Below, in pieces: positions 1 through 64,000 of a DNA stretch of 64,000 nt (position 1 is the first letter of the stretch; each line of letters opens with the position of its first letter). Under the pieces are notes generated by a model. It was not told where the DNA came from. It saw only the letters and a list, made by a program, of their open reading frames with translations, and ran no database searches. A program made the translations under genes and the position numbers. Origin of the DNA: a virus (Duplodnaviria > Caudoviricetes); the IMG/VR virus record IMGVR_UViG_3300028797_000010, positions 1 through 64,000 of that record. One strand, written 5' to 3'.

Positions 1-1
1 C

Positions 2-226
2 GTCCCCGTCGATGGTTGCATCACCGACTACCCAAACGACCACACCGCCCTGCTTCGTCACTCGGTACAATTCCCGTGCGATATTCTCAAAGTCGAAGCA
101 ATAGCCATTGTATTCCCGTCGGTCATCGTATGGTGGCGAAGTCACCGTCAAGTCCACGCTCTCGGCTTCCATTTGGCGCATTCCTTCAAGACAATCCATG
201 TTGTATATTTTATCGAGTTCTATCAT
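2..226 (-). CDS. DNA methyltransferase, N4-C/N6-A beta-class (N-terminal part; runs off the window edge)
   Basis: Not in ORF track. Manual translation from ATG 226: MIELDKIYNMDCLEGMRQMEAESVDLTVTSPPYDD...LYRVTKQGG, with SPPY motif IV; ATGA overlap with the upstream stop. Confidence 0.9.
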   Translation of the reverse strand, partial: MIELDKIYNMDCLEGMRQMEAESVDLTVTSPPYDDRREYNGYCFDFENIARELYRVTKQGGVVVWVVGDATIDGD

Positions 227-861
227 ATCTTATCCCAAGTTTTAGTTTCACTATTCCATGTAATCGTGCCGCGTCCGTTATTCAAGACTATTGTAGCACC
301 GTCGGGACGGTTATCGTCCGTGTAGCCGTCGGCAATGCCGAATCCGTCGCTATAATAGCCGATATATAAATAGGCTTTCAATACGTCGTCCCATGTGATA
401 CTAAAATTACCACTAGGCATATATACATCGTTCGCGCTTTCGCCTTTTCCTAACTTTGTCGGGTCATAGACAACATTGTTGCCCGAAAAAACAACGGTCT
501 GAAAGATTTTGTCGCGTAGGTAGCGTTCAAAATCCTTTTGGTATTGCAAGTCGCGCGTAGATACATAAGCCTTGATATGCGGCAACACGTTTTCTTTTTC
601 CGTGTCCGTGAGTTTCTTCCAATATTCCAAGGATTTTTTCTTAGAACCTTTGCGTTTGTAAACCACCCAACATTCTTCGAATAGTTCGCTCATCGTGTCC
701 GACGTTCTAAGATAGTCTACAACCGCAGCCATATCATCGAATGTAATAAAGTCGTCGATATAAAATCCGCTTTCGGTTTGGTCAATAACACAGATGCGTT
801 CGTCTAACAAAGACAATACATGCTCTTGCTGTTTCTCGGTTTTCGCTTGTAATGACATCAT
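223..861 (-). CDS. Phage replication initiator/replisome-organiser-like protein
   Basis: FEECWVVYKRKGSKKKS...KAYV...YQKDFERYL resembles the conserved C-terminal domain of phage replication proteins; start moved to MMSLQ downstream of the promoter at 1003-1010. Confidence 0.55.
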   Translation of the reverse strand: MMSLQAKTEKQQEHVLSLLDERICVIDQTESGFYIDDFITFDDMAAVVDYLRTSDTMSELFEECWVVYKRKGSKKKSLEYWKKLTDTEKENVLPHIKAYVSTRDLQYQKDFERYLRDKIFQTVVFSGNNVVYDPTKLGKGESANDVYMPSGNFSITWDDVLKAYLYIGYYSDGFGIADGYTDDNRPDGATIVLNNGRGTITWNSETKTWDKI

Positions 862-1002
862 AATCGTGTACTTTAAGTGACGTGACGTTTTTGTAATAGT
901 AAAATGGCGAACGAAAGACGTACACAAAACTTTCATTTGATGTCTTGGTAGGAGCGACCCACCTCACGCCATGTGACACCTTTGGCAAGAACAGTTCGTT
1001 TG

Positions 1003-1010
1003 CAAATATA
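1003..1010 (-). promoter_or_regulatory. Bacteroidota primary-sigma -7 element (TATATTTG)
   Basis: cgTATATTTGca on the minus strand, intergenic, upstream of the replication gene. Confidence 0.7.
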
Positions 1011-1038
1011 CGAAATGTTTATCAACCTACCAAACCGT

Positions 1039-1926
1039 TTATGATTTTTTAAACATTAATACGTTTTGGTGTACCTTTACCAACTTTCCCGATTTCATGT
1101 TGCCACCCGCACGCAAAGCCGCGCTGGCAAGCGACGTAGACAACACCGCGTCGTTGTAGAATCCCATGCCGTTGCAACGTTGCATTAGCTTGATTGTGTC
1201 CGCTACAAAACCGTAATAGTTGCCTTGCTTGTTACGTACCTCGCCAACTACGACGATGGCCATGCCGCCTTTTTTAAGCAACTTGCACGCCTTGCGCATG
1301 ATGCTTTCGAACGTGAAAATGAAATCGTCGTAGTCCATATTCGAAATGTCGCCTTTCAAGTCGCTGTAAACCTCCAAATCCGCATACGGCGGGCACGTAA
1401 ACACAAGGTCGAATTCCTTTTGCCAATTTTGGTCAAGAACGATGTTTGAATCGCCGACGTACCATTGTGGCATATTATCCACGCCAAGAATCTCCAACGC
1501 TTGCTCGCGGTTTGAATCAACTTGCTCCTGTCTGATGTCAATGCCGCTATAGTGATAGCCTAAATAGTTGGCAACGATGCCGCGCACGGAACCACCAGCG
1601 AACGGGTCAAGAATCGACCCTCCTTCTGGACAGTACCAGCGGTACATCATCTCGCAAAGAACGGGGTCGAAGATTGAAGTGTCGCTTGGTAACTTGTTTC
1701 CGCTAAGAGTTCCCTCTTGGCCTTTCTTGTCAGCCCAATCTTTCATGTGGTACGTCACGGCTTCACGGCCTACCTCGGACTTGATGCCCATGTTAATCCA
1801 TTTCTTCTTACGTGCTTGCCAAAGACCGTCCTTTGTGTCAAGAATCGAAAACGGGTTTGTGCCGAAATCCTGTTTAAGGTCGCCTTTCTTTTCAACGACC
1901 TTGCCAAATAAATCTATTTGCTCCAT
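1039..1926 (-). CDS. DNA amino-methyltransferase (motif I before motif IV)
   Basis: ILDPFAGGS (SAM motif I) and FDLVFTCPPY (motif IV variant); N-terminal QIDLF. Confidence 0.88.
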   Translation of the reverse strand: MEQIDLFGKVVEKKGDLKQDFGTNPFSILDTKDGLWQARKKKWINMGIKSEVGREAVTYHMKDWADKKGQEGTLSGNKLPSDTSIFDPVLCEMMYRWYCPEGGSILDPFAGGSVRGIVANYLGYHYSGIDIRQEQVDSNREQALEILGVDNMPQWYVGDSNIVLDQNWQKEFDLVFTCPPYADLEVYSDLKGDISNMDYDDFIFTFESIMRKACKLLKKGGMAIVVVGEVRNKQGNYYGFVADTIKLMQRCNGMGFYNDAVLSTSLASAALRAGGNMKSGKLVKVHQNVLMFKKS

Positions 1927-1938
1927 ATCCTTTTATCG

Positions 1939-2931
1939 TTATTTTATGTAATATTCAATTTTACCGTCACAAATCATTTCCTTGTGCGCCAACAAACGGT
2001 GTTCGGTTGGACGGCAACCAAGGATATAAACAACGTCTATGCGAGGAAAAGACGTGAACGTGAAATACTTTATTTTCTCGACCATGTTATGAGAAAGCAC
2101 CTTGTCAAGAACTTTATCCGTCTTGTCATAGTACCGCGTTTGCATGTCATACAACGCATAGGCCACGCCAAGTTCCTCGTAGACCATCATAACCCTAAGA
2201 TAGACTATTTCGCCTTTGTAGTATATGGCCAATGTCCTTATGCGTTTGCAAGCGGATGAGATAATAAGTCTGTATACTGCATCGTCGTTTTTCGCTATCT
2301 TATGGCCGTTGTCCGAAAGGTAGCGGTTAAAGTCGGCGCGTATTTTCAATGCGTCGCGCATAGGTATGCGTTTCGTCGTGACAAGGAAATCGCCGTCATT
2401 GACCAATCGTATGCCGTACTTGTTGAGTTTCCACGTCGGTAGGCCGTCGAAAAACGAACGGCGGGTATAGTAATAGTTGTCGTACTCAACAAGGCGTTCC
2501 GTGTCTTTCAAATCCGCATCAAACACAATATTCGTGCTAAATGCGAACCGAACGAAGGTCAACGATGAAAGCACGTCCATAACGGCTTGTTCCGACACGG
2601 CCTTTCCCAAAGACGAAATAGGCTTGTCAAACACACGTATTTGCTTCGTCTTTAGAATTTGGATAATTTTGTAAGCAAAGAAAACGGTATCGTCACCAGT
2701 CGAAACCAACAAGAAACGGAATTTCTTGTCGTTTGTTATTGTATTGTACGACGGCATGCAATGGTAGAACGGAACACGCGACGCATCGTTGTACACACGT
2801 CCGTAATAGCCGTTGATGACAAACGAATGGTCGGCGTCAAGTAACGTACCGCCTTTAAAGAACTCGAAATCGGCGCGTTTCAACACGTCCAACGCCACAA
2901 CGCTTGTTTCATTGTCGAAAAGACTTCCCAT
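1939..2931 (-). CDS. DUF2156/GNAT-like protein, paralog B
   Basis: Aligns along its length with 2936-3958 (PFYH, RFLL, QIR.FD.P, YY.G.I, YI..HK..DG.I.Y); start MGSLFD lies 5 nt after the upstream stop. Confidence 0.55.
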   Translation of the reverse strand: MGSLFDNETSVVALDVLKRADFEFFKGGTLLDADHSFVINGYYGRVYNDASRVPFYHCMPSYNTITNDKKFRFLLVSTGDDTVFFAYKIIQILKTKQIRVFDKPISSLGKAVSEQAVMDVLSSLTFVRFAFSTNIVFDADLKDTERLVEYDNYYYTRRSFFDGLPTWKLNKYGIRLVNDGDFLVTTKRIPMRDALKIRADFNRYLSDNGHKIAKNDDAVYRLIISSACKRIRTLAIYYKGEIVYLRVMMVYEELGVAYALYDMQTRYYDKTDKVLDKVLSHNMVEKIKYFTFTSFPRIDVVYILGCRPTEHRLLAHKEMICDGKIEYYIK

Positions 2932-2935
2932 AGCC

Positions 2936-3958
2936 CTAACAAATGTTATATTTGATGAATCCGTCCGTAGTACGCAGCTTATGCTCGTATAGCTTGTCAC
3001 TTGCACCAGTGCCGATATAGACGGTATCAACGACGCAACGGAGAAAAGACCAAGAAAAGAACTTTTGTATGGCCACCATTCGGTTGACTATATGCTTTAG
3101 TTCATCGTCGCCGTTGGAATCGAAAATATGGGTACAATAAAGGCTTTCACAACGACGGTGTACGGCATCAACGAGAAAAATTTCCTGCGCTATCAACGTT
3201 CCGCGATAATACAACGACACCACTTTCACGTTTCCGTTGTGTACATTCCGCAAGAACGATTCAAACGCACGTTCGGTAGACACCCGCACATTATCGCCTT
3301 TCGCGGCCATTCCGTTAATCCATAGACGGCGCAAGGCCATCGTTTCCTTGACGTTCACACGGCTTGCAATGGTAAACTCGACGTCAGGGTTGGCAAGGAC
3401 GCGGTTGACGAAGTGCCTTTTTCTCCAACGGTTATTCTTATAATACGCCGCGCCGTCGGAAATCGAGTAGAAGAATTCATCGCAATTCGCAAGGTGCTTG
3501 GTTTTTCGCCCGTCCAAGCCGTCGAAATAGCGCGAATAGCCGTCCTTGTACACAAAACGCACGAATTCGTGCATAGAAAGCGTTTCTATGACACGTCTAC
3601 GCCTTTCGTCGTACTTTTCCGCGTAGCCGTCGCCTCCGTTGCTTAAAGGCACGTCGAAAAAGCGTATTTGGCGCGTCGTAACGATGCGCACGACCTTGTA
3701 CGGGTAATACAACACGTCGCCGTCATCGGCTTGTATAAGCAAGAAACGGTATTCCTTGTTCTTGATTGCCGTGTTGTAAAACGGGTCAAGATGATAGAAC
3801 GGTTTCTCGTTCTCGCAGTCCGTGTACGTCCGTATAAGATTCCCGAAATTCGCATTAACACAGTTGGTATTGGAAACAAAGAATCCAAAATCAGCGTTTT
3901 CCAATTCCTTTAGCGTGTATGCTTTCGGTGTATAGTCACCAAACAAGTTCATTTCCAT
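2936..3958 (-). CDS. DUF2156/GNAT-like protein, paralog A
   Basis: DEFFYS...NRWRKRHFVNR resembles the DUF2156 DY.Y...KKRNH.N motif; C-terminal YIG...LYEHK resembles the GNAT-end motif of this family. Confidence 0.55.
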   Translation of the reverse strand: MEMNLFGDYTPKAYTLKELENADFGFFVSNTNCVNANFGNLIRTYTDCENEKPFYHLDPFYNTAIKNKEYRFLLIQADDGDVLYYPYKVVRIVTTRQIRFFDVPLSNGGDGYAEKYDERRRRVIETLSMHEFVRFVYKDGYSRYFDGLDGRKTKHLANCDEFFYSISDGAAYYKNNRWRKRHFVNRVLANPDVEFTIASRVNVKETMALRRLWINGMAAKGDNVRVSTERAFESFLRNVHNGNVKVVSLYYRGTLIAQEIFLVDAVHRRCESLYCTHIFDSNGDDELKHIVNRMVAIQKFFSWSFLRCVVDTVYIGTGASDKLYEHKLRTTDGFIKYNIC

Positions 3959-3967
3959 AAATCTTTC

Positions 3968-4303
3968 TTATTTACGTTCATGTTTACGTTTCATGGCAAG
4001 CAAAAGCACGGACAGCTTGTCGTAGATGCCAAGGTGGCGTAGGGTAGGAAGGTGTTCGAAATCCTCGTCCTCGACACAACGCCTGTAGGACTTTCCGAGA
4101 AATCGCGGCACTTCACGACGCTTCAACCTTTCATCGTCACATAGGCGGGACAAGGCACGAACCTCGTCCTCAGTGGCTGCGCACTTGTTTTCCGCGTTAG
4201 CCTTGATGGTCTCGTCGACCCAAGGCAAAAGGCCATGCCGTTCGGCCAACTTACGCACACGCACAAGGTAGTGCCGTGCCAATGCTTGCAAATCTTGGTT
4301 CAT
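3968..4303 (-). CDS. Hypothetical protein, possible HTH
   Basis: ORF in an operon-like run; LKRREVPRFLGKSYRR is HTH-like. Confidence 0.6.
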   Translation of the reverse strand: MNQDLQALARHYLVRVRKLAERHGLLPWVDETIKANAENKCAATEDEVRALSRLCDDERLKRREVPRFLGKSYRRCVEDEDFEHLPTLRHLGIYDKLSVLLLAMKRKHERK

Positions 4304-4578
4304 CGTGCCGTAATGATTGGTTCTAACGCATTACGCAACGCATCGTCTGCATAATAGTTTGGTACACCAAGGACATTAACCAAAATGCGCTTTATTTCAA
4401 ATGGCGTACGGCCACTAAGATAATCAGTAACGTACTTTTCATCCTTTGGTTCTTCTGTCCTTTGCCCTAAATCCTCGCAAAGCATTTCAAACAACTCAAC
4501 CTTTTCGTCGTGGTCAAGTTCGTCCAAGAACTCGTCAATGTCAATGTTAATGCTTACTTCTAATGTAAATGTTGCCAT
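4300..4578 (-). CDS. Hypothetical acidic protein
   Basis: 92-aa ORF with a 4-nt overlap with the next gene. Confidence 0.7.
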   Translation of the reverse strand: MATFTLEVSINIDIDEFLDELDHDEKVELFEMLCEDLGQRTEEPKDEKYVTDYLSGRTPFEIKRILVNVLGVPNYYADDALRNALEPIITAR

Positions 4579-4622
4579 AATAATTTTCTCTTATTAAGTT
4601 AAACAATAAATGATTCCCCTCG

Positions 4623-4976
4623 TTAGAACGGTAAATCGTCCTTTTTCTCGGACTCTTGTGTGGGTGCGGGTTGTGCATTAGGCACGGGTGATTGTTGTTG
4701 CCCGTCGATGCACAAGGCTCGCCATGCGTTGATGTCCGTGAACCACTTCCCCTGCCATTCGCGGCTTTCAAGGTCAAAGCTGACGTTGTACGTGTTGCCC
4801 ACGCACAAGGCCATCCCACGGAACTTTTCCTCACCCATCACCGTAAAGGCCACCTTTTTCGGATATTGCCCCTGTGTCTCGATGACAAAGCCAGTCTTGA
4901 CGATTTCAGAACCGTCACGCTTGGACACGAAACGTTGCGCGTCCAAAATCTTAATCAATTTTCCTGTAATTTCCAT
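4623..4976 (-). CDS. DUF3127 family OB-fold (SSB-like) protein
   Basis: MEITGKLIKIL...QYPKKVAF...SREWQGKWFTDINAW and an acidic DDLPF tail. Confidence 0.88.
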   Translation of the reverse strand: MEITGKLIKILDAQRFVSKRDGSEIVKTGFVIETQGQYPKKVAFTVMGEEKFRGMALCVGNTYNVSFDLESREWQGKWFTDINAWRALCIDGQQQSPVPNAQPAPTQESEKKDDLPF

Positions 4977-5041
4977 TTCGCTTCTAATATTTTGCTTGTT
5001 AAACTTGTTGTAATCCATTTTTAGGACGGCAGCCAACGCGG

Positions 5042-5233
5042 TCAACTACCGTCATACCGTACTTTTCTACTACTTTTGTCATACGCTTCCATGCGCTTAT
5101 GTTTCCTGTCGCGCTTCGCCTTCGCTTCCTTGCTCCGACGGTCGGATTCACAAGGGCGCTCACTACCCATGAAACGGCAATGGTTGCCCACCAACTTGCT
5201 TTTTTGCCAATATTTGCACTTTGAATATTTCAT
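5042..5233 (-). CDS. Small Cys-containing basic protein
   Basis: MKYSKCKYW...C...C; ATGA overlaps on both sides. Confidence 0.55.
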   Translation of the reverse strand: MKYSKCKYWQKSKLVGNHCRFMGSERPCESDRRSKEAKAKRDRKHKRMEAYDKSSRKVRYDGS

Positions 5234-5455
5234 AGCACTTGCAGCCAATCGGTTATAAACTCACCATAGCAGCGTACGTCCAAACGCCAAATGGCATTAT
5301 CGAAGTAAATCTTGAAGCATTTAGCGTCCACGCCCAATGGTTCGTCCACGGCAACGACTTTCCGAAGGTCGATGTACGCAATTTCCCTTACATCACCACA
5401 TAAAGGGTACTTTTTCTTGCAAATAGGCGTACAAACCGCAATATTTTCCTCGCAT
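5230..5455 (-). pseudogene. Frame-broken ORF (+1 shift)
   Basis: Starts MRGKYCGLYAYLQEK after a GAGGACTGACTATG junction; continues in the +1 frame (GDVREIAYIDL...DWLQVL) to a TGA overlapping the next ATG; length 226 nt = 3n+1. Confidence 0.5.
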
Positions 5456-5457
5456 AG

Positions 5458-5859
5458 TCAGTCCTCCATAAGTTTCGACAATCCATTCTTCTCGATTTCC
5501 GATTGCAGGCAGATGAGCGTTCCGATGGCGGTATGCAACGCCTCGATACGGTTGCTGTTGAATCCATACGGATAGTCGCCGCCAAGCTCGGTGCCAAGTT
5601 TCTGCATATCGTCTTTCAGATAGTCGATGTGCAAGCCAATCTTGCGGGTGGCATACTTGACAAAGGATGACAGCTTGACGTAAATCTCGGTGTCCTCCTG
5701 CGGGCCGTTGACCACCTCCATGTAGGCAGAACCGAAATCCTTCAGACAAACGATGTCGGAGCGGTAGTTGTCTTTCTTGACGTGTACCACGTCGGGGTAC
5801 TGATAAAACTCATAAGCCTTGTAGAACTGCTCGCGGCTCTTACTCTTCTTTCGTTCCAT
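5458..5859 (-). CDS. Hypothetical protein
   Basis: 133-aa ORF ending ED* with the same junction motif seen at 28.6-29.7 kb. Confidence 0.75.
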   Translation of the reverse strand: MERKKSKSREQFYKAYEFYQYPDVVHVKKDNYRSDIVCLKDFGSAYMEVVNGPQEDTEIYVKLSSFVKYATRKIGLHIDYLKDDMQKLGTELGGDYPYGFNSNRIEALHTAIGTLICLQSEIEKNGLSKLMED

Positions 5860-5870
5860 ACTGTAACTGT

Positions 5871-6449
5871 TTAATATTTCTTACCTCCGTGCTTATACGG
5901 ACGCATTTCGTTGTACTTCATCTTTTGCTCGATATGCCATTCAAGGTCTATGCCATGAAAACGGGCAAACTCAAAACAGAACGATAAAATCATACCCAAA
6001 TCATGTTCCTTTGTCTTCTTGTCCGCGTACTTAGCCATGTCAACGACGAACGATGACAACGAGAAACATTGCTCGCATATAGACATTTGGCCGAAGATGT
6101 CGTTAAATTCGTCGGGCATTTCCAAAACACCGCTTTCGGGCATCGCAGGCATCAGGCCACGTTTGCCGCAATAGTCGCAAAGACGGATAACGACGTCGGC
6201 AAGTTCGTCCTCTACCGAATCTTTCACGTAATCCCTGAACCGTTGGCCATATCCAATGCCAATACACTTTTCAAATCCGACAGGGTTCGCATGGCGATTC
6301 TTACGGTCAGCCTCGACTATCTCTCCGATTTCGCCAACGACCAACATCAAGAGGTGCTCGTCGCTACGTTCCTCGTCATGAAAGCCATGCGCGCAAGCCG
6401 TGTCATAGGCACGCGTAATAAACTCTTGAATCTTTTCTTTCGTAATCAT
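5871..6449 (-). CDS. mazG: MazG-like NTP pyrophosphohydrolase
   Basis: LMLVVGEIGEIVEADRK and VEDELADVVIRLCD motifs; C-terminal KMKYNEMRPYKHG. Confidence 0.88.
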   Translation of the reverse strand: MITKEKIQEFITRAYDTACAHGFHDEERSDEHLLMLVVGEIGEIVEADRKNRHANPVGFEKCIGIGYGQRFRDYVKDSVEDELADVVIRLCDYCGKRGLMPAMPESGVLEMPDEFNDIFGQMSICEQCFSLSSFVVDMAKYADKKTKEHDLGMILSFCFEFARFHGIDLEWHIEQKMKYNEMRPYKHGGKKY

Positions 6450-6775
6450 AAACAAAACTTTATTTTTTCGTTCAAATTCGTATTCATCCAACCCCAAATG
6501 AACTCCGAGACACGAGTGACGAACTCGCGCTTCGTCACAAGGTCGCCACGTTGCTCCATTCCGTCAAGGTCAAGGATGTGAAGCTTGTGATAATACTCGT
6601 TCATAAGACCATCCACAGTGTCGTCCTTGGTGACGTACAAAACCACACCGTTCCATTCCACGTACACGCCATAGCCAAGCTCGATTGCCTTGTCAATGAC
6701 TTTAGGAAGAAACGCCTCGAGACTCTCACCTAAAACGCCAGTATATATAAGATTTTCCTTCATAGCCATAACCAA
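6446..6775 (-). CDS. Hypothetical protein
   Basis: ORF in an operon run; exact start uncertain. Confidence 0.65.
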   Translation of the reverse strand: MVMAMKENLIYTGVLGESLEAFLPKVIDKAIELGYGVYVEWNGVVLYVTKDDTVDGLMNEYYHKLHILDLDGMEQRGDLVTKREFVTRVSEFIWGWMNTNLNEKIKFCL

Positions 6776-7084
6776 TCACCCGCTTGAATCACAGTGCCAG
6801 TATAAAGACAAAGACTTACAGCACGAATGGTGGTCTGTATTAGCCCAACCACTACTATAACCATCCACAACAAATCCGTACTTGTCCTTCTGCTCCCAAA
6901 ACGCCTTCATAATCAAACGAGGCAGCATAACATCCAACCACATGTGTGTGGACGACCAAAACGGAGGATACCAGCCATTCTCATAACCTAAGTCACCAAT
7001 AGGGGCTAACTTGCGTAGGTCACTTAAACCAAAAAGACCTACCTTGCGGGACAACTCCCATTTCTTTTCTTTCGTCATGTACAT
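6776..7084 (-). CDS. Hypothetical protein, first gene of the leftward operon
   Basis: 102-aa ORF downstream of the promoter at 7135-7142. Confidence 0.65.
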   Translation of the reverse strand: MYMTKEKKWELSRKVGLFGLSDLRKLAPIGDLGYENGWYPPFWSSTHMWLDVMLPRLIMKAFWEQKDKYGFVVDGYSSGWANTDHHSCCKSLSLYWHCDSSG

Positions 7085-7134
7085 AATAACTTTCTTTTAT
7101 TATAAACAAACTATATAAAACTAAAACTTGGGTG

Positions 7135-7142
7135 CAAATTTA
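7135..7142 (-). promoter_or_regulatory. -7 promoter element (TAAATTTG) of the leftward operon
   Basis: TAAATTTGcacc on the minus strand, ~50 nt upstream of ATG 7084. Confidence 0.7.
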
Positions 7143-8870
7143 ATATATTAATTTAAATAATAAAGCATAATATTATAACTTTAACTAAACTTTAACCTTT
7201 ATAAAGAATTCTTTATATATATAGTTTACCTATTAAAAAAGTATATTCCTTATAAAATAAGATACCTATATAACTAAGTTTACCATATATAATAAGTAAC
7301 CCATTTATAATAAGATTCCATATATATAAGATATACGTATTACACGTGCATGCGCACGCGTACGCGTAAAAAGTAAACCCATTATAAATAGTTACCCTTA
7401 ATAAAAAACACGTCGATTGGCAATCAGTCGCATTCTTTTGGGCGATTTCTGAAAAATTTAATTTTAAAAATTTTTTCTGAAAAATGGGTTGTTGACACCA
7501 CACGAATGCAAGCGGAGAATAACCCCCCCCCCGTCTAAACCTTTGTAATTTATTGAAAATCAATCATTTATGATAATAAAATGTTCGTTTCATTATAATA
7601 ATATCACGCATTAATGCATTTATGAGTAAATAGCGAGTATTCATAATGCGAGGAACGCAAATGCGGCGAAAAAAGCAAAAACGGTGGGCATAAAGCATTC
7701 TATATCACATTTGCTTTTAGTTATAGTGTCACGTTTCTATATGTGGATATAATGCGTTTTAAAACCTTATAAATGGGTATTATTGATATATATGGTTGAA
7801 TGTACATTTATTCACAAAAAAATCATGTTACATGCGAAAAAGAACAAAGTAACATAAAAAAGAAAAAATGAATATTTATAAATAATATAATGAATAAATA
7901 TACTATATAGAAAAAGAAATAAAATAAGAAAAAGAAACATTTATCGCAAACGTTTACGTAAATATATAGGCATAGCGCAAACATATAACATCATGTTACG
8001 TAAAAATATAGTACATAATAAGTGTACTTTTTACACTAAAATTCGAATATTATATTACAATTATATGTACTTATTATATGTTATAACATGTGTGAAATGC
8101 TTATAAACAAAGGTGTGTCACATGATCTGTTTGAGTTTTGAAAATATACAACAAAACGTAACCCCTAATTTTTTCGTCCGTAACTATCTATAAATCAATA
8201 AGTTACAAGGTTTTTGCACAGAATAGCGAAGACTGTGAAAAATCGCCCACAATCGACGAACGCCTCCGAGTTGGTATAGCTATACCTCCTGGCTCGTTTT
8301 AACGCGTCAGCGGGCTTTTATCGCGTTCGCGGGAGAAGGGGTATTTTTGGCCGTTTCGGGGTGCAAATATAGTGTGTTTGGAAACGTGAAACGGGGACAC
8401 GTGAAAACGTACCCGTTTAAATATTCATTTTTCCACGTTTATACATGAATAAACAAAGGTATAAAAACGGGTATAAATACCACGTGAAAACATGCTATAA
8501 ATGCGCGGTATTATACCTCACGTACATTATATATAATATATATGGATACCTATATAGCACATAACATAACATGCTATATGTAAATTTTAATTAAATATTA
8601 ACAATCACGTAAACGTTTACGTAAAAATGTAAATAATTATTCGTAAACTATTTTTATTTTGATAATTATCGTGAAAACCTTTGTAAATAGGCATTTTAAT
8701 AAAATACGTGTAAATTAAATTGTATTATTTAGAAACTGTCTAAAAATAAAAAAGTGTTTCAATTGTAACAATAGCTTAAATTTTAACTTAATTTCCGTTT
8801 ATGAATATAGAAAAGATTTAAAATAATAAACTTTTTAGTTTTTATCGTTTTATATATGTATACCTTATAT
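7143..8870. other. AT-rich non-coding region (candidate origin/genome-end/control region)
   Basis: No credible ORF; lies at the strand switch; 28-nt RY tract 7341-7368, C10 run 7523-7532, palindromes TTTACGTAAA at 7953 and 8616. Confidence 0.5.
8364..8371 (-). promoter_or_regulatory. -7 promoter element (TATATTTG) with no downstream ORF
   Basis: TATATTTGcacc on the minus strand. Confidence 0.45.
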
Positions 8871-8878
8871 TATCTTTG
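8871..8878 (+). promoter_or_regulatory. -7 promoter element (TATCTTTG) heading the rightward transcript
   Basis: TATCTTTGca preceded by an AT-rich upstream region. Confidence 0.75.
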
Positions 8879-8884
8879 CACTGA

Positions 8885-9400
8885 AAAACGGATGAGGGCC
8901 GTTTCAAAAACCTCACACCGACACAGGCACCAGCGGGGAGCAACAAGCGAGGTATATGTTGAAACAATACGAACACGGGAGCCGCGAGGCCGACGTGTTA
9001 AAACTCAGTCACGTTAACGATTAAACGGGCACGGTTGCAACGGCCACGGACGGCAGTCAGATAAACGGTCTATGGCGGGCGCAATAAGTTGGCAACAACT
9101 GCACGGTGATTAAATGCTTTAGCTTATTGATACGGACGTGGCGAGGCGTGGGAAAGGGGACGTTTTAAAGTTTTCACGTCAGGGAAAAACGCAGGGCACG
9201 GTGAAACGTGGCCGACAAACGAAACGCGGTAATTATAGACGATAACAACAAAGGAAAAATAAAACGATTGATTGAACGTGTTATAATGTTATATAGCGGT
9301 AATTTCGACAAAGCGGAGTATCTTTAGAAAACACTGGAGATGAGGGTGAGGCCATTCCCCGTTGCTTCAGCTTAAACAATAAATAACAAACAGGAATGGA
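8885..9400 (+). ncRNA. Candidate large structured non-coding RNA
   Basis: Starts just after the promoter; ORF-free and GC-richer than its flanks; several hairpins with GNRA loops; possible long-range pairing CCTCAC (8911) / GTGAGG (9346). Confidence 0.5.
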
Positions 9401-9483
9401 CGGATTTATTTATATCTTATTTTTCTTTGGGTATGATATACACCAAACAACAAAGTATATCACAATCAATAAAACGATATAAG

Positions 9484-9528
9484 GCGACGGGAAACGGAGG
9501 CGCTGGTGACAGTACCGTTTTCCGTCGT
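9484..9528 (+). terminator. Long hairpin (terminator/attenuator-like)
   Basis: GCGACGGGAAACGG / CCGTTTTCCGTCGT 14-bp stem with an inner CTG-GTGA-CAG, followed by a short T run. Confidence 0.4.
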
Positions 9529-9626
9529 TTTCACGGCCAACGTGGTTTATGATTTTTCACGTGGCCACAAAATTAGTGATTTTCAAAACTTATTTTTTAA
9601 CTTAAAAATTTATAGGAGATTTAATT

Positions 9627-11006
9627 ATGATTAAAGTTAAGAACTTAACAACGGGTGAGGTTATCAACATCAGTCAGACAGGCCGCGACAAAGAGACAGG
9701 TCGTATTGTTACAAATGGAACTCCGTCTGCAAAGTTTTTGGCAAAGTACCCGCTTATTTCGACGGGCGAGACGAACGCCGAAGGAGACACGTTTATGGAG
9801 CTTAAAGTGGGCTTCGAGTTATTGACCGGCCAGCGCCGCCGTGCGCCACGAGAGGAGGCACCTGTGACGGAAACTCCGCAAGAGGAGGCGCCCGAGACCG
9901 AGGCCGTACCCGAAACGGAAACGGCCGAGGCACCTGTCGAAATGGAGACCACAATCGAGACCGAGGCCGTCGAGGAGGTAATACCCGAAAAGCCGAAGGC
10001 CAAAAAAGAGCCAAAGAAGGCCAGCACCGTCCCAACTCTTGACGCCGCAGCGCAGGCATTCGCAGCCCTCACACCATTGTTCTCGGGAGTTGAAGCAAAT
10101 GTAACGGCAGCTGTTATGGAGCGTATCCAGCCGTTGGCTGACCGTGTTGAGGCCATTTGTGGCCGTGCTCCACAGACCATAGTACATGTGATAAAAAGCC
10201 CGAAGGGTGAAGTGAAAACCGAGGCGGGCGAGGTGTTCCACGCTAACTTTAATGATGTTTGCAACCGTGTTGCTCGTGGCTCGTGGGTATATCTATATGG
10301 CCCCACGGGAAGCGGTAAGAACGTGATGGCCGAGCAAGTTGCCCGTGCGCTGGGTCTCGCTTTCCACTATCAGGCTCACACGCTCGACAGGTTTGAGCTC
10401 ACAGGATTTATCGACGCCAGCGGCTGCTATCAGCCAACGGAGTTCTATAAAGCATACACCGAGGGAGGCTTATTCATGTTGGACGAGCTTGACGCCTCCG
10501 ACGAAAATGCTCTTGTCACCCTTAACAGTGCATGTAACGGTTACTTTGCTTTCCCGTGTGGGACGGTAAAGCAGCACCCTGACTTCCGTTGTATCGCGGC
10601 AGGTAACACCTGTGGCCGTGGCGGCACGGACGATTATACCGCCCGCCATACTATGGATATTTCAAGCCTCGGCCGTTTTATACCGAGATACCACGGGTAC
10701 TGTAACGAGATAGATATGGCTTCGGCTAACGGTGACGCCGAGCTCGTCGAGTTCGTGCATGCTTTGCGCCGTGTGAAGCGCCAGGTAGGCTGTCAGATTA
10801 TCGCCTCACCCCGACAGATGAAAGAAATCGTTAAGGATATGGCGCAGGAGATTGACCTCACGCAGACGCTTACAGACGTTTTTGGCACATACCTCACTGC
10901 CGACGAGCTAAATATCGTTAAGGATTATCTGCATAATGATGAGGCGCTCGCGGCTGGTAATAAGTATGCGAAAGCATTCAAAAAGGTACAGGCGATTGAA
11001 TACTAA
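9627..11006 (+). CDS. MoxR/CbbQ-NirQ-like AAA+ ATPase with an acidic low-complexity N-terminal region
   Basis: Walker A YGPTGSGKN, Walker B LFMLDELDAS, HPDFRCIAAGNT sensor, and an R-finger-region LGRF. Confidence 0.88.
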   Translation: MIKVKNLTTGEVINISQTGRDKETGRIVTNGTPSAKFLAKYPLISTGETNAEGDTFMELKVGFELLTGQRRRAPREEAPVTETPQEEAPETEAVPETETAEAPVEMETTIETEAVEEVIPEKPKAKKEPKKASTVPTLDAAAQAFAALTPLFSGVEANVTAAVMERIQPLADRVEAICGRAPQTIVHVIKSPKGEVKTEAGEVFHANFNDVCNRVARGSWVYLYGPTGSGKNVMAEQVARALGLAFHYQAHTLDRFELTGFIDASGCYQPTEFYKAYTEGGLFMLDELDASDENALVTLNSACNGYFAFPCGTVKQHPDFRCIAAGNTCGRGGTDDYTARHTMDISSLGRFIPRYHGYCNEIDMASANGDAELVEFVHALRRVKRQVGCQIIASPRQMKEIVKDMAQEIDLTQTLTDVFGTYLTADELNIVKDYLHNDEALAAGNKYAKAFKKVQAIEY

Positions 11007-11063
11007 AACGCCTGCACCTTAATACACTAAAATCATAAAAGCAAACGTATTAATATTATAGCT

Positions 11064-11885
11064 ATGAATTATTTGTTTGAGTCTTTTAATAGCGTGGCAG
11101 ATTTTATCGCCACAATCGACGGACGGCAGGAAAAAGATAACTGGGGTACGTTCTATTCAAGAGAAGAGGGTAGCCGTTGGACGGGGACGGAAAGTTACGA
11201 GGAGGCCACAAAGTTAGCATTATACGGTGACAAAGAGAGCGCTTCAAAGGTGACAAAGAGCCTAAAAAAGATACAGGCCGCGTCAACGAATAGCGAGGAG
11301 CGCGCACAGGCAAAGGTACGCCGCAGTGTTGTTGGCAGCCGTCCCTGCGTGCCTGCCGCCGTACAGGGACACCCGTTAAGTATGTATCGCCGCAACACTA
11401 TTAAAGTGAAAAAGCCTGTAGTTACGGTGTATTATAGTGTATCGTTAAGCGGAGGCGAAAGTGCGGAGCGGCTCGCCACGGCAGGCGCAAAAATGGCACA
11501 GGCCATTCAGACCGTGGAACGAAGCGGCGTGCGTGTTAACCTATACGCGGGAAACACGAGCTGCACCAGTTCGCAGTCAGTTGGTACGTTTGTACGCATT
11601 AAGGACAGTGCAAAGGATTTTGACCTCATGCGTATGGCCTACCCGTTAGTTAATCCTTCGTTTTTTCGCCGTCACTGGTTTCGCTGGGTAGAGACGAAAC
11701 AAGAGCTTATAACATCACAGTGGAAAGGAGGATATGGACGTCCGTTAGACAGGCAAGAGGAAAAGGAGACACTCGAGCGCATGCATGAAAATCTAATAAA
11801 ATGCGATTATCTTTTTACGACGGGGAACGTACTTAATTTGACGGCGGACGAGATAGCCGAGCGCATTCTGGGGAGGGGAAAATAA
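11064..11885 (+). CDS. vWA-like partner of the MoxR ATPase
   Basis: Directly downstream of MoxR; VVTVYYSVSLSG (degenerate MIDAS strand), SGVRVNLY, PSFFRR. Confidence 0.6.
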   Translation: MNYLFESFNSVADFIATIDGRQEKDNWGTFYSREEGSRWTGTESYEEATKLALYGDKESASKVTKSLKKIQAASTNSEERAQAKVRRSVVGSRPCVPAAVQGHPLSMYRRNTIKVKKPVVTVYYSVSLSGGESAERLATAGAKMAQAIQTVERSGVRVNLYAGNTSCTSSQSVGTFVRIKDSAKDFDLMRMAYPLVNPSFFRRHWFRWVETKQELITSQWKGGYGRPLDRQEEKETLERMHENLIKCDYLFTTGNVLNLTADEIAERILGRGK

Positions 11886-12124
11886 ACCTCCCCTAAAAAC
11901 GAGGGTGCAGACGTATAGTAGGGCTGCCCGTTGATACGACGGCTTGCCCTGTCGACTGCGACACAAAGGAGCGAGACCTTTGCGCCCACACTTATTTTAA
12001 AGCGATTTAAACGCATTTCTTTGTTTATGTGGATACGTACACCGTCGGCGTGGTACAAACGTTTTCACGGCCACGGAAACGGCGTTAAAATGAAAGTATT
12101 AACTTAATTATAAGAGGTAACAGA

Positions 12125-12334
12125 ATGGAAAACGTAACTTTTGTATTTTCGTATGGAAAAAGCGAAGCCGAGCACAGCTATTCGCGTGTTACGTCGGACG
12201 CAAAGGAGGCATTTGAAATGTACGTCCGTGGCGGTTTCTATCGTTGCACGTGTTATTTTGATAATCCAAACGGCGGCTCGCGCCCGTGGTGTTTTATAGT
12301 CAAAAACAGGTATCAAATTAAAGATATGATTTAG
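12125..12334 (+). CDS. Small early hypothetical protein
   Basis: ORF preceded by an AT-rich leader and AGAGG. Confidence 0.6.
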   Translation: MENVTFVFSYGKSEAEHSYSRVTSDAKEAFEMYVRGGFYRCTCYFDNPNGGSRPWCFIVKNRYQIKDMI

Positions 12335-12379
12335 ATTGAGTTATTTAGTTTTTAATCAAAAAATTAGGAGGCATTTATT

Positions 12380-12853
12380 ATGAACAAAAAGGAGTTAGAG
12401 GCCGAATTAAAGAACGTTTTCGGCGGAGTTTTAAAAGAAATGAACGGCGCAAATTTAGAGCCCGTTAAGATGTGGCTGGGGCACAAAGTAACTAACGTTT
12501 TCGAATATGGCGCAATCAGCGAGCGCTGTATGGAGCGACAGCTTGCCGAGACGTCAGGGCGTGAACGCAAAACGACGTTTATGAGCGACCTGTCTATCGG
12601 TGAATGGTGCGAGTCGTGGCGTGGTGTTTTTGATACGACACGGCGAGCCATTACTGAGTGGCGTGATAATATAGAATATATAGCCGAGTTCGTGCTTTGC
12701 GTCAACTGGAAGGCGTGGGAACATCATGCTCGCGGGAACGAGAACTGGGCTAAGTTCTACTCGCTACTCTTTGAGGGTGTCCGTGATGTGATGTATGACT
12801 ATTACGAGGGCGACGAAGAAAAAACCTCGTACCTATGGCAGTATCTTGATTAA
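12380..12853 (+). CDS. Hypothetical acidic early protein
   Basis: 157-aa ORF with AGGAGG upstream. Confidence 0.75.
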   Translation: MNKKELEAELKNVFGGVLKEMNGANLEPVKMWLGHKVTNVFEYGAISERCMERQLAETSGRERKTTFMSDLSIGEWCESWRGVFDTTRRAITEWRDNIEYIAEFVLCVNWKAWEHHARGNENWAKFYSLLFEGVRDVMYDYYEGDEEKTSYLWQYLD

Positions 12854-12995
12854 TCCCCTATAAATTAACCCGTGCCCGTGGGCGTGCCGTTGGTGCGTCC
12901 GTGGGTACTTTATAAGGTGACGCTTTTATGACGCTTTTACGGCGATTTAAACTATCAAATATAACGTATTAATTTAACTAATAGGAGATAAAATT

Positions 12996-13232
12996 ATGAA
13001 GCGAATAAGCAAAGCGGACGTGATGGGACGTCTGGAGTATTTTAATGAAGTTGTCGGCGAGGAATATACCGCAGACTATGAAGCGCAGTATGGCGGCTGG
13101 GAGTTGTATCTTGACAACGGACGCCACAGCCGTGGCGCGCTTGGTTTCGACATGCGCAAGAGTACAGCCGAGTTTATGGCTTATATGACTGGTGCGATTA
13201 ACGCTACGTTGGCAATGAAATTTAAATATTAA
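12996..13232 (+). CDS. Small early hypothetical protein
   Basis: 78-aa ORF with AGGAG upstream. Confidence 0.7.
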   Translation: MKRISKADVMGRLEYFNEVVGEEYTADYEAQYGGWELYLDNGRHSRGALGFDMRKSTAEFMAYMTGAINATLAMKFKY

Positions 13233-13239
13233 AGCAACT

Positions 13240-13368
13240 ATGAGTAGAGGAGAGATTTATGCCGCTTATGACGCTATTCTGTCAATGGAGGCGAGTGGTG
13301 ACTACAAAGGAGCCAGCAAGGTGCTCCGCAGTATTAACGCAAAAGCGAATAGGAGGGTAAGAAAATGA
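13240..13368 (+). CDS. Very small hypothetical protein (42 aa)
   Basis: Manual translation MSRGEIYAAYDAIL...RRVRK; ATGA overlap with the next ORF. Confidence 0.5.
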   Translation: MSRGEIYAAYDAILSMEASGDYKGASKVLRSINAKANRRVRK

Positions 13369-13565
13369 AAGATATTCTTAATTATGTAGTATGCAGCGGC
13401 TGCTTGTTAGTGGCCGTTGCTTTGGTTCTAAGCGACTCTTTGTGGTCGCTTGTCGGCTTTGCTTGGTGTGTTGTGTTGTATGCAAGCGGTCTTCGTTTTC
13501 CCGCGTTTTGGCGTCGTTTTTGGCGTTCTAACATAAGGATTCTGCGGTACTTTGACTGCCTATAA
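13365..13565 (+). CDS. Small membrane protein
   Basis: Two hydrophobic segments followed by an Arg/Trp-rich tail. Confidence 0.65.
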   Translation: MKDILNYVVCSGCLLVAVALVLSDSLWSLVGFAWCVVLYASGLRFPAFWRRFWRSNIRILRYFDCL

Positions 13566-13625
13566 TGCGCACGCATGTGTGGCCTATAATAATTAATATA
13601 TATAATTAATAAAGAATAGACTATT

Positions 13626-13937
13626 ATGAGAAAAATCGAGAAGGCTATGTGCGAGGCCGTTAAGTCGCGCAAGTATTTTAAGAGTGGCAACACCGAGGTT
13701 AACGTCCGTCTTGACATGTATGGAATGACGCATGTCGAGGTACGTCTCCACGGCAACATGATTTGGCGTTACAGCGAGGCCGAGGACATGACAGAATTCA
13801 CTTTGGCAAGTAGGGACACGCTAACGACCCGAAGCCGCCTGCGCGCCCTTGGCGTCGATGTGTGTAGCAAGAACAAGCTGTCATACTGTAATGGGCAGAT
13901 GATAAGCAAGAACAAGTGGTACGAGGTAGCAAAATAA
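13626..13937 (+). CDS. Hypothetical early protein
   Basis: EVRLHGNMI...TLTTRSRLRALG, a phage small-protein pattern. Confidence 0.7.
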   Translation: MRKIEKAMCEAVKSRKYFKSGNTEVNVRLDMYGMTHVEVRLHGNMIWRYSEAEDMTEFTLASRDTLTTRSRLRALGVDVCSKNKLSYCNGQMISKNKWYEVAK

Positions 13938-13950
13938 AAGTGGAGGGCTT

Positions 13951-14295
13951 ATGATACATTACACAAGCGAGCTTCTTGGGATGCTTACAATCAAACAAGG
14001 CGAAAGGAAGTACAAGATTCAGATACGGCGGGGGAATTGCCTTGCCGTATTTCTATACGTCTATAAGATAGAGAATCCGAGCGACCCGAAACGGCCTTGG
14101 ATGCACCAGCTTTTCACGTTCTATAATGACGAGTCTCATCTGAAGCGTTGCATCAAAAACCGGGGGTGCATGTTTGATGATAAGGTAGTGTCTATCCGTC
14201 TTAACGTGTATTACAAAGAGTCAATGACGCTTTTGAAGCACATGGCTCGTTGTGGCTACAAGGTGACGTGTTATTATAAAGAACCAAAGAAATAG
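13951..14295 (+). CDS. Hypothetical early protein
   Basis: 114-aa ORF in a tight run. Confidence 0.7.
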   Translation: MIHYTSELLGMLTIKQGERKYKIQIRRGNCLAVFLYVYKIENPSDPKRPWMHQLFTFYNDESHLKRCIKNRGCMFDDKVVSIRLNVYYKESMTLLKHMARCGYKVTCYYKEPKK

Positions 14296-14306
14296 GAGGA
14301 GTAATT

Positions 14307-14726
14307 ATGGAAATGACAATTAACGAGTTTTGTAGTCGCTTTTTAGATGGCGACTTCAACGTACATTCAACAAGAGTTCAAATCGAGGCTGGCTGGTATG
14401 ACTGGTTCTGCCGAGTACATTCATTGCGCCTGAAGACTGAATACCTTGGCAAGAAAGTTGTAAGCATCAAGGATAGCAAAAGGTTTGACGCAAACAAAAC
14501 ATATGTATTCTTCAAGAACAACTGTCCGATGGTCGGGCCTCTTTACGACCAGTTCTCGATTTGTGACATCGAGACGGGCGAAGTATTATTTTGTGCCCAA
14601 CACTTGGAAAAAGGTAGTCATGGCTGCGACCGCGCACACTGGGAGCTTTATGACGCAAAGGTAGGGTTCCGCGACCCTGTTGTTAATGGTGCATGGCGTG
14701 ACGTGGAAAAGTATTTTAAGAACTAA
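14307..14726 (+). CDS. Hypothetical early protein
   Basis: QIEAGWYDWFC...YVFFKNNCPM.GPLYD, a conserved-looking phage protein. Confidence 0.75.
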   Translation: MEMTINEFCSRFLDGDFNVHSTRVQIEAGWYDWFCRVHSLRLKTEYLGKKVVSIKDSKRFDANKTYVFFKNNCPMVGPLYDQFSICDIETGEVLFCAQHLEKGSHGCDRAHWELYDAKVGFRDPVVNGAWRDVEKYFKN

Positions 14727-14851
14727 AAAAATGCGAGATATGGAGTTGATTATAATCATAGGATTCATCGAACTGATTCTTAGTGGCAAAATTTTCAAGA
14801 TGGGAAAATAAAGGTTTTATTTAGTTATTAACGTTTTAAATTTATTGTTTT

Positions 14852-15064
14852 ATGGAAAAGTTTTTTGGTGTTAGTCTTTCACTCGAAGAGTTGATGCGAA
14901 TCACTCATTGCGTCGGTTTTATGGCCTTGTCCGTGCTTATGGACGCAAAAGACATGAACGAAGTCAAAGAATCAAAAGCCTTGTACGATATTCACGGCAA
15001 GCTGGTTGATGCGCTTAATGACGCTTTAAGGATGGTCGAGGAAGAGAAATCAGACGAGGCTTGA
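14852..15064 (+). CDS. Small hypothetical protein
   Basis: 70-aa ORF after an AT-rich leader. Confidence 0.6.
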   Translation: MEKFFGVSLSLEELMRITHCVGFMALSVLMDAKDMNEVKESKALYDIHGKLVDALNDALRMVEEEKSDEA

Positions 15065-15175
15065 TGCTATTATGGTAGGCGGTTTCAAGTTGACCAGTGT
15101 AGCCGTGATGGAAGCGGCAACCGCCACAACAAATGACGAGATTTAATTAACATGTTTCACTAAAATATTATAGTT

Positions 15176-15655
15176 ATGAACTGGGAAGAGTACATGAACA
15201 CGGATGCGTACAGAGAATCGCACCCGAATTGGGACTATCGTCCAAGCATTGAGGAGCAGAAAGAAGACTTGATGCGTAGTTACATTAACGACGTTGACGA
15301 GCATGACAATTGGTTGCGCGAGCACCAGATGATTAAACTTGACAACGGTGAAGCGATTGACCAAATTGAGGACGGCGAGGTCGAAGTCACGGATGACGGA
15401 GATATTCGCCGAGTGATGTATGTATGCGCAAAGACGTGGAACGGCCACCTGACTGGCTTGCTTTGCGTCGGAACATACAAGGAATGCCGCATGAAAATGT
15501 ACGAATACGACCTCGCTTGCCTTCGTAGTGACTATGACTGGGCTTGCGTACTACGTGAAACGTACGAAACAGACGAAGAGCGCGACGCTATTATTGACAG
15601 CTATCGTGAATTGGCGTGCGAGTCTGTTCTTGACTATGACTATGACGAGTATTAA
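15176..15655 (+). CDS. Highly acidic hypothetical protein
   Basis: 159 aa, very Asp/Glu-rich. Confidence 0.75.
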   Translation: MNWEEYMNTDAYRESHPNWDYRPSIEEQKEDLMRSYINDVDEHDNWLREHQMIKLDNGEAIDQIEDGEVEVTDDGDIRRVMYVCAKTWNGHLTGLLCVGTYKECRMKMYEYDLACLRSDYDWACVLRETYETDEERDAIIDSYRELACESVLDYDYDEY

Positions 15656-15674
15656 CAAACAAAACGATAGAACT

Positions 15675-15917
15675 ATGGATAAGTATTTTGTAACTGAGGA
15701 ATGGAACGAATCTGATATCCTTCCTTATGGACGTTGCACCGCGCACGTTACGGCCTACGGGTTGATGACAAAAAGACGTATAAGCGAGTTGAAGTACGCT
15801 ATGAATTGCTACTCACCATACGACTATGCGGACAGTCAAGAGTTTGACACAAAAGAGTCGTACGAATCGTATTTAAAACGCGTAGAGGAAAACGGTGGGA
15901 CTATCACTTACGAATAA
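15675..15917 (+). CDS. Small hypothetical protein
   Basis: Start reassigned to MDKYFVTEE. Confidence 0.6.
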   Translation: MDKYFVTEEWNESDILPYGRCTAHVTAYGLMTKRRISELKYAMNCYSPYDYADSQEFDTKESYESYLKRVEENGGTITYE

Positions 15918-15971
15918 GTGTTAAAGGTCTAAATTAAGGTTAAAGTATTTGTTATATTTAAAATTTAATTG

Positions 15972-15979
15972 TAACTTTG
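15972..15979 (+). promoter_or_regulatory. -7 promoter element (TAACTTTG), 4 nt before the recombinase ATG
   Basis: TTTG...TTTAAAA...gTAACTTTGtggcATG. Confidence 0.65.
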
Positions 15980-15983
15980 TGGC

Positions 15984-16796
15984 ATGAAAAAGTATGTAGC
16001 TTATATTCGTGTATCAACACGGAAACAAGGGGACAGCGGGTTGGGTCTTGAAAGCCAACAAAAGATTTGTGGAGACTTTATCAAGGCGCAAGGCGGTGAA
16101 AATGTTGCTGAGTTTAGAGATGTTGAAAGCGGCACACATCGCGACCGTAGAGGATTGGCCGACGCCATTGCCTATTGTAAAAAGAATGATTGTGCTTTAG
16201 TGTTAGCCAAGCTTGACAGACTGGCACGCGACGTTGAGTTTTGTTTCAAGGTCGTTAACACTGGTATTGAGATACATTTCTGCGATATGCCACAAGTAAA
16301 CACTCTTTTGCTTGGCGTGTTTGCGTCGGTAGCGCAGTACGAGCGCGAGCTTACAAGTGACCGTACAACAAAGGCACTTGCCGCAAAGAAGGCTCGCGGG
16401 GAGAAAACTGGTGGTGCATCCGACAAATGGGCTATGGCATGGGCAAGGAAATCTGACGAGAAGAAAAAACTTGAATATATGGAAAAAGGAAAGCTTAGAA
16501 ATGAAAGATACCTACAGTCACGCGACGTACAGGTATTCTTAAAGGTTCTTAGGAACGTGTTTAAGGACGCTTGTACGGGCGATGACCCGCGTAAATGGGA
16601 TTGGGCTTGTATCAACACCAAGGGCACAAACAAAGACCTTGTGTGGCGTTTGATGGCCGACTACAAGGATATGGACGATACGGGTGCTACGTTCGCACGG
16701 TGGGACTTTACGGAAACGGACGAGAAAAGACGTCAAGTAAAACTCGCGGCGTACATACAGACGATTAGAAAATCATTGAGTTATGGAAAAGAATAA
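15984..16796 (+). CDS. Serine recombinase (resolvase/invertase family)
   Basis: YVAYIRVSTRKQG..GLGLESQ (catalytic Ser), ESG...R..L, LVLAKLDRLARD, VAQYERELTSDRT. Confidence 0.93.
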   Translation: MKKYVAYIRVSTRKQGDSGLGLESQQKICGDFIKAQGGENVAEFRDVESGTHRDRRGLADAIAYCKKNDCALVLAKLDRLARDVEFCFKVVNTGIEIHFCDMPQVNTLLLGVFASVAQYERELTSDRTTKALAAKKARGEKTGGASDKWAMAWARKSDEKKKLEYMEKGKLRNERYLQSRDVQVFLKVLRNVFKDACTGDDPRKWDWACINTKGTNKDLVWRLMADYKDMDDTGATFARWDFTETDEKRRQVKLAAYIQTIRKSLSYGKE

Positions 16797-17298
16797 TATT
16801 ATCTTTGAACATTGGCGAACGTTTGCTGGATTGACCGACGGACGCCAACACGAATACTTTGAAAAGAAGTTAAAGGACGGCCATACCGTGAAATGCGTGT
16901 CCGTGAAAGACGTGTTCACGAGTGACGAGCTTAGAGCGATAAAAACCTATTGCGACATAGAGCCAAAGATGTGCTATCGCACGGCCTACAAGCTAACGAA
17001 CCTTTTCCCCGAACGCGTCAAGTACGTCGAAGGCGAGGTAACGATATTCAACGGTGCGTTAGGCATTGAGCATGCGTGGAACTTGGTGGATGGCGAGCAT
17101 TATGTTGACTTGACGTTTGAATTGGCGTTGGGCGAAGACGTGGCACGAACAAATTATGTGGCATTGGGTGAATACGACTTGCGCACGGTTCGTAACGTCG
17201 CAAGCAAGACAAAGCTGTACGGTGGTGTGTATGATTACCACCACATAAACGAGATTAAGGAAAGGGAACGTAAAACCAAAAACAAGAAAAAGAAATGA
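16783..17298 (+). CDS. Hypothetical protein with a transglutaminase/papain-like C...HAW pattern
   Basis: PKMCYRTA...YVEG...IEHAWNLVDG...DLT. Confidence 0.6.
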   Translation: MEKNNIIFEHWRTFAGLTDGRQHEYFEKKLKDGHTVKCVSVKDVFTSDELRAIKTYCDIEPKMCYRTAYKLTNLFPERVKYVEGEVTIFNGALGIEHAWNLVDGEHYVDLTFELALGEDVARTNYVALGEYDLRTVRNVASKTKLYGGVYDYHHINEIKERERKTKNKKKK

Positions 17299-17489
17299 AG
17301 TTTACGATTGATGTGGACATTACGATGTCTAAGCGGATACACGTCATAGCTGATAGCGAAGACGATGCACGTAGAATCGTGGAGAAAAGATTCCACGAAA
17401 ACCCTTATGATGTGGCCTATGGTTTTGATGCTTACGTAGGACATAAGATTACAAGCGTCACGGTTAATGATTCAAACTTTAAAATTTAA
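17295..17489 (+). CDS. Small hypothetical protein
   Basis: ATGA overlap; HVIADSEDDARR. Confidence 0.65.
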   Translation: MKFTIDVDITMSKRIHVIADSEDDARRIVEKRFHENPYDVAYGFDAYVGHKITSVTVNDSNFKI

Positions 17490-17493
17490 AGAG

Positions 17494-17775
17494 ATGGCAA
17501 AGTGGATTAAGGCTAATGGCGAGGTCATTGAAGTGTCGCCAAAGGACAAGGGTAAGACGTTTTCCCTTAAAGAGTTAAAAGAGTACGTTGGCGGTTGGAT
17601 TGAATGCGTTTACTTGAACCGCCGACAGGTTATGGTCGTTAACGAGGAAGGCAAGCTTCTTAACCTTCCCTATAACGCAATAGCAACGGCGACGTACCAG
17701 TTGGCCACACAGCCAAACGACGATTTCATTGTCGGCGATGCGTTGCTTTGTGAGTATGGCAAGGAAATAGACTAA
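17494..17775 (+). CDS. DUF3846 family protein
   Basis: LKELKEYVGGWIE.V...VNEEGKLLNLPYN.IAT...IVGDALL. Confidence 0.85.
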   Translation: MAKWIKANGEVIEVSPKDKGKTFSLKELKEYVGGWIECVYLNRRQVMVVNEEGKLLNLPYNAIATATYQLATQPNDDFIVGDALLCEYGKEID

Positions 17776-17974
17776 ATTCTTGTTAAAATGCGTTATTTTT
17801 CTTGCATATCACACAAGTATTTTGTTACAAAAACGCAAAGGAACGTTATATAAAGCAAGTTGCAGAAATATATAAAGACAAGATTTCTGAACGTGCTTAT
17901 AATTCTCTCGTCAACTATAAAGTTGAAATAAGCGATTAAATATTATCAAGTTATTAACAATTAAAATTAGTTTT

Positions 17975-18979
17975 ATGAAACCATTTGAGATTGCGCTGTT
18001 CAAGCATTTTCTTGGAAGTAAGGGAATGACCACGGTATGGATTAGCTCCTACCGCCGTAATCATTACAAAACGAACCCGATTAGTATCGAGGAGTATTTA
18101 CAGAAAGTCGCACCCGAGGACGTGATGATGAAGGCTTTCATCTTCTTTATCAACACCGACTACGGCTATGAATATTGGGAAAAGATGACCGTCCTTTGGA
18201 TGGAGTTCTACGAGGGCAACCGCAACAACTACACGGCAGACGAGTGGTACAAGCTACAGGGCATGTCCAAGATTCTTCGCACCAATTGGGATGCGGCTGC
18301 GCACTGGAAAGAGGAGTCCCGACTCACGGCAGCCATGCGCCTTGGCATCGACCTGGCGCTGATTGGTTGCGAGGACAAGACACCTACCGCACCGCCGACG
18401 AAAATGGCCGAGGAATACTTGCGTGAAAAGACGCGTGAGGAAATCGCCAAGATGGGTGACGCAACGAACAAGGAAGATGCACCGCTATTGGACTTTTCGG
18501 ATGGCGACACGGATGGCAAAGGTGATGACGTTGAACGCATGGACATCAAGACATATATCAAGGGCAAGCCCGAAGAAAAGAAGTCAATCCTTGGCGAGTT
18601 TGAGTTCTTGGACATTTCACGCAAGAGCAAGCGCTCGCGACTTTTGGACAACGAAATATCAGTAAACACACGCAACAACTGCGCACGCATGACGTTCAAC
18701 CAAAAGATTTCGAACGAAATCAAGGCGCGTGGCGGTTATGAATATGCAGCGTTGTTAAAGAACAAGAAAGGCGACGTCGCATTGATTCTAAACGACGAGA
18801 AAGGTGTGCCGTTACAGGAAAGCCATACACGTGTAAACGCAAACGTCATTATAGGGACAAAGACCTTGGTTGACAAGGTTATAACATTCCTCGGCTTGAA
18901 TAACGACTACGAGATTATCAAGGTCACGGAAATCGAACGGACGAACGACTACGTGGCATATTTACTAACTAAAAAATAA
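17975..18979 (+). CDS. Hypothetical protein (two domains)
   Basis: 334-aa ORF after an AT-rich intergenic region. Confidence 0.85.
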   Translation: MKPFEIALFKHFLGSKGMTTVWISSYRRNHYKTNPISIEEYLQKVAPEDVMMKAFIFFINTDYGYEYWEKMTVLWMEFYEGNRNNYTADEWYKLQGMSKILRTNWDAAAHWKEESRLTAAMRLGIDLALIGCEDKTPTAPPTKMAEEYLREKTREEIAKMGDATNKEDAPLLDFSDGDTDGKGDDVERMDIKTYIKGKPEEKKSILGEFEFLDISRKSKRSRLLDNEISVNTRNNCARMTFNQKISNEIKARGGYEYAALLKNKKGDVALILNDEKGVPLQESHTRVNANVIIGTKTLVDKVITFLGLNNDYEIIKVTEIERTNDYVAYLLTKK

Positions 18980-18987
18980 AATGAATT

Positions 18988-19230
18988 ATGAGTTACGAGA
19001 ATTGGAATCCAGAAACGACGGCAACACAAAAGACGCAGGTACGCGCATGGTTGTTGCAAGGTAATCACCTGACACCGTTAGAGGCACTACGACGCTTTGG
19101 TTCGCTTCGCCTTTCGGCCATCATCTTCGATTTGCGCGAAGAGGGTTTGCCCATTGTGACCGAAAAGCTACAGGTTTCGCCACGTAAACGTGTGGCCGAC
19201 TACTACATCAAGCCCGAAGACTTGAAATAG
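18988..19230 (+). CDS. Winged helix-turn-helix protein
   Basis: LLQGNHLTPLEALRRFGSLRLSAIIFDLR. Confidence 0.8.
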   Translation: MSYENWNPETTATQKTQVRAWLLQGNHLTPLEALRRFGSLRLSAIIFDLREEGLPIVTEKLQVSPRKRVADYYIKPEDLK

Positions 19231-19340
19231 GGCTTTGTGGCGGGGTTTCGGGCGTTCGGTGGATACTTACCCATCGCGCGCCTAAAAAACCGCTTAAAAC
19301 GCTTTAAAAACGTATTTATAACAATTTAATTAATATTATT

Positions 19341-19628
19341 ATGATTGACAAGAATATTCCAGGTTACGACTATGTAAAAAACGTAAAAGGTTGTGACGGC
19401 TATGAGAGGTGTGGCTATGACATGCTTTTTGTGGTAAGGCGAAATTGCAGAGACTATCTTACAGGATTGGTCGAAATATGTAAGAATGAGAATGGGGCTC
19501 GGGCTAAACTTAGAGCCAAGTACAACGATGACAATTACATCATTTGGAGTGGTGAGATTGTGACTATCGAAAAAGGTAGTGCAAGATTGCCTTATGGAGG
19601 AGATTATATTAGATTCTATTGGAGTTAA
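19341..19628 (+). CDS. Hypothetical protein
   Basis: 95-aa ORF after a hairpin element. Confidence 0.65.
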   Translation: MIDKNIPGYDYVKNVKGCDGYERCGYDMLFVVRRNCRDYLTGLVEICKNENGARAKLRAKYNDDNYIIWSGEIVTIEKGSARLPYGGDYIRFYWS

Positions 19629-19633
19629 CGGCT

Positions 19634-19867
19634 ATGGCAAAGAATAACGATATTGAGTGTTTTATGTACTATATGTACAACCGTTGGTCAATGACGGAAT
19701 CAAAACACATTTTCGGCGACGACCTCGGTTTGCATATATACAACAAGTGGCTTGAAAAGCAAGAGTACTCGCATGACGTAAATATCTCGTGGTACGGCGA
19801 CTTGGATAAGACGTGTCGTAACAAGGTCTTGGAACGAGCAAAAGAACTTTATAGTAACAACAATTAA
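19634..19867 (+). CDS. Hypothetical protein
   Basis: Start MAKNND; tight run. Confidence 0.65.
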   Translation: MAKNNDIECFMYYMYNRWSMTESKHIFGDDLGLHIYNKWLEKQEYSHDVNISWYGDLDKTCRNKVLERAKELYSNNN

Positions 19868-19880
19868 AACATTTAGGATT

Positions 19881-20084
19881 ATGGCAAAGAAAATGATTAG
19901 ATTTACTGACAAGCGCACTGGGAACGTCACTGAATTCATTATTGACTTCCTTGGTCGCAAGGTGTTTGACATCACAAAAAGCGTCGACGAAATGAACGCC
20001 ACGGTTCGATGGTGCAACCATAACGACGTTGGAGGGATGTTGGAAAATGACATGTTCAAGGTTGAAATAACAAGCATTGTGTAA
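19881..20084 (+). CDS. Small hypothetical protein
   Basis: 67-aa ORF in a run. Confidence 0.65.
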   Translation: MAKKMIRFTDKRTGNVTEFIIDFLGRKVFDITKSVDEMNATVRWCNHNDVGGMLENDMFKVEITSIV

Positions 20085-20089
20085 AGCAT

Positions 20090-20272
20090 ATGGCACATTT
20101 GATTTTAAATGACGCACAGTTTGAAGCAATCTGTGAACGTTCAGGCGACTTTTGTGGTCATCGTTGTCGAACTTGTGAGGCGTTTCAAGCCAACCAGCGC
20201 TACCACTATGGTGGTTATGACGAAGATGATGAAAATGATGACGAAGATGACGGCTATGGTACGCATTGGTAG
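20090..20272 (+). CDS. Small Cys-motif protein with an acidic tail
   Basis: C...C..HRC..C plus DEDDENDDED. Confidence 0.6.
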   Translation: MAHLILNDAQFEAICERSGDFCGHRCRTCEAFQANQRYHYGGYDEDDENDDEDDGYGTHW

Positions 20273-20324
20273 TTAAAATGGGTTAAATGTTTCCCAATTA
20301 TTTGCAATATTCAAAACATCATCG

Positions 20325-20332
20325 TATATTTG
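20325..20332 (+). promoter_or_regulatory. -7 promoter element (TATATTTG)
   Basis: GGTTAAA...TTTG...cgTATATTTGca. Confidence 0.75.
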
Positions 20333-20342
20333 CACCGTGAAA

Positions 20343-20452
20343 CAAGTGGGCTGGGCTTGAAGTAACGGAATCTTATTGCAAAAAGTGGCTTTCATTTAGC
20401 CAACATCATAGCAACGAATCCCTATTGAGTACCAGCCCTACTTGATAGGGAT
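20343..20452 (+). promoter_or_regulatory. Structured 5' leader (candidate pseudoknot or switch)
   Basis: CAAGTGGGCTGG (20343-54) pairs with CCAGCCCTACTTG (20432-44); ATCCCTAT (20418-25) pairs with ATAGGGAT (20445-52). Confidence 0.45.
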
Positions 20453-20490
20453 AGTTCATTATATGTGTGGCTTTGTAATTTTTCTATAAG

Positions 20491-21222
20491 ATGAAAGTTA
20501 GACGACTAATATTAAACGGGATTAAAGGACAGCCGATGCAACAAAAAGCGTTGGCTCTTGCTATTTATCTCAAATTCAAGGTTGGTCGCGATTCTATCAT
20601 CAAGAATTTCACTATCAATAAAATAAGAAATATTACTGGGCTTTCCGCTACTACCATCAATAAATACTTGCCTATCCTTTTGGAAAACGGCTGGGTTACT
20701 TTTTGTGGTAGTAACAAAGAACACTTGGTTATAAGTAGGCTTGCTTCAAACACGAATAACCGAAATGTTTGTGTTGACAAGTTTTGCTTTAACTCGTTCA
20801 AAGACGTATATAACTCTATCCGTTCTTTCTTGGCAATACTCATACAAGCACGTAAGGACTTTATCAAACGCACGATTCAGATTGCAACCAATCCTCAAAA
20901 GGGACAGAATTGTAAGGCTGCAAGAAAAACCATGAAACGTCTCGTTCGTGAAGGAATTATCCGCGATGGCAAGTATAAGGAATACGGATTGTCATACAAA
21001 CGTATAGCATCAGAACTTGGAAATTGCGCAAGAACGGCTTTTCGTGTTATGCAATATGCTATTAACAAGAATTTGCTTGTTAAGCATAATAATATAGAAC
21101 AAGTTTATGCACCTAAAGTATGGTATCGTCATATTCTAGGTTATACCTTTGCTACTAAGAATAACCTATATAGTGTACACGCAAATACGTACACAATCAC
21201 ACATGGTATAATTAGTTTGTAA
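20491..21222 (+). CDS. Basic double-HTH DNA-binding protein
   Basis: INKIRNITGLSATTINKYL and LSYKRIASELGNCARTA HTH-like segments. Confidence 0.65.
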   Translation: MKVRRLILNGIKGQPMQQKALALAIYLKFKVGRDSIIKNFTINKIRNITGLSATTINKYLPILLENGWVTFCGSNKEHLVISRLASNTNNRNVCVDKFCFNSFKDVYNSIRSFLAILIQARKDFIKRTIQIATNPQKGQNCKAARKTMKRLVREGIIRDGKYKEYGLSYKRIASELGNCARTAFRVMQYAINKNLLVKHNNIEQVYAPKVWYRHILGYTFATKNNLYSVHANTYTITHGIISL

Positions 21223-21225
21223 AAA

Positions 21226-21726
21226 ATGAAAACGGATGTTTATACGTCTTTAATCGGTTTCAAGTACGGAAAAAAGAAAGCCAAATCTTATAAGGACTTG
21301 AACGATGTATTTGTTGAATGGGTTGAGACTACGACTGAAAAGTTGATTGAAAAATGCAACAAAGCAGAACTTGATGCTGGTCATGAACTAAAGAGGGTTT
21401 TGCCAAGTATTGAAAAGCAAGTTTTCTTTCGAATACATGGAAGATGTTACTTTCTTGATTATTATTATCCCAAAAAACGTATTGCAATAGAAATTGATGG
21501 AGGCTATCATAAAGGACGAAAAGAAATCGACAAACAACGCGATAAGGATTTTGCCGAAATTGGTATAGCAACGATTCGTATAAGCGACAAAGATGTATTA
21601 AACGGAAAGTTGTTAGATAGAATAGAGCAAAATGAATCAAGAATAAAGTTGTCGAAAAGTAAAAAGAAAAAAGTAAAGAAAGAGCAAAAAAGAAATAGAC
21701 TTATTGATGCGTCTCAAGGAACATGA
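21226..21726 (+). CDS. DUF559/Vsr-like PD-(D/E)XK endonuclease
   Basis: YFLDYYYP..RIAIEIDGGYH....D..RD......GIATIRI. Confidence 0.85.
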   Translation: MKTDVYTSLIGFKYGKKKAKSYKDLNDVFVEWVETTTEKLIEKCNKAELDAGHELKRVLPSIEKQVFFRIHGRCYFLDYYYPKKRIAIEIDGGYHKGRKEIDKQRDKDFAEIGIATIRISDKDVLNGKLLDRIEQNESRIKLSKSKKKKVKKEQKRNRLIDASQGT

Positions 21727-21770
21727 CAAGATGAAACATAACGCTAGATGGATATAAATCAAATACAATT

Positions 21771-22214
21771 ATGGCACATTATTTACTCTATACCGACGGG
21801 GCATATTACCCTGAACATGAACGTAGCGCAATCGCCTACGTGATGATTGATTCATCGACAAAAAAGGAAGTACGACGCATGCAACAAACAGTCATGGGCG
21901 ATACAAGCGGACGCGCCGAGTTGAAAGCCATTATAAGTGCCTTGTATGCGTTGCCCGATGATGCCACGGCCTGTACCATCGTTTGCGATTCAAAGTACGC
22001 CATTGACGCCTGTAGCGGACGTTGCTTGCGATACAGGAACAATGACCTATTAAGGCTCTTTGACGAACTTGTGGAAAAGCGTGGCGTGTCCGTAAGTTAC
22101 TCTTGGGTGAAATCCCACAACGGGAATTTCTATAACGAGCTTTGCGACACACTATGTCAGCAAGCGATACATGAATATAAAGAAGAAAAAGACAAAGACA
22201 AGAACGAATTATGA
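21771..22214 (+). CDS. rnhA: Ribonuclease HI
   Basis: LYTDGA, T..RAELKAI, CDSKY, WVKSH.G...NE.CD.L. Confidence 0.93.
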   Translation: MAHYLLYTDGAYYPEHERSAIAYVMIDSSTKKEVRRMQQTVMGDTSGRAELKAIISALYALPDDATACTIVCDSKYAIDACSGRCLRYRNNDLLRLFDELVEKRGVSVSYSWVKSHNGNFYNELCDTLCQQAIHEYKEEKDKDKNEL

Positions 22215-22375
22215 CGCATTTTAAGATTAAAATGAAGGAACGTGGCGTGGATGGCAACGTCCGCATGTTGGAAACGGAATATATCGGTGACGTGACGCCT
22301 GAATACGTGATAGACTTTTTTGGTCTTAACAACACGGATATTCTGGACTATGAAATAATAGTAACCGCATTTTGA
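22211..22375 (+). CDS. Small hypothetical protein (54 aa)
   Basis: Manual translation MTHFKIKMKE...; ATGA overlap. Confidence 0.5.
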   Translation: MTHFKIKMKERGVDGNVRMLETEYIGDVTPEYVIDFFGLNNTDILDYEIIVTAF

Positions 22376-22426
22376 TTTATTAACTTAAATAATCACAAAT
22401 TATTTGGCATATTCAAAATCTTTTTG

Positions 22427-22434
22427 TATTTTTG
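22427..22434 (+). promoter_or_regulatory. -7 promoter element (TATTTTTG), 4 nt before the ssb ATG
   Basis: TTTGGCATATTCAAAA...gTATTTTTGcaccATG. Confidence 0.65.
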
Positions 22435-22438
22435 CACC

Positions 22439-22819
22439 ATGTTAGACAAAAACATAGTATGGCTTGAAGGTCTGATTGGCGATGATGCCAAGTTTGGCCG
22501 AACCGAAGAGGGGAAGGAATATTTCACTTTTTCGCTTTGTGTCGATTCGTTTATCAAAGAAATGAGCGACATGACGGAAAGGACGCATTCACAGAACTTC
22601 ATCCGCACGACCGTGTTTGACAAGCGCGCCTTGGCCTACCTACGCAAGGTTGATGCACATCGTGGCATGCGCGTCACGGTCTTTGGACGCATATCGTCGT
22701 TCAAGACAGAATACAAGGGCGTCGAGTTCATACAGCTTTCAATCATCGTGCGTGACATCGGTGTTATACAGACAAAAAGCATGAAACGAAAGAAAACGGA
22801 AGAGACAAAACAAGATTAG
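22439..22819 (+). CDS. ssb: Single-stranded DNA-binding protein (OB fold)
   Basis: VWLEGLIGDDAKF...FTFSL...F..TTVF...GMRVTVFGRI. Confidence 0.75.
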   Translation: MLDKNIVWLEGLIGDDAKFGRTEEGKEYFTFSLCVDSFIKEMSDMTERTHSQNFIRTTVFDKRALAYLRKVDAHRGMRVTVFGRISSFKTEYKGVEFIQLSIIVRDIGVIQTKSMKRKKTEETKQD

Positions 22820-22842
22820 TTATTAACGTAATAAGAAAGATT

Positions 22843-23859
22843 ATGGTAGATTACAAAGAAGATGTTGCCCAATCTCGCGTTGGGTGTTTGGGTTCAAGTG
22901 ACGGTCACATGCTACAACAGATTTGTGCCTTGGGCTATGTACCTAAGTCGGCCTACAAGCGATTGGCCGTATGCAAGGGCTTGATTCCACAAGAGGATAT
23001 TCCACGCACGGCGGCGGTGCAAGCAGGTGACGCTATGGAAATGCTTATCTACAAGCACCTCGAGGCCAACGACCCCCGATATGAGTCGAATCCGCGATGG
23101 GAATCCACAAAGTATTCAACAAAGAACGTCAAGCTGATTGCACATCCCGACCTCGTATTGAAAGACGATGCACGTCGTACGCTGTTTGTCTATGAGGTCA
23201 AGACAACACGTTTCTCGTTCGAGGAAACCCGACAGACTTACAAGTCGCAATTGTTCATCGAGCACGTCTTAGGCAAGGAAATTTGCGAATCACTTGGCAA
23301 AGGTTGGACGGTCAAGGTTTTCTTGGTACATTATAGCACCGAGGGCTTGGACTTGGCACAATTATTAGCCGATGATGCACTTGAAATAGACCCGACACGT
23401 CTGACTGTACACGAAGTTCGTTTTACGTCCACGTCTTTTTTTGACATCAAGCGCACGATGGCGATGGTGGATGCCTTCTTAGAGGATTTCACCGAGTACT
23501 ATGATGGTGACGAAGTGGACGCGAATCTACTTCCAGCAACCGTTAAGTCACAATTCGAGGATATTGCGGTCGCTTTGAAAGAAATCGAGGAACGCAAGAC
23601 ACGTATCGATGAATTCAAAAATAAACTCTACGACTTTATGCAGGAAAAAAACATAAAGTCTATAAAGAATGACCTTTTTTCGATTACACGTGTTGACCCG
23701 ACGGAAAGCAAGTCGTTCGACAACAAGCGTTACCTCGATGACATGGCAAAGGAACACCCACGGAAGGCAAAGGCCATTGCCGCAAAGTACGCCAAGACTA
23801 CGAAGCGTGGTGGCTATGTGAATATTAAGGTTAAAGATAACGAAAACAAAAACGATTGA
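22843..23859 (+). CDS. YqaJ/lambda-exonuclease-like protein
   Basis: R...LGSSD, G..ME, AHPDLV, YEVKT; adjacent to RecT. Confidence 0.75.
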   Translation: MVDYKEDVAQSRVGCLGSSDGHMLQQICALGYVPKSAYKRLAVCKGLIPQEDIPRTAAVQAGDAMEMLIYKHLEANDPRYESNPRWESTKYSTKNVKLIAHPDLVLKDDARRTLFVYEVKTTRFSFEETRQTYKSQLFIEHVLGKEICESLGKGWTVKVFLVHYSTEGLDLAQLLADDALEIDPTRLTVHEVRFTSTSFFDIKRTMAMVDAFLEDFTEYYDGDEVDANLLPATVKSQFEDIAVALKEIEERKTRIDEFKNKLYDFMQEKNIKSIKNDLFSITRVDPTESKSFDNKRYLDDMAKEHPRKAKAIAAKYAKTTKRGGYVNIKVKDNENKND

Positions 23860-23862
23860 ATT

Positions 23863-24030
23863 ATGGCAAAGTATCCATCACAGCCGTTGAAGTTCATGCA
23901 CGGCAACGCCGAGGTATTCGGACAGTATTACATGCACGGCAACGCCGAGGTATTCGGACAGTATTACATGCACAGCGCAAAGGCAAGACAAGCAGCACGC
24001 AAGCGCAAGCAGATTAACAAACGTAAGTAG
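23863..24030 (+). CDS. Small basic protein with a 12-aa tandem duplication
   Basis: MAKYPSQPLKF(MHGNAEVFGQYY)x2 MHSAKARQAARKRKQINKRK. Confidence 0.55.
   Translation: MAKYPSQPLKFMHGNAEVFGQYYMHGNAEVFGQYYMHSAKARQAARKRKQINKRK
23895..23973. repeat. Perfect 36-bp tandem repeat, 2 copies plus 7 nt
   Basis: CATGCACGGCAACGCCGAGGTATTCGGACAGTATTA at 23895 and 23931. Confidence 0.95.
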
Positions 24031-24055
24031 AACTAACATTAAATTGGAAAAGATT

Positions 24056-24895
24056 ATGGCAGATGAAAAGAAAGCAACGGGATTAAGATTGTTCAATCAG
24101 ACAATCACCAACCCGTCAACACAAAAGTATTTGGCAGACGTCCTTGGCGAGCGTAAGGGTTCGTTTGTGAACAACCTCACGGCCTTAGTAGCAAACAACA
24201 CCATGTTACAGGATTGCGACCCGTACACGGTGATGTTCGCCGCAATGAAGGCCACGGCACTAAACCTTCCGTTGGACAATTCACTTGGTTTCGCGTATGT
24301 TCTCCCGTATAAAGACAATAAGCGCGGCGTGACCGTGGCGCAATTCCAATTGGGTTACAAGGGTGTCAAGCAATTGGCCTTGCGTAGCGGACAGTTTGCC
24401 ATCATACCAAATGCAACCGACGTACGAGAGGGTGAACTTGTCTCACGTAACCGTTTGACTGGCGAATGCAAGTTCAACTTTATCGATGATGCCGAGGAAC
24501 GTGAAAAGAAGCCCATCATAGGCTATGTAAGCTATTTCCGTCTTTTAAGTGGCGCAGAATCGACTTTCTATATGTCATTAAAGGAAATGGAGGCACACGC
24601 CTTGCGCTATTCCCAAACATATCGTTCGAAAGATTCACGCGTCAAGGCCGCATCGAAATGGACTACCGACTTCAACGACATGGCTTGCAAGACCGTAGTC
24701 AAGCTGAACCTTTCCAAGAATGCCCCGTTGTCGGTTGAGATGGCAGACGCAATAAAGGCCGACCAGTCAATCATGTTTGAGCGTGACAAGTATTCCTATC
24801 TTGACAGCGACCAAGCGGACATCGATATGGCAAAGGCACAAGCCATTGCGGACAAGTTTGCTGACTTTGTGGACGTGACCGACAACGACAAATAA
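24056..24895 (+). CDS. recT: RecT/Bet-family single-strand annealing recombinase
   Basis: AMKATALNL.L...LGFAYVLPY, AQFQLGYKG.KQLALRSGQ, W.TDF..MA.KTV. Confidence 0.92.
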   Translation: MADEKKATGLRLFNQTITNPSTQKYLADVLGERKGSFVNNLTALVANNTMLQDCDPYTVMFAAMKATALNLPLDNSLGFAYVLPYKDNKRGVTVAQFQLGYKGVKQLALRSGQFAIIPNATDVREGELVSRNRLTGECKFNFIDDAEEREKKPIIGYVSYFRLLSGAESTFYMSLKEMEAHALRYSQTYRSKDSRVKAASKWTTDFNDMACKTVVKLNLSKNAPLSVEMADAIKADQSIMFERDKYSYLDSDQADIDMAKAQAIADKFADFVDVTDNDK

Positions 24896-24911
24896 AAACA
24901 ACTGCAAGCCC

Positions 24912-25118
24912 ATGAGCAAGAATACGAATTATCTACACTCGCATAGCGGTATCGAACGTGAACGAAAGTTCCCGAAACACCTTGTGCTTGTTGATGAAGA
25001 CTATAAAAACATGTTCCTTGACCCAAAGCTTTATCGGGTACATGGCAAGGACTATTTTGTAGTCAGCATTTTGGAATTTGTGAATAAAGGTGGCGTGTTT
25101 AAGAACTTTAGCGAATAA
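24912..25118 (+). CDS. Small hypothetical protein
   Basis: 68-aa ORF in a run. Confidence 0.55.
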   Translation: MSKNTNYLHSHSGIERERKFPKHLVLVDEDYKNMFLDPKLYRVHGKDYFVVSILEFVNKGGVFKNFSE

Positions 25119-25123
25119 GTGTA

Positions 25124-25504
25124 ATGGAAATCGATTTTAAGCGCATTGTTTTCACAAGCCTTGATGGTTGGCTATCCTTTACGGGAAAAGCCGCCACAGG
25201 GCTTTTAAACGGCATTCTCGACGTTCTTTTCGCATTGGTAGCCGCCATTGTGTCGTTGTCGTACAAGCTGTGGATTGTATTTACGGCTTTCGTGCGCCGC
25301 AGGCCGTTGCTTGCCGTGGCTTTTGTGTCACTTGTGATTACGGTGGTTTGGATGGCCGTAGCGATGCGTGTGGCGGCCAAGTCTAAGTACTACGAGCACC
25401 AGCGTGACAGTCTGTCGTACGAGCTTTCAAAGTTCACTCAGGCTTATACGCCAAGGGATTCTACCATAGTGATTGCGGACTCTACATACATCTATTGCTA
25501 TTGA
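25124..25504 (+). CDS. Membrane protein
   Basis: Two hydrophobic helices followed by a short coiled segment. Confidence 0.7.
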   Translation: MEIDFKRIVFTSLDGWLSFTGKAATGLLNGILDVLFALVAAIVSLSYKLWIVFTAFVRRRPLLAVAFVSLVITVVWMAVAMRVAAKSKYYEHQRDSLSYELSKFTQAYTPRDSTIVIADSTYIYCY

Positions 25505-25508
25505 TGCG

Positions 25509-26075
25509 ATGGTATTAGGTTCACATAATAGTTGGTCTTACCTTCCAGTTCGGAAGTGGTGGATGCGTCCGTTGGCTTTCATGGCCAGATGCCAGTGCAA
25601 GACGATACGCGAGCAGTATGAGCTTGGCGTAAGGTGCTTTGACCTGCGTGTAAGGTGGAAAAGACTGTGGCGATTCAGGGTTGCGCACGGCATTGTCGAA
25701 TATGACATAACAGAGAACCAGCTAACGAACGACCTTGCGTTTCTTGACTCAAAGGGGGACTGTATGGTGCGTGTGTTGCATGAGGTAAGGACAAAGAAGC
25801 AGTACGAGCCTTCCAAGCCGTTCTTCCAGAGTTTCTGTTATGTGATTATGTCCGAATACAAGCATATACGCTTCTGGTGCGGACGTAATATGTATAATTG
25901 GGAGGTTGACTACCGCTTCGGCAACGACCCGACTTGCGATGAGAAATATGCGTCCGTTTCGTGCAAGTGGTTTGCGTGGTGGCCGTGGCTGTATGCAAGG
26001 GTCATGAACCACAGGATACGAAGACAAGGAAGCAATAGCGACATTCTTTTGATTGACTACATAAATATAGAATAG
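25509..26075 (+). CDS. PI-PLC X-domain phosphodiesterase
   Basis: LGSHNS (His 1), CQ...I.EQY..GVR.FDLRV (Asp-Arg), VAHG (His 2). Confidence 0.85.
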   Translation: MVLGSHNSWSYLPVRKWWMRPLAFMARCQCKTIREQYELGVRCFDLRVRWKRLWRFRVAHGIVEYDITENQLTNDLAFLDSKGDCMVRVLHEVRTKKQYEPSKPFFQSFCYVIMSEYKHIRFWCGRNMYNWEVDYRFGNDPTCDEKYASVSCKWFAWWPWLYARVMNHRIRRQGSNSDILLIDYINIE

Positions 26076-26079
26076 CATT

Positions 26080-26256
26080 ATGGTAAAGATAGTAAAAGTA
26101 CACGTTTCAAGGCCCAACTACGGTTATGTTGAATTAGATATTACGCGTATATTAGCAGTTATTCCAGACAGCAACGCGTTGCTTTTTGAGAATGTTATTT
26201 GGCATTTGGAAGAAGAAGAATTTGATAAGGTTTACAAGGAATGGAAACGATTATAG
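26080..26256 (+). CDS. Small hypothetical protein (58 aa)
   Basis: Manual translation MVKIVKVHVSRPNYG... Confidence 0.5.
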   Translation: MVKIVKVHVSRPNYGYVELDITRILAVIPDSNALLFENVIWHLEEEEFDKVYKEWKRL

Positions 26257-27275
26257 ACAACACAAAGATGTGGGAGTCACTAATAACCCTATTGCACAAT
26301 TCCACATACCCAGCACTTCAACTAATAGGTCACCGTTTGCATAATGCTTACGAGGATGCTATTAAGAAAGGAGAGATAGTCAGCATTAAGCCTGAGCCTT
26401 TCAAGATAAAGAAAGGAATGTGGTATATGTGCATTAAAGATAATGTAAATATTACAAAAGGCAATATTTATAAAGGTATTGCTGACGGGTATATTCTTGA
26501 TGATAAGGGACAGAGATACAATTGTAATAATTGGGCTGTTTTTCAAAGATATTTCCGTCCAGCAACAGAGGAAGAAATCCCACACAAGTTTAAGGTTGGG
26601 GATTGGCTGTGTGAAAATGAACCAAACAATTATGCTCGATTCATGCAAATACTTGAAACAGTAAATATACAAGGTAAAGAAAAATATAGAATTTCAAGAG
26701 ACATTCATAATGATGAAGATGTAGTTGAATTTGACTTTGTAGAAAAGTATTATCACAAATTTGACATTAAGGATGCCAAGGACGGTGATGTGCTTTCATA
26801 TAGAGATGGTCAGTGGATATTTATCTTTAAGAAAAATAGAAAAGAACATGAAATAGCTTATCATGCACTAATTTCAGATAGAGGACTTTCAGTTAATGAT
26901 GTTGCGTTTACAATATTTAAAGATGCTATTGACCCTGCTACCAAAGAACAACGCGATACCTTGTTCAATGCAATGCGTGAAAAAGGTTACGAATGGGACG
27001 CAGAAAAGAAAGAACTTAGTCACCCCGAAGTGACCAAGATAAGTGAGCAAGAGTTGACTGAGTTTGAGAAAGAACTTGCCAATTTGGTGGGACACTATTA
27101 TGTATGCAAGTCAGACCAAGATACAGACTTTACTGATGTTGAATTTGTAAAGGAATACTCAGAAGACCTTCTCTCTGTTGCCCGCAAGCAATTTATTGAA
27201 GAGGCTTGTGAATACATTAGAAAGCATATAAACGATTATTATGCAGAAGATTTCAGAAAAGCATTAGAGAAATGA
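26241..27275 (+). CDS. Modular hypothetical phage protein
   Basis: Modules FKIKKG.W, FKVGDW, DIKDAKDGDVL, PATKEQRD.LF..M...GYEWD.EKKEL; AT-rich. Confidence 0.8.
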   Translation: METIIDNTKMWESLITLLHNSTYPALQLIGHRLHNAYEDAIKKGEIVSIKPEPFKIKKGMWYMCIKDNVNITKGNIYKGIADGYILDDKGQRYNCNNWAVFQRYFRPATEEEIPHKFKVGDWLCENEPNNYARFMQILETVNIQGKEKYRISRDIHNDEDVVEFDFVEKYYHKFDIKDAKDGDVLSYRDGQWIFIFKKNRKEHEIAYHALISDRGLSVNDVAFTIFKDAIDPATKEQRDTLFNAMREKGYEWDAEKKELSHPEVTKISEQELTEFEKELANLVGHYYVCKSDQDTDFTDVEFVKEYSEDLLSVARKQFIEEACEYIRKHINDYYAEDFRKALEK

Positions 27276-27454
27276 AACCATACGGACTAATAAACAGAAT
27301 TATGGCTTTTGTAGGTAAGAAAGACTATCATTGTTATGATAAAAATCATCGGAAGGTAAGTTCATGGTGGGAAGATTATTCTACACAATCAAGCCGCAGA
27401 ACAATGAAACAAAGAATTAGAAAAGCAATAGAGAAAGGAGGTAACAATGAGTAG
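27272..27454 (+). CDS. Small basic protein
   Basis: ATGA overlap; ends with an AAGGAGG junction. Confidence 0.6.
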   Translation: MKPYGLINRIMAFVGKKDYHCYDKNHRKVSSWWEDYSTQSSRRTMKQRIRKAIEKGGNNE

Positions 27455-27605
27455 TATTAACGACGTATACACAGAAGAGGAGTTGCAGTTTATGCGGCTA
27501 CAGAGAGAAGAAGAGATTCGGATGGCAAAGCAATTTATGGAAATGCCAGAAGAACATCAAAAGGTATTGGAGACGATGCTAAAAGAAAAAGGTATAACAA
27601 TATAA
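27447..27605 (+). CDS. Small hypothetical protein (52 aa)
   Basis: Manual translation MSSINDVYTEEELQF...; AAGGAGG upstream. Confidence 0.55.
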   Translation: MSSINDVYTEEELQFMRLQREEEIRMAKQFMEMPEEHQKVLETMLKEKGITI

Positions 27606-27616
27606 ATCAAACGACA

Positions 27617-27763
27617 ATGACGGCATTTGAAAAATCAAGAGGATGGAAAGATGTTGCTCACAGGCAGGCAGCAAGGTTCTATCTATATACGGAAGACCTC
27701 GCTTATTTAAGAGGTTTTTGTAATGGGTGCAAAAGTGTAATTGATAATATTGAAATACAATAA
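27617..27763 (+). CDS. Small hypothetical protein (48 aa)
   Basis: Manual translation MTAFEKSRGW... Confidence 0.4.
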   Translation: MTAFEKSRGWKDVAHRQAARFYLYTEDLAYLRGFCNGCKSVIDNIEIQ

Positions 27764-27772
27764 ATACCGACT

Positions 27773-28006
27773 ATGACAATCGCAGAAGAAAAAGCAAAGA
27801 GAGCCTACACCGACCACGAGGAATTCATTTTCCATGATAAAAGAGAAGCCTTTGTGAAAGGATATAATGAAGGCATTAAAGATTCCATCGAGAAGGCTTG
27901 CGATGTCTATTGCCTATTATGTGACACCAAGGAGTGCGAAAACTATGGCGAGTGCAGTTGGGTGAAGAAATTCGAGAAAAGACTTAGAAAAGAGGCAACC
28001 CCATGA
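27773..28006 (+). CDS. Small modular protein
   Basis: REAFVKGY.EG, EKACD.YC..C...EC. Confidence 0.65.
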   Translation: MTIAEEKAKRAYTDHEEFIFHDKREAFVKGYNEGIKDSIEKACDVYCLLCDTKECENYGECSWVKKFEKRLRKEATP

Positions 28007-28094
28007 GCAAGACCATCGACTACGGCCAACAGAACAAGGAAATGCATACTGAAACATTGGAGTTTATTAAGGAATATATAAAAATTGAATAGTT

Positions 28095-28661
28095 ATGGAT
28101 TACGAAAAATTACATAATGAAACTTTGCGTAACTTACAAGAAATGGTAAGCAAAGGAAAGATAACAGAAGCAGAAGCAAAAGGTATTTGCGCTGACTTTA
28201 TTCCAGAGAGCAAGGAAGAGAAGATAAGAACTGCAAGCGAGGACTTGGAAAAAGAGATAGAGAAATTTGCTTATTCTTTGCCGTTTGCAGCACAAGGACA
28301 GTGGCCTTATGATAAGGTTGTAAAAGTTGCCAGCCATTTCGCCCAATGGCAGAAACAGCAGATGGAAGCCTACAGGATAAAGCATTGCAATAGCATTACC
28401 AACGAGCAGGTAGAAATGGAATCTAATTTTGTTTCAAGCCATATTGATAAAAACAATAGGATGCCGACATTCTTAGACGCCATTGAATATGGTATGAAAT
28501 TACAGAGGGAACAGATGATAAAAGAGGCTGTAGAAGGAGTCTGTAGCTTGGAGTTTTGGGATGGGACAGGGGCTGTAAGAACAGCATCAGACGCAAATTT
28601 CAAGCTAAATGGATTGCATTGTGGAGACAAGGTTAAACTGATAGTTATTAAGGAGGACTAA
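28095..28661 (+). CDS. Modular protein ending GDKVKLIVIKED
   Basis: Shares SEDL.K, AQWQK, EQM.K.AV and KVKLI.IKED modules with neighbouring ORFs. Confidence 0.8.
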   Translation: MDYEKLHNETLRNLQEMVSKGKITEAEAKGICADFIPESKEEKIRTASEDLEKEIEKFAYSLPFAAQGQWPYDKVVKVASHFAQWQKQQMEAYRIKHCNSITNEQVEMESNFVSSHIDKNNRMPTFLDAIEYGMKLQREQMIKEAVEGVCSLEFWDGTGAVRTASDANFKLNGLHCGDKVKLIVIKED

Positions 28662-28664
28662 CTT

Positions 28665-28832
28665 ATGAGCATTACATTAAATAGAGACGGGTATAAGCAA
28701 GTAATAGAAGATGATATTGATTTTCTCAACAGACATTTTCCAAAAGAGTTGCAAAATCATCCGAGTTACTTTCATATCACAAGCGTATTAGAACATAGTG
28801 TTGAATACCTATATGGAAAGGAGAGGACTTAG
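28665..28832 (+). CDS. Small hypothetical protein (55 aa)
   Basis: Manual translation MSITLNRDGYKQVIEDD...; junction motifs on both sides. Confidence 0.55.
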   Translation: MSITLNRDGYKQVIEDDIDFLNRHFPKELQNHPSYFHITSVLEHSVEYLYGKERT

Positions 28833-28834
28833 TT

Positions 28835-29119
28835 ATGAGTAACAAAGAAGTTATAAATACGCTTATCTCAGATTATTCAAGACAGGCCAAGTTGTCTAAA
28901 AGAGAAAGACAGATTTATGAGCATGGCATTCTTACTGGATTTGATGTTGCTAAACAAATAATAATGACGGATACAGTACACGGAAATATTGATTATCCAT
29001 TTATAGGACATGACTTCCCTAACATATACCCAGACTATAAAGAGTTGAAGGATTATTGTGACAGACATAAAATAAAGAATGACGATAAGGTTAAACTGAT
29101 AATTTTTAAGGAGGACTGA
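28835..29119 (+). CDS. Modular protein ending DDKVKLIIFKED
   Basis: Shared C-terminal module. Confidence 0.75.
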   Translation: MSNKEVINTLISDYSRQAKLSKRERQIYEHGILTGFDVAKQIIMTDTVHGNIDYPFIGHDFPNIYPDYKELKDYCDRHKIKNDDKVKLIIFKED

Positions 29120-29122
29120 TAT

Positions 29123-29452
29123 ATGGCAAAAGAAACATTAGAAGCTATGGAGGCTTGTGAGCCGCAGGCAAATCTATATATGGCCGCAGAAGAATATGCG
29201 GAAGAGAAAGCATACGATTTTAAGGGCTTCAGCGATGATGAAGACTATAAAGAATTGGCTGAATTGATGAAACAGGCCGTTGTTTATGGTGCGCATTGGA
29301 AAGAGCAGCAGATGATGAAGGATGCAGTCCCAGGAAGAATATCAGTAAACAGATTTGGAAACAAAGTTGTTTCTTCGCGGCCTGGTATTCAACAGCTTCA
29401 ACTGCTGCATACTTATGATAAAGTAAAACTGATAATCATTAAGGAGGACTGA
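29123..29452 (+). CDS. Modular protein ending YDKVKLIIIKED
   Basis: GAHWKEQQMMKDAV and the shared C-terminal module. Confidence 0.78.
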   Translation: MAKETLEAMEACEPQANLYMAAEEYAEEKAYDFKGFSDDEDYKELAELMKQAVVYGAHWKEQQMMKDAVPGRISVNRFGNKVVSSRPGIQQLQLLHTYDKVKLIIIKED

Positions 29453-29454
29453 AG

Positions 29455-29679
29455 ATGCGAATCGTGATAGATTATAATGGTTCAAAGGTAATATGTCGAG
29501 TAACGCATTATCTTAACGAGAACAATCCACACTACAATGACTATACAGAGTTTACAAAGGTGGATGACGATGTGTATCAGTTAATTTTTGCAGCTTTCGG
29601 TAAGCTTGCCGATGAACTCAAAAAGAATCTGAGAAAAACCAAACTGGATGAATGGAAATATGTGGAATCACAGAAATAA
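29455..29679 (+). CDS. Small hypothetical protein
   Basis: Flanked by AAGGAGGACTGA junctions. Confidence 0.65.
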   Translation: MRIVIDYNGSKVICRVTHYLNENNPHYNDYTEFTKVDDDVYQLIFAAFGKLADELKKNLRKTKLDEWKYVESQK

Positions 29680-29691
29680 GGAGGACTGATT

Positions 29692-30126
29692 ATGACAGAC
29701 AAAGAGAAAATAAGAGCCGAGATTGAAAAGAAAATAAAAATGCTATCTCCCTTTACTCATCAAGGAAGTGACACTTGTGGCAAAGTTATAAGACAATTAG
29801 AAAGTCTTGTTAGCTTTATTAACTCCCTTCCAGAAGAGCCTATAAGCGAGGATTTGGACAAAGCCGCACAAAAGTATGCTAATTCTGAGTATGACCGCAA
29901 GAAACCTGCAACTTTACCAGATAAATGTAGAGGTTGTTATGCACCAATTATGTATGCTTTCAATGCTGGTGCTCAATGGCAAAAAAGCAAACTTGTCACA
30001 TGGCTTACAAGAGAGTCTGACTTCTTAATCCAAGAACTACAGAAAGGTAATAAGGCTTATGGGCTGCCAGAGCAGTACAGGGCACAGTTGTACAAGGAAA
30101 TTGCTAACAAGTTAAAGGAGGAATAG
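29692..30126 (+). CDS. Modular protein
   Basis: MTDKEKIRAEIE, SEDLDKAA, AFNAGAQWQK. Confidence 0.78.
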   Translation: MTDKEKIRAEIEKKIKMLSPFTHQGSDTCGKVIRQLESLVSFINSLPEEPISEDLDKAAQKYANSEYDRKKPATLPDKCRGCYAPIMYAFNAGAQWQKSKLVTWLTRESDFLIQELQKGNKAYGLPEQYRAQLYKEIANKLKEE

Positions 30127-30137
30127 CGTATTTGATT

Positions 30138-30290
30138 ATGGAAATTACAAAATATTTGTGCGAGTTCTTTTTCACGGATTTTTGGCATTGGTTAGGCTTG
30201 GTTGTTGCTCTTTATACGGTCGGATTCCACACTGTCATTATTAAAAAGGACAACCAGATTACAAGCAAAGAAAACGCAAAAGAAAAGTAA
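30138..30290 (+). CDS. Small membrane protein (50 aa)
   Basis: Manual translation MEITKYLCEFFFTDFWHWLGLVVALY... Confidence 0.55.
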   Translation: MEITKYLCEFFFTDFWHWLGLVVALYTVGFHTVIIKKDNQITSKENAKEK

Positions 30291-30291
30291 T

Positions 30292-30534
30292 ATGAAGAAA
30301 CTGATATTATTGGCACTTACAGCTGTCATGATGGCTGGGTGTTATGACCAAAAAGATGTTGTCGCTTCTATTGAAGATGGTGATTTTGAAGTCTTTGAGT
30401 TTGATAGTTGTGAATATGTAATTAGATTAATTCCATATAAGGGGTTTCTTGCCCACAAAGGCAACTGTCGCTTTTGCAAGGAACGTAGGCAGAAGGAGTT
30501 GGAAGAATTAGTTATAAGGATTAAAGAGAAGTGA
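30292..30534 (+). CDS. Small lipoprotein
   Basis: MKKLILLALTAVMMAG-C lipobox; AHKGNC.FC motif. Confidence 0.75.
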   Translation: MKKLILLALTAVMMAGCYDQKDVVASIEDGDFEVFEFDSCEYVIRLIPYKGFLAHKGNCRFCKERRQKELEELVIRIKEK

Positions 30535-30535
30535 T

Positions 30536-30721
30536 ATGGCAAAGAAACTAAAGTACAAAGACCTCGTAAGGAAACTAAAGCCCTTTGAGAATGACGAGAT
30601 AGTAATGGTGGCTTCAAGAAGCGAGGTGTCTTTCTTTGACAAGGAAGGTATGTTTAGGATAGTCCATCTGTTAGAGTTAGAGAATGAAGAGCATTGCTTT
30701 GCAACTGAGATTAAAGATTAG
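30536..30721 (+). CDS. Small hypothetical protein
   Basis: 61-aa ORF in a tight run. Confidence 0.6.
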   Translation: MAKKLKYKDLVRKLKPFENDEIVMVASRSEVSFFDKEGMFRIVHLLELENEEHCFATEIKD

Positions 30722-30726
30722 TGATT

Positions 30727-30852
30727 ATGATTAAATTGTCAGAATTAGGATGGCCGCCAGCAATTGCATTCCTTGTGGTGATGCTTGTACTTAGCGCACT
30801 GGCTATATGGTGGCTTGTGAGAGAACATGGAAGACGTAACAAACCCTTTTAA
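30727..30852 (+). CDS. Single-pass membrane peptide (41 aa)
   Basis: Manual translation with an AIAFLVVMLVLSALAIWWLV helix. Confidence 0.5.
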   Translation: MIKLSELGWPPAIAFLVVMLVLSALAIWWLVREHGRRNKPF

Positions 30853-30863
30853 TTTATAAAGTT

Positions 30864-33044
30864 ATGGAAGTAAATGGAAATGTAATTACCCTTGAGGCTG
30901 GTGAAGAAATTACCATCAAGGCAAAGAAAAAAGACGTACAGCCGCAGCCAGAGCCGCAACCGCAGCCGTCAGGCAAGTACCTGTCTTTCTCTGAACTGTT
31001 GGCACAGATGAACGCTGTGCTAAAAAACTTTGGGTTTAAGGAGGTATCCAAGTCGGGGACTCCTAAGACCTACGACTATCTTGTTAATGCGGACAAAATG
31101 GCGAGCGCTGCTTGGGATGACACGGATTCTTGGATGTGGAAAAAAGACTCCTACAAGGAAATCTACGACTACCACGGCACGGACAAGACCTACAAGTACG
31201 AGGCCGCCAACTGCCTTGGTGCGTCGCTTATGGCGTCATGCCTTGCCGAACTCTGTCCTACAAGCGGTGAGAAGACCAACTGTCAGACAGAGCTTTTCAA
31301 GCTGGCCTACGAAATCGGTGGTGGCAGGGCTGTGCCTATCACGGGCTTGGATATGCACTGCGACCCGATGATTGCAAGAAACGTCGCTTGTGCGCTATAC
31401 TCCACTTTGCACAAGCAATACACATGGGCACAGATTGATGCCATGCGCAAGGAACTTGGTGGCAAGGCCATCAACGCCAGCGACTGGAACGGTCTCGGCT
31501 ACAAGGGCGACGATGGAGCGATGACTTATCTTGGGTATATTGTGAATACGGACGCTATCATTCCTGCCGCCGCTGGCTGGTTTGCCGATGGTTGCGATAA
31601 CGGACGGGTAAAACCTTGGGAAGAGGGACAGCCAAAGGACAAGTTCCTGCTCGGTGACTATTCCAAGCCTTGGTATAAGTACAACTATAATGATGATGTA
31701 GTCTGCGATAGAATAATCACCTCCGACTACAACATGCAGGCGCAGACAACGCTTGAAGAGTGGAACAGTTACACAAAAGAGAAAAAGCAACTTATTATTC
31801 AGGCATCTGCCGCCGTTCGTGCAACAGACCATTTCTTCTTTGGCAAGAAATATGTCAAGTTTGACGGCATTCACATGGGTAGTCGGGCTGGTAACAACAA
31901 GGAATACCAGTATTTCTGGTTCAGCGAAACTAACGAGAAGCCCACCGCCACAAATGATGTCTTTGAGATTCGCGGATGCTTCTACGATTTGGAGGATAAG
32001 ATGTTTGTAGGTTCGGGTTACGGCACGCCTACGGACGCGTTGAAGTATATGAGCACAGTTATGAAGATTGCTGATAATGGTAGAGCGGCAACGGTTGATA
32101 ACCAATATGGCCGTGTAAGACCTTGCGGTGGTCAGAAGATGCCAACCGATGCCCGTAGCGAAATCAAGGGCGATAAGCTTAATGCCATCTACAACGTTGA
32201 CATTAGCTGTATCTTCGCAGATGATGAGGCACAATACAACAAGTGCTACAACACAAGCGGCTTTGTCTACGAGTTCCCGCGTTCGTATGTCAGTGGTCAC
32301 ACCACACAGACATGGGTAGGGGCAATGCTATTGGCACAGATGAACCCCAGCACGCTACAGAAGTACTGGGAAGGTGCTTGCATGGTCGCAACAAGTCGCA
32401 ACATTACTCGTTACCATTGGCTATCTGACGTTATCTATGGGCGTATGATTGGCTGTATGATTGTGCCCATTATTAACGCTATGTCGGGCTTGCAAAGTGG
32501 TTTTGACAAGGCGAAAGACATCGTTAATGGCGTAACACCTGTCCCGACACCAAGCGGTAAGACTCCAGCTACGGTCATATCTTTCAAATTCAAGATTAAG
32601 AACAACAAAAAAGAGTCCGTGACCATTGACGATAATGTAAACTTTGTACTCGCAAACCCCGACAAGAACGGATTCTATTATGGTGGCAAGGACGGCACTC
32701 CGTATATAGGCTGGTACAACAGATGGAAGACACCTCTTGTGGGTAACGGCAAGAAGATTACTATTGCCGCTGGAAAGGAGGCTACGTTCACACTGAAGCC
32801 GAGCGAAAGCAGTAACATCTTCAATGCCGACGGCTCGCTTTACGGTAACAATGTTATTAACGGCTTTGGCGGGCGAAATCTTGTAAGCAAGGCAGACATG
32901 GACAAGAACGGTTGGAACAAGGACAGAGGCTATACCAACGTCCTCTTGTATCAGGACGGCTATTCGAACAAGGTCGTGCCAGAGTTCATGGACGCCGACG
33001 TTGTGTTTGTTCAGGGTAATACCTACACGGCAATAATCAAATAG
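30864..33044 (+). CDS. PAP2/class A acid phosphatase (haloperoxidase superfamily) protein with extra domains
   Basis: GRVRP, PRSYVSGHT and SRNITRYHWLSD match the three PAP2 motifs; the N-terminal half looks like a degenerate second copy; beta-rich C-terminus. Confidence 0.82.
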   Translation: MEVNGNVITLEAGEEITIKAKKKDVQPQPEPQPQPSGKYLSFSELLAQMNAVLKNFGFKEVSKSGTPKTYDYLVNADKMASAAWDDTDSWMWKKDSYKEIYDYHGTDKTYKYEAANCLGASLMASCLAELCPTSGEKTNCQTELFKLAYEIGGGRAVPITGLDMHCDPMIARNVACALYSTLHKQYTWAQIDAMRKELGGKAINASDWNGLGYKGDDGAMTYLGYIVNTDAIIPAAAGWFADGCDNGRVKPWEEGQPKDKFLLGDYSKPWYKYNYNDDVVCDRIITSDYNMQAQTTLEEWNSYTKEKKQLIIQASAAVRATDHFFFGKKYVKFDGIHMGSRAGNNKEYQYFWFSETNEKPTATNDVFEIRGCFYDLEDKMFVGSGYGTPTDALKYMSTVMKIADNGRAATVDNQYGRVRPCGGQKMPTDARSEIKGDKLNAIYNVDISCIFADDEAQYNKCYNTSGFVYEFPRSYVSGHTTQTWVGAMLLAQMNPSTLQKYWEGACMVATSRNITRYHWLSDVIYGRMIGCMIVPIINAMSGLQSGFDKAKDIVNGVTPVPTPSGKTPATVISFKFKIKNNKKESVTIDDNVNFVLANPDKNGFYYGGKDGTPYIGWYNRWKTPLVGNGKKITIAAGKEATFTLKPSESSNIFNADGSLYGNNVINGFGGRNLVSKADMDKNGWNKDRGYTNVLLYQDGYSNKVVPEFMDADVVFVQGNTYTAIIK

Positions 33045-33048
33045 GCAC

Positions 33049-33804
33049 ATGGAAAAAGCAATGATTGGACTGAGCGAGTCTTCGGTTGTCGAGGATGATG
33101 TCATCAAACGCATCCGAACCACTGGCGTCCGTGGACTTAGCTTCGAGAATGCGAAGGAGTTGGGATTCTTTACAAGGATTTCCAACCTCCTTTGTGTAAC
33201 GCATGCCGCCATTATGGCAGCCAACCGCGTGTATGGAGGCGTAGACTATCTGTTGTCGGAGTTCGGTGGGCGTCGCAACGACATAGCAAAGGCGATGAGC
33301 GACTACGAGAAAGCGTTCACTAAGTTCACGGACTTTTGGACGGGCTATTATGCGCACGGCAATGCTGGCATCGAAGTCAACGAGGAAACCGAAACGCTTT
33401 TCCGTCGCATCATGGAATGGGCACAACTGCCATACAAATGGGAACTTGGCGACCCACAGCGCATCGAAGACGACGGGCTTGACGTGGCTATACGCGTAAA
33501 TGTCGGTGACAAGCAGTACACATTCCGCAATACCGTCGTTGACGGCAAGACAGTAGGCGAGCCAAAGGAATCGTGGTGTGTGACCAAGTATGATACGAGG
33601 GAACACACTCAGACATGTGTCGAGCAGGATATGGACAAGGCATCAGCCATAATGGTCGCCAAAAGACTGTCCGCAGAAGACCGTGACAACATCTACACCG
33701 CAAGCGTGGTGCGCGACTATGTGGAAAAAAAGACGGAGGTGACGCCATTCAAGGCATACAAGGCCAACGAAACCGTAGGTAGACTTGTAAACGTTAAAAA
33801 ATAA
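33049..33804 (+). CDS. Hypothetical protein
   Basis: 251-aa ORF in an operon. Confidence 0.85.
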   Translation: MEKAMIGLSESSVVEDDVIKRIRTTGVRGLSFENAKELGFFTRISNLLCVTHAAIMAANRVYGGVDYLLSEFGGRRNDIAKAMSDYEKAFTKFTDFWTGYYAHGNAGIEVNEETETLFRRIMEWAQLPYKWELGDPQRIEDDGLDVAIRVNVGDKQYTFRNTVVDGKTVGEPKESWCVTKYDTREHTQTCVEQDMDKASAIMVAKRLSAEDRDNIYTASVVRDYVEKKTEVTPFKAYKANETVGRLVNVKK

Positions 33805-33809
33805 ACAAT

Positions 33810-34031
33810 ATGGCTGTATTATCAAACAATTGGATTCAAAATAAGGACGTTGTACGCGAAAGGGATAAAAATGCCGCCGTACGTGCCGAAAAACTTGAAG
33901 CTAAGAAAATCAAGAAAGGTTATCGGTGGGTAAGGATTGACGCGCGTACAAAAGCACTTGTGGAATGTGACAAGAATGGTCAGCCCACTAAACTTGGTTT
34001 AATGCAAATTGAAAACGTGAAGAATATGTAG
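33810..34031 (+). CDS. Small basic protein
   Basis: 73-aa ORF. Confidence 0.65.
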   Translation: MAVLSNNWIQNKDVVRERDKNAAVRAEKLEAKKIKKGYRWVRIDARTKALVECDKNGQPTKLGLMQIENVKNM

Positions 34032-34084
34032 CAAAAAACTTGTTAAAATTTCCAATATCTTTTGGTATATTTAAAATTATTGCG

Positions 34085-34092
34085 TACATTTG
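34085..34092 (+). promoter_or_regulatory. -7 promoter element (TACATTTG)
   Basis: TGTTAAA...TTTTGG.ATATTTAAAA...cgTACATTTGca. Confidence 0.75.
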
Positions 34093-34123
34093 CACCGTTG
34101 TTTAATTTAAAAGTTACAAGATT

Positions 34124-34669
34124 ATGGATATTATGTTTGAAAAAGAAGTCTGTCAATACCTTGGCATTCCGTCGATACCGTTAAAGGAATGGGATGGGAC
34201 ATCACCTTTTACAAAAGCCGTTGCCGTGCTCTCGTTGGCTTTCGGTAAGAAAGCTTATGGCGTTGCAAGGTTTGAACCTACAAAGGAAAGCGAGCCTAAC
34301 ATTGTCAAGGTGTTCAATAGCGAACCTTTTGTAGGTATCGAGAAACTGTTTGTTGTCCCAGAGTATATGGAAACAAGTGTCGAGGATGCCGACTTGGACG
34401 ATGAATCAAAGAAGAAAGCCGAGGAATTGGCACATCAAGGCGATGAAATCATCAACGCGGGCAAGCATGATGACGACAAGGCTTTGGAAAATCCCCCAAC
34501 CCCATACTATTTCGACAACATCACGTCGGACGAGGAAGCCATTGCCTTTATCGCCGCCTACAATAAAAAAAACAAGACAGGCGGGCGTGTGCCAAAGACG
34601 CATGACACAATACTTATGCGCTTGGCGGTTATCTATGCAGACCAAAAGAAAGCATCAGGTGTCGAATAA
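34124..34669 (+). CDS. Hypothetical protein
   Basis: 181-aa ORF after the promoter. Confidence 0.8.
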   Translation: MDIMFEKEVCQYLGIPSIPLKEWDGTSPFTKAVAVLSLAFGKKAYGVARFEPTKESEPNIVKVFNSEPFVGIEKLFVVPEYMETSVEDADLDDESKKKAEELAHQGDEIINAGKHDDDKALENPPTPYYFDNITSDEEAIAFIAAYNKKNKTGGRVPKTHDTILMRLAVIYADQKKASGVE

Positions 34670-34678
34670 GGGTTTGTT

Positions 34679-34825
34679 ATGGTGAATGACTACGAGTATT
34701 ATAGACTAAGGTCACAATTGGCCGTTCTAAGGGATGTGGCCTTGGTTTACCCTACGGCATCCATACAAAACGTAATACAACAATTGGATGCGAGGATAAA
34801 GAACATGGAAACAAAACAAAATTAG
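34679..34825 (+). CDS. Small hypothetical protein (48 aa)
   Basis: Manual translation MVNDYEYYRLRSQLAVL... Confidence 0.55.
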   Translation: MVNDYEYYRLRSQLAVLRDVALVYPTASIQNVIQQLDARIKNMETKQN

Positions 34826-34828
34826 TTT

Positions 34829-35512
34829 ATGGAGAAACAAAAGAAAGAAACAAAAGGTGCGATGGAACGCCGTATGCGCAATGCCATCGTGCTCGTGCCT
34901 AAAGATAAGGACTATCAAGGCGTATATTTTGACGATAAGGGCTTGAAACTTGAAGTAACGGGTGACTTTGCCATTGTTAGCACAATGTTCCACCGCCATG
35001 TTTTCAACAACATAACGTCACAAGGTGTATCAAGGCCATTTATCTATGTGCGTCGTTTCATCGAAATAGCCTTGGAAAACGATTGTACTATCAAGGATGC
35101 ACAAGGTAACGTGACACGTTCTTATGCAAAGCTGCTTGATGTGCTTAACAACAAAGAGGACAAGTTGGAATTCAACGTTTGTTGGTACGTCGACTTGTGG
35201 CTTAACAATATATGGCAACCATTGTTTGGAATTGGTGAAACGGAAGCCGAATCGTTCCTTGTCCATGAAACCTACTTGCACAATATTGCACGTAACAAGG
35301 TGATACTGTCGGAAAAGGTTGAAGACATTACCAACGTCGGGTTCGTCAACGAGGTTTGTGAATCGATGAAGAAAATGACCGAAGGTTGGAAAACACATGT
35401 GATTTTCCCAAAGAAAACCGACGAGGAAAAGGCCAAGGAAAACATCGATGCTATCCAAGACGCCATCGTTGATGCAACATTAAAGGAAAACGCCGAGAAA
35501 GATGGAAACTAA
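34829..35512 (+). CDS. Hypothetical protein
   Basis: 227-aa ORF. Confidence 0.8.
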   Translation: MEKQKKETKGAMERRMRNAIVLVPKDKDYQGVYFDDKGLKLEVTGDFAIVSTMFHRHVFNNITSQGVSRPFIYVRRFIEIALENDCTIKDAQGNVTRSYAKLLDVLNNKEDKLEFNVCWYVDLWLNNIWQPLFGIGETEAESFLVHETYLHNIARNKVILSEKVEDITNVGFVNEVCESMKKMTEGWKTHVIFPKKTDEEKAKENIDAIQDAIVDATLKENAEKDGN

Positions 35513-35666
35513 TGAATATGAAATGTTAAGCGTTTCCGAGGTCGCAAAGCGGCAAGGGACTTCCAAGCAGACGATTTATAACCAAATCAAGTCTGGCTTG
35601 TGGGAAACTATGACCTACCAACGTGGCAAATACAAGGGAATCTTGGTTAAGTACCCCAAAAAATAA
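35502..35666 (+). CDS. Excisionase/MerR-like small HTH protein (54 aa)
   Basis: Not in track; MLSVSEVAKRQGTSKQTIYNQIKSG. Confidence 0.75.
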   Translation: METNEYEMLSVSEVAKRQGTSKQTIYNQIKSGLWETMTYQRGKYKGILVKYPKK

Positions 35667-35672
35667 GATGTT

Positions 35673-36095
35673 ATGGCATATAAGGTCATGGATGCCATCA
35701 AACGGCGTATCAAGGAAAATTGGGAGGTGGCTTGCAATAGCTACCTCCTTGAGCTTTGCAACATGTGGGATTTAGACCCAGCAAATGGCTGGTTTGTTGG
35801 AGACGAAGTCGGTGACGTTTGGTGCTACGGTGACAATATCTTTATTGGTTTCGACGATATGCGCTACGTTGTAGAGAATGATGTTTCCTATGAAACCTAC
35901 CAAGACTGGCAGGAATATTGTGTTTGGGCTACCGAATTTAATCAAGACACACCAAATCTTAACGCATGGTGCAAAGGCTGTCCTCGTGTTGACGAAGAAA
36001 CACAAAAGAAACTTTCTGCCATGAAAAGCGATTTGATTAAGGCGTGTTTAGACGAAAAAGAAAAGATAAAAAATGGCAAGGAAAAACCGTACTAA
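35673..36095 (+). CDS. Hypothetical protein
   Basis: Trp-rich conserved-looking phage protein (DDMRYVVEN...W.EY). Confidence 0.75.
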   Translation: MAYKVMDAIKRRIKENWEVACNSYLLELCNMWDLDPANGWFVGDEVGDVWCYGDNIFIGFDDMRYVVENDVSYETYQDWQEYCVWATEFNQDTPNLNAWCKGCPRVDEETQKKLSAMKSDLIKACLDEKEKIKNGKEKPY

Positions 36096-36273
36096 AACAA
36101 AAGCGAGAAAGCGCGTAAAGGGTAAGGTAAAACTTACCCAACGTGCTCGTATCGTTGAAAAGAACGATGCTACACGTGTTGCACGAACCGACACGACATC
36201 ATACCCACGTATGCAAGCACAAATGCCAAGAAGTCTTGCCCCAACATTTAAGATTAAAATAAAAAGAAAATAA
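36073..36273 (+). CDS. Small Lys/Arg-rich protein
   Basis: 66-aa highly basic ORF. Confidence 0.55.
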   Translation: MARKNRTKTKARKRVKGKVKLTQRARIVEKNDATRVARTDTTSYPRMQAQMPRSLAPTFKIKIKRK

Positions 36274-36274
36274 C

Positions 36275-36697
36275 ATGGTTGAAAATCCTATCGTTATCAA
36301 AGCAAGAAAGGCTTTTATAATTGGTAGTAAATGTTTCCCGTTTATGCTATGCTTGCTTATAGCGTTATCGTACTTGGAAACAATATTTGCGTTGGCTACA
36401 AACGATTTTATTATATATGATGGATATTTGATACCAAATGTTCCTATTTCATGGTTTATAGGCGAATATTTTGAATATCAAATACCATTTGTACTTGCTT
36501 TAATTGTAATAGTTCACGCAACAAATACATGCATTTGGAATAAACTTTGTTGTTATTATTCTTTTATTGCTTTAATTGAAAAGTCTTTCTTTGACTTTGA
36601 ACTTGACCCCGAATACATATACATAATATGTTTGGCCAACATCATTATTAGTGCGTTTTTGGTCTACAAGGGCACGAAAATAATAACACGAATGTAA
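36275..36697 (+). CDS. Multi-pass membrane protein
   Basis: About four hydrophobic helices; AT-rich. Confidence 0.75.
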   Translation: MVENPIVIKARKAFIIGSKCFPFMLCLLIALSYLETIFALATNDFIIYDGYLIPNVPISWFIGEYFEYQIPFVLALIVIVHATNTCIWNKLCCYYSFIALIEKSFFDFELDPEYIYIICLANIIISAFLVYKGTKIITRM

Positions 36698-36767
36698 CTT
36701 TATGTTATATTTGTGTTAATTTTGTGTTAAATATCGGAAAACATTTGCAAGTTACGAATGAAAGTTG

Positions 36768-36775
36768 TAATTTTG
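36768..36775 (+). promoter_or_regulatory. -7 promoter element (TAATTTTG) upstream of tRNA/dnaN
   Basis: TGTTAAA...TTTGCA...gTAATTTTGca. Confidence 0.65.
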
Positions 36776-36988
36776 CACTTGATAAATTTTCTTTTGGATA
36801 AATGCCTATAAATTTAAGTTAATACGCGATACGGAACAAGGCATTGTGAAATGTAGTAGTTCCACTTTTGCATAAAAACAAAGCTTATCTTTATTTGTTT
36901 TTAAGAAAACCACGAAAGCGAAAATCCGTGAGGCCGAGTAGCTTTTTTACATTGTGGCGTGGTAAAGATAAAAGTAGTGGTTAGTTCC

Positions 36989-37059
36989 AGGAGATTGGTG
37001 TAACGGTAACACGTGAAGATTTGGCCTTCAAGTAGGGGTTTCGACTACCTCATTTCCTA
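36989..37059 (+). tRNA. tRNA-Gln (anticodon TTG at 37021-37023), CCA not encoded
   Basis: Cloverleaf: acceptor AGGAGAT/ATTTCCT, D stem GTGT/ACAC, anticodon stem TGAAG/CTTCA with loop ATTTGGC, T stem GGGGT/ACCTC with loop TTCGACT. Confidence 0.85.
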
Positions 37060-37097
37060 CAAAAATTCATATATTTTATTCACGAAAACAATAAATT

Positions 37098-38237
37098 ATG
37101 GCAAAATTAAGAATTAGTACAGACGAAGTGTTACCGCGACTTGCACAGGTTGTAGGCGTCGTAAATTCAAAGAGTCCGCTACCAATACTTGGTAACGTGG
37201 TGTTCCAAACAAGACAAGACGGTGGGCTTACCATTACGGCGTCGGATAGCGAGATTTGGCTTACGGTCAAAGTCCCTTGTATTCAATCCGACGAACCCAT
37301 GACGTTCTGTGTTCTCGCAACGGACATTTTCAAGGTGCTTTCCAACCTTAAAGGCAAGGAAGTGGAAATGACGCTTGACAAGGAAACACACACCGTTCAA
37401 GGCACGTATCAAAAGGGTCGTTTCTCGTTGCCGTACGAGGATGCAACGGACTTTCCACGTCCAATGATGGACATGACGGATGCAAAGACGATTCTAATGC
37501 ACGCAACGAACTTTATCCGTGCCATTGGCAAGGCGAACTTTGCCGTAGCCAACGAAAAGCTGCGTCCAATATTGAACGGCGTGCATTTCATTTTCTCAAA
37601 CACGGGGATGATAGCCGAGGCTACGGATGGACAGAAACTTATTCGCTATGTCGATAAGACCATTGAGAACTTTGGCGATGGCGAAAGCGAAACGGCCTTT
37701 GTGTTGCCAAAGAAACCCGTGACGTTGCTTATTGGCTTGCTTAATGGGTATAGCGATGATGTAAAGATTGAATTCACTCCGAGTTGTGTGGCCATTTCAA
37801 ACACCGAGTTCAAGATGATGGCACGATTGCTTGAGGGAAAATACCCTACACTTGAACGCATTATCCCGACGGACAATACAATTAAAGTCACCATACCAAA
37901 GAATGACCTAATAGAGGCTTTGAAACGTGTACTTCCGATGGGCGATGCCGTAAGTGAACTTGTAAGCCTTGCTTTCTCGATTGGAAACTTGACGGTGGCC
38001 ACGACGGACATCAACTATAGCAAGTCGGCAGATGAAAGCATCGATTGCGACTACGCAAGCCCAGAACTTTCAATAGGTTTCAACGGTAGCTATTTGTTGG
38101 ACGTGCTGGCAAACATCGAAGATGACAATGTATGTATCATGTTGAAAGATGCGACACGCGCTGGTTTGTTCAAGCCCGAGAGCATTGACGAAAGTGAGGA
38201 CTATGTTTCATTGTTGATGCCCATATTCTTGCTATAA
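37098..38237 (+). CDS. dnaN: DNA polymerase III beta sliding clamp
   Basis: 379 aa; LPILGNV, ITASDSEI, RPILNGV, ATDG.KL, RLLEGKYP, IGFNGSYLLD, LLMPI. Confidence 0.96.
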   Translation: MAKLRISTDEVLPRLAQVVGVVNSKSPLPILGNVVFQTRQDGGLTITASDSEIWLTVKVPCIQSDEPMTFCVLATDIFKVLSNLKGKEVEMTLDKETHTVQGTYQKGRFSLPYEDATDFPRPMMDMTDAKTILMHATNFIRAIGKANFAVANEKLRPILNGVHFIFSNTGMIAEATDGQKLIRYVDKTIENFGDGESETAFVLPKKPVTLLIGLLNGYSDDVKIEFTPSCVAISNTEFKMMARLLEGKYPTLERIIPTDNTIKVTIPKNDLIEALKRVLPMGDAVSELVSLAFSIGNLTVATTDINYSKSADESIDCDYASPELSIGFNGSYLLDVLANIEDDNVCIMLKDATRAGLFKPESIDESEDYVSLLMPIFLL

Positions 38238-38248
38238 ACGTGTGTGCT

Positions 38249-38626
38249 ATGGCTGAAAGTGACTTCTATCCTGCGGGCGCATACAACGACCCTGACGCGC
38301 CGTTTAACGAGAAAATCATACCACTTCGAGAGTTTGACATTGAAGCAGAATTCACCATGCGAAAGGTTGTGACGGTGAAGACCAGCGACTACATCCCCGA
38401 ATATGATGATGAAAATGGACGTGATTGCCCCAACACCGAGAACACCGATTGGCACAGCGCTTATGACGATAACGGGCATTATACGATAATCGAATTGTTG
38501 TCGGAATTGGAAGAATACGTGTTGGAAGATATGAAGACGTGTTCACCAAACACAGGCAAAGGTAGGGCATTGAAACGCCTCTTGGAAAATTGCCGTGGTT
38601 GGACAATGGAAGCAAACTTTGAGTAA
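38249..38626 (+). CDS. Conserved phage hypothetical protein
   Basis: MAESDFYPAGAYNDPDAPFN N-terminus. Confidence 0.75.
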   Translation: MAESDFYPAGAYNDPDAPFNEKIIPLREFDIEAEFTMRKVVTVKTSDYIPEYDDENGRDCPNTENTDWHSAYDDNGHYTIIELLSELEEYVLEDMKTCSPNTGKGRALKRLLENCRGWTMEANFE

Positions 38627-38628
38627 GA

Positions 38629-39057
38629 ATGACGGATTACGACAGCTATGTAAACGGGTACATAGAAAGAGCCAAGGATGGTTACTATGTGGGTTCTTTA
38701 AGGGTGGAGGGCGTAAACCTTTCACCCATTGAAGGACAGTATTTCAAGAAAGACAACGAGGTGTACCTTTTCATCAAGCGTCGCCCAATCATGGAATACA
38801 ACTATGAAAGGGATTCGTTCATCACGCGCGAACGCACACCACAAGTGCTTATCTACATGAAGAAGCAAGTCAACAATGACGGCGTTGTGGCGTATAAGGG
38901 CGAGTTCATGTTCATGCGGTTCAAGTTCCACATCGAAGGTATTTGGGACAAGATTCTTGGAAATGACATGAAACGCCTCAACCTATACGTGGAACGTGCC
39001 CCGATACAGGAACAAACACTATTACAAAACATAGCCAAAGCAAAGGAAAGGAAATGA
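38629..39057 (+). CDS. Hypothetical protein
   Basis: 142-aa ORF in a run. Confidence 0.75.
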   Translation: MTDYDSYVNGYIERAKDGYYVGSLRVEGVNLSPIEGQYFKKDNEVYLFIKRRPIMEYNYERDSFITRERTPQVLIYMKKQVNNDGVVAYKGEFMFMRFKFHIEGIWDKILGNDMKRLNLYVERAPIQEQTLLQNIAKAKERK

Positions 39058-39530
39058 AAACAGACGAACAGATAAAATCCGACTGGCAACGGCTTGAAAA
39101 AGAGAACTTGGAAAAAGCCTGCGAATATCTTTCCAAGTGCGAAACTGACGTTGAAGAATACATAGCCGATTGCATCGCCGCATTGTGCGACATTACGGTA
39201 TCGGAAATGCTTTCGGACGCGGCACAAGCACGCATAGCACAGCCACGTTGGCTTTATTGGTATGCCATACGCTACATGACAAATGAAACGTATGACGAAA
39301 TCGCCACAAGGACGATAAAACGAAGCGGGTGTAGTTTTACTGCCAACGGAATAGGCCAAAGCATCAACAAAATGGCCATTATGGTGGCCATAGAGCCGAT
39401 TTGGACAAAGCGGTGGACAATTATCAAGCACATCATAAAAATGCGCGACAAGGCAAATGCAAGCACCCAAGAAAACGTTGTGCGCATCATAGCACCCAAA
39501 AGCGTAAAAGTTGAACTAAAAACGGAATAA
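39054..39530 (+). CDS. DnaA domain IV-like HTH protein
   Basis: RIAQPRWLYWYAIRYMTNETYDEIA resembles the DnaA C-terminal ARQIAMYL.R..T..SL.EIG motif. Confidence 0.55.
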   Translation: MKTDEQIKSDWQRLEKENLEKACEYLSKCETDVEEYIADCIAALCDITVSEMLSDAAQARIAQPRWLYWYAIRYMTNETYDEIATRTIKRSGCSFTANGIGQSINKMAIMVAIEPIWTKRWTIIKHIIKMRDKANASTQENVVRIIAPKSVKVELKTE

Positions 39531-39536
39531 AAGATT

Positions 39537-39953
39537 ATGTTACACGAAGTAAAAGTACAGTACAAGACACGTAACGATGATGGTAATGAAGTCACCAAGA
39601 AAGATTGGTACATCGTGGACAATTGCAATTTGTTTTGCGAGGTTGAACACAAGGTTTTCAAGAACTTTAACTATGACACCATAAAGGACTTTGACGTGAC
39701 GGACATCAAGCGTTCACGCATCAAGGAAGTGGCAAACACAAGGTCAAGTGACAATGAAAAGATGTTCATGGCCGAGGTCAAGGACACGTTCACAACCGAT
39801 GACGGAGTAGAGAAGGAAATCAAGTACAAGGTTGTTTTCTTTTCCACCGACATTGACAAGGCATTGTCGTTCATCATCGAATACATGGAACAAGGCTACG
39901 ATATGTCGCTTATAGGATTAAAGAAAACCAAATACGTCGATTTGTTGCAATGA
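39537..39953 (+). CDS. DUF4494 family protein
   Basis: Duplicated EVKVQY...DG.E..K / AEVK..F..DDG.EKEIKY halves, Bacteroidota-type. Confidence 0.8.
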   Translation: MLHEVKVQYKTRNDDGNEVTKKDWYIVDNCNLFCEVEHKVFKNFNYDTIKDFDVTDIKRSRIKEVANTRSSDNEKMFMAEVKDTFTTDDGVEKEIKYKVVFFSTDIDKALSFIIEYMEQGYDMSLIGLKKTKYVDLLQ

Positions 39954-40417
39954 AACGTTTCGGTAATTCAAGAGACAACAATAAGTATGGTGCATCAAAG
40001 GTAGTGTTCAAGGGCATCACTTTTGATAGTCGCTATGAACGAGACAGGTATATACTGTTGCTACACTTACAACGTGAGGGGAAAATTAGCCATCTGCGCT
40101 TGCAACAAGGTTTTCGAATCATCAAGAAAGTCATCAAGCTTGTCAAAAAACAACTAAAGACAAAAGTTCGTTGGGACGAGCGCGTTGTAGAACAAGAGGC
40201 ACGTTATCATTGCGATTTCCTATACAAGGAAAACGGCAAGATTATTGTCGAGGAATTCAAATCCAAGATGACAGCAGAACTACCAGACTACATCTTGCGC
40301 CGTAAGCTTATGGTCAACAAGATTTACGACCACAACTCGCGCCAAGGCCGTACGCAATGGGTGTTTCGTGAAGTAATCTATGAACGAAAGGGTAAAGTAA
40401 CTATAACGGATAAATAA
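39950..40417 (+). CDS. DUF1064 family endonuclease
   Basis: NKYGASKV..KGITFDS..E..RY..L, LRLQ..F, Y.CDF.Y...IVEE.KS. Confidence 0.85.
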   Translation: MKRFGNSRDNNKYGASKVVFKGITFDSRYERDRYILLLHLQREGKISHLRLQQGFRIIKKVIKLVKKQLKTKVRWDERVVEQEARYHCDFLYKENGKIIVEEFKSKMTAELPDYILRRKLMVNKIYDHNSRQGRTQWVFREVIYERKGKVTITDK

Positions 40418-40424
40418 CAGGAAA

Positions 40425-41054
40425 ATGCTCAACTATTTGGATTGTAAAAACGTGTTGTTTACACGTGGTGTAACGTTTGACGTTAAGCAATATCTTTTTG
40501 TGGCACAAGTCGTGCTTGGCGAAGACCCACAGACGGCCTACGCCATGATTTACGACCGAGAGAATTTTGTTCGTGAAACTGGTACCGAAGAAGAGCAAGA
40601 ATATCTTTCAAGGTTCACCAAAGATGCCGACGTGATGTTGAACCAACAAGAATGCAGACATATCTATGACTTCCTAAAGGAAAACTACCAGTCGGACGTG
40701 CAAGCATCGGCGTCCACGTTGGAGGACTACAAGTTCAGCGGCTCGGACGTTCAGCAATTGTTGGCTAATCTATTGCATAATCGTGCTGGTAGTGCCGACA
40801 ACCTTGACGATGCAAGCGTAAAGGACGTGATTTCGCTTATCAAGATGATGTACGAACAAGGCGCATTGGATAGTGGCGACACTTTTCAAAAGCATTTTAT
40901 ACAAATCCATGATGCCTTTAATGCCTTATGCACGGCTTGTAACCATGAATTCGAGGCACATGCTGGCATTGACTGCATTTGCCCACATTGCCGCCAAGTG
41001 TATAAATGGTCGGAAAACGAGCGCCGTTTCTATCCTAATCCGTCAAAGCTATGA
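40425..41054 (+). CDS. Hypothetical protein with a C-terminal Zn ribbon
   Basis: CTAC.HEF...CICPHC.QVY.W. Confidence 0.75.
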   Translation: MLNYLDCKNVLFTRGVTFDVKQYLFVAQVVLGEDPQTAYAMIYDRENFVRETGTEEEQEYLSRFTKDADVMLNQQECRHIYDFLKENYQSDVQASASTLEDYKFSGSDVQQLLANLLHNRAGSADNLDDASVKDVISLIKMMYEQGALDSGDTFQKHFIQIHDAFNALCTACNHEFEAHAGIDCICPHCRQVYKWSENERRFYPNPSKL

Positions 41055-41446
41055 TAGAAACAATTAACATAGACATCTACCTGAATTGCATCGTATTTGC
41101 CGTAGGCATAGACGAGAAAGAATTTGATGACTTGTACTATCGGAATGTAACAAGGATTACGGATGAGGAATATAAGCTGATACGCAAGGATATTGCAGAC
41201 AAGAACTCTTGCAATGGATTAACTACGCAGCTTGACAACGGAAACGTGTTTGTATTCATACGGAAAGGTCAAGAACGCAAAGACTTAACTGTTGCACACG
41301 AGATTTTTCATGCCACACACAACATCTTGAAACGTGCTGGTGTTGTACTTGATGCCGACGGCGAGGCTTATGCCTATCTTATCGGATGGTTGACGAACGA
41401 ATATTATAACAGATTGGACGATTACGAGGATGGAAAAGCAAAGTAA
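41051..41446 (+). CDS. Small HExxH zincin-like protein
   Basis: VAHEIFHAT...DGEAYAYLIGWL. Confidence 0.7.
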   Translation: MIETINIDIYLNCIVFAVGIDEKEFDDLYYRNVTRITDEEYKLIRKDIADKNSCNGLTTQLDNGNVFVFIRKGQERKDLTVAHEIFHATHNILKRAGVVLDADGEAYAYLIGWLTNEYYNRLDDYEDGKAK

Positions 41447-41559
41447 ATTTCAAGGAAAATCTTGTAATTCGGGTAAGCCAATAATTACAAAGGGCGATAT
41501 GGTTCTTATACCACCAAGCAGTTTCACATTAACAAAAGTTCAAAAATGGAGAAAACGTT

Positions 41560-42216
41560 ATGAAAGAAACAAAAGATAAATCGTGGAAACTTGTAAAACA
41601 AGACCAGAATAACGAAGACCAATATCTATTGGGATTCTTTAATAGCGAGAAACACGCTAAAGACAATATCCAGTTTATCATGCAAAAGTACGGCAATTGG
41701 ATTAAAAGCAAAGAAAGCATTGTCGTTAAGCGCGTCAATCCCGAAATGATTCTAAACCCAGTCGTTACGGATTACATGCACTACGTATGGTCGTTGATAC
41801 CAAAAAAGGAAATCGAACGTGTTATGAAATCGGATGCGTCGGCAGAGATTGATGCCTCGAGTTGTATGTGTGGTGGTGCGACGTATTACTATTTGTCTAA
41901 GATGATTCCAAAGCATTGGACAGTCATCGACATAGGTTGTGCGTACAATTCGCAATCTTATTTGTTCCAATCACATGCAAGACACATTGCAATAGAACCT
42001 GTGTGGCTTGACAAAGACTTTCATTTCGAGTATTTTAAAGCACCGAACACGGAATTGCTGTTTATGACTGGGCAAGAGTTTATTCAGAACGAATTATCGA
42101 AAATGAAATTGGATTTGAATAAGACTTTTGCTATCTGTAATTACATACCCAGTGATGCTTGCAACCTAATGGTTCGCGAAACTTTTAAAAACCTTTGGTG
42201 TTTCTACCCGTCGTAA
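41560..42216 (+). CDS. Class I SAM-dependent methyltransferase-like protein
   Basis: WTVIDIGCAY (motif I-like) and HIAIEP (motif II-like). Confidence 0.55.
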   Translation: MKETKDKSWKLVKQDQNNEDQYLLGFFNSEKHAKDNIQFIMQKYGNWIKSKESIVVKRVNPEMILNPVVTDYMHYVWSLIPKKEIERVMKSDASAEIDASSCMCGGATYYYLSKMIPKHWTVIDIGCAYNSQSYLFQSHARHIAIEPVWLDKDFHFEYFKAPNTELLFMTGQEFIQNELSKMKLDLNKTFAICNYIPSDACNLMVRETFKNLWCFYPS

Positions 42217-42253
42217 ATTTTGTTAAATGCTTGCATATTTAAAATAAAGTTCG

Positions 42254-42261
42254 TACCTTTG
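42254..42261 (+). promoter_or_regulatory. -7 promoter element (TACCTTTG) for the endonuclease gene
   Basis: TGTTAAA..TTGCATATTTAAAA...cgTACCTTTGca. Confidence 0.75.
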
Positions 42262-42265
42262 CAAA

Positions 42266-42321
42266 GTGGATAGGTCGGAAGTCATGAGCCGACCGAAAAG
42301 GTAAGTCGAAAGCCCTGCCAC
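42266..42321 (+). ncRNA. Compact structured leader RNA (three-way junction candidate)
   Basis: Outer stem GTGG-TAGG/CCTG-CCAC; inner hairpin GGTCGG (42273-78)/CCGACC (42289-94). Confidence 0.45.
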
Positions 42322-42358
42322 CTTGCAATTTTTCGACATTTTTAATTTCGACAAAAAT

Positions 42359-43288
42359 ATGGACGACGTACAAAAAATGGAGTTATATGAAAACGTAATC
42401 ACAAGTTTGTTTTCTAAACTCAAAGAGCAAGATAATTCTTTCTTGCGTGAGAAAGACAACGCGAACACAATAGAAAAGGCAATGTCTCTTTTGGATTGGG
42501 CTTACAAGGATGAAAATTTCGTCTTCGACAACGTTTATGCGTATATTTTTCAAGACTTGAAAAGTGTATATATTGGTAGAACAACCAATTTGATTGCGCG
42601 AGACAAGCAACATCGTACAGATAAAGATTCTGCTGTATTCAAGTTTTCACAAACTAATTCTGTAGAAATACCAAGAATGACCATCCTTGAAAGAAATGTT
42701 AGTTTAGAAGATGGAATAAAAATGGAAAGTTTTTATTGCGGTGCGGCTAAAAAGAAAGGGTGGAATTTAATAAACATAGCAAAAACGGGCATACATGTCT
42801 CTGCTGGAAAGCCTAAAGCAAAATGGGATTTTGAAAAATGTTACAACGAAGCAATAAAATATAGTAATGTTGGTGACTTTAAAAAATACGCCCCTTATGC
42901 TTACGAAAGGTCTATTAGAAAAGGTTTCTTGTCTAATTTTTATTGGTTAAACGGGAGAATCATAAACGTTAAAAGAGTTAGAACGTATGAGGAATGTGTA
43001 GAAATTGCAAAGAAATACAAATCACTTAATTCTTTCTATAAAAATGAAAAAAGGGTTTTTAGGTATTCAAAAGACAGAGGGTGGCTTGATGATTTTACGT
43101 GGTTAAAACGCGAAAAAGAACATAAGAAAAAGGTTGCCCAATATACTAAAGATGGTATATTGTTGAATGTGTTCCCCAGTATAAATAAGGCCAGCATAGC
43201 CACAGGCATATCTTATAGCGGTATTTATAACTGCTACATTGGTAAAACAAGGGAATACAAAGAATATATTTGGAAACCTGTTGATTAA
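42359..43288 (+). CDS. Free-standing GIY-YIG homing-type endonuclease with repeated DNA-binding modules and NUMOD1
   Basis: VYAYIF....VYIGRT....R..QH, E..YC, GWNLIN; two KW/RT.E.C..EA.KY repeats; C-terminal KKVAQYTKDG..L..FPSI..AS. Confidence 0.85.
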   Translation: MDDVQKMELYENVITSLFSKLKEQDNSFLREKDNANTIEKAMSLLDWAYKDENFVFDNVYAYIFQDLKSVYIGRTTNLIARDKQHRTDKDSAVFKFSQTNSVEIPRMTILERNVSLEDGIKMESFYCGAAKKKGWNLINIAKTGIHVSAGKPKAKWDFEKCYNEAIKYSNVGDFKKYAPYAYERSIRKGFLSNFYWLNGRIINVKRVRTYEECVEIAKKYKSLNSFYKNEKRVFRYSKDRGWLDDFTWLKREKEHKKKVAQYTKDGILLNVFPSINKASIATGISYSGIYNCYIGKTREYKEYIWKPVD

Positions 43289-43290
43289 AA

Positions 43291-43341
43291 ACGTGTTGGT
43301 GTTTTTATGGCCATTATGGCCGTTTTATACCACCAACACGT
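43291..43341. terminator. Strong hairpin at the convergent junction
   Basis: ACGTGTTGGTG/CACCAACACGT, a perfect 11-bp inverted repeat. Confidence 0.6.
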
Positions 43342-43381
43342 CAATTTATCCAGCAACGACACAAAACGCACTTAAAACGCC

Positions 43382-43765
43382 TTATTTGCAAGGTATGGCA
43401 ATTTCCTCTACCACCCTTTGCATCAAGTACCCGATTGTATAGGCCGACGATTCGCCGTCTAAAGGTTCGCCATAATAATCTATGATAGCATCTGCCGCAT
43501 GTTTCAATTCATGCACAACGGTACTCCAAAATTGCGCCCTTGATGTGCTTTTGCCGACATAGATAGCCGTCATACGTATTTCATCGTTTGAAACGGCCAA
43601 TCCGCTATTTGGTGTAGAAAGTACACGTATTGCACGTTGTATCTTTCTTTCATTTAGGCCAAATGAATGTAGGACGGCGGCAATGTCATCCCAATCAAGC
43701 ATATCGAAATCATAAGAAATCAAAACGCCCCATTTGCCATCAATATCAATGTACTTTGTTACCAT
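43382..43765 (-). CDS. Small HExxH zincin-like protein (paralog of 41051-41446)
   Basis: VVHELKHAA...DGESSAYTIGYL; start MVTKYI overlaps the upstream stop. Confidence 0.7.
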   Translation of the reverse strand: MVTKYIDIDGKWGVLISYDFDMLDWDDIAAVLHSFGLNERKIQRAIRVLSTPNSGLAVSNDEIRMTAIYVGKSTSRAQFWSTVVHELKHAADAIIDYYGEPLDGESSAYTIGYLMQRVVEEIAIPCK

Positions 43766-44187
43766 GCCGAATGTATCATTTGTTCCCAAAAGATGATAAC
43801 GCCTTTACACGAGCAATCGCCAAGGAAACGGCAGAAAACAAGTCCGTCGCATCCGTCGGGGTCACAAAGAACGTCTTGGATATACCGCACCATGTGTTCC
43901 TCGTCCTCGATGGACGAACCCCAAAAGTCGGCCTTGACCATGTTTGCCAAATACAAGGCATCGTATTGTTCGTTCGTGTCTATCGATACCTTGTATTTCT
44001 CTAACATTGTTTTCAATTCCTCTATCGTCACAGGCGTAATCTTTGTCAACGTACCCTTCACCTTGTCGTCACGGCGCATCTTCGATATTGCAAATTCACA
44101 AAGCAACTTATTGAAATGACAACCGTAGTATGACAAGTATTGTTCCATGTCCTCGGGTATTAAATAGTTCATCATTGTATTTGCCAT
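43759..44187 (-). CDS. Hypothetical protein of the unknown six-gene operon
   Basis: YLSYYGCHFNK.LCEFA...YDALYLANMVKADF.GSSI...DPDG. Confidence 0.8.
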   Translation of the reverse strand: MANTMMNYLIPEDMEQYLSYYGCHFNKLLCEFAISKMRRDDKVKGTLTKITPVTIEELKTMLEKYKVSIDTNEQYDALYLANMVKADFWGSSIEDEEHMVRYIQDVLCDPDGCDGLVFCRFLGDCSCKGVIIFWEQMIHSAW

Positions 44188-44263
44188 AATCCTTATTCAA
44201 TTTTTGACGTTAAACTTTGAATAGGGGAAACCCTTATTCAAGAATCTCCCCCATTTGCTTTAA

Positions 44264-44500
44264 TTAGATATAACGGCCTCTTGAATCACGGGCACGACGC
44301 ATGTTCATTTCCTCGTCCATATCGTCCTCCGAATCCTCCCAACCGTGCTTGTAGCCTACACGGTAGCCGTGTTCGTAAGAACCCGTACCGCCGTGCATCA
44401 TTGGCACGTAGCCGTCGTGACGGTAGCCGCCACGCATCGAACGGCGCATGTCGTTACGCATTTTGCCGTCGCTTTCCTTGTCTACAAAAATATATCCCAT
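44264..44500 (-). CDS. Small Arg/Gly/Met-rich protein
   Basis: RRSMRGGYRHDGY...YEHGYRVGYKHGWED...RRARDSRGRYI. Confidence 0.75.
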   Translation of the reverse strand: MGYIFVDKESDGKMRNDMRRSMRGGYRHDGYVPMMHGGTGSYEHGYRVGYKHGWEDSEDDMDEEMNMRRARDSRGRYI

Positions 44501-44521
44501 AGTCGTCTTTGTTTTAAAGGA

Positions 44522-45043
44522 TTAAACACCACTCGGAGAAGGAGAGTCCAGTTTCTGTAATATCTTCAAGATACTGTCCAACTTCTCGTCGGTAGCAGCC
44601 TGACGTTTCTCTAAGTCGCTTATCGTTCGTGCTTGTTTCTTTTCCTCTGCATAACGCGGATTCAATACTTCAAGCATCTTTTCAGATTCCGCAATGACAC
44701 CCTTATGGTAAGGTATTTGGTCTAAAGCCTTGCGCGACGTCTGTAACATGGTGTCAACCGCCTGTAGCATCGCTTCGCGACTTCCACTAAATGTTACATT
44801 ACCCTTTGCGGCAATCTCAACGCCCAATGGTATGTCGTTAAACGTTTCGTCCTTACCGTTGACGGTTGCGGTCACATCAATAACCTGTTGTGTCTGCAAT
44901 CCTGTCATAAGGTTCGGAGTCTGCGTTGGAAACTTTACATGCGGCTGCGTCTTTGACTTTATTGTGCCGACTTCAAGAATCGGCTTTTCTCCCTGGCGGA
45001 GAATATAAAAAGGACTACCTTGTCCGAGTGATGAAAAATCCAT
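44522..45043 (-). CDS. Hypothetical protein with a C-terminal coiled coil
   Basis: MDFSSLGQGSPFYIL...; heptad pattern at LNPRYAEEKKQ...LDSIL. Confidence 0.8.
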   Translation of the reverse strand: MDFSSLGQGSPFYILRQGEKPILEVGTIKSKTQPHVKFPTQTPNLMTGLQTQQVIDVTATVNGKDETFNDIPLGVEIAAKGNVTFSGSREAMLQAVDTMLQTSRKALDQIPYHKGVIAESEKMLEVLNPRYAEEKKQARTISDLEKRQAATDEKLDSILKILQKLDSPSPSGV

Positions 45044-45074
45044 TGTTAATTACTTTTTATTGTTAATTACTAAG

Positions 45075-45413
45075 TTAAACGGTTGTACGCGACATCAACT
45101 GCAAGATATTGTCGAATCGGTTGTTGAACACAAGGAACACGCCAGTGCCGCCGATAAGTTCGGCAACGGTGACAGGTGTTCCGTCAAAAAGGGTCAACGC
45201 ACGTGTCACCCCGTTCATCGAAAGAGTAACTGGTAACGTTGTCGTTGTAGCCTCAGGTATTGCGTCCGTAAGCCGCACCGTGAAATATCCTATTGGTTGG
45301 ATGCGACGGAAACCAAGTGCAATGTCAACACTTTCCGTGCCGACGGTGATGTTAGTGGAATTGATAAAAGGAATACCACCAGCATTCGTTGTTATATTGT
45401 TTAAACACATCAT
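45075..45413 (-). CDS. Small beta-rich protein
   Basis: 112 aa, Thr/Val-rich alternating strands. Confidence 0.75.
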   Translation of the reverse strand: MMCLNNITTNAGGIPFINSTNITVGTESVDIALGFRRIQPIGYFTVRLTDAIPEATTTTLPVTLSMNGVTRALTLFDGTPVTVAELIGGTGVFLVFNNRFDNILQLMSRTTV

Positions 45414-45439
45414 GCCTTTAACCTCCTATCCTTAAATCA

Positions 45440-46375
45440 TTAGAACACTACGCTACCGCCGAATCCATTGCCGTAGAAACCATTGAAACCGCCCATGTAA
45501 GGTGTGGTATTCACGGCCTGAATCTGTGGCCACTGAACGGGTACGGTAGGAAGCTGCTTGTCGGCAATCTCCGTAACCTTTGCCTGCAATGGAGCAATCA
45601 GTGAATTAACATAACCCGTAATCTGAGCAGTCTGGTTTGCGTTGTCGATTTGACCACGAAGCTGAGTTATGATGTCTGCTTGCGTGTCAATCTTTGCCTG
45701 CATGTCACGCTCGCGGGCTGCACAGAACTGGTCGTTCATTGCAACGGTCTGTGCGTTGATAGCATTCAGCAATGAATTGGTATTGCGGTCTGCCTGTGAA
45801 CCGAGCTGATTAGTCTGATTCAAGGTTGCAATCTGGCTTTCATAACCCTGTTGTGTCACAAGCAGCTTGTTCTCACAGCAACACTTTTCAAATGCGCTAA
45901 TCATTGATGCATTACCACTTTGGATAGCGTTGATAACCTGCGGCACGCTTACGGCCTGCTGTAATGCAAGTGACTGTAATGCGTTCTGAACAGTCTGAAC
46001 ACCTTGGTTGACGAGGTTAAAGTCCTGACCAAGCATCGTGCTCAAAGTCTGGATAGCCGTGCGTGATGCCTCGCCCTGATTGGTGATTGCGTTCATAATA
46101 AGTTCGCGACCCGAATCGTTCGACAGCTGATTAGCCAAGAAAGCCGCGCCTGAGTTTCCTCCGCCAAAGCCTCCATTGCCAAATCCGCCATTGTTCCAGC
46201 CGAACATTGAAGCAATGATAGCCAGTCCAAACAAGTCAGCAATCCCGTTCATGCCGTAGTTGCCGCCAAAAAGACCACCGCCCATGCCAAAGCCGCCAAT
46301 GGGAATAGAGAAAGGTATGTTACCAAATCCTCCGTTGTTGTTGCCGTTCTCGGGCAACTGATAAATCTCTGCCAT
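45440..46375 (-). CDS. Gly/Asn-rich, Gln-rich coiled-coil protein with a CCC motif
   Basis: Start MAEIYQL; GGFG repeats, hydrophobic GLAIIASMFGW, KCCCENK. Confidence 0.85.
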   Translation of the reverse strand: MAEIYQLPENGNNNGGFGNIPFSIPIGGFGMGGGLFGGNYGMNGIADLFGLAIIASMFGWNNGGFGNGGFGGGNSGAAFLANQLSNDSGRELIMNAITNQGEASRTAIQTLSTMLGQDFNLVNQGVQTVQNALQSLALQQAVSVPQVINAIQSGNASMISAFEKCCCENKLLVTQQGYESQIATLNQTNQLGSQADRNTNSLLNAINAQTVAMNDQFCAARERDMQAKIDTQADIITQLRGQIDNANQTAQITGYVNSLIAPLQAKVTEIADKQLPTVPVQWPQIQAVNTTPYMGGFNGFYGNGFGGSVVF

Positions 46376-46440
46376 ATTTTTTTCCTTTCTTTTTTTGTTG
46401 TTTAACTTAATGGAAATTAATGTTGTAACGTTACACGGTG

Positions 46441-46448
46441 CAAATATA
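46441..46448 (-). promoter_or_regulatory. -7 promoter element (TATATTTG) of the unknown operon
   Basis: cgTATATTTGcacc, 66 nt upstream of ATG 46375. Confidence 0.75.
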
Positions 46449-46510
46449 CGACACAAAGAAAGAAAATCAATCGTGGACTTTTTGATGTCCAAAACAAGGT
46501 GTGAACAAAC

Positions 46511-46547
46511 AAAAAAGGCGGCAACACCATCACGATGTCACCGCCTT
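46511..46547 (-). terminator. Intrinsic terminator ending the tail operon
   Basis: AAGGCGG/CCGCCTT stem followed by T6 on the minus strand. Confidence 0.7.
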
Positions 46548-46588
46548 CGTTGAAAAAAGGCTTCAGTCCATAGACTGTGCTGTGTTAC

Positions 46589-46765
46589 CTACAACTTGAT
46601 GTAGTCGAACATCTCCTTCACTTTGTCAAATGAAAGGTATCCGTTAACGGCCACGCCTATGGCTATGGGATATGCGCCACAGTAGAGCGTGTAGCCAACG
46701 CCGCCCACGAGACCGAGAAGCCAAAGGGCGAGCAAGATAAAATAAAGTGGTTTCTTGTACTCCAT
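46589..46765 (-). CDS. Small two-helix membrane protein (58 aa)
   Basis: Manual translation MEYKKPLYFILLALWLLGLVGG... Confidence 0.65.
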   Translation of the reverse strand: MEYKKPLYFILLALWLLGLVGGVGYTLYCGAYPIAIGVAVNGYLSFDKVKEMFDYIKL

Positions 46766-46785
46766 GATTCTACGTTTTTAAGGGG

Positions 46786-47256
46786 TTATTCAACAATAAG
46801 GGCTCCTATCTCGATAGTCTGCTCCATAGTCCAATCGTTCGATGCTATTAACTTGCCGAATGCATCCTCTGTAAGGGGCTCGAAGTCCAGTTTCACCTCT
46901 TTGTCGGCAAACTCCTTGATAGCCTTGCCTACGAGCAAGTTGTACTTCTGAAACTCCACTACGAATGCCCCGTATTCAGCAGCACCCATAGGTAGATTCG
47001 ACGCATCGAGGTTAGGCTCCTTTATCATGCGCTCGTAGTCCTGTGCCTTTTGTAAACGCTCGGCAAAGTCCTCTGTGGGCTTTAGCTTGTCTGCGGCATC
47101 CTTTGCGTCCTCGTCGAACTTGGTGGCAAAGGGTTTCAGCGCACGGGCTATCTTCCACACTTTTACCTTGTCTTTATCCTCGAGTTTTGCATACTTTGCC
47201 ATTGATATTACCTTGTAAGCGGCAAGAATCTTTTCTGTTTTGATAGTCTGTTTCAT
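46786..47256 (-). CDS. Hypothetical helical protein downstream of tail genes (possible assembly chaperone)
   Basis: 156-aa ORF; position-based inference. Confidence 0.6.
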   Translation of the reverse strand: MKQTIKTEKILAAYKVISMAKYAKLEDKDKVKVWKIARALKPFATKFDEDAKDAADKLKPTEDFAERLQKAQDYERMIKEPNLDASNLPMGAAEYGAFVVEFQKYNLLVGKAIKEFADKEVKLDFEPLTEDAFGKLIASNDWTMEQTIEIGALIVE

Positions 47257-47279
47257 AATTTCTTTTGTTTATTGTGATG

Positions 47280-48479
47280 TTATGTTGTTACTTGTGATGC
47301 TGGACTGAGTGGGGTGTACTGCGATATGGGGCCAAAGCATTTGTAGTATTGCAATAACCCGTAAGTAAACCTTATCCACATGTATGTGTTTGCCGTCTGT
47401 AGGTTTTGAATCCTTAACGTGCTTGAAACCGAGTGAGCGCCGACGGTTGTGCTTACAGGCCAGTTTGTAAACGATGACGGCTGCGTAGATGACGACTGAT
47501 TGTATGCGTATGCAAGGTTCAGCATATCTGCACCATTGTTGTTTATCACACGGAAATTGTAGGTGTATGCCTGTGTCAGCATAGCGACTATATCCAAGTC
47601 GATGTCAAGCTGGTCTGTCTTGTCAACTGCCATAGTCTCCAGTACAGGACAGTTAGGACATGTGTAGCGTGTTTCGCCGTGAGTGACGTATATGTCATTA
47701 GAGATAACGCCCTGACGAGTGCTAAGTATCGGATAGACCTTGTAAGTCTTTCCTTTTTGCAGCATAGTGCCAGACGTTTGCGCCTTTAACACATCACCGC
47801 CTACGGAGTCGGAAGTTACAAGGAGTGTCCTTGGACTTGCGCTTGAGTCGTTGGCTATGAATACCGCACCGAAATAAAGGTTTGTGCCAGAGCCTACGAC
47901 GTTCAAGTCTGCGAGCGAGATGCTGTCATAGCCGCTACCGTCAAGGTTTATGGCGGCACTCACTCTTATATACAAACCTTCGCCTACTGATGTTTTTGCG
48001 GGAACGCTGAGATAGTCCACTGGTGGAATTGCCTTTGCGTTGTAGCCTGCAAAGTCAGTCTCACGGAACGGATATTGTACGCCCGATATGGTGAAGATAC
48101 CCCTTGGCTTTGTGTAAGTCCATCCGTTTAAACCTCCATCGTAGTAGCCTATAAACGTTGATTCGTTCCAACCAGAAAAGTCCATACTTCTCGGCGTGAT
48201 GCCGTATAGCTGACTGCTTAACCCCATGTACCAATTAGCACTATCCTTCCACTTTAATTGCTGAAAGTTCCATTGGTCTGACGTGTCCCTGCTGTTGTAG
48301 CACACGGGCTTGAACTTCGACCAGATGTTGATTGTCCCATAGAGAATGCAATAGCCCAAGTCGGGCACGTTGCAACCTGTGGCTTGCATAATGTCCACGA
48401 TGTCAACACCAAGCGGATTTGTCTGCCCTGTTGATGGCGGGTTTACCGTAATCTTTCCTGTGCTTCTGTTGTATGGCAT
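47280..48479 (-). CDS. Tail-associated structural protein
   Basis: INIWSKFKPV, KP.G....PFR.TDF.GYN..A..P motifs typical of Bacteroidota phage tail-region proteins; beta-rich. Confidence 0.65.
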   Translation of the reverse strand: MPYNRSTGKITVNPPSTGQTNPLGVDIVDIMQATGCNVPDLGYCILYGTINIWSKFKPVCYNSRDTSDQWNFQQLKWKDSANWYMGLSSQLYGITPRSMDFSGWNESTFIGYYDGGLNGWTYTKPRGIFTISGVQYPFRETDFAGYNAKAIPPVDYLSVPAKTSVGEGLYIRVSAAINLDGSGYDSISLADLNVVGSGTNLYFGAVFIANDSSASPRTLLVTSDSVGGDVLKAQTSGTMLQKGKTYKVYPILSTRQGVISNDIYVTHGETRYTCPNCPVLETMAVDKTDQLDIDLDIVAMLTQAYTYNFRVINNNGADMLNLAYAYNQSSSTQPSSFTNWPVSTTVGAHSVSSTLRIQNLQTANTYMWIRFTYGLLQYYKCFGPISQYTPLSPASQVTT

Positions 48480-48480
48480 A

Positions 48481-51400
48481 TCACGCTGATTTTAACTGTT
48501 CCAACTCTTTTCTCAAAATCTCGTTCTCGCTTTCAAGTTCCTTGATACGCTTCTCGTGGTCAACCACCTTGCGGGCGGTGATGACGGCGGAAACAATAGA
48601 AATAGCGTTATAGTCCAACGTAAGACCACGTTCTCCCATATCAAGCACCGTGTTTGGCAACACATTTTGCCAATATTGAGCGGATGTGCCAACATGCACT
48701 CCATCCCCATAGTCTTTGTCTTTCCACGTAAAGTTAAAGACAGGTGCAGACGCAATACTATTAATATTTAAATCGTTAATGTCACCAGCAATATTCTTTT
48801 TTCTCATATCAGAAGAAATCACAGAACCGTTGACGCAAATTCCAGTGGCGTTGACGTTAAGGTAATTGCCACTCGGAAGCGTATATTTTTCCATATTAAT
48901 AGTCGTGCTACTATCTACATAGAAATAAATCTTTCCTTTCACAAAGGAATTTCCGTCAATCTTTAACTTGTAAGTAGTGCCGCTGTCGGGGGCTATATTT
49001 ATCCCTACATTGCCATCAAACTTTGTCGTTCCGTTGACATAAAGTTTGTAACCACTTTGAATGTTATCCGAACCTATACATACTTGATATGTATCCACAC
49101 CAAGGTATGCGTGACCGTTAACTTTTAGTTTATAGGTACTATCATCGGGGTCGCCTCCAATTCCTACGTTACCAGTAAGCGTACTTTTGCCTGTTACGGA
49201 CAAAGTGCCAGCAGCTGCTATATTTCCACTTGCGCTAACATCGAAAACATAAAGCGTCTTGAACTTTAAGGACGATGAACCAAGATATGATGAATTTGTG
49301 GTAGTTGGAGTAATATTGCCACCAACAGAAATATTTGTTGTTACGGCAAGCGAATTAGGAGATGTTGTCAAGTACCCTTGATTGCCTACCCATGTTTCAG
49401 TAGCCACTTTATTTCCACCGCTATACAAAAGCCCACTCTTCATGTAGCAGTTGGCCTGCGTGTACGTCTGAACGCCATCTGCGCTTGCTGTGCTTGCGCC
49501 AACAAGATAAAAATTAGATGAAGATTGTGTTACGCCTGTACCCGTTGTATTCTTTGTGTCATTATCCGTATTTTCCCAAGGCACATGCACAAACGCTTTC
49601 CCGTCTGCCCTAAGTTGTACCGCGTAGTATCTTGCTACACTCCCCGTTTCCGAAATGATATTTGGAGATGAAGTCAAAACATTGGAGACCTTTATGATAC
49701 CATAGTCAGATGCTGTAGCGGCTGGGAAAGTGATAACGCCATTCGTTGGGGTAAGGCTTGTGCCACCACTTGTAAGCGAGATACTATCCACGCTACCACC
49801 ACCGATACTACTGAGTGCCACCGTACCACCGCCAGCAAGGAGAACGTATGTATCATCACTCCCCGTAACCTTGTAGCCTGTAGCCTCTATAAGACCCGTC
49901 GTAAGGATGCCGTAGAGCGTTGTAACGCTGCTTACCGTTACGCTGTTCGCCACAACCTTCAACCGATAGTTGCTGTCAACCGAACTGCCACCGATAATGG
50001 CCTTTCCATTCGTTACTTGCAAGTCGTTAGATGACACAATGGAGCCAGTCGATGTCAACTGGTTTGTCCTTATCGTGGTGTTCACGGAATAAGCCCATTC
50101 CGCGCCCGTCCACACAAGTGCGCTGTTTGCCACGTTCGATGTCGGTGCGGCAAGCGAGGACTGGTTAAGGCTGTTCACAATATCACTCAGCACAAGCACA
50201 GAACTGCTTGTGTTCATGCCCAACGCACTTACGCCTCCCGTGGCAAAGAACGAGCCGTTCAGCTTGACCAAGCCGTTGTCAATGGTCAAATAGATGGCGT
50301 TTGTGTCGTTGTTAGAGTTTGGCTTGTAGAGGTATATCTTCTTTACGAACAGCGAGTTGTCAACACCGAGGTCGCAGTTTGCGGTGTCAACCTCATCTTT
50401 ATTGTTAAGGTTGCCTTGTATATAAACCCTGCCTCCAGACCATGTGTGTAGGCAAGGGCTGTAGCCACCGCCAGAGTTGGTGGCATAAAGACGAACGGAC
50501 GTTCCGAGGATTCTCGTCTGTCGGGTATTGTCGCTAAGTACAAGGTTATATCCCGTTATCGTCCCGCTTGTGCTTACCACTTGCAGTGAGGCTACGTCCG
50601 AAAGGTTGTTGAGCGGGTCTCTGAAACGTATGAACGGTGTAGATGTTTCTGTAGTCGTGCTACTAAGGCAGCCAATGGAAACATATTGATAGACGCTTGA
50701 TGTGGCAGAATACTTAAGCCTTAACTGTCCGATTGCGTCAATGGCAAAATCACTTCCGCTCTTTACTACGGATAGTGTGCCCTCCATTGAAATAGAACTG
50801 CTTCCAGTATTGATTCCTACGCGACTGTTGGTGGTGTCGAAATAGAGCAACGAGTCTATGTTGGTCACATAGCTCAACGCTGCGGGCGTAGTCGATGTGC
50901 CGACGCTTACAGGAGAACCCGAAGTCCAGTAGTCGTTACCGAAAAGCGATTGTGTCGATGGCCTGTTTTGAATGTCACTCCAGTCAACGGTTGTCGTAAA
51001 CTCATTAAGAGGCTTGTACCCCCACGAAGAGCCATTGTAAGCCAGCACACAGGCAACCGTCGGCGCATTATTTATGTTGTTGATGGAAAGCAACGGTTCG
51101 TATAAAGTAACACCACCGCCACCGCCGCTACCCGACGAAGCACCGAACGCGGCAAGGGATTGCATAGACCAAAAAGCCTTCAATGCCTTGATGTTGTTTA
51201 TGGTGGCCAGCGCCGCAGTCCTTGCGCTTCCAGATAGTGCTTGTATGTCGGCAACGTTTATCTTCGTGTCGCTCGAATTGAAAGCGTTGAACATTGCCTC
51301 AAAGACATCAATTGCGACATAGTTGCTCGCCGCGTCCGAAACCTTCAAGTATTCAGAGAAGTCTATCAAGTCATTGCCAATATACAGATAAGAGGTCTTG

Positions 51401-54400
51401 ACCGTATCACCTTTTACCGTCAGTTCACCTGAAGCGTCCCATGATATGTTTCCGTCGGCCACATAACCCGAACCGTCAAAGCGGAACAGTGATTTTGCGT
51501 ATCGGTAGCTTGCAAGATATTGTTCAAGCGTAGTACCTGCAGGGGGATTCCTTTGATAGTCGGCTATGAGTGATTCCTTGTCTATCGGGTCGCCACCATA
51601 CCATGCGGCCACGCCATAGCCGCGCGAACTGGCACTGTACATTCCGCTAATACCACTCCATATATTCGGTGTGGCCGCCGTGTCGCGCAACGCCACCATA
51701 GAAGAAAGCACAAGACCGCCAGCAATCTGCGTAGTGCCTCCCGTCATGGCTTTAAGCACGTCCGTAAGATAGCGATACGCGTTGTAGTCCGAGGCAAGTT
51801 GCCAGTCACCAATACTAAACACTGGATTGCCTTGTGCGTCTACGCCCGAATCACGCTCACATACAAGTATCTCGTTTTCGTATTTTGGTGACGTTTGCCC
51901 CGACGGAGGCGTGTAATTGGCGTTTATCCACAAGTCACCTTTCTTGTAAGGCGGTATGGGATAGCCGTTAGCGTCAACATTTCCAAGCCCTGTACCAAAG
52001 ACGCGGTTATTTTCTACGAATTGTGAAAGCGGTATCTCCGTACCGTTGTCATCAACCATACTTCCAATGTCAAGGATAGCCTTTATCTTCAGCCTCGGAG
52101 GATTAAGCAGCGTACCGTCGCCTTGTGTGTAGTGAATATATGTACTGCCTTCCGTTTCACCCTGTGCTGGTATTGCACCCACATACATGTCGCCGTAGAC
52201 GTTCATATAGGCTCGTGCCGTTGACGAATCGTAACCAAGGGATATGTACATGTTTCCGTTGTGGTTGTACGTGTTGATGCCTTGGAATATCTGATAAGAC
52301 GGGGCGTTTTCGCCGCTTACAAATTCCACTATTGCACCTTGACGCGTGGTGTCCCAGATGTTACCCATTTGTACAATGTCATCTTGTGCAATAGGAGGTT
52401 CCGAACCCGTGTCAAAACTCAGATACGTATAGGAGTTTTGTCCGACGGTAATCGTGACATTTTGGGGGTTCCCGTTTGCGTCATGCCTATTCGAAAGGTC
52501 TATGTAGTGCTCCTCGTTGATAGGGCTTTGGCTTACGTTTGTCACAAGCCTTGCATAGTAATGCTGCTGGAGGCTTGTTGAGTCCACGTTCGTCTCCTCG
52601 CAGCACGCGAGGTCGCCTACCTCAAAATCGTTGGTGATTTTCTTGCCGTTGTCATCGGCTCGGAAGAAACAGCGGAAAAAATCTGCCTCGCTTGCGTCGT
52701 TCGTCAGCACGCCGTTCGAGGTGTAGTATTCGACGCGCGAGCAGTTCATTCCCGCAGGCGATGCCACACGGTTGCCACCGCTGTGCTTGTACTTGCGAAC
52801 CTCGACGGTATCAAAGTAAGCCTTTACGCGCACGTACATACGGTCGCACTCAAGATAAGTCCGTCCGTCGGCGTCCATGCGGAATATGCCGCCCTCGCCC
52901 AACAGCCCAGTGACATAGCGCTCGCCGACCTGCAGGCCGCGTATAAGCCGTATCAAGCCCTGTGCCGTATCGTCAACATCCTTGCGCAGGTAGCGGTTGT
53001 CGTTCACCGCGCCCACACCGCCCTCGCCCATCAAAAGGCGCAGGCTTGACACTTCGCTTGTCACCTGACCTATCGGGTTCAGCACAATCTCTATGTCATC
53101 GGTGAGCGTGATGTTGTATTCGGGCAACGGCTTGTCACCGTATTTTATGGTAAGCTGCTTGATGTACAAGGCGTGAACCACTCCGCAGTATTCGAACCTC
53201 GCGATTACGTTCGGTCGCATCTGTGCAAGTATGTTGGCGTTCTTTGCAAGGAAATGCTCGTCGAACTTCAGCGGATAGTCGTAGTAGTACACGTTGTTGT
53301 CGTGCATGTACTGCAGCATGTCCGCGTCAAGCCTTTTCTCAGCACCCGTGACGTAGCTTTGCGGCAACGATATGCCCAAGATAACGAACTTGTCGCCATC
53401 GTTCGCGCCGACAAGCGATTCTCCGTGCGGCTGCTGGTATATGTTCGGCATCAGCTTGCCGAAGGTAGTGTTCTCCTTCTTCACCACAACGGATATGGAC
53501 GTGGACGTGCTATCGGGGTATTTATCGCCATCGCGAACATGGCCATCATCCTCTTCCAAATTCGGATTATGGATAACGGGGTCGAACTCGCCATCAGCGT
53601 TGTAGAAGTTGCGCTTGTAGTCCTCCCAGTCAACGGCAACGGGGAACGTACAGCCTATGCAAGCACCGCTGCGCATGTATATGGACATTTTCTGCGTGAT
53701 TGCGGCACAGGCATAGAGGTCGAACCCAAGCGCGGGAAGAACCATTCTGAAGTACGACTGCACGTAGTTGCCGTCATCGTCCATAGAATCGTCCCAGTCG
53801 GGCGTGGGGATAACGGAGTTGTTAAGCAGTACGGTGTGCTCGAAGTTCAGTATCGTAGACTTGAACGTGACGTACTTGAAATAGCCGTCGCTATGGAAAC
53901 GCCAGTCGTATTGGTATGTGGTTCGCGTCTGGTTGCTCCATTGCTCGTCGGAATCGTTCTGAAGGAAAGACTCTTTCAGTGCCTTAATCGCATCCTTTTC
54001 GTCCTCGTTTTCGGACTCGCTGTAATATCCGTCAAGCAAGTCGAGGAAAGCCACTTGGGATATGGCGTCCATCATGCTGTTGTCATAGGACGTCACGTCC
54101 AAAAGCCGTATCTCTCCAAGTTCGGGCTTGATGTCCCCGAACTCGTGTATTTCGTATGACGGTTCGGACGGCACTATGGGGTTGTCCCAAGTCTCGTCCT
54201 GTGTGTCTATGGCGTCGTAGTAGTCTATAAGCTTTGTGTCGGGGTCGTAGTTGGGGTTGGTCGCGCCGCTTGCAAGGTACGGACTGAGCCTGTTGAACAA
54301 CGTCTCGACGTATATCGATGGCATCAGGTGGTTGCGCGTGAACGGGTGCTTGATAAGCTTCACGTACCTACCGCCCATGATGCCCATGTACAGCGGATAG

Positions 54401-55332
54401 CTGTCGGGGTCTTCCCCGCTGTTGTTTATGGTGTAGTCCCAGTCGGGGTTTCCGTACCAAGGAATCTGCGGATAGCCGTACGGTATGTTGTCCTCGCTTC
54501 CGTAGCCCGCTATGCGCGTGACAATCTTGTTGTTCCGTGGTGTGCGGGAGTTGTTCTTCAAGCCCAAGCCCTTACCGAAATGGAACACGAAAGGCACATA
54601 TTGCCCGCCGACGTTACTGAATATCTCTTGGTTGGGCAATCCGAACACTATCCTATAAAGCTTTCCTTCCGAATATTCGTTGTCCCAAGGATTTGCGTTG
54701 TCTATGATATACGGCACTTCCCATGTCTCGTAGGCTCGTTTCAAGACCTCGGCAACGGTTTGGTTGTCAAACGTCATCACGTCGGAAAGCTTGTATATGT
54801 CATAAGACACGCCCGACGCGACATTAATCGTAACGTACCATTCCGTGTTGTCAAGGTTCTTGTTGAGCTTTGTGGCAAGGTCTACAAAGTTGCCCACCCA
54901 CTGGAAGGTCTTATTCTCGGAAAGATAGTATTTCTGGCTATCCGTCACGGCAACGTCGGTGAACGGGAAATTGCCCAACATGTACATCGGATGGTAGAAC
55001 GTGAACGAGTACTTGGTCATTCCCTTCAGCTGCACATTGTCCGACGCCATGCCCTCGCGTACTATCGTGGGAGGATTGACAAGCACAAACCTTGTGGGAA
55101 CCTCCTCTTCATCGTCGGGGTTCCACTTGAACTCGATGTATTCACGCATCGTGACAGCCAGCGTGTTGTCCTTGTAGTAGACGTCGCCAGTTATCTTGTC
55201 ACCAAGCGACATGACCACGCTGTCGAACGTGGCCTTCTTTAATACGAGGTCATGGAACGGCGTCTTAGTGCCGTCATCGTCATAGTATATCGGGAACGTC
55301 CTGTTCAGCCCTAATGTATCACCCGTAGCCAT
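48481..55332 (-). CDS. Large tail/tail-spike protein with a C-terminal peptidase S74 intramolecular chaperone
   Basis: 2283 aa; TRIAGYGSEDNIP tail-type N-terminal region; beta-helix-like repeats; SSDMRKKNI...F.WKDK...GTSAQ...LDY plus a terminal coiled coil. Confidence 0.88.
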   Translation of the reverse strand: MATGDTLGLNRTFPIYYDDDGTKTPFHDLVLKKATFDSVVMSLGDKITGDVYYKDNTLAVTMREYIEFKWNPDDEEEVPTRFVLVNPPTIVREGMASDNVQLKGMTKYSFTFYHPMYMLGNFPFTDVAVTDSQKYYLSENKTFQWVGNFVDLATKLNKNLDNTEWYVTINVASGVSYDIYKLSDVMTFDNQTVAEVLKRAYETWEVPYIIDNANPWDNEYSEGKLYRIVFGLPNQEIFSNVGGQYVPFVFHFGKGLGLKNNSRTPRNNKIVTRIAGYGSEDNIPYGYPQIPWYGNPDWDYTINNSGEDPDSYPLYMGIMGGRYVKLIKHPFTRNHLMPSIYVETLFNRLSPYLASGATNPNYDPDTKLIDYYDAIDTQDETWDNPIVPSEPSYEIHEFGDIKPELGEIRLLDVTSYDNSMMDAISQVAFLDLLDGYYSESENEDEKDAIKALKESFLQNDSDEQWSNQTRTTYQYDWRFHSDGYFKYVTFKSTILNFEHTVLLNNSVIPTPDWDDSMDDDGNYVQSYFRMVLPALGFDLYACAAITQKMSIYMRSGACIGCTFPVAVDWEDYKRNFYNADGEFDPVIHNPNLEEDDGHVRDGDKYPDSTSTSISVVVKKENTTFGKLMPNIYQQPHGESLVGANDGDKFVILGISLPQSYVTGAEKRLDADMLQYMHDNNVYYYDYPLKFDEHFLAKNANILAQMRPNVIARFEYCGVVHALYIKQLTIKYGDKPLPEYNITLTDDIEIVLNPIGQVTSEVSSLRLLMGEGGVGAVNDNRYLRKDVDDTAQGLIRLIRGLQVGERYVTGLLGEGGIFRMDADGRTYLECDRMYVRVKAYFDTVEVRKYKHSGGNRVASPAGMNCSRVEYYTSNGVLTNDASEADFFRCFFRADDNGKKITNDFEVGDLACCEETNVDSTSLQQHYYARLVTNVSQSPINEEHYIDLSNRHDANGNPQNVTITVGQNSYTYLSFDTGSEPPIAQDDIVQMGNIWDTTRQGAIVEFVSGENAPSYQIFQGINTYNHNGNMYISLGYDSSTARAYMNVYGDMYVGAIPAQGETEGSTYIHYTQGDGTLLNPPRLKIKAILDIGSMVDDNGTEIPLSQFVENNRVFGTGLGNVDANGYPIPPYKKGDLWINANYTPPSGQTSPKYENEILVCERDSGVDAQGNPVFSIGDWQLASDYNAYRYLTDVLKAMTGGTTQIAGGLVLSSMVALRDTAATPNIWSGISGMYSASSRGYGVAAWYGGDPIDKESLIADYQRNPPAGTTLEQYLASYRYAKSLFRFDGSGYVADGNISWDASGELTVKGDTVKTSYLYIGNDLIDFSEYLKVSDAASNYVAIDVFEAMFNAFNSSDTKINVADIQALSGSARTAALATINNIKALKAFWSMQSLAAFGASSGSGGGGGVTLYEPLLSINNINNAPTVACVLAYNGSSWGYKPLNEFTTTVDWSDIQNRPSTQSLFGNDYWTSGSPVSVGTSTTPAALSYVTNIDSLLYFDTTNSRVGINTGSSSISMEGTLSVVKSGSDFAIDAIGQLRLKYSATSSVYQYVSIGCLSSTTTETSTPFIRFRDPLNNLSDVASLQVVSTSGTITGYNLVLSDNTRQTRILGTSVRLYATNSGGGYSPCLHTWSGGRVYIQGNLNNKDEVDTANCDLGVDNSLFVKKIYLYKPNSNNDTNAIYLTIDNGLVKLNGSFFATGGVSALGMNTSSSVLVLSDIVNSLNQSSLAAPTSNVANSALVWTGAEWAYSVNTTIRTNQLTSTGSIVSSNDLQVTNGKAIIGGSSVDSNYRLKVVANSVTVSSVTTLYGILTTGLIEATGYKVTGSDDTYVLLAGGGTVALSSIGGGSVDSISLTSGGTSLTPTNGVITFPAATASDYGIIKVSNVLTSSPNIISETGSVARYYAVQLRADGKAFVHVPWENTDNDTKNTTGTGVTQSSSNFYLVGASTASADGVQTYTQANCYMKSGLLYSGGNKVATETWVGNQGYLTTSPNSLAVTTNISVGGNITPTTTNSSYLGSSSLKFKTLYVFDVSASGNIAAAGTLSVTGKSTLTGNVGIGGDPDDSTYKLKVNGHAYLGVDTYQVCIGSDNIQSGYKLYVNGTTKFDGNVGINIAPDSGTTYKLKIDGNSFVKGKIYFYVDSSTTINMEKYTLPSGNYLNVNATGICVNGSVISSDMRKKNIAGDINDLNINSIASAPVFNFTWKDKDYGDGVHVGTSAQYWQNVLPNTVLDMGERGLTLDYNAISIVSAVITARKVVDHEKRIKELESENEILRKELEQLKSA

Positions 55333-55769
55333 CTTAGTAACTTTATGGTTGCAAAGATAATAACTAAAATTGAAATAATTAAAGAATACTTGTATATTTT
55401 TGGAACTTTAACAACTTCCTTTGTCGTCTCTTTACGTATGGTAACTATGCTGTCGCGCCACATAGTGTCCGTGCGCAAGACGATTCTATCCACGTACTTG
55501 GTGTGCCACCGTTCAACAAAAAACGAATCTCCTTTGGCGTGTATGTAGATGCTGTCATGCACCCGTTCCGTCACCGTATCCTTTTCCACCTTTGTGACGT
55601 AATGGTACACGTCACGGTCGCGGTACTCAATCTTTGTGCGTGTGGCACAGGACGTGAAAGCCATGCAGAACACGACGGCAATGACCATAAGCATTAGCGT
55701 GCGACCAAAGCAACCGCCGTTCTGCACGGTTTCCTCCCAAACCATCCTTGTATATTCCTCCCTTGTCAT
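55311..55769 (-). CDS. Lipoprotein with a C-terminal TM helix (spanin-like)
   Basis: AFTS-C lipobox, repeated DT/DS-V-Y strands, C-terminal YSLIISILVIIFA. Confidence 0.6.
   Translation of the reverse strand: MTREEYTRMVWEETVQNGGCFGRTLMLMVIAVVFCMAFTSCATRTKIEYRDRDVYHYVTKVEKDTVTERVHDSIYIHAKGDSFFVERWHTKYVDRIVLRTDTMWRDSIVTIRKETTKEVVKVPKIYKYSLIISILVIIFATIKLLRWLRVIH
55352..55359 (-). promoter_or_regulatory. -7 promoter element (TATCTTTG) embedded upstream of the large tail gene
   Basis: TATCTTTGcaacc, about 20 nt before ATG 55332. Confidence 0.55.
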
Positions 55770-55773
55770 AGGC

Positions 55774-56334
55774 TTAGAACCTAAGCTTCTCTGGATACCC
55801 GACAGTTATGTCATAACTCTCCACAGCCCCTATGCTCTCAAGTGCCATTACAGCAGCCTTGTGAGCCTCAGTGACATTGAGTGCATCACCTGCATACACC
55901 TCAAGAGCAACAAGCATCTGTTTCCATGAGGCAATAGGGAATGCGAACTCTTGGCCTCCAAACCACTTGCCCATATACTCTCTACCAATAGCCTCGTTGG
56001 CACTAATCTGTGTGGCAATCTGCTGACGTTCATCAACCGTAAGCCACATGATGGCATCACCAAGATAGAAAGAGTTCACATTGGCAGACTTGTCATAGGC
56101 TGTAATCTCTGCTATCTTTCTCTGTTTTGCCCTCTCCAACGGGTCTGTAGGCTCTGGTGCTGGCGGTGTGGGTGTAGGTGTGACTCCCTTCTCGGCAATG
56201 TAGTATTGTGATAAATCATCTGTCTGAACCACACCATAGCTTCTGTTGCCTGTTATAGTTCTTACTTCATAACCTGCGTCGGGTTTAATCTCATAAAGCC
56301 CATTTTGTAACTGACTTATTGTTGCATGTTCCAT
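55774..56334 (-). CDS. DUF4376-like tail-fibre-associated protein
   Basis: KQRKIAEITAYDKS..VNSF...MWL....R...LE.YA..ALNVT..HKAAV...YD...GYPEKL. Confidence 0.8.
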   Translation of the reverse strand: MEHATISQLQNGLYEIKPDAGYEVRTITGNRSYGVVQTDDLSQYYIAEKGVTPTPTPPAPEPTDPLERAKQRKIAEITAYDKSANVNSFYLGDAIMWLTVDERQQIATQISANEAIGREYMGKWFGGQEFAFPIASWKQMLVALEVYAGDALNVTEAHKAAVMALESIGAVESYDITVGYPEKLRF

Positions 56335-56459
56335 AACTGTACTTTTTATATTTCTTTATGTTTAAATGATATTTTCTGTTTAATCTTGCATTTACTGAAT
56401 AATCTTGTAGATACCCATCATAATCCTTATATTTTCTATAGTTCATACTATCTTTATAC

Positions 56460-56490
56460 TCCTATCCACCCCTTCGGGGATGGGATAGGA
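56460..56490 (-). promoter_or_regulatory. GC-rich hairpin with a GAA loop downstream of a DGR-type variable region
   Basis: Minus strand TCCTATCC-CATCCCC-GAA-GGGGTG-GATAGGA; no U tract follows. Confidence 0.65.
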
Positions 56491-56505
56491 AGCATTAAGG
56501 GTTAA

Positions 56506-57792
56506 TTATAAAAGCACAACTGCCTGCACACGAAAACTGTTACCCACACCGTTGGTGCTCAAGGAACCATACGCTCCACTGAAAAACCAAGCATTATTGC
56601 TGTAATACCTCTGCGAAAACCATCGGGAGACAGAATTAGTAATCTGAGTACCACCCATCTTACCTATAGTAGCACTTATAATATCTCTTTTATCGTCAGG
56701 CATAAACATCATACCATCATTTACTCCTGGTAGATACCAATCACCAACATCTATCTTAGGTATATCACTAAACCCTACAGTCTTTGCAGAGTGCATGGCA
56801 GGATACTTATAAGCAATAGTGCCATCCTTCTTGGTAAATGTATCATCACCATACTTGTAAGTAAGAGTTTTACCATCAGGAAGATTAAAGCAGCCATATT
56901 TTTGTGGAAACATTACCATGCAATTTGCAATATAATTAGCATAAGTGGTAAATTGCTCACGAAGGGTTGCACAATACTGTGAGGTATTGAAAGAGGTTTC
57001 GTTCACAACATCACCGCCAGCTGTCATATTACTTGTAGGGGTCTTTCCACTGACACTATAATAACTGTAGAATTTATCATAGCTCATGCCACCATAAGAA
57101 GCACTGTATCCATTCTTTCTGAATAGAGTGCTGTTAGCGGGCATATCACCATAGACACATAGCTGGCCAGTAATATTACTACCAGTACCACCAATAGCGG
57201 TAGAGTATTGCCTATAGTCAGCAGAAGCATCGTTCTGAACAATAATCCTACTATTGTCCTCATCATAGAAAGCCCACCACTTATGGTTGTCGTAACCTAC
57301 ATAACCAGTGTTTCCAGCAGCTTCAATGGCAGTGGCTATCTCACTTGCAGATGTTGCATTAATCTCAGCTGAAGTGAGTGTTACTGGAATTGATACAGGA
57401 TTAGCATAATCACCTGCCATTGCAAGCTTTATAGTTATGCTTGTAGAACTAACGGTTGTGATTTCATGCTGTACACAATCACACCATTTAAAATTACCTT
57501 GAGCATCAACATGAATACCAAGAGTCTTATCACCTACCTTACCAACGACTGCACCAACTTTGGTAAATCCTTGTGAAGCAAGCAGGCTATGGTTAAGCTG
57601 GTCACCTCCCTTGAAAAACACAACCTTAGTGCCATCATGATAGATTGCATCACCACACATAGGAGTCTCTGTAACAATATTGATACCATCAACCTTTATC
57701 TCGTCTGTACTGTCAATCAATGCAACCCTACTTTCAGTAGTAGGCTTGCCTGCTGCATCATAAGCAGCCTTGTTTGTATATTTTACTATCAT
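56506..57792 (-). CDS. Receptor-binding protein with a C-type-lectin-fold C-terminus (DGR target-like)
   Basis: WYLPG..., RWFSQRY.SNNAWFFSG..G.L......NSFRVQAV; the last ~40 codons are rich in NNY codons. Confidence 0.75.
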   Translation of the reverse strand: MIVKYTNKAAYDAAGKPTTESRVALIDSTDEIKVDGINIVTETPMCGDAIYHDGTKVVFFKGGDQLNHSLLASQGFTKVGAVVGKVGDKTLGIHVDAQGNFKWCDCVQHEITTVSSTSITIKLAMAGDYANPVSIPVTLTSAEINATSASEIATAIEAAGNTGYVGYDNHKWWAFYDEDNSRIIVQNDASADYRQYSTAIGGTGSNITGQLCVYGDMPANSTLFRKNGYSASYGGMSYDKFYSYYSVSGKTPTSNMTAGGDVVNETSFNTSQYCATLREQFTTYANYIANCMVMFPQKYGCFNLPDGKTLTYKYGDDTFTKKDGTIAYKYPAMHSAKTVGFSDIPKIDVGDWYLPGVNDGMMFMPDDKRDIISATIGKMGGTQITNSVSRWFSQRYYSNNAWFFSGAYGSLSTNGVGNSFRVQAVVLL

Positions 57793-57817
57793 AGTCTTAT
57801 CTTTTTAATAGTTAATA

Positions 57818-60127
57818 TTAATTTAGAACAACCCAATCCGAAATTGCATTAGTCACCTTTGTGGCAAGATAAACCTTAGTTCCTGTAGTAGCTTGGTCAA
57901 TATACACCTGTCCTACAAACCTTGGAACACCAGTCCATATACCCATAGTGCTGTTATCCCAGTTGGTTGGGACATTAGCAGCAGAGGGAGCACCAGCCAC
58001 AGTAGATATAAGTGCAAAAGGAACACCATACTGATAGTACTCAACAGAATCAACAGTCTGTACTCTCAATAGAGTTCTTTCATTGGTAAGAAGCTGTTTA
58101 AGACCGTCTATCTCACCTTTAAGATATGCAAATGCCTTGCTTATAATAGGAACAGTATCAGGATTGATGTCAGCAGTACGTGTGTTGATAGTATCCATTT
58201 CCTCTACGGCATCAATGCTGTACTTACATACAAGCGTAGCAGGAGCAGTCTTAACCTCAGAAGTGTTCTTTGGAAGAATCCTCTCTACTCCCCAGTTGTT
58301 TTCTATATAATTGACAGGCAGAGTTACAGGAGTACCATCGACAAAGTGGTCAGAACCCATATAAACTAAGTCTGTATAGGTTTCAGGAGTAGCAAGCTCG
58401 AAGTAAAGAAGAATGCCATCCATTGCAGTCTTGAATGTGGCGGCATCAGAATAATCGGTATTTTTGATTGCAAAATGGTCTGCACCATAGTAACCACCGT
58501 TATATATTTCTTTATCATTCATTGAAGAACCACCTTGTGTATATTTAGGGCAAATTAAGTAGCCACTCCACTTCATTCCCAAATTGGTCTTATTTGCCTT
58601 AAAAGTATTATCAATACCACCTACGGCTTGCCAAGTCAAGTAACCTAAATCAACCTCTTGTATCGCTCTCTTAGCCACAACAGCACCATTCTCAATCTTC
58701 AGAGCATCAACAATGTCATTGACTTTAGGCATACCAGTAGGCCATACCCTTACGAGTTCACCAGCACCATTCTTCTTACCATAGATATGAGTTACATCAA
58801 GATAAGCCTGATGGATTTCATAAGGCTCATAATCAACCTTATTTCCGTCCCACCAAAGGAACACAGCACAGTCAGCACCACGGTCTGCAACATTAATCGT
58901 ACCAGCAACATCAATCTCAAACTTTCCGTCAGCATCAGGAGTGATGGTTGATGTGTTACCAAGCCTGTCTGTGAAGGTAACTGTGCCATGAGTGCCAGTT
59001 ATGCCATAGTAGTTGCCATAGACCTCACTATAGGCTCCGATAATCTCTGCCTTACCTGTTGTTGGGTCAAGGAGGTTAAAGCCTATAGATTCAATACCAG
59101 TCATGTTATTGTTAATAACAGAACCAGCATCATAATCATAGTATTCCTGTAGACCAACATTAGCAGCAAGCCATGCCTCAAAGTCTTCTACAGTAGAAGG
59201 TTCATTACCAGCACCGAACATTTGGGTAAGGTCGAAGACTTTAAGATTCTTGACATCAAAAGCATCGTCTCCGGCGGATAATTCACTTGTGTCGATATAG
59301 AATCTCAAAAGCTTCTCTTCAACCGGTTGGACGATAAACTTTGCCGTAGAAAAAGATGTCGTTGCTGTAATATAAGTTTGTACTCCGCCGAACACAACGT
59401 GCGTAAAATGCGCCGTACCATAATCTTTCAGCGTGGCGAATACGATATACTTATGTCCAACAACAGGTCTCAACGCGGAAAGAGAGAATTCAAATCCAGA
59501 ATACTGATTCGGCGAACTTACAACGCCGTGGCCAACATTGTTTTGCACAGTTAGGGTAATGTACCCAGTCGATAATCCAGTCGGAGCAGAGTTGTCCGCG
59601 AAATTCCCATTCTGTACAAGCTGATTAAACTTAAAGCTGTTACCCTGAACCTCTGTAATCTGCCCAAGACCGTTTGCCACTTCTGCATCCCCGCCAGTAG
59701 TGCGCTCAAGGAAAGTTCCTTCAACCAAAGTACGGCCTGAGAGGTTGTCTGCAATGCCAGCACCCAACGTGGGGTAGCTGCCGTCGATGTCAGCCTTTTT
59801 TGCGTCGAGAGTCTGTATTTCGGTTTCCAAGGCATCGGTGCTACCCTTTACGCTATACGGGTCTACGTGGGCTGCGTTCCAAGCACCAGCGGCATGGGCT
59901 GTCTTGAACTTCCAAAGCTTGTTTGTGTGATATACTATGTCACCAACGGCGTATGGGGTGACGGTTGAGAATGCAGGATAGCCCAATGTATCCTTGTCGG
60001 GGGTATCAACCAGCGTCTGACTAAGTGCTTGGCTCTTGGCTACATCTTGAACCAACGTCGATTTAGTCTTAGGCAGAAGGGTGTCCTGCGTGCCCTTCTT
60101 CTGTAAATAACCTGTCTTTGTAGTCAT
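57818..60127 (-). CDS. Tail fibre/baseplate-like protein with carbohydrate-binding-like modules
   Basis: YAVGDIVYH..KLWKFK..H.AGAW (CBM5/12-like); FNQLVQNGNF jelly-roll; YFELATP. Confidence 0.7.
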   Translation of the reverse strand: MTTKTGYLQKKGTQDTLLPKTKSTLVQDVAKSQALSQTLVDTPDKDTLGYPAFSTVTPYAVGDIVYHTNKLWKFKTAHAAGAWNAAHVDPYSVKGSTDALETEIQTLDAKKADIDGSYPTLGAGIADNLSGRTLVEGTFLERTTGGDAEVANGLGQITEVQGNSFKFNQLVQNGNFADNSAPTGLSTGYITLTVQNNVGHGVVSSPNQYSGFEFSLSALRPVVGHKYIVFATLKDYGTAHFTHVVFGGVQTYITATTSFSTAKFIVQPVEEKLLRFYIDTSELSAGDDAFDVKNLKVFDLTQMFGAGNEPSTVEDFEAWLAANVGLQEYYDYDAGSVINNNMTGIESIGFNLLDPTTGKAEIIGAYSEVYGNYYGITGTHGTVTFTDRLGNTSTITPDADGKFEIDVAGTINVADRGADCAVFLWWDGNKVDYEPYEIHQAYLDVTHIYGKKNGAGELVRVWPTGMPKVNDIVDALKIENGAVVAKRAIQEVDLGYLTWQAVGGIDNTFKANKTNLGMKWSGYLICPKYTQGGSSMNDKEIYNGGYYGADHFAIKNTDYSDAATFKTAMDGILLYFELATPETYTDLVYMGSDHFVDGTPVTLPVNYIENNWGVERILPKNTSEVKTAPATLVCKYSIDAVEEMDTINTRTADINPDTVPIISKAFAYLKGEIDGLKQLLTNERTLLRVQTVDSVEYYQYGVPFALISTVAGAPSAANVPTNWDNSTMGIWTGVPRFVGQVYIDQATTGTKVYLATKVTNAISDWVVLN

Positions 60128-60169
60128 AATCTTGATATTTTTTAAGTTGTTTCTTTATGTTTCAAGCAA

Positions 60170-61531
60170 TTAGAACGTGAACGTTTCCTCGGCTTCATCG
60201 ATAAAGGTCACGTCACCCTCCACTTCCTCGATGGCATCAAGCCTTGCGTCAAGGTTTTGGTATGTACCGCGTGCCGCTTCCACCTCGTTATCCAAGTTCC
60301 CAGCCAACGTCTGCAAGGCATCCACGTCACCCGAAACCTCAGAAAGGTCTTCGTCCATAGCGTCAAACCTTGCATCCAAGGACTGATAGCTGCCCTTTGC
60401 GCCGTCGATTTCCGACTTCGCATAGTCGCCCTGCTGTTTTGCATAGTCGCCCTGAGTCTGCGCATAGCCTGCCTTGGTGTTGGCCAATGCGGCCTTGTCG
60501 TTGGCATTCGCGGCGGCAGTATTGGCCGATGCGGCTGCGCTGTTCGCGTCCGTTGCCGCCTGCTGTGCAAGTGCCGCCTTTGCGTTGGCAAGTGCCGCCG
60601 CCTCCTGTGCCGCCGTAATCTGGACGCCTGCATCCGTCAAGGCTTGGTACAAGACGGCAAGTATGCGGTCAATCTCGTCGGTCAAGTCCGCACTTATCTC
60701 CTCTTCAATGAAATCTGGCGTTGCGGCGATGTCCGACGGCTGTACGGCTGTCGCACCTGCCTGCGCGCCACTGCGAATCGTCTGCAAGTCCTGTATCACG
60801 TCCTGTTTGCCGTTCAACAACGTGGTAAGTTCGGCACTTGTCGGCAAATTGCCAAGCTTTGTGACAAGCGACGACGTGATGCCGCTGTTGATTGCAGCCC
60901 ATTGTGCCGCCGTGAATCCGCTGTTGTTCAAGGCATACTCAAACGCCCAAGACGTGCCGTTGTACTTGTAGCGTTCCACACTTGAAATGACCGTAGGCGT
61001 GGTTGCCGACGTCGGTATCTGCACAAAGGCGTAGTCATTGTTGTCCTCACCCGACACGACCGTTCCAAGCTTCGTCGCAATCTGCTCGTGCGATGCGTTG
61101 ACGGCCAATGAAAGGTCGCTTACCAAGTTGTACGTCCCACGGAACGTTGCCGTTGACGTGGAAATGCTTGAATTGACGAACAACTCGGTGGCAAGTAGGT
61201 TGTCACTTGACGCATCTCTCGGAATCTTGGCGTTGATGCTTCCGATGGCCGAGTTGACGTCCGACGCGTTGGCTTTCTGCGCAAGCCTTTCGTCCGCTTC
61301 CGTCTTGGTGTACACATTGTTTGCGTTGGCCTTTTCGGAAAGCTTTGTGTCAACCTCACCCTTGTTGTAGGTGTTTGACTGAGGCGCGGCTTGGTCGGCC
61401 TTGGTCAGCGATTCCTTCACGCCGTCGGCAAGGTCTGACTTCGGTATGCCGCCTTGTGGTTTGCGGTATGCGCCAGCATCCTGAATGTCATATTCAGTGC
61501 CGTCTAAGTTGATGTGGTCTAAAACTCCCAT
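60170..61531 (-). CDS. Tail fibre-like protein with an Ala-rich coiled coil
   Basis: GGIPKSDL, YTK.E.D..L repeats, AA.AN heptads, Y.SLDAR.DA repeated twice. Confidence 0.7.
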   Translation of the reverse strand: MGVLDHINLDGTEYDIQDAGAYRKPQGGIPKSDLADGVKESLTKADQAAPQSNTYNKGEVDTKLSEKANANNVYTKTEADERLAQKANASDVNSAIGSINAKIPRDASSDNLLATELFVNSSISTSTATFRGTYNLVSDLSLAVNASHEQIATKLGTVVSGEDNNDYAFVQIPTSATTPTVISSVERYKYNGTSWAFEYALNNSGFTAAQWAAINSGITSSLVTKLGNLPTSAELTTLLNGKQDVIQDLQTIRSGAQAGATAVQPSDIAATPDFIEEEISADLTDEIDRILAVLYQALTDAGVQITAAQEAAALANAKAALAQQAATDANSAAASANTAAANANDKAALANTKAGYAQTQGDYAKQQGDYAKSEIDGAKGSYQSLDARFDAMDEDLSEVSGDVDALQTLAGNLDNEVEAARGTYQNLDARLDAIEEVEGDVTFIDEAEETFTF

Positions 61532-61560
61532 AATATCCTGTTCTTTTTAGTTGTTATTCA

Positions 61561-62163
61561 TTAGATGAAAAGCGTAGTCCCCTCGACGGTCGCATGGATT
61601 TTCTCGCCGTTGCGAACCTCGAAGTCGTAGTGCCGTCCGTCCTCGATGTTGACACGTACGACGTTCACACCGCCGCTTTCGTGCGACGTCTCTATCTGCT
61701 CGACCGATGATATGCTGTACCCTTGGTCGCCCTTGTCACCCTTGTCGCCCTTGGCATAGAAGAACACCGCGCCGTCAAGGACATAGTCGATGGTGTCGAA
61801 CTCAATGCCAGCCTCGATTCCTGCGTCCGCAGTAGGTGACACGACCTGTATGATTGCGCGCACCATATAGCGGCACGGACGGTTTTCTTGGTCATAGCAC
61901 AACACGGTCACTTGGTACGTTCCTATGGGAAGCGTCGCATCATCCTCGATGGTCATCACATTGCCAACGACATCGGGTGTGTACGACTTAGTGTAGCCGC
62001 CCTCGCGCATAAGCCTCACCTCCATCGGCTTTTCAAGGTTCGGATAGAAGTCAGACTCGGTCTCCGTCTCGTGCCCGTCCGTCATCGTGCGTATGCGCAT
62101 CGTAAGCGGTATTGCCACCCGCATCACGTTTCCGAACACATGCTTTATAAGTGTCTTTGCCAT
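61561..62163 (-). CDS. Baseplate/upper-tail-like structural protein
   Basis: Ig-like N-terminus, GDKGDKGDQG collagen-like stretch. Confidence 0.6.
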   Translation of the reverse strand: MAKTLIKHVFGNVMRVAIPLTMRIRTMTDGHETETESDFYPNLEKPMEVRLMREGGYTKSYTPDVVGNVMTIEDDATLPIGTYQVTVLCYDQENRPCRYMVRAIIQVVSPTADAGIEAGIEFDTIDYVLDGAVFFYAKGDKGDKGDQGYSISSVEQIETSHESGGVNVVRVNIEDGRHYDFEVRNGEKIHATVEGTTLFI

Positions 62164-62181
62164 ATTCCGTATCTCTTTTTA

Positions 62182-62880
62182 TTATTGTGTCGTTATCATT
62201 AATGTTGTCCCAACCACTTGCAGATGCACCTTTGTGTGCTGTATGAACACGCTGTTTAGTTCCGACTGGTAGGCCGTAAGCCCACGGTCGTAAACGTTGT
62301 CGGTGTATATCGTACTCGTCGGTGTGGGCGATGGCGTGTCGCCGCCCGATGCCTGACGGTACGGGTTAGCCACATAGCCGTCATCGTCTCCAGCCCTTAC
62401 GTCCAAGGTGTGCAGGGTAATAGTGCCCATGATATAGTTATTGCCCCTCGGACGGTGAAGTTTCTCCGTGGTAGGCTTGTATTCCTTCAGACACACGCAC
62501 CGCATCGTCCTGCCCGCATAGTCAGACCTGACGTACAACTCCCCGTCCGTCATATAGGCGATGAACGAATCGTGTCTCTGTCGCACGTCAATGACGTGGT
62601 TTGGAAGCGCGTACCTGTCACCCACGATGAAGGTTATCGCCAAGTCCACGTTCTCGCGGAAAACGACATCGTACTCAACGTTGTCTATCGTCTCTTGGGA
62701 AGTCACCATGTAGTCCTCCCCCTGTGCGTTGACCCATTGCGCGGTGTATATGTTGATTGGCTTGCCTACCGACGTAAAGCCGTCTATCTTCAACACCCTC
62801 ACGCCCTCGAAAAGCGACGCGATGGTGGCAAAGTCTTGGCTGCCGCGTTTTACAAGATACTCATTCGCTATGTCTGCCAT
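62182..62880 (-). CDS. Tail-region structural protein (distal-tail-like)
   Basis: 232 aa, located within the tail module. Confidence 0.55.
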   Translation of the reverse strand: MADIANEYLVKRGSQDFATIASLFEGVRVLKIDGFTSVGKPINIYTAQWVNAQGEDYMVTSQETIDNVEYDVVFRENVDLAITFIVGDRYALPNHVIDVRQRHDSFIAYMTDGELYVRSDYAGRTMRCVCLKEYKPTTEKLHRPRGNNYIMGTITLHTLDVRAGDDDGYVANPYRQASGGDTPSPTPTSTIYTDNVYDRGLTAYQSELNSVFIQHTKVHLQVVGTTLMITTQ

Positions 62881-62886
62881 ACTCGT

Positions 62887-63354
62887 TTAATGTTTCTTTA
62901 TCGTTAATCCATTCACATAGTACACCGTACGGCCAAGGAACGTGTTCGCCTCGTCTGCACGTCTTCTGACCAAGCCCGCGAGCACCTTGCCGCCAGCACG
63001 CGTCCACCGTATCATCTCGTCCGTAACAGCCGTGTCGTTAGCACCCGAAACGATGCGCTTTTTCATGGTGGAGCCGTTGAAATTGCCCGCACCAAGATTG
63101 AAAATCCAGCTGCAAAGGGCGTCGAACTGGTTTTGCGTGAAGTTGATGTGCATGTTGTTCAACAGGGTTTCTATCGGCTTTAAGTCCTCTTTAAGGAACT
63201 GCTCTGCCTGCGCCTGCGTGATTGCCATGCCAGCCTTTACGCCACGCGTGTGACCATAGCCTATTGTCAGCACACCAACGGAATCCCTATAGGCGTACAA
63301 TTTGCATCCCTCAAACCTTTTAATCAAGGCTATTCCATTATCACTAATTTTCAT
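62887..63354 (-). CDS. Endolysin, GH24 lysozyme
   Basis: LIKRFEGCKLYAYRDSVGVLTIGYGHT, QNQFDAL.S..FNLG, GLVRRR..E. Confidence 0.96.
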   Translation of the reverse strand: MKISDNGIALIKRFEGCKLYAYRDSVGVLTIGYGHTRGVKAGMAITQAQAEQFLKEDLKPIETLLNNMHINFTQNQFDALCSWIFNLGAGNFNGSTMKKRIVSGANDTAVTDEMIRWTRAGGKVLAGLVRRRADEANTFLGRTVYYVNGLTIKKH

Positions 63355-63359
63355 GAGCG

Positions 63360-63812
63360 TCATGTCCTTTCTTGGTTTTTTCTTGTCATAAAGCTATCAT
63401 CGTCCACTGGGGTGAGAAACACCCTTGTGCGCTGTTGGCAATTTGACTTGCCGCACATCATTTCGGTCACCAGTTCAAGACGGTGCTCAAGCGACTCTAT
63501 CTTGTTTTCTTGCGTGGCAAGTTTCTTTTCTTGTTCACGTAACTTGTCGTCCTGTTTAAGTAACTTATTCTCGTTCTCGGCAACACGTTTTCTTAGCTGT
63601 TCGCATTCATCGCTAATTTCCGCATTGAACTTACGAAGCCTTTCGTTGTGCGTTTCCAAGTCGGTGAGCATTTCTTGGTAGATGTCTTGCTCTGACTGAA
63701 TCGCCTTGGCATCCTCCTGTCGTTTGTGCGCCCGCCAGTTGACGAACCAGCCGCCACTTGCTATAAGTGTAAGTATGCCAAGAATCCAATTCAAAAGTTC
63801 ACCCCATTCCAT
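63360..63812 (-). CDS. Holin-like protein (N-terminal TM helix plus coiled coil)
   Basis: LLNWILGILTLIASGGWF TM helix, long heptad repeat, C-terminal C.K.NC..R; directly upstream of the endolysin. Confidence 0.7.
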   Translation of the reverse strand: MEWGELLNWILGILTLIASGGWFVNWRAHKRQEDAKAIQSEQDIYQEMLTDLETHNERLRKFNAEISDECEQLRKRVAENENKLLKQDDKLREQEKKLATQENKIESLEHRLELVTEMMCGKSNCQQRTRVFLTPVDDDSFMTRKNQERT

Positions 63813-63837
63813 TGTTTAACGACCTCCTTTCCTTTAG

Positions 63838-63999
63838 TTATGACATTCCTGTCTTTACACGATTGTCAATTATCTCGTCGCTACGATTCTTGGCGATGCT
63901 TTGCGCCTTACGTGATTCTTTGTCAAGTCCGTCTTGCGGAATCAAAGAGCCACGTTCGTCAATGATGCGTTCCATTTCGTCGGGTGCAGCATCGGGCGA
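63838..63999 (-). CDS. C-terminal fragment of an upstream gene (possibly portal)
   Basis: Open frame SPDAAPDEMERIIDER...KTGMS* running in from the window edge. Confidence 0.45.
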   Translation of the reverse strand, partial: SPDAAPDEMERIIDERGSLIPQDGLDKESRKAQSIAKNRSDEIIDNRVKTGMS

Positions 64000-64000
64000 C

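Follow-up and report, generated by a model that had tools for sequence, protein, structure and literature searches.

The window analysed here comprises the first 64 kb of an 85,380-bp IMG/VR virus record, which has 75-bp repeats at its termini and a genome GC content of 44.4%. The stretch of interest, positions 8885-9400, lies inside a 2-kb divergent region with few ORFs, between leftward genes that end at 7084 and a rightward arm that starts at 9627. A gene caller's annotation of an identical contig likewise contains no gene between 7084 and 9627, and a scan of the region for tRNA or tmRNA gave none. The first ORF of the rightward operon encodes an AAA_5 (MoxR-like) ATPase and is followed by the gene for a DUF7192 protein; most large plus-strand ORFs up to about 43 kb are co-oriented with these two genes. 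The intergenic sequence after the DUF7192 gene (11886-12124) is GC-rich and hairpin-prone, contains one copy of CGTTTTCACGGCC and resembles the conserved 3' module described below. In the public-run index, the stretch was present in two DNA runs only, from a bovine gut metagenome that is the probable source sample. Coordinates of the features are collected in Table 1.

Table 1. Features upstream of and including the first rightward ORF (positions in the 64-kb window).
Feature	Position	Strand	Evidence or remark
Conserved block upstream of the promoter	8804-8837	+	94% identity over 34 nt to L012 743-776, upstream of the TATCTTTGCA box of L012
Putative Bacteroidota-type -7 box, TATCTTTGCA	8871-8880	+	Motif enrichment, co-orientation with genes, recurrence in relatives
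Lineage-specific 5' domain of the proposed leader, core of the finding	8885-9280	+	ORF-free, without similarity to any relative
GNRA-capped hairpin AACACG-GGA-GCC(GCGA)GGC-CGA-CGTGTT	8971-9000	+	GCC-GCGA-GGC at 8981-8990
Second GNRA-capped hairpin, AGTTG(GCAA)CAACT	9087-9100	+	Hairpin count
CGTGAAAAC copy, reads GTTTTCACG on the plus strand	9170-9178	-	One of six exact copies
GTTATATAGCGG box (9288-9299) and weak similarity to the L002-type leader	9288-9358	+	First detectable homology to relatives
HP1, long stem with invariant apex GCNCUGGUGACAG (9500-9512)	9484-9530	+	Covariation, model match
HP2: UUUUCA, stem (9535-9544/9558-9566), U-rich loop GUUUAUGAUUUUU, ACAAA	9527-9571	+	Model R1
Conserved translation-initiation region (AATTTATAGGAGAT...), AGGAG-containing	9597-9626	+	85-100% identity to L002, L004, L006, L008, L010
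AAA_5 (MoxR-like) ATPase, ORF 1 of the rightward operon	9627-11006	+	PF07728, E = 5.6e-8; phrog_249

Near relatives of the phage were absent from GenBank phages and from IMG/VR, the latter searched by pattern and by ATPase profile, and JGI metagenomes contributed two short contigs. The relatives used for comparison are loci from about ten lineages (L002-L015, L136 and L137), which were reached via their ATPase homologues at 50-67% identity.

The stretch had been described in an earlier note, made from the sequence alone, as starting directly after a promoter-like box. This box was verified as TATCTTTG at 8871-8878, extending to the longer motif given in Table 1. The pattern TAnnTTTGCA, which we take to be the Bacteroidota -7 element, occurs 12 times in the window against 4.5 expected (12 or more in 0/100 shuffles), and nearly all of the 17 copies in the 85-kb genome are intergenic and aimed at the next gene. 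Because the motif is enriched, intergenic and gene-oriented, it is a credible -7 box of the Bacteroidota type. It also marks the 5' edge of an ORF-free leader in L008, L006, L004, L136, L137 and L012, the last with an identical box, and in L002 the corresponding promoter position is occupied by TAATTTTG. The conserved block further upstream is possibly an UP-element or operator. The promoter motif would place the start of a rightward transcript at about 8885. As to the earlier claim that the stretch is transcribed ahead of the ATPase gene, a credible promoter that recurs in relatives makes rightward transcription probable, but transcription itself is deduced from the motif.

A discrete RNA, as the earlier note had proposed, is not evident from what follows the promoter. 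No second plus-strand TAnnTTTG box was found between 8871 and 9627, and no terminator conserved across relatives was found between the stretch and the ATPase gene. A conserved apparent hairpin of relatives, GCCTA-CGCTGCAAAGA-TAGGC, doubles as a minus-strand TATCTTTGCA box and is missing from the window. On the minus strand of 8200-8371, the window does have another TAnnTTTGCA box, TATATTTGCA at 8362-8371, which faces a 150-nt island of 46-53% GC, and a terminator-like hairpin at 8262-8244. This arrangement could represent a small leftward non-coding RNA or leader.

The stretch itself is non-coding. The longest overlapping ORF (8856-9017, 53 aa) has its start before the promoter box, in agreement with the earlier statement that no ORF of 60 aa or more is present. 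Each of the six frames contains TAA, TAG and TGA, which leaves no gene to be saved by stop-codon recoding, and a small or recoded protein gene was rejected. The only early ATG (position 8892, 42 codons, judged by eye) has no counterpart in L012, L002 or L008. We also rejected a pseudogene of the small early ORFs of relatives, since tblastx finds no similarity, as well as a repeat, a DGR-like template or an antisense target elsewhere, for which a genome search gave the self match and chance words of at most 14 nt. The stretch is indeed GC-richer than its flanks, as had been noted: GC reaches 45-55% in 8850-9250, compared with 18-24% upstream, and drops to about 34-41% in 9200-9400. Overall, 60% of the bases in 8885-9480 are purines.

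The hairpins named in the earlier note are present as written, but their number is not above chance, with three perfect hairpins against 2.85 expected. The stretch had also been called rich in GNRA caps. Two GNRA-capped hairpins do occur, against 0.47 expected (P = 0.08), but the hairpin CACG(GTGAAA)CGTG has a hexaloop and not a GNRA tetraloop. The suggested closing helix CCTCAC/GTGAGG is not confirmed as more than a chance pairing, as a sequence of 516 nt should contain about 30 random helices of 6 bp (516^2/2/4096). Compared with shuffled sequences, the minimum free energy (MFE) z-score of 8880-9400 is -1.40 on the plus strand and -0.58 on the minus strand, 150-nt sliding windows within 8885-9400 range from +0.7 to -2.0, and the GC core (8885-9235) has a z-score of -0.48. 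With a folding energy equal to that of shuffles, a large ornate fold finds no backing. The strongest folding signal of the intergenic region lies at 9350-9600, with z-scores of -3.6 to -5.7, which are also the local values at HP1.

Known RNA families were searched with the Rfam 15 covariance models, which gave no match at gathering score anywhere in the window. When E values up to 10 were allowed for 8000-10000, only chance miRNA and snoRNA matches appeared, at 15-27 bits against cut-offs of 60-110, and the leaders of relatives had no Rfam match either. The idea of a divergent ROOL or GOLLD member had to be abandoned with Rfam silent at both levels and, judged by these models, the stretch is not a relative of either class.

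We looked for counterparts of the core of the stretch (8885-9280) by BLASTN, tblastx, an nhmmer profile and shuffle-controlled local alignment, and none was found in any relative locus. The homologue and covariation check suggested in the earlier note came out negative, with no homologue of 8885-9280 in GenBank phages, IMG/VR, the public-run index or 11 related loci. Other non-coding blocks of the same intergenic region (6928-7265, 7457-7601 and 9597-9639) align to relatives at 72-79%. Because the core cannot be aligned while these neighbouring blocks can, its sequence lacks the constraint that keeps the neighbours recognisable.

At the position of the stretch, relatives with an ATPase of 57-67% identity have unrelated ORF-free sequence, small ORFs, or nothing. 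ORF-free, GC-rich leaders, about 490-760 nt long, are located upstream of the ATPase gene in the window phage, L002, L008, L012, L136 and L137. Among their 5' domains, sequence relationship is confined to the L002/L008/L010 group and, in part, L137. The 5' domain is absent from L004, and small ORFs are located between the conserved hairpins and the ATPase gene in L004, L006, L007 and L015. What all leaders have in common is their composition, with 54-60% purine, 31-35% A, low T and G at least equal to C. The MFE z-scores of all six 5' domains lie between -0.5 and -1.8, none clearly below shuffles. From these comparisons the 5' domain appears as a replaceable element with fast turnover between phage lineages.

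Such variation would also be expected if the stretch were neutral spacer sequence or what is left of decayed small early genes, in a slot that gains and loses accessory genes and in which degenerate coding-like sequence was left behind in the window phage. The GC content of 44-55% and the purine bias resemble those of the coding strand of neighbouring genes, slot content and length vary by lineage, L006 may hold a 72-aa ORF in the 5' slot, and a structural signal is absent. On the other hand, tblastx detects no trace of the small ORFs of relatives, and six lineages independently keep 400-700 nt of ORF-free sequence with the same base bias. Since these slots stay ORF-free in six lineages and the L002 and L008 leaders are conserved, constraint is favoured over decay, and we regard a neutral origin as unlikely.

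The L002 and L008 leaders share 72% identity over 489 nt and contain no ORF. Their RNAalifold structure has 72 pairs, 13 of which are compensatory and none broken, against 0-1 compensatory pairs in slid controls. The 5' domain of L002/L008 is therefore modelled as probably folded, with the proviso that two sequences only are compared and the structure is derived from both. Given these compensatory pairs, the 5' domain of the window phage, too, may do more than provide spacing. The leaders of relatives each contain two copies of a 28-nt repeat, CCCCAGCGTTATATAGAGGGCATGGCAC (L002 4612-4639 and 4696-4723; L006 599-626 and 657-684; L008 1431-1460). All copies are predicted to be part of hairpins, in which L002 and L008 differ by compensatory changes. 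Of this repeat, the window retains only the core, GTTATATAGCGG, once, at 9288.

Detectable homology to relatives begins at this core. It is the window's only match to the GTTATATAGNGG box when one mismatch is allowed, and the 85-kb genome has no other exact match. The box is found twice in L002 and twice in L006, and once, with one mismatch, in L008. The 60 nt that follow it align weakly to L002 4620-4687 (z = 3.2). The conserved structured elements, two hairpins here called HP1 and HP2 (9484-9571), lie outside 8885-9400, just downstream.

The apex of HP1 (CUG-GUGA-CAG) combines a GCN bulge and a CUG/CAG stem of 3 bp with a GUGA loop, i.e., a GNRA tetraloop. The apex motif occurs once per locus, always on the plus strand, in the window and in L002, L004, L006, L008 and L010. 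In a gapless alignment of the flanking stem, 78.9% of the cells are paired, against 54.9% in shuffles (0/500 reach this value) and 25-45% in slid controls, and 15 of the 16 outer pairs have changed on both sides. A model built from five relatives with the window left out (R2) matches 9489-9523 with E = 0.0018; it also finds L136 and L137, the latter with GUGA replaced by GGGA, which is still a GNRA loop. An IMG/VR scan with the HP1 apex returned 120 loci, which were discarded as unrelated GC-rich sequence without hairpin context.

HP2 has a stem of 7-9 bp and a loop of the conserved GAGUUUNGCGANNUUUU type. When a model was built from L006, L015, L012 and L007 with the window left out (R1), the window copy was the best non-training match (26.8 bits, E = 1.7e-4), and L008, L002 and L010 were matched as well. 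The model-fitted alignment has 96.8% of its cells paired, with double changes in five of seven pairs. HP2 was rejected as an intrinsic terminator, as all lineages lack a U tract after it on both strands, and it is too short for an RNase III site. HP2-like hairpins are also present between later operon genes in L007 (4903-4961 and 4197-4255) and L015 (1300-1358), and from these extra copies HP2 may be a recurring intergenic signal and more than a leader element.

In every lineage, a distance of 30-65 nt separates HP1 and HP2 from the first rightward ORF that follows, whether this is the ATPase or a small gene. By their conservation and pairing, HP1 and HP2 are two uncatalogued hairpin motifs with covariation support. 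Because their loops are invariant on covarying stems, these hairpins appear to be read by a protein or another RNA, and they would thereby control downstream expression.

In the window phage, HP1 is a stem of -28.8 kcal/mol followed by UUUU. This combination could terminate transcription and give a discrete RNA of roughly 650 nt. The sequence from the 8871 promoter to HP1 and its U tract would then be an autonomous structured RNA of roughly 500-650 nt with a compact fold, lineage-specific and acting in trans, e.g., as a decoy, scaffold or anti-defence RNA. Its position close to the promoter, as an ORF-free, GC-rich island in AT-rich intergenic DNA, agrees with such an RNA, as do the very stable, terminator-like HP1 and the conserved, compensatory L002/L008 counterpart. 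A further point is that 8928-8935 (CACCAGCG), near the leader's 5' end, could pair without mismatch with the HP1 loop CGCTGGTG (9501-9508), a complementarity with P about 0.02-0.05. In L002 the corresponding sequences are TACCAGTGC and GCACTGGTG, and the sole variable loop base has changed together with its partner. This pairing may be a long-range contact or a coincidence.

An autonomous RNA nevertheless seems improbable. The U tract after HP1 is not conserved in relatives, and the complement of the HP1 loop is absent from L006 and L137. The 5' domain is dispensed with in L004, and in L004, L007 and L015 small ORFs come after the conserved hairpins. The folding energies of the core and of all six 5' domains, the hairpin counts at chance level and the lack of Rfam matches in window and relatives also speak against it, a purine content of 60% limits self-complementarity, and without a homologue of 8885-9280 there is no covariation to count.

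The long-range pairing also figures in a more speculative idea, in which a group of rumen and gut Bacteroidota phages opens the rightward operon with a 0.5-0.75-kb purine-rich non-coding RNA, the 5' domain of which is a rapidly diversifying, lineage-specific folded RNA with a role of its own (e.g., a decoy or counter-defence element) docked to the HP1 loop. If true, the stretch would be one of several non-homologous RNAs at the same position, held by HP1 and HP2. We consider this distinctly unlikely.

The region might also act at the level of DNA, as a divergent control region or replication origin between the two arms that carries sites for a phage DNA-binding protein, the GC content reflecting these sites. 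Six exact copies of CGTGAAAAC are present, on the plus strand at 8400, 8483 and 8670 and on the minus strand at 9170, 9527 and 12061, i.e., three per strand and mirrored about the promoter, and the rest of the 85 kb has no further copy. The copies at 9527 and 12061 have CGTTTTCACGGCC in common, and the one at 9527 overlaps the 5' flank of HP2. In addition, a perfect, operator-like palindrome of 16 bp, ACGTAAACGTTTACGT, occupies 8606-8621 in the AT-rich divergent region, and 7945-7960 is a near copy of it. Words with an ACGT core show strong enrichment over 8150-9630, and the cumulative GC skew has its minimum near 7500-7600. Together, the CGTGAAAAC copies and palindromes point to operators or an origin. 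As an explanation of the stretch itself, however, a DNA-level role is very unlikely. Most sites are to the left of the promoter, where the DNA is AT-rich, and inside 8885-9400 there is only the copy at 9170. The copies at 9527 and 9553 belong to HP2, and covarying stems with a conserved loop fit a single-stranded hairpin and not a duplex operator. A strand-asymmetric purine bias common to non-homologous leaders likewise fits a transcribed strand.

A separate non-coding block at 7452-7605 is about 72% conserved in L002 and L008, and a short piece of it recurs in L006. The block contains phased A/T tracts, GCACCACAC, a run of 10 C and CTGAAAATCA, and no consensus RNA fold was found in it. In its sequence it resembles a site that acts as DNA, for instance an origin, a packaging site or bent DNA.

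We therefore favour, with a probability of about 0.55, the reading of 8885-9400 as the promoter-proximal two-thirds of an untranslated 5' leader of roughly 750 nt (about 8885-9626, plus strand) that belongs to the rightward operon. Promoter and first ORF are on the same strand, with non-coding sequence between them. The leader reading builds on this non-coding state, on the promoter motif and its recurrence, and on the conservation and covariation of HP1 and HP2, from which we infer transcription itself, the extent of the transcript and its function. It is further supported by the ORF-free leaders of relatives with their common composition and by the detection of HP1 and HP2 with models that exclude the window. 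Three observations count against it: the terminator-like combination of HP1 and UUUU, the 13 compensatory pairs in the L002/L008 domain, and the overlap of CGTGAAAAC and nearby ACGT-cored palindromes with the leader.

In the proposed mechanism, host RNA polymerase probably starts at the 8871-8880 promoter and would produce a single rightward transcript, the first roughly 750 nt of which would be untranslated. The leader would consist of two parts. The first is a purine-rich and GC-rich 5' domain (about 8885-9280) with fast turnover, the fold of which is at chance level in the window phage. The second is a conserved 3' module made up of the GTTATATAGNGG box, HP1, HP2 and the ribosome-binding region. 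HP1 and HP2 would act in cis, through control of elongation or antitermination, message stability, or translation of the first ORF. The 5' domain may serve as a spacer or as a stabiliser that resists premature termination, with which the excess of G over C and the high A content are consistent; alternatively, it may have a lineage-specific RNA role.

Taken alone, the stretch is an unremarkable long leader without demonstrable fold, and a GC-rich, ORF-free stretch with some hairpins is insufficient for calling a large structured RNA. The wider interest lies in HP1 and HP2. In at least eight lineages of uncultivated phages these hairpins show where the rightward operon starts, and they offer handles on the control of early or replicative genes in Bacteroidota phages. 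The occurrence of non-homologous purine-rich leaders at one position also raises the question whether the selected property is length and composition, e.g., for termination resistance, or a lineage-specific RNA function.

ROOL (RF03087) and GOLLD (RF01998) are large ornate RNAs of bacteria and phages (PMC5737381; bioRxiv 10.1101/2024.12.08.627333 = PMC12286853). The stretch has in common with them a length of several hundred nt, the lack of an ORF and a location in phages; ROOL owes its name to a rumen origin, and the phage studied here comes from a bovine gut metagenome. Unlike these RNAs, the stretch has no covariance-model match at E up to 10, a folding energy not below that of shuffles, and a core without homologues or covariation. 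Whereas ornate RNAs are defined by conserved intricate folds, the sequence described here is replaceable between close lineages.

The leader also has parallels among promoter-proximal control elements. The lambda nut sites (boxA and the boxB hairpin) and the HK022 put RNAs are leader hairpins near the promoter that make RNA polymerase termination-resistant. As in these systems, small hairpins are found in the leader of a long co-directional phage operon, and HP1, with its invariant GNRA-capped apex on a variable, covarying stem, resembles the protein-recognised hairpins of the nut type, although this is a resemblance only. In contrast to lambda nut, the leader lacks a boxA: no sequence of the TGCTCTTTAACAA type was found within 8880-9627 with up to three mismatches allowed, and window-wide counts equal chance. 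Furthermore, no N-like protein was identified, and the HP1 apex is not a boxB sequence.

A long early-operon leader of a lytic phage is known from T7, where it lies upstream of gene 0.3. The leader described here differs from early leaders of this type in having no sequence relation to them and in HP2, which with its 7-9 bp and large loop is not an RNase III-type site. To our knowledge, a hypervariable 5' domain is not a described feature of T7-type early leaders. In overall layout the present leader and the T7 type are alike, both combining host-type promoter(s), several hundred untranslated nt and conserved hairpins before the first gene.
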